Positions 1 through 29,762 of a DNA stretch of 29,762 bases are shown here, in pieces. The translations under genes and the position numbers were made by a program. Source of the stretch: Macrostomum lignano (Eukaryota); contig NIVC01004092.1 in NCBI GenBank assembly GCA_002269645.1, positions 1 to 29,762 on the forward strand. The letters are read 5' to 3'. Positions within the stretch are counted from its first letter, which is position 1; every line of letters begins with the position of its first letter. The notes beneath the pieces were generated by a model. It was not told where the DNA came from. It did no database searches and worked only from the letters and a program-made list of their open reading frames with translations.

Positions 1-3000
1 TTATATGCCAAAAAATGAGTGTCTTAAACATATATACTGTTATTCTCTAGATAAGCACTTTTTATTAAAACAATGTTAAAATTTGGAACCAAAAAAGCAA
101 GAAAAATATATTTAAGCTGTCAAGGCTGACCACAGTTGCTTAAAGTTTAAGTTTAGTAGCTGAGAGACATAGACATTATTTTTTGTTTTATTATTATATA
201 AATTGTACAATAAAAAATCTGGGGTGGGAAAAGTTCTAACATTCAAAGGTTTATCACGCTGTATTAATTATATTACATTAAATTCAAATGAATTATTTTC
301 TTTATTTGTAAACTCGAGGAGTTGTAATTTATAATGGTCAAGTTCATACTGTGCAACTGCTGGCCAACCTGGCTGATCAGGCCACCATAAATTGTGGTGG
401 ACCAGGAGTAAGTTGCAAAAATGCCTATCCAAAGAATACAGACGTAGTGCTAATTAGATATTGAGGCATTTAGCCCTTATAAGAGAGTCAAAGTTACTCC
501 TGCTGTTTACCCAAAATTGTGTTATGTTGCTCTAGGGTTTTCTTTCATAGGTAAGTTGCATTTTTGGTCAAAAAGTAAGTTGCATGGCCAGTGTAAATCA
601 GGGGGTTGCACATGTATGGTCAAGTTAGGATAGTGAAACCTAGTTATATCATTGATGCAAATGCCAAAATTGGGTACAAGGTATGCCCATAGTCAGGAAG
701 GTGGCTTTTTTTCTCAAAAATTCCAGCGTGCATTGGCATAGTCAAAGATATTTGGCGTACATTTGGCATACATGGCATACCACGGTTTAGAAAAAGTATC
801 CCATGGCATGCAATGGCGTGCACGACACACAATTATATGCCACGCCACGGCGCGGTATTGTGGGTGGGGCCCTGCCCTGCCCACCCACAATATCCCAAAT
901 CCTGATGCATAAAATTTATTTTTAAAAAACTGTTTTTTTAAAACTGAAAAGGAAAAGAAAAAATGTTTTTTCTGGTGCTAATTTTCTTTTGTTAAAGTCA
1001 TTGAAATTTCAAGACAAAAGAAAACTTTGTTAAAGTTTGACTTTTATATTATTTTAAACTTCCATTATTATTTAAAAGATTATTATCGAAACTTCTGTTC
1101 ATATGCACTACTACCCCCTACCCCCCCAGTCTGTCGGCATACCACTTACCTACTGGATTCTGATCTCAGCATACACGGCGTACCACTTTTTTACCAACTT
1201 TTTATTCCGGCGTACCCGTGCCTATGGGCCATACATTACTAGGCGATGATATTTAGTGCAACCAAAAATAATATAACAGTCTTTAACTTTGTTTTGCATT
1301 GTTAAAACTTCATTCAAAATTTGTTAAATTTGAAAAATAATTAAATGTACAAAAGTAGAGGATTGCCTAGACACCTTCCTGATAGTGGCAAATTTATAAC
1401 AATGTTTAGTTTAGGCCTATATAATGATTATATTAAATTCAAAAAAGTATTTTATAGCAATAATAAATCTATAAATATAAACATATAAATATATAAATAT
1501 CTATAAATATACTAGACATATATGCATTTTACATTATTATGAGAATCATGAGATCATATTATATAATTTATAGGCTTATTAGGCCTAAAAATAGGCCCCA
1601 TATCAATGGCTATCATCATGGCATGTTTTAACTTTTAAGCAATCAAATAGTTCAAATTCATTTCTATAGTCATTAGGAATTATATAGGACTCCTAGCATC
1701 ATTAGAAGTGTCTCATGTATTTTAGCGATTGGTATTAAGTTTTAAAGGTAAAACCCTGGCGAAACCGAAGCCGAAGTTATGCCTGATTTCAAAATCAATA
1801 GAATCTAGTAGAAGTAGGTGATCCAACTTTTTCTACTTAGCATACTGACATTATGAATTAAATATATAATTTACTGGGCTTTGCAACAGTCAAGAAAATG
1901 CATATATGCATATATGTAAATTAAAACTGACATATACCCTCACGGTTTGGGTTTGGTTTGGTAACGATTTGTAACGCATTCGATTTCTTCGATGTTATGC
2001 AATCTGAAAGGGTGCGCTTATTGGTTTAGATTAAAACAAGCTATTAATTTGAAGGTAAAAAATATACAACTTAATTTTACAAATAGACTTAAGAAGGTTA
2101 AATATTTTTATATTATTTATCTTGCAAATTTTGATAGCTAACACACTACGTTCGTATACCCATTACACTCATGTAAAGCACGGTGCAATCCGTGTTATTG
2201 TGATATACGCGATGCTACAGAATATAAAGTAGTATTTCAATATTTCTTTGGTTAGGGTAGAATTTTTATAGTTTATTGACTGTGTATCAAAATTTGTAAC
2301 AGAATGACGAAATGATTGAATAAAACCAAATGAATGATTCGAGCTGTGCCTTTTTAGAGTTTTACTAGGACTTGTACGATTGTACCAATGATTATAAAAT
2401 TACCAAATTATCTTAACTTTATAAACAGAAAAGCGCTATGAATAAGAGCTACATGTATAGAAGAAGGCAAGACATATCTAGAAGATGAACATTGGGTCTG
2501 CAGCTCCCACCAAAACATGATAACAATTTTGAACTAAAAATGAAAACTCCCTATCTCCGTAAGTATTTTTGATAAAGCCTACCACCTAAAATTTCATAGA
2601 AACATAGTTTCCCGTCAATAGCTTCCCCTGATTCTTTCCTATCCTCTGATCCCTTCCCATCCTTCAGATTTCTCTCACTATATAGGATCCCTCTTCTGGT
2701 ACGCTCGTAGTTGCGTCTTAGACTTTGCTCACATATATATATACATGTGCATGATAACATGAGCAAAGTACATGTAAAGTTGACAATGATACTACATGTA
2801 CATGTACTAGACATGCAGTAACACCTGCACTCCAAGAGCTACTATAGACATGCAGCTAAGGATATTAAAACCACATTTCAAACTGCACATCATTATTCAT
2901 TCAAGTAGTTCCATTTTGCACTGCAATCGTTATTAATTCATTTCAAATTTGAATGATTTCGAGAGAACAGAAAAATTGCCAATCTTTATTGTCAACCGCA

Positions 3001-3745
3001 GCTAATGTACCGCGAGCTGTTTTATCAAGCAGCTGTGCTTTGATTGATGAAAATGCCAACTGAAGACGGCATTTGAAGTTATTACATTTTAATTAAATTC
3101 TGTATTCGAATCTTACAGAAGAGAATGCATGGGTGAATGCATGAATGCATGAACTAGCTGCATGGGTGACTTTTTACATGTACATGTAGAGAAAAGATTT
3201 GAAGTTATTTATGCTTGTAGATGCTTATATAGCTAGTTATATATAGGTTCGACCAGTGCTGCATGACCACACATGCAGGCTTGAAATAAGCTCTGAGATT
3301 GAGAGGCAATTAAGCTCGAGTGGCGCGCGCGCGCTCACATGTGATGGAAAGAAGAGATGTGAGTCATCCTGGTTCTTCGGAAAGTTGAGCAAGAATTAAG
3401 GGATCTGTACGTGCGTCACCTCTGCATTGCTCTGATTTACAGCTGCGCATGACTGGAGTGTACAGCTGCTCCATTTCAGCCTTAATTTAGCATGAAAAGG
3501 GGCTATAATATATTGCCTATGACGCGCGCTTGAGAAGTTTTTTTGGCTTGATCAATTAGCTAATATATTAATTGGGGCAAGAAGGCTGAATGGACACTAG
3601 CGGGCACGCTTTGATCAATTCGGAGCTATATAAATGGGTAAAGGCGATTAGGGATATTCGGATATCTGGATAGCTAGGAGGATCATCATAACTACAGGTA
3701 AAGTCGAATTAGAAAAGTCAGTTCGGGAAAATATAGAGAAAAATG

Positions 3746-3800
3746 GAGTGACTGAGTGACGGAGTACGTGAGTGAGTGAGTGAGTGACTGCGTGAGTTAA
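3746..3800. repeat. Degenerate (GAGT)n microsatellite
   Basis: gagtgactgagtgacggagtacgtgagtgagtgagtgagtgact; it explains the low-complexity ORF 3648..3839. Confidence 0.6.
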
Positions 3801-4365
3801 TGAGCGTGTTAACGAGTTCATAAATGCAGAATGAGTCACTTGAGTCAGTCAGCTGTCAATTCATGAGTAAATTCAAGCCAGATCTCATGAGTCATAGTTG
3901 ATGAGGCCGATTCATGATGCGGCGTTTTCTCCTGAGATCAGACATGGCTAAACCGCTCGTATAAATAATTTTACCAAGCATCCTTCAGTATTTATTATTC
4001 GACCAACGAACGTACACAACTAACAATATAATCTCATAATCCTTCTTGGGTGTACAGGCACGCATCAAACGGTTGAGTATACTATATACTAGCCCAGAAG
4101 GCACGATCCGAAATGCCACTCATGTGGAGGAGAGATATGATGGTGCAGGTTCCGGGGCTGCAGCATCTCTGCTGTTGGCTTGATTAAGTTACACTTCACT
4201 GTGGAAACTCCTGCGTACAAAAATAGCTCTGAATTCGTCAGATAATGAATCCAAATGACATTTTGATAGATGCAAGCATGAATTAATGTTGCACTGGCGA
4301 AAGTTGTAAATGGCTTGAAACCCATCCTATCCCATCTCATCTCTATCATCTCCATGAGGTGGAAG

Positions 4366-4807
4366 GCGCCAGCACCAGAGGCGCCAGCACCAGAGGCGCC
4401 AGCACCAGAGGCGCCAGCACCAGAGGCGCCAGCACCAGAGGCGCCAGCACCAGAGGCGCCAGCACCAGAGGCGCCAGCACCAGAGGCGCCAGCACCAGAG
4501 GCGCCAGCACCAGAGGCGCCAGCACCAGAGGCGCCAGCACCAGAGGCGCCAGCACCAGAGGCGCCAGCACCAGAGGCGCCAGCACCAGAGGCGCCAGCAC
4601 CAGAGGCGCCAGCACCAGAGGCGCCAGCACCAGAGGCGCCAGCACCAGAGGCGCCAGCACCAGAGGCGCCAGCACCAGAGGCGCCAGCACCAGAGGCGCC
4701 AGCACCAGAGGCGCCAGCACCAGAGGCGCCAGCACCAGAGGCGCCAGCACCAGAGGCGCCAGCACCAGAGGCGCCAGCACCAGAGGCGCCAGCACCAGAG
4801 GCGCCAG
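4366..4807. repeat. Perfect 15-bp tandem array (GCGCCAGCACCAGAG)x29.5
   Basis: 29 identical units at 4366-4800 plus a partial gcgccag. The unit has no stop codon in any frame, which explains the five overlapping ORFs listed in the track. Confidence 0.98.
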
Positions 4808-5456
4808 AAGTCGGAGTTCTCAAGAAAATTTTTACAACCAGAAAGTCTTGCATGTAGTTCTGATTTAAAGGGGTAAATAACATTCAATAATTGTGTAGCT
4901 AACAACTTTCCATCAGTACAGAACAATATCCATTATTATATTTTTTACATCGCTACTATGTAAGGTAGCAATTTCTAAACGAAGTGCCTCGCTTTGCTTT
5001 TACATGTACATTCCTGCATTAGAAGTCCCTGAGACTCCCTGGGAGAATTTCTACAGTATGCCAGTAGCTATAGTAGCAGTTAATAGCGCTTAGCAAAAGC
5101 AGCACACATGCACACAATGGCATGTTGATAAAGGTACAACAATAAAATCGCTTAACAAGAGCAACAGTGACGGCAAAACAGAGAGAGGAAAGACAGACAG
5201 AGAGAGAGAGGGACGAATGGAAAGCAGCTCAAACCAAGGAGATCTTAAATAAATAGAAGTCTGGATTGTCAACGCAAAAGGTTTACTAGCTCAATATTAT
5301 TGGATTTGATTCAGCCTAGCTTTTATTAACTTTGAATTCCACTGACTCTTTTTATGCTGAGTAAACTCACCATGGACTCATTGGATAAATTTGTGATTGG
5401 TAGTCTTGATATCAAAATAAAACTAAAAGTCTAAAAATTTTGATACTTTCACCCAT

Positions 5457-6420
5457 TCACCGATTTCTCACTGATTCACTGAGTTCTCACTGATTCACTG
5501 AGTTCTCACTGATTCACTGAGTTCTCACCGATTCACTGAGTTCTCACTGATTCACTGAGTTCTCACTGATTCACTGAGTTCTCACTGATTCACTGAGTTC
5601 TCACCGATTCACTGGTTGATCACTGATTCACTGATTTCTCACCGATTCACTGATTTCTGACTGATTCACTGAAATCTCACTGATGCACTGATTTCTCACT
5701 GATTTCTCACCGATTCACTTTGATCATAGATTCACTGGTTTCTCACCGATTCACTGAGTTCTCATCGATTCACTGATTTCTCACTGATTTCTCACTGATT
5801 TCTCACCGATTCACTTTGATCATAGATTCACTGGTTTCTCACCGATTCACTGAGTTCTCATCGATTCACTGATTTCTCACTGATTTCTCACTGATTTCTC
5901 ACCGATTCACTTTGATCATAGATTCACTGGTTTCTCACCGATTCACTGAGTTCTCATCGATTCACTGATTTCTCACTGATTTCTCACTGATTTCTCACCG
6001 ATTCACTGATTTCTCACTGATTTCTCACTGATTTCTCACCGATTCACTGATTTCTCACTGATTTCTCACTGATTTCTCACTGATTTCTCACTGATTTCTC
6101 ACTGATTTCTCACCGATTCACTGAGTTCTCACCGATTCACTGAGTTCTCACTGACTCACTGAGTTCTCACCGATTCACTGAGTTCTCACCGTTTCACTGA
6201 GTTCTCACCGATTCACTGAGTTCTCACCGATTCACTGAGTTCTCACCGATTCACTGAGTTCTCACCGATTCACTGAGTTCTCACCGATTCACTGAGTTCT
6301 CACCGATTCACTGGTTTCTCGCCGATTCACTGGTTGATCACTGATTTACTGAGTTGTCACAGATTCACCGATTTCTCATTGATTCACAGATTTCTCATTG
6401 ATTCACTGATTTCTCATTTA
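5457..6420. repeat. Minisatellite of 19-bp (TTCTCACCGATTCACTGAG) and 11-bp (TTTCTCACTGA) units, with an internal 96-bp higher-order repeat
   Basis: Units are visible directly. The marker tttgatcatag recurs at 5719, 5815 and 5911. Confidence 0.95.
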
Positions 6421-6742
6421 TTCACCAACTGCTCACCCTATACTTACATGTAATACTATTTTTCCAATAAACAACCAAAAAACATTTCAACCAATCTCAC
6501 AATTCACCAAGTATGTCCCAATTGACCAACTATACAATTAACAATGGTTTTTCTGTACGAACAAACAAAATTTTGTGTCGGGGGGGCTTTTGCTGGGTGT
6601 GGGGAATTAAAAGACAGACCTGCTATAACTAGACATTTATAAAAAGGTTGGCCTTGGCCATACCAATGAATGATTGGTACTCGTATTGGTAGCGACCGCT
6701 CGCTGTATAAAAATAATCGATATTTATAATTTCTATACGTAG

Positions 6743-16748
<10,006 letters not shown>

Positions 16749-16860
16749 TTGGATCGTAGCTGAAGACTCTTGGTAATGTTTGTGATCAAAAAGTAAAGGA
16801 ACAAAAATATTGTTTGTCAGAATGAGTCTGCAGTTCGATTTTTAGTCTTCGTTGCAAAGT

Positions 16861-16866
16861 AATAAA
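16861..16866 (+). terminator. Candidate polyadenylation signal of the NPLTG-repeat gene
   Basis: First AATAAA after the stop at 16748; another lies near 17127. Confidence 0.3.
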
Positions 16867-18632
16867 TTCTTCTAACCGCTTCGCCTATGTTATATATAGC
16901 TACACTTAAATTTTCGAACATGAAAGCTTTTATCTGCAAAGTTCCATTACAAAGGACAGAGGGGCATCCACTGCTACGGTAATACGCCTGTTTACACCGC
17001 AAACAGCAATTCCATTTAAGTTGAGCCTAGTTGACAAAAGTTTAATCCTCTTTCCTCAAATCAAATCACACAGATCCGTTATCATGATCTTTTTTGTAAA
17101 CTAGACCGTACTGTATAAAAGTAACAATAAATATCATTAATTTCTCCGGTGTTGGTAAACCTTCCGCTTTATAGGCATAAACGAAAACAAAATACTTCAC
17201 CTATTAGATAATTGTCTAGACAGTATATCAGCTTTTATTGGCGTCGTGCTTTTGAGCAGCTTTATTTGTTTTTAACTCGCTCACATTTCATACTTCAGCT
17301 TCCAGTTTAATTTGTTTTATTTAGTGTTTTTTTGTTATAAACGGTTCGAATTATCGGCGTTTCGATTTTTAAAGCTTTTCTAATTTTAACTTTTTCTGCT
17401 GATTTGCTTTTGGCAATAGCTAATATACATTTTTAAATGCAATTTTTATTTGAATTCTATTCAAGGCTGGTTGTTCACTACCTACTGAATCACTGCATAA
17501 GTATAAATAATTCTGCTTCCTATTCCTTCCAAACAAACAAAATATATAAATTTATTGTTTGTTTGTTTGTTTGTTTGTTTGTTAAAACAAAACAAATTGT
17601 TTGTTAAATTATATCTGCTGAACAATTAGTAAACTTTTATGATATTTTTAAATGCTGCTATTTATTTGCTAATTTTTATAGTGTTGTAGGCTGTACTACT
17701 GTAACGTATTTCTTAGCCAGTTTTTGATTAAATTTTCTCTAAGCGCTGCGCTGTAGCTTTAATTAACCGCCTTTTTTGTTTCAAACTTTTCACTCGATGT
17801 TAAAGTTTATTATGGCGAACATTCTATTAATACGCTTTGCTGTTCAAACTTTAATAAATTGGCGTGAAAAAAACAAAATTATATATTTTATTAAATATCG
17901 CTTCTGGGTTTCCAAAATTTACAACTTAGTTTTAAAAGCAAAAACAAACAAACAAAGGAGCTTCGTTCTACATTACTGAAAGTAGATAAGCGCATGCAAA
18001 TTATGCTGCTCACCCTTTTAGGACATTAGGACAGACGCTCTCTTAATATTTAATGTTGCGAAAAAAAACAAAAATAGCTATTTATAGCTATAAATCGAGC
18101 TTAAATGAGCGGAAAACGTGCTCTCGGCTGAATGTCCGTCGGTACAGTTATAATAAATTCAACTATTGAATTTATTAATTAGTTTATTAATAATTTATTA
18201 ATTACTAGTAGTAAATGCTACTTGCTGGAAATTGGCATTCGAATTCTATGATTCCAAAATCCGATTTGAGAACAATAATCAGAACTGAAGCAGTCTATAG
18301 CTAATATCTGAATCTATAACAGTCTACATGTACGCTCGCAGATTGAGTGTAGTTAACATGTAGAATAGTAAGAATTACCACATAGAAATAATAAATTTCG
18401 AAGATCTACATGTACTGTAACTGCAAAAATTAAAAAAGTAGATGTACTTTAGTTAACAAAAGATTATAACAATAATATCTTTATTGTTAACGTTAAAAAT
18501 ATCGTCGAAACAAACATATCGATCACTTTCATAAGCTTCACATCTCGTCAAAATCGTCGAAGTCGTTTGAGTTGTGAGATACTGGACAAGTAAGACACTA
18601 GATCTTTGACAATGTGAAACTTCGCACTTGGC

Positions 18633-18910
18633 GCCCCTTGGTGCTATAAAGCCCCTTGGTGCTAAAGCCCCTTGGTGCTAAAAAGCCCCTTGGTGCTAAA
18701 GCCCCTTGGTGCTAAAGCCCCTTGGTGCTAAAGCCCCTTGGTGCTAAAGCCCCTTGGTGCTAAAGCCCCTTGGTGCTAAAGCCCCTTGGTGCTAAAGCCC
18801 CTTGGTGCTAAAGCCCCTTGGTGCTAAAGCCCCTTGGTGCTAAAGCCCCTTGGTGCTAAAGCCCCTTGGTGCTAAAGCCCCTTGGTGCTAAAGCCCATTG
18901 GTGCTAAAGC
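18633..18910. repeat. 16-bp tandem array (CTAAAGCCCCTTGGTG)x~17
   Basis: Direct reading of the sequence. Confidence 0.96.
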
Positions 18911-18962
18911 AATAAAGAAACTTGGCAACGCCCCTGAACAAATCTGTCAGTTATATAGATTA

Positions 18963-19288
18963 CAAAATAAATTAAGACTGCAAAATAAATTAAGACTGCA
19001 AAATAAATTAAGACTGCAAAATAAATTAAGACTGCAAAATAAATTAAGACTGCAAAATAAATTAAGACTGCAAAATAAATTAAGACTGCAAAATAAATTA
19101 AGACTGCAAAATAAATTAAGACTGCAAAATAAATTAAGACTGCAAAATAAATTAAGACTGCAAAATAAATTAAGACTGCAAAATAAATTAAGACTGCAAA
19201 ATAAATTAAGACTGCAAAATAAATTAAGACTGCAAAATAAATTAAGGTCTTAATCTTAATTGATTTTGCAGTCTTAATTTATTTTGCA
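18963..19288. repeat. 18-bp tandem array (CAAAATAAATTAAGACTG)x~16, followed by an inverted copy of about 2 units
   Basis: Forward array at 18963-19246. The segment 19255-19288 is the reverse complement of 19213-19246 with 1 mismatch. Confidence 0.95.
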
Positions 19289-22200
19289 CCACGGTGCAGA
19301 TAAATGCCGCTACCTCCTCGTGGTGAGAGTGGAGAGCCGCGCTTAACTGCTGCGGCGGCCAAATGCGGCAGGACCAAGCGAGGGCAGCGGAGCGCGCGTC
19401 GGCGAGTTGAACGCCGTCGCGAGCGAAACTGGCGAGGTCGGCAACGTGGCGCCGCCCGCCGAGCTGCTGCTGCGCTGGCCCAATTGGATCTTCCGGGTGG
19501 CGCCGGGGACCATGAGGCTCACCAGCATCGAGCCCCAGCCGTACCAGAGGCACGCTTCGGGTCGGGACGCTGAACTGCCGCACTCTCAAGGCCACATGGC
19601 GGAGAGGGCTGCTGGCGAGGCTAGCGCTCGACCTCAGCTGTGATGTCATCGCACTACAGGAGGTGTCTATCAGAGCCGACCCCGGACTTCACTGTGAGGA
19701 CCTGGGCGCCGGTTGGACACTCTGGTACACCTCAGCGGATGAGCGAGGCCGTGGAGGAGTTGGAGCGCTGATCGGACCGAGGCTGCAGCAGAGCTGTCGC
19801 TGCATCTCCCTGTCTTCTCGGCTGCTTCGGGTCGACGTCCGGCTTCGCGGCCGGAACACCCGCCTGTTCTGCGCGTATGCGCCGCCTGCTACCCGCTCCG
19901 ATGAGGCTCAGGCCTTCTTCGAGCAACTCTCGGTGCGGGTGGAGGAGATGGCGCAACGTGACACAGTGGTCATTCTCGGAGACCTGAACGCAGTTCTGCG
20001 TAGGTCCGAGCGATCGCTGTTTGTGACAGCGCGCGAGAACGGCAACACCGGAGCGCTAGAGGACTTCCTGGAGAGACAGGACATGGTGTCGGCCAACACC
20101 AGATTCCGCAAGTCACCGGGCAGGCTCGCGACCTTCGTGGGCTGCAAGCGGAGGCGGCGGAACGCGCGCGGCCGGAACGCTACGCGGAGGCTGGCACAGC
20201 TCGACCACGTGCTTGTGCGCTTTCGTGAGCGCCGCCGCGTCACCAACTGCCACACCATTACGCCGCTGGCTCTGCGGTCCGACCATCGGCTGCTCATCTG
20301 CGACCTTCGGCTTCGGGACCCGCTCTACCGTCCGCCAAAGCGGCCACCGCGGCGCTACTACCGCGCGCTCAGGGACGCCGAGACGCGACGTCGCTTTGCC
20401 GGTGCCTTTGTCACTGCGCTGGGCGACAAGCGTGGAGGAGCCGAGTACGCGGAGGTGAGCGCTGCAGTTCGAGCCGCTGCGGAGCAAGCAGTCCCGCTGA
20501 TGCGACCGGCCCAGCGCGGGCAGCCGGTCTGGCAGGACGACCCCGCGATCGACGAAGCGAGGGAAGATCTGGAGAGGCTCCGACTGAGTGGGCGGCCAAC
20601 TCGCGAGGCGGAGGAGGCTCTGGCGGCTGTCTACCTGCAGCGGCAGCAGTCCGCTGTCGATGACGCCATCCAAGCCGTCTCTGCCGCAGGGCCCGATGCC
20701 AGAGGGCGCTTGGCCTGGTCCGCCATCAACACTCTGACGGGGCGAAAGCGGCGCATCGCGCTCAACCTGGCAGGCGACACTCCGGATGAGCGCAGGAACG
20801 AGCTGCGCGAGTTCTTCGCCGCCATTGTCAACGCGCCGCCCCCTCCGCTTCCAGAAAATCTGAGGCTGCCGCCGGAGACGCCGTTGCCGGCGGAGGAGAG
20901 CTTCAATGTTGCCCCAGTCAGCACAGCCGACGTTGTGAAGTTCGCTCGGCAGTCGCCGGGCGGCAAAGCGCTTGGTCCGGACGAGGTGCCCACCGAGGCG
21001 CTGCGGATCCACTGCGTGGCCACTGAGGTCGCCAGAGTGATGAACCGCGTGCTTTTCGGTGAGGTGGCGCCAAACGAATGGACCACGGCGCACATCGTCG
21101 CCATTCCAAAGAAGCCGGGCACCACCAAGCTCGAGGAGCATCGAGGCATCTGCCTACAGTCCTGCGCCGCGAAGCTGTTCAACCGCATGCTGCTATCGCG
21201 GTTACAGCCTGTGCTGGACCCGTACCTGCGACCTGAGCAGAACGGATTCCGGCCCCATCGCGGCACAGTGACGCAGATCCTGGCTCTTCGACGAGTCATC
21301 GAGGAGGCGCGCATCCGCCAGTTGACCCTGATCCTGATCTTCGTCGATTTCAGGAAGGCTTTCGACTCGGTCGTGAGGGACGCGCTCCCAGAGGTGCTCC
21401 GTGCGTACAACGTGCCAGAGCTGCTGATTTCTGCTGTCATGGCGCTGTACCACGGCACGACGGCTGCTGTCTCAACACCGGACGGCCTATCGGATTTCTT
21501 CGAGACATCCTCCGGGGTGCTCCAGGGAGATACGCTAGCGCCGTTCCTATTTATTCTGGTGCTTGACTGGGTGCTACGGACTGCTCTGCCTTCCAACGAC
21601 GACGGCTTCCTGCTGCGGCGACGCGTGGGTCGACGCCAACCGGAGAGACGGCTCAGCGTGCTTGGCTACGCCGATGACCTCGCCCTGCTGTCCTCGACCG
21701 TCGAGGGCGCCCAACGACAGCTGGATAGGCTGGTTGCCGTTGCGGCGAGCGTCGGCCTGGTGGTCAACACGCAGAAGACCGTCGTGCTATGCGTGCCGGA
21801 CGACACCGAGGCTGCAATCTTCTGCCGAGGCGCTGACGGACAGGCGAGTGAGCTTCCAAGATGTCAGCAGTTCGTCTACCTCGGCGGTCTGGTTCCCGAC
21901 GTCCGCGAGGATCTGCGGCGTCGCCGAGGACTTGCTTGGGCTGCCTTTCGTTCTATAAGGTCAGTCCTGCAGTCCGAGGCCCTACCGGACCGCCAGAGGG
22001 CGGCGCTGTTCCAGGCGGTGATCGAGACCGTCCTGTTATACAACGCCGAGACCTGGACGCTGACAGACTCGCTCGAGGCTCAAGTCGACGCGGCGCACGC
22101 TGGCCTGCTGCGCGCCGCCTTCAAGATCGGCAACGAGCGAGTCACCAACACGGCGCTCTATCATCGCGCCGGCCTGGCCCGTCCTAGCGATCTGCTGCGC

Positions 22201-22463
22201 CGTCGGCGACTCCAGCTGGCAGGCCACGTCATCCGCGCCGAGGCCTACTGTCCGGAGCCGGTGCAGGAGGTGCTGCTACTTACGTTGCAGGCACCCTACC
22301 GGCGGGGACAGGCGAAGTCTCGGCGCTACGTCGACTGTCTGCTGGCTGACGCCGGCGCCCCGGACTCTGCCGGCGGTGCGGCTTTTGTTCGCGCCCAAGC
22401 TTTGAAGCGCGCCATCTGACGCTGCTTTTGTGAACTGGCAGCGTACTCTGTTGTTGCTGTTGT
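19289..22463 (+). mobile_element. Near-intact RTE/RTEX-like non-LTR retrotransposon
   Basis: GC-rich block with a single APE-EN + RT frame, a short 3' UTR and a (TGT)n-type tail (ctgttgttgctgttgtt). Candidate TSD tatagattaca at 18954-18964 and 22464-22474. Confidence 0.93.
19516..22419 (+). CDS. APE endonuclease-reverse transcriptase polyprotein
   Basis: The frame is open from 19516, upstream of the track start at 19663. EN motifs: GTLNCRTL, DVIALQE, GGVG, CAYAP, ILGDLNA, LDHVL, SDH. RT motifs: PKK, EQNGFRP, FVDFRKAFDSV, GVLQGDTLAPFLF, YADD, FVYLG. C-terminal RRRLQLAGHVIR. Confidence 0.95.
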   Translation, partial: GSPASSPSRTRGTLRVGTLNCRTLKATWRRGLLARLALDLSCDVIALQEVSIRADPGLHCEDLGAGWTLWYTSADERGRGGVGALIGPRLQQSCRCISLSSRLLRVDVRLRGRNTRLFCAYAPPATRSDEAQAFFEQLSVRVEEMAQRDTVVILGDLNAVLRRSERSLFVTARENGNTGALEDFLERQDMVSANTRFRKSPGRLATFVGCKRRRRNARGRNATRRLAQLDHVLVRFRERRRVTNCHTITPLALRSDHRLLICDLRLRDPLYRPPKRPPRRYYRALRDAETRRRFAGAFVTALGDKRGGAEYAEVSAAVRAAAEQAVPLMRPAQRGQPVWQDDPAIDEAREDLERLRLSGRPTREAEEALAAVYLQRQQSAVDDAIQAVSAAGPDARGRLAWSAINTLTGRKRRIALNLAGDTPDERRNELREFFAAIVNAPPPPLPENLRLPPETPLPAEESFNVAPVSTADVVKFARQSPGGKALGPDEVPTEALRIHCVATEVARVMNRVLFGEVAPNEWTTAHIVAIPKKPGTTKLEEHRGICLQSCAAKLFNRMLLSRLQPVLDPYLRPEQNGFRPHRGTVTQILALRRVIEEARIRQLTLILIFVDFRKAFDSVVRDALPEVLRAYNVPELLISAVMALYHGTTAAVSTPDGLSDFFETSSGVLQGDTLAPFLFILVLDWVLRTALPSNDDGFLLRRRVGRRQPERRLSVLGYADDLALLSSTVEGAQRQLDRLVAVAASVGLVVNTQKTVVLCVPDDTEAAIFCRGADGQASELPRCQQFVYLGGLVPDVREDLRRRRGLAWAAFRSIRSVLQSEALPDRQRAALFQAVIETVLLYNAETWTLTDSLEAQVDAAHAGLLRAAFKIGNERVTNTALYHRAGLARPSDLLRRRRLQLAGHVIRAEAYCPEPVQEVLLLTLQAPYRRGQAKSRRYVDCLLADAGAPDSAGGAAFVRAQALKRAI

Positions 22464-22791
22464 TATAGATTACACCTGGCCCAGAAAGCCTAACTCACAT
22501 GGATTGAGTATTAGGATGCCGAAAATCAGGCTTGAATCGAACCCCTTTTAACGAGATAATGCAGAAGTTTATTTATTTTTACATTACCAACTAACTAATT
22601 GTCATCACTGCTAGCTAATGCCTGTGAGTTGTCTGTAAGTTGTCGCTTCATATTGTGTCAACTGCATGGTGTTTCAGTGCTCAGAAAGTTTCTTTAAAGC
22701 TTTCGGTGTGCGGAGTTTTCTCAAATATAGACTATAGAGCTCGTACGAGCCTCATCGTGTCGCTTGAAACAGCGCGTGTTTCCGTTTTTTA

Positions 22792-23162
<371 letters not shown>

Positions 23163-23636
23163 TAGCAAACCCGTTCACTGCAAATAGGCAAGCTTTACTA
23201 ACATACGCTCGTAGCAAATAATTCTTAGTTTGGATACAGTCTTAGACATTAGTCATAAATACAGGAAAAAATGTCATATAGCACGCAATCTGTATTACTA
23301 TAAGTAGCCAACATGCCTAATATTAAATATTCGAAAACATGCATTTTTGCAAAAGTCAAGCAGCTCTTTCGACTTGAAATGCATTGTAAGAGTGCTAGAG
23401 AAAAAATTGACTGGTTTTGAATTCTGATTCTGAAATAGATTGAATCACAATAGTATTGAAAACGCAGTGTGGAAGCATAGCACCATACTTTATTTATATT
23501 GCGTAACCACAATGCTAACTTTAATAGAGTTGCCTAAGAAATTGATTATGCCATAACTGCTTCGTGTGACTTTTACTCAACTGACTTGGTTTGAGTGTTG
23601 AATTATAAGTGCTACAAATTCATTTATAAATTCAAT

Positions 23637-23706
23637 GAGAGCTAGCCTAGATGTGAACACACTGGACTGCTAATGCAGCGCGACCTGGGTTCGAATCTTA
23701 GTAGTG
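23637..23706 (+). pseudogene. tRNA-like element (tRNA-Ser(GCT)-like pseudogene or SINE head)
   Basis: A-box-like tagcctagatg; anticodon arm ctgga-ctGCTaa-tgcag with one mismatch; T-arm ctggg-ttcgaat-cttag; A-rich sequence follows. The acceptor stem is poor. Confidence 0.45.
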
Positions 23707-23784
23707 TATAAAAAAATAAAAGTAGCATGACTTTTTTTATTGAAAGCTTTTATTAAAGGACTAATTAAAAAGACCTGGACTATG

Positions 23785-24430
23785 GCGCTTGATAAATCAA
23801 AGATTACTGCGCTTGATAAACCAAAGATTACTGCACATGATAAACAAAGATTATGCGCTTGATAAACCAAGAATTATTGCACTTGATAAGCCAAGGATTA
23901 TTGCACTTGATAAGCCAAGGATTATTGCACTTGATAAGCCAATGATTATGGCACTTGATAAACCAAGGATTACTGCACTTGATAAACCAAGGATTACTGC
24001 GCTTGATAAATCAAGGATTACTGCGCTTGACAAACCAAGGATTATTGCACTTGATAAGCCAAGGATTACTGCACTTGATAAGCCATGGATTATTGCACTT
24101 TGATAATAAGGAATATTGCACTAGATAAACCAAGGAATATTGCACTTGATAAACCAAGGATTATTGCACTTGATAATGAGGAATATTGCACTAGATAAAC
24201 CAAGGAATATTGCACTTGATAAACCAAGGATTATTGCACTAGGTTAGAAAAGGCTGTTGCACTAGCTGAGACATCGATTTTTGTACTTGATGAGTAAAGG
24301 ATTATTGCACTAGATGAGAAAATGATTATTTCACTAGCTGAGAAGCTGATTATTGCGCTGTCTAAAAAAGAGATTATTGCGCTAGCTGAGACGTGGATTG
24401 CTGCACAACCTGAGAAAGCGATTATTGCAT
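23785..24430. repeat. 24-bp tandem array (GCACTTGATAAACCAAGGATTATT)n, diverging toward its 3' end
   Basis: About 27 units of 21-24 bp; reads ALDKPRII on + and LSSAIILG on -. Confidence 0.92.
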
Positions 24431-24471
24431 TAGCGGAGGTAACATTTGCACTAGCTACTTGCTGTCTGGTG

Positions 24472-24880
24472 GATGCTTGCTATCTGGGGGATGCTTGCTA
24501 TCTGGGGGATGCTTGCTATCTGGGGGATGCTTGCTATCTGGGGATGCTTGCTATCTGGGGGATGCTTGCTATCTGGGGGATGCTTGCTATCTGGGGGATG
24601 CTTGCTATCTGGGGGATGCTTGCTATCTCGAGGGGGGGGGTACTTGCTATTTGGGAGAGGGGGGGGGGTATTGGCTACATGTATGGGAGTCTTTCTATTT
24701 AGGGATGCTTGCTATTTAGGAATTCTTGCTATCTGCAGGATGCTTGCTATCTGGGATGCTTCTATCTGGGGGATGCTTGCTATCTGGGTGGATGCTTGCT
24801 ACGAGTATTAGGGGATGCTTGCTATCTGCTGTTGCTTACTTTTGGAGGGGGTGCTTGCTATCTGGGGGATGCTTGCTGTC
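24472..24880. repeat. 18-bp G-rich tandem array (GATGCTTGCTATCTGGGG)n
   Basis: Regular to about 24625, then degenerate. It explains the DACYLG, MLAIWG and GCLLSG ORFs. Confidence 0.93.
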
Positions 24881-25098
24881 TTGGGAATATTTTCTATTTA
24901 GGGGGAATGTCTGTTATCTTTGTGAAAGTTATATTTTGTTGTCTGTTTCTTAATTTTAGAAAAAAAGTTATTCATAGCAAGCATCTTTGTCCGTGACAAT
25001 TTTACATGAATAAGGTGATTTTTAAAAGAGAAGAAGGAATTAGTTCTTAAGAAAATGTGCTTTTTTAATTGTTTTACATGAACTATTTTGCTCCTTGC

Positions 25099-25380
<282 letters not shown>

Positions 25381-25548
25381 CTCTGCGAAAAACTTTCGAC
25401 TAGAATTTTTTAGATGCCAAATTTTTTTTTGATTATATTGGTAATATACAACACGTGAAAATATGGCAGAATTGAAAATAGAAATGAATAGACAAAAATG
25501 AGCTGATGGCTGCAGCTATGAGGAAAAAGATGACAGCTGAGATGAGAC

Positions 25549-25640
25549 ACAAGCCGTGAACGGGCCGGGCCGGATTGCTATTGTGAAGGACCCGAGGGCC
25601 GGATTGAGAGGCTTTGCGGGTCGGAGTCTGCCGACCCCTG
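25549..25640. mobile_element. Possible hAT (Charlie-like) terminal remnant
   Basis: Ends in gggccggattgagaggctttgcgggtcgg...tgccgacccctg, the reverse complement of a CAGGGGTCGGCA-type TIR. The other end is not seen. Confidence 0.4.
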
Positions 25641-26313
25641 GTGTAGAGCGTACGAGCTCAACAGTTTTGGTAGCTTAAAAATAGTTTTCTTAGAATGAGA
25701 AACTCATTCTATTGAGATGGCACCACAGTAGCTCACTACTCGAAATTATTTTGCTAGAGCTCTTAGCCCTCAAAACAATTCTAGGGCATTTCAGGTGACC
25801 CTGTAGCACAGACAGTTATGTTACCCTTGCCACTGGGTTGGTGGTAAGGGCGTTTAAACTGCGGGGTGAGGTGGCTCGCTTGGCTGGGGCGGGTGCGTGC
25901 GGGGTAGCGTGTGCTGCGGGGGCTCGGGGTGCGCGTGCGCGGGTGCTAGCTCGTATTTAGTCTGGTCTCCGCTTGTACGCCTATGGGTTCTTGTTTGTGT
26001 CGTAGTTTGAACGAAGCTGTCGGCAGAGTTTATTCAAGCATAGAAAATTATAAAATAAGTGGGAGGCTGAGAACGAAAGCTTAAGAACCATAGACATAAC
26101 AAGGATATGATTGGGTAAAGTGCAACAACGCTAGCTCTAGCTAGCAGCCACTACCACAGTTTGCTCAGATTTTTTTCTCACTTTCATTCGACTATTGAAT
26201 CTTTCGCAAGAAATAAATCCATCTGCAGGCTTTGTTTGGCCCAGAGGTTCCGTTTCGTGCCACCCCTTGTCTTGCCTCGATCCTTTCCTCGCGGTTTAGG
26301 GAAAGAAATGCTG

Positions 26314-26572
26314 AGACGGGAGACAGAGAGAGAGGAAGAGAGGGTGAGAAAGAGTGAGAGAGGGGTAGAGAGAGGGAGAGAGGGAAGAGAGATTGAGAGA
26401 GGGGGAGAGAGAGGGGAGACAGAGATATCGAGGGAGATATGCAGAGAGAGGGGGAAGGAGAGGAGAGAGAAATAGGGGAGGGAGGGGTAGAGAGACGGGG
26501 GAGAGAGACAGGGGAAGAGAGAGGGAGAGAGAGGGGAGACAGAGATAGGGAGAGAGGATCGAGGAGACAAGG
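26314..26572. repeat. Degenerate polypurine (GA-rich) tract
   Basis: Direct reading; it explains ORFs 26161..26475 and 26184..26570. Confidence 0.9.
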
Positions 26573-27271
26573 AAACCTATTCCTTTGAATCCAGCCCAGA
26601 TCTCATTTTCACTGAATTGCTTAATACACTTGCATGCTTAATATCTATTTGAAATTGCAATCATCAGGAATTAGAAATAAACCTCCGTGTTGAGGGTTAA
26701 AGATCGAGAGAAACATATCGAACCTTCGGCTTATTTAATTGATTAGAAGCATATACGATTGGTACCATCATCGTCTAATAGAGAGACGGAAGAATAAGAG
26801 ACAACTGAAACATTTGACCTGGTAGAGGTTGGAACTTAGGACCGTGCAGTGTTACTCCTTTACAAAAGAAGCAATGTTTTCAAGCTCTGCCCCGGGCAAA
26901 TTGCAGTGCCCAGGGCTCACGGCAGTCCTTGGGTTTGTGAAAGCGTCTTAGACGACACGTGCTTTAAGAGCCCAAACTTAAGGGTTTGGAGAATTATTTG
27001 CAATAAAAGATGCAGGTTGAGTAGCCAGCTAGTTTAATTTTGAGCCATTTTGAGCCACAAGTGAGCCGTGTGCGGTTCCCATCTTGTTAGACTGGCACGT
27101 GCAGTATCTTCATCAAGTAGCTGCATTGTCCAGCCTCTATGGCAAGCAGTGAGAGATGAAGAGATGCATGGAGCAAAAACTAAGGTGAGCTTGGGCAAGG
27201 CAGCACGCAGCCTGTGCCACGCAAAGCATTGCATTGAAAACGTGCACCCACAGCGCCCTGGCACGTTTTAG

Positions 27272-27321
27272 AGCTGCTTTTAAAAGCAGCTGACCCGAAG
27301 CAGCGCCTCTCTGTCTCAACT
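27272..27321 (+). promoter_or_regulatory. Candidate core promoter of the peptide gene: TATA-like TTTAAAA inside a perfect 20-bp palindrome, with an Inr-like TCAACT downstream
   Basis: agctgcttttaaaagcagct at 27272-27291 and tcaact at 27316-27321, 52-100 bp upstream of the ATG. Confidence 0.4.
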
Positions 27322-27372
27322 AGGAAAGTTTAAAATTTATTCAAGCCTTTCAAAACCAAACACAGCTGAACC

Positions 27373-27591
27373 ATGAAGATGCAACTTGGCATCGCACTGC
27401 TGCTGACCCTGTTCCTCGTGTCCCAGCTGGCAGCCAGCAACCAGTGGGATCAGGTGGAAGAGCCCGACTCGCTTGACGACATCGCCGGCGAAAGTCTTGA
27501 CGAGCCGCTGGAAGCTGACGACGACTACGATGAAGAAGTTCAACCTGTTGCCAAGTGGCGCCGCCGCCGATTAAGCTACGGCAAGAAGTGA
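27373..27591 (+). CDS. Secreted peptide precursor, 72 aa (signal peptide, acidic propeptide, cationic C-terminus ending in GKK)
   Basis: Hydrophobic LGIALLLTLFLVSQLAAS; residues 23-60 have 16 D/E and no K/R; the C-terminus is KWRRRRLSYGKK. It is a GC3-rich island in AT-rich flanks, with ATTAAA at 27788. Confidence 0.85.
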   Translation: MKMQLGIALLLTLFLVSQLAASNQWDQVEEPDSLDDIAGESLDEPLEADDDYDEEVQPVAKWRRRRLSYGKK

Positions 27592-27953
27592 AAGCAAAGT
27601 GAAGCAGACATCAAAGTGTTTTTAATCAAACTTTGTGAAACACTCTTATGCTACTGAAAACTGTTTTTTATTCAAGCAAACACCCTACAGACTACAGTGT
27701 TGCTAAAGTGTCCAAAGTTTTGTCATTTTTAGAGCAAAAAGCCCCACAAAATCAAGGTGTGCCAGTGTTGTCTTGAGCATGGCACCTATTAAACTGAATC
27801 TTTAAATATATTAGTTTTTTACTAATTGGTTGTGTGAGCAGACGTAGGCGATCAACAAACGTTCTTATCTTTATGTCTTTATTATAGCTATAGAAAGTTT
27901 AGATAGCAGTTTAAGTTCGTCCATTGATTAGTAAAAGTATAGAATGTGAAAAG

Positions 27954-28584
27954 CTTGCATTGATGAAAAAGAATTTCGCCATGAGAGAGCGCATGCAGAA
28001 GTTCTGTTCAACCTCGTTAATGGAGTGGCGTGGGGTCTAGCCTTTGAGGAGGCCAGCTTAAGAAGCACATTGAGTCGACACCATCATGTAATTGGTATTG
28101 ATCTGGTCGAGGCAGCGGAAACTCGTAGTTTTTTATCGGAAGAGCAGTGGCTTTTGACCCCGCACAGTCACTATTGTAAGTTTCTTATAAAACTTTAAAA
28201 ACTTCTTAAAGATGAACGTGAACAAATTCACGTTGTCCACAAACAGACACGCGTCCATATGGCCCCCAGGGTTTAACCTCATCGTCTTCCTCACCGATTT
28301 TTTCTTCTTCATCTCCTGCTTCTTCGAACATCTCCTCGTCGCTCATTCTTATTCTATTTGTGATATTTCTTCAACAATATATTCAGTGCATGCTCCCGTA
28401 CATTAAGCTTCTGTGTTCTAGAAGCGAACTTCACCGAGAGCACTCTGTGAAAGGGGGATGCTATAGAAAACCACAGAGAGTTACAGTACAGCTACAGGGG
28501 ATTGTTCAAGTTGATGGCTTCGTACAGTACACAAAAAACTGTTTAAAATTGAATGGGAAATCTGCATGCAGCGAGCGAGAATGA
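27954..28584 (+). CDS. Candidate two-exon coding fragment (27954-28175 and 28247-28584) with HExxH-x18-E, a Ser-rich linker and a hydrophobic segment
   Basis: The frame is open from 27950 to a t|gtaagt donor; a 71-nt GT-AG intron joins in phase 1 to a 112-codon frame. The upstream acceptor is weak and no start codon is found. Confidence 0.3.
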
Positions 28585-28669
28585 ACGCTCGTAATAAAAC
28601 AGCGCACAAAAATGTGTTAAAATTGAATGGGAAATCTGCATGCAGGAGCGAGAATGAACGCTCGTAATA
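28543..28669. repeat. ~54-bp direct duplication with a 74-bp period
   Basis: ttaaaattgaatgggaaatctgcatgcag(c)gagcgagaatgaacgctcgtaata at 28543 and 28617. Confidence 0.9.
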
Positions 28670-29199
28670 GAATATTTACTTTTCGACATTGAATGCGCTT
28701 GCCGAATTGGAATGGTAGTTTTGTGGAAATGGAACGGAAAAGGTGTTATAACTTTTTATTCCACGGTTTTGAGCAAGTTTCGGCCTTAAAGCAGAACAGC
28801 AGCGCATTTTCTGAATCCAATTCAGTCAAAGTCAGTTCAAGAAGTACTTTATTTAAAGGAAATTATTCAACAAGAGAAGTATGCCAGGTCAAGAAGCCGT
28901 CTGTATCGGAGACTGCGTGCCAGATCTGGCTGGTACGGCCATTCTAGGCGACGATGTTGGCGATTTAAATCTGCAGTGAGTGAATTTCAGGCGGCACTAA
29001 AGTGAATTTCTGTTCTGTCATTCAAGATCTGTGACGAGTACGAGTCACAAGCGACTTGTTGTGCCGTCGGGCCACAGCCGGTGCAAGGGGCCGTGTTACT
29101 GCGTTCCATCGTTCGCACCCAGCCCGTCAACCGCGACGAGCCATTATATTTGCCCGAAAGTACAAATAGTGCTGACAACTCCTGGCATTGGACGCGGAT

Positions 29200-29748
29200 G
29201 ACCTTGGTTGGGTCGGACGTCCGCCTCTCGGCTGCGGCAGCAAAGCTCAGCACAGCAGGGACACGCAGAGGTCGGCGCAGCGCGCAACGTCGCACTGAGT
29301 GGCGGCGCGAGCGCAACCGGCGAGGGCGACTCCGTGGCGCGGCCAGGCGCCTGTTGTCCCCAGTCCCTGCAACTTCATCTATGGATCCACTGGGGACCAC
29401 GAGGCCAACCTTCATTTGGCCCAGCTGTACCAGGTGGCCGCCTCAGACTCGGCACGATGAACTGCGAACTCTGAAGGCCCCCTGGCGTCGCACCATCCTT
29501 GTCCAGCTGGCCACGACCTACAGCTGGACCTCGTCCCGCTGCAGGAGATTTCTATCGTGGCTGAGCCGGGGCTCCACTCTGAGGACCTCGGAGCCGGCTG
29601 GAGCTCCTGTAAACGTCGGCAGACGACCGCGGCCGGGCGGTGTCGCGTACATGATCGGACCGCGCCTCCAGCAGAGCGTGCACTGCACCTCTCTGTCCCC
29701 GCGACTGCTGCGGTCGACCTGCGACTGCGCGCCCGCTGCATCAGGCTG
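29200..29748 (+). mobile_element. 5' part of a diverged, frameshifted relative of the 19289-22463 retrotransposon
   Basis: RLSAAAAK...RRERNRRGRLRGAARR leader, then GRLRLGTMNC, RTLKAPWRR, LQEISIVAEPGLHSEDLGAGW and IGPRLQQS, spread over shifting frames and collinear with 19340-19870. Confidence 0.88.
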
Positions 29749-29762
29749 CATTTAGGGAGGAA

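Follow-up and report, generated by a model that had tools for sequence, protein, structure and literature searches.

What does the short open reading frame (ORF) at 27373-27591 on the plus strand of contig NIVC01004092.1 encode, and which part of the encoded precursor carries its function? The window, meaning the whole stretch of 29,762 nt that was analysed, is this contig in its entirety; it belongs to GCA_002269645.1 (Mlig_3_7), the genome assembly of the free-living neopolyploid flatworm Macrostomum lignano. The sequence-only reading of this DNA had proposed a small secreted precursor in which an acidic propeptide masks a cationic, amidated peptide, KWRRRRLSY, and had mentioned cleavage at RRRR to give LSY-amide as an alternative. 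The comparative data described here favour that alternative. I put at about 0.5 the probability that the gene encodes a Macrostomum-restricted, prohormone-like pre-pro-peptide that is cut after RRR(R) into an acidic peptide of ~40 residues and LSY-NH2.

The gene and its setting

The ORF translates without interruption into MKMQLGIALLLTLFLVSQLAASNQWDQVEEPDSLDDIAGESLDEPLEADDDYDEEVQPVAKWRRRRLSYGKK* (72 codons plus a stop), and M1 is the first possible start because an in-frame TGA precedes it (Table 1). Its length carries no weight here, since 65 ORFs in the repeat-rich window reach 70 aa or more, most of them inside repeats. GC3, however, is 0.70 in the ORF versus 0.40-0.47 in the flanks. The ORF is intact in seven copies on five contigs, which make up the subfamily described below as S1, and its stop falls at the same position in these seven and in three copies of a second subfamily, S2. 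The protein already exists as an NCBI and UniRef entry under the name "hypothetical protein". Because the deposited annotation of Mlig_3_7, which was filtered by expression, has RNA-seq and de novo transcriptome assemblies as its sole source, a transcript of the gene is implied. Thus, the intact copies, the GC3, the transcriptome-derived deposited protein and the purifying selection documented below establish 27373-27591 as a real gene with an implied transcript. None of the conditions that the sequence-only reading had named as refuting it applies: transcript-derived models exist, the N-terminus is signal-like, and the stop is conserved in both subfamilies, so the ORF is not a fragment of some larger protein.

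The rest of the window consists of microsatellites, minisatellites and one GC-rich non-LTR retrotransposon, called by its reverse transcriptase and a sub-threshold endonuclease match. A second, divergent copy of the 5' part of this element occupies the contig end, and the gene region sits between the retroelement copies. An Rfam scan of the 29,762-nt window gave no match.

Upstream of the gene lies a perfect palindrome that may serve as its core promoter; the palindrome positions are invariant in four aligned copies and none is variable among all seven S1 copies. In S2, a TATTTAT sits ~30 nt upstream of where the deposited CDS, which is transcript-derived and 5'-partial, begins, and just two borderline 11-mers (E ~0.05 each) are common to the promoter and UTR sequences of the two subfamilies. 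A 5'-UTR intron at 27185-27322, or alternatively a spliced-leader (SL) trans-splice acceptor, is possible from the splice-like sequences at its ends (donor AAG/GTGAGC at 27184/27185, acceptor ...CAACTAG/G at 27322/27323), and position +3 of the putative donor changes from G to T on contigs L004 and L005. Downstream, the candidate poly(A) signal reads ATTAAG in the tandem copy termed B below.

Table 1. Features of the gene and its flanks, in positions of the window.
Feature	Position	Strand	Basis or remark
Perfect 20-nt palindrome AGCTGCTTTTAAAAGCAGCT	27272..27291	.	~90 nt upstream of ATG; inferred candidate core promoter
TATA-like core TTTTAAAA inside palindrome	27278-27285	.	direct reading
E-box CAGCTG at palindrome	27287-27292	.	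direct reading
In-frame TGA stop	27367-27369	+	6 nt upstream of ATG
Complete CDS, intronless	27373..27591	+	gene model of the Mlig029420/Mlig015496 cluster
Signal peptide, residues 1-22	27373..27438	+	heuristic: hydrophobic core, (-3,-1) rule, helix 3-22
Acidic region, residues 23-60	27439..27552	+	16 D/E, no K/R/H, no Cys, predicted disordered
Conserved block L34-D49, LDDIAGESLDEPLEAD	27472..27519	+	13/16 residues identical between S1 and S2, 3 changes conservative
K61-W-R-R-R-R66, predicted proprotein-convertase/furin site (P6-P1, cut after R66)	27553..27570	+	conserved pattern; cleavage inferred from consensus
L67-S-Y69, predicted C-terminal tripeptide	27571..27579	+	YSY and YSS in paralogs; TFN in S2
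G70-K-K, predicted amidation donor Gly and carboxypeptidase-removable basic residues	27580..27588	+	Gly in all S1 variants, Lys in S2
ATTAAA, tentative candidate poly(A) signal	27788..27793	+	~200 nt after stop

The precursor has the parts that had been claimed for it, the signal peptide by heuristic and the 16-D/E acidic spacer and KWRRRRLSY-GKK-stop by translation. The hydrophobic core, LGIALLLTLFLV, spans 12 residues with a mean Kyte-Doolittle value of 2.92 and is preceded by K2, and the (-3,-1) rule places signal cleavage at AAS/NQW (after 22) or LAA/SNQ (after 21). AlphaFold makes residues 3-22 the sole helix and the remainder low-confidence coil. The acidic region takes up the 38 residues between the signal peptide and the basic tail. 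Y52, within DDDYDEE, is in a favourable context for sulfation and hence a candidate site; the context reads DKEYDEE in L004 and L005, and the Tyr is absent from S2. A Pfam search with the window protein returned no family, and with P0005 nothing beyond matches below threshold to its signal peptide, and a PDB search returned one chance-level match (E 1.5) and no relative.

A family of two subfamilies

Subfamily S1 comprises seven copies on five colinear contigs and has four different tails, each then followed by GKK. The tail KWRRRRLSY occurs in the window and in copies A of contigs L001 and L002, two further contigs that encode an identical protein. Tandem copies B of the same two contigs, 5.4 kb downstream of A, carry KGQRRRYSY (Mlig029420g1), and the remaining tails are KWRRRRYSS in L004 (Mlig015496g1) and KWGRRRRYSS in L005 (Mlig015496g2). 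The window contig is ~98% identical to L001 and L002 versus ~90% to L004 and L005, and the five contigs represent a single locus in allelic or homeologous versions. Within a retroelement, short of the position of the B copy, the window contig simply breaks off.

Subfamily S2 corresponds to Mlig003877 g1/g3, also of M. lignano, on three contigs. It is 40% identical to S1 with the same layout, its sequence being MKLHLLLAIVAVAVAAVAVTG ERQFDEDVEQPDDFESALDDIAGDSLEEPLESDEDDISQVAR-VA/LG-RRR-TFN-KKK, and precursors across the family are 72-74 residues long. When phmmer was run exhaustively against 1.84 billion representative proteins, it recovered only the protein's own cluster and Mlig003877 (E = 6.7e-4), and a profile built on both subfamilies added no members to this set. 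Relatives outside M. lignano were found neither by a word-index protein search, nor by phmmer at E <= 1e-3, nor by the S1+S2 profile search. The family is therefore a taxonomically restricted one of small, Cys-free, disordered and predicted secreted peptides, with two subfamilies in M. lignano. That the precursor belongs to no named family, as had been suggested, agrees with the phmmer, profile, Pfam and PDB searches, none of which found one.

The identifiers Mlig029420, Mlig015496 and Mlig003877 do not occur in the searched supplements of Brand 2020, Weber 2018 and Grudniewska 2018, nor in those of Wudarski 2017 and of differential-expression papers from 2025 and 2026, and a full-text search for the Mlig identifiers and for the peptide strings gave no mention in the searchable literature. 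The gene models, already in GenBank as hypothetical proteins, are best filed as uncharacterised, lineage-restricted precursors of prohormone type.

Constraint, variation and proposed processing

Where, then, does selection act on this family? Invariant in the S1-S2 alignment are the signal-peptide character, Q24, D26, VE..PD, LDDIAGxSLxEPLExD (34-49) and V59-A60, and beyond these a basic residue at 61, R64-R65-R66 and the terminal K-K. All S1 and S2 variants have in common the motif [K/R]-x-x(-x)-R-R-R, exactly three residues and (G/K)KK. At the protein level, the two subfamilies are most alike in the L34-D49 block. Between S1 and S2, pN is 0.22 versus a pS of 0.72 in the acidic region, 0.11 versus 0.56 in the conserved block and 0.49 versus 0.80 in the tail. 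On the evidence of the aligned codons, pN below pS in the acidic region shows purifying selection at the protein level, and conservation of the protein where synonymous sites are near saturation suggests a sequence-specific role for the acidic block. The acidic part, described in the sequence-only reading as a purely acidic spacer, is more than a matter of composition, because the family's sequence-specific constraint sits there and the region holds its best-conserved block.

Among close copies, most differences fall in the tail, above all in the two residues before RRR and in the tripeptide after it. Variable columns among the seven S1 copies number 1/66 in the signal peptide, 4/114 in the acidic region and 9/39 in the tail. 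Between tandem copies A and B the tail differs at 5/36 positions (4.5 of them non-synonymous), compared with 5/615 in a block that joins 400 nt of upstream sequence to codons 1-60 and to 41 nt beyond the stop codon (p = 8e-5 by Fisher's test), and in this tail comparison pN (0.159) exceeds pS (0.065), on 36 nt only. The S2 copies have only two amino-acid differences (VA to LG), at P5/P4 of the RRR site, and their other two CDS differences are synonymous; within the predicted convertase site, variation thus centres on P5 and P4. Tail divergence may stem from diversifying selection, from relaxed constraint or from gene conversion that spared the tail. Positive selection on the tail is thus one candidate among several, the comparison covering only 36 nt and gene conversion flanking the tail being an alternative cause of the significant clustering.

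The furin consensus is R-X-K/R-R, dibasic sites are those of PC1/3 and PC2, and basic residues at P4 and P6 enhance cutting; enzymes that act at basic sites cut after, not before, K or R. By its residues, R-R-R-R fits the furin consensus and RR the dibasic prohormone-convertase rule. Because [K/R]-x-x-R-R-R plus three residues is conserved in both subfamilies, K61 is read here as P6 of a convertase site and not as a mature N-terminus. The proposal that the acidic propeptide masks a cationic KWRRRRLSY is not supported, as there is no cut mark before K61.

According to the prohormone-type reading, the signal peptide would first be removed, and a furin- or PC2-type convertase would then cut after R66 in the secretory pathway (R-R-R-R, with K61 as P6). 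A carboxypeptidase would trim the exposed basic residues and, in S1, Gly70 would be converted to a C-terminal amide. The predicted products are an acidic peptide from N23/S22 to ~W62 (~40 residues, ~4.6 kDa, net ~ -15) and LSY-NH2; the corresponding tripeptides would be YSY-NH2 and YSS-NH2 from the paralogs and TFN, without an amide, from S2. Predicted masses are 381.213 ([M+H]+) for LSY-NH2, 431.193 for YSY-NH2, 355.161 for YSS-NH2, 381.177 for TFN and ~4604 for the acidic N23-W62 peptide, compared with 1319.792 for an uncut KWRRRRLSY-NH2 and 1191.697 for WRRRRLSY-NH2. The machinery for such processing exists in M. lignano, where development depends on a PC2 homolog with expression in the nervous system, and where FMRFamide-like (GYIRFamide) neurons occur. 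A PKA-type R-R-x-S/T site can also be read in the tail (RRLS, RRYS, RRRT) but was set aside, since the tail of a secreted protein would lie in the lumen or outside the cell.

Several points count against the prohormone model. As a product, a lone tripeptide amide would be unusually small, and the paralogs disagree at two of the three positions, one of them being the Y or S on which the amide would sit. The amidation signal that had been claimed is present as GKK after all four S1 tails; it does not extend to S2, which has N-K-K-K without Gly, so that amidation is not supported as a feature of the family. Neuropeptide precursors usually keep the peptide conserved while the spacer drifts. Here the spacer is conserved and the peptide variable, the reverse of the usual arrangement, which counts against the model as well. 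Species-restricted tandem-duplicate genes with variable ends are more typically immune, reproductive or glandular effectors than neuropeptides.

If the prohormone model holds, the conserved function more likely resides in the acidic peptide than in the tripeptide. The acidic block is held constant by selection family-wide, and for this reason the function proposed to be conserved is that of the acidic peptide itself, or its involvement in secretory-granule sorting and packaging. What varies between copies is the short C-terminal peptide, which may be a diversifying co-product or a tuner of cleavage. A bolder form of the idea is that the acidic ~40-mer around LDDIAGxSLxEPLE, released by a convertase, is a Macrostomum-specific bioactive anionic peptide with LSY-, YSY- and YSS-NH2 as diversifying co-transmitters. 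I consider this form unlikely; if it were correct, the acidic ~40-mer could act as a hormone, as a pheromone or seminal signal, or as an anionic peptide in host defence.

The strongest of the rival explanations, although clearly less likely than the prohormone model, is that the gene encodes a small, secreted, acidic and disordered glandular protein that remains unprocessed or is merely trimmed at its end, and so would be an anionic component of a secretion with no hormone role. Its source could be prostate or seminal fluid, an adhesive or releasing gland, or rhabdite or mucus cells, and the basic tail would be an electrostatic handle or packaging signal. A net charge of ~ -9, the lack of Cys and complete disorder past the signal peptide would suit such a protein, as would the compactness of the gene, which combines a TATA-like element with an intronless CDS, and its place in a tandemly duplicated, species-restricted family. 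The conserved part is the acidic block, as this explanation would have it, and M. lignano is known for many lineage-specific secreted reproductive proteins. However, an R-R-R-R passing through the trans-Golgi is expected to be cut by furin, and the strictly conserved arrangement of RRR, three residues and (G/K)KK resembles a processing signal. The missing identifiers also count a little against a glandular product, since the searchable supplements include a seminal-fluid screen and region-specific RNA-seq, although this is a weak point because the files may be incomplete or use other identifiers.

It is quite improbable that KWRRRRLSY-NH2 and its variants are themselves active antimicrobial or toxin-like peptides that an anionic pro-region keeps silent. 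The bipartite anionic and cationic layout with a C-terminal GKK recalls arminin 1a-C, the prepro part is conserved while differences between close copies (A versus B, and S2 likewise) concentrate in the tail, and tandem duplication with lineage restriction resembles the evolution of antimicrobial-peptide families. Yet no cleavage signal stands ahead of K61, dipeptidyl-peptidase trimming cannot clear a pro-region that is not built of X-Pro/X-Ala, and the internal RRRR would itself be cut. Nor do the charges support the idea that the acidic part neutralises the basic one, since 16 acidic residues face 7 basic ones. The tail has 9-10 residues versus 31 in arminin-C and contains few hydrophobic residues, variant B (KGQRRRYSY) is without Trp, S2 is without the amidation Gly, and there is no similarity to arminins or to any antimicrobial-peptide family. 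A functional peptide derived from the tail nevertheless keeps some probability, given that close copies differ mainly there.

Finally, a chance ORF, a transcript with no function or an initial exon of some longer, ordinary protein might be suspected from the 65 comparable ORFs, the flanking retroelement copies and the lack of a homolog beyond M. lignano, but this is largely refuted and very improbable in view of an intact ORF with the same stop position in seven S1 and three S2 copies, protein-level purifying selection between the subfamilies, a coding-type GC3, a deposited complete CDS derived from transcripts and an in-frame stop just ahead of the ATG.

The immediate importance of the gene is modest, its product being a hypothetical protein already in GenBank. 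Should the proposed processing be correct, a peptide-signalling or secretory gene family confined to one species or genus would be available in a flatworm amenable to RNAi and transgenesis, and it would also be a small, tractable case for the origin and diversification of secreted peptides after tandem and whole-genome duplication. A bioactive acidic ~40-mer would make this a prohormone family of restricted taxonomic range that has been expanding recently, and a transgenic flatworm model would then allow work on its origin and its receptor. For peptide mining, the locus advises caution, in that a layout resembling a charge-masked cationic peptide may carry its evolutionary constraint on the acidic "spacer".

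Comparison with known precursors

Precursors of the promelittin type have an acidic pro-region of X-Pro/X-Ala dipeptides that is trimmed stepwise by a dipeptidyl peptidase. The window protein resembles them in that an acidic pro-region lies ahead of a basic peptide and Q-P-V-A directly precedes K61, and the sequence-only reading had suggested the same trimming on this basis. However, the pro-region runs NQ-WD-QV-EE-PD-SL-..., and when residues 23-60 are read directly, X-Pro/X-Ala is matched at Q57-P58 and V59-A60 alone. Such trimming could not reach K61, and the suggestion was dropped.

Frog-skin preprodermaseptins and conotoxins combine a conserved prepro-region with a hypervariable mature end of 10-40 residues that is clearly the product. 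The likeness is that among close copies of the window gene the signal and acidic region are near-invariant, with changes clustering C-terminally past the basic site. The difference is that only three residues follow the conserved cleavage site of the window family, and that its acidic block is conserved even at near-saturated synonymous sites.

Hydra arminin 1a has an anionic N-terminal part and a cationic C-terminal peptide of 31 residues, KPWRF...TVGKK-NH2, with a charge of +13, and arminins are confined to the genus Hydra. The traits that the sequence-only reading gave for it, a start near KPW and a C-terminal GKK, are accurate for arminin 1a-C, which is amidated. The window precursor likewise has a signal peptide, an anionic part and a cationic C-terminus with GKK, in a restricted, tandem family with paralog variation. 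The two are nevertheless non-homologous, the exhaustive phmmer search having returned, at E <= 1e-3, proteins of M. lignano only, and an arminin-like product is not what the tail would supply: its cationic part has 9-10 residues and ~ +5/+6. In addition, the charges of the window precursor are far from balanced, RRRR lies inside the would-be mature peptide, and S2 is without Gly.

The closest fit is with flatworm prohormones. In Schmidtea mediterranea, prohormone genes (spp/npp) were recognised by a signal sequence, basic sites flanking a peptide that was predicted or confirmed by mass spectrometry, a length of <200 aa, no similarity to otherwise-annotated genes and a cDNA-verified gene model (Collins et al., 2010, PMC2953531). 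The gene at 27373-27591 has 72 aa, a signal sequence (heuristic), basic sites flanking a short predicted peptide, a predicted Gly donor and no similarity to otherwise-annotated genes. It differs from the Schmidtea prohormones in having no sequence similarity to any of them and in its single predicted peptide of three residues at the extreme C-terminus, and here it is the spacer that is conserved instead of the peptide.

Tandem copies and the nearest conventional gene

The gene for the secreted acidic peptide precursor in the window is of the A type of its subfamily (S1), which on the colinear contigs L001 and L002 is present as tandem copies A and B. Over ~700 nt that take in the promoter region and the CDS, A in the window and B on L001 are ~96-99% identical, but the flanks of the two copies reach only ~85%, a pattern suggestive of gene conversion within the tandem pair, which would have left the 36-nt tail different. 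On the homeolog L005, which carries a single gene, a fragment resembling the region upstream of the window gene lies ~4 kb downstream of that gene and could be what remains of a B copy since lost. The closest conventional gene to the locus encodes a peroxiredoxin and lies ~1.7 kb downstream of the B copy on L002.

Features of the window and of related contigs
Feature	Location	Detail
Micro-/minisatellite arrays	window 4364-4807, 7170-8105, 8738-9275, 9732-10136, 10446-10830, 14732-15341, 18963-19246, 25190-25379	
Non-LTR retrotransposon ORF	window 19663-22419 (+)	918 aa; RVT_1, E = 7.6e-29
Second copy of retrotransposon 5' part	window 29255-29735	69% identical to it; contig end
A/B block	window 26934-27629; L001 14933-15626	
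Splice-like donor	window 27184-27189	AAG/GTGAGC, consensus-like; upstream of ATG
Splice-like acceptor	window 27316-27323	polypyrimidine-AG, CTCTGTCTCAACTAG/G; upstream of ATG
11-mer CAGCGCCTCTC	window 27301-27311; L006 10022-10032	upstream of ATG; E ~0.05
11-mer GTTTTTTATTC	window 27663-27673; L006 10443-10453	downstream of stop; E ~0.05
Upstream-region fragment	L005 14137-14219	89 nt; 89% identical to window 27000-27088
Peroxiredoxin gene (AhpC-TSA / 1-cysPrx_C)	L002 (NIVC01003287.1) 16713-19682	

Repeats and the contig end

Long micro- and minisatellites are unusually dense in the window and give rise to most of its long 'ORFs'. A number of them show perfect or almost perfect repetition: the arrays of a 15-nt unit (x29.6) and of an 18-nt unit (x15.8) match at 100%, that of a 23-nt unit (x26.7) matches at 98%, and this group also takes in (TCTG)n, (TAGA)n and (TATC)n stretches 100-135 units long. 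The retrotransposon is GC-rich (63-68% GC), and the AP-endonuclease match of its ORF fell below threshold. The assembly probably stops at the contig end because a further copy of the 5' part of this element sits there.

Candidate non-coding signals

Two 11-mers match exactly between the non-coding regions of S1 and of the divergent subfamily S2 (locus L006), which are otherwise unalignable; these could be UTR elements kept in both subfamilies, or coincidental matches. Both splice-like signals fall inside the block conserved among S1 copies, with T replacing the +3 G of the donor on L004 and L005. They could mark an intron in the 5' UTR, or an acceptor for SL trans-splicing.
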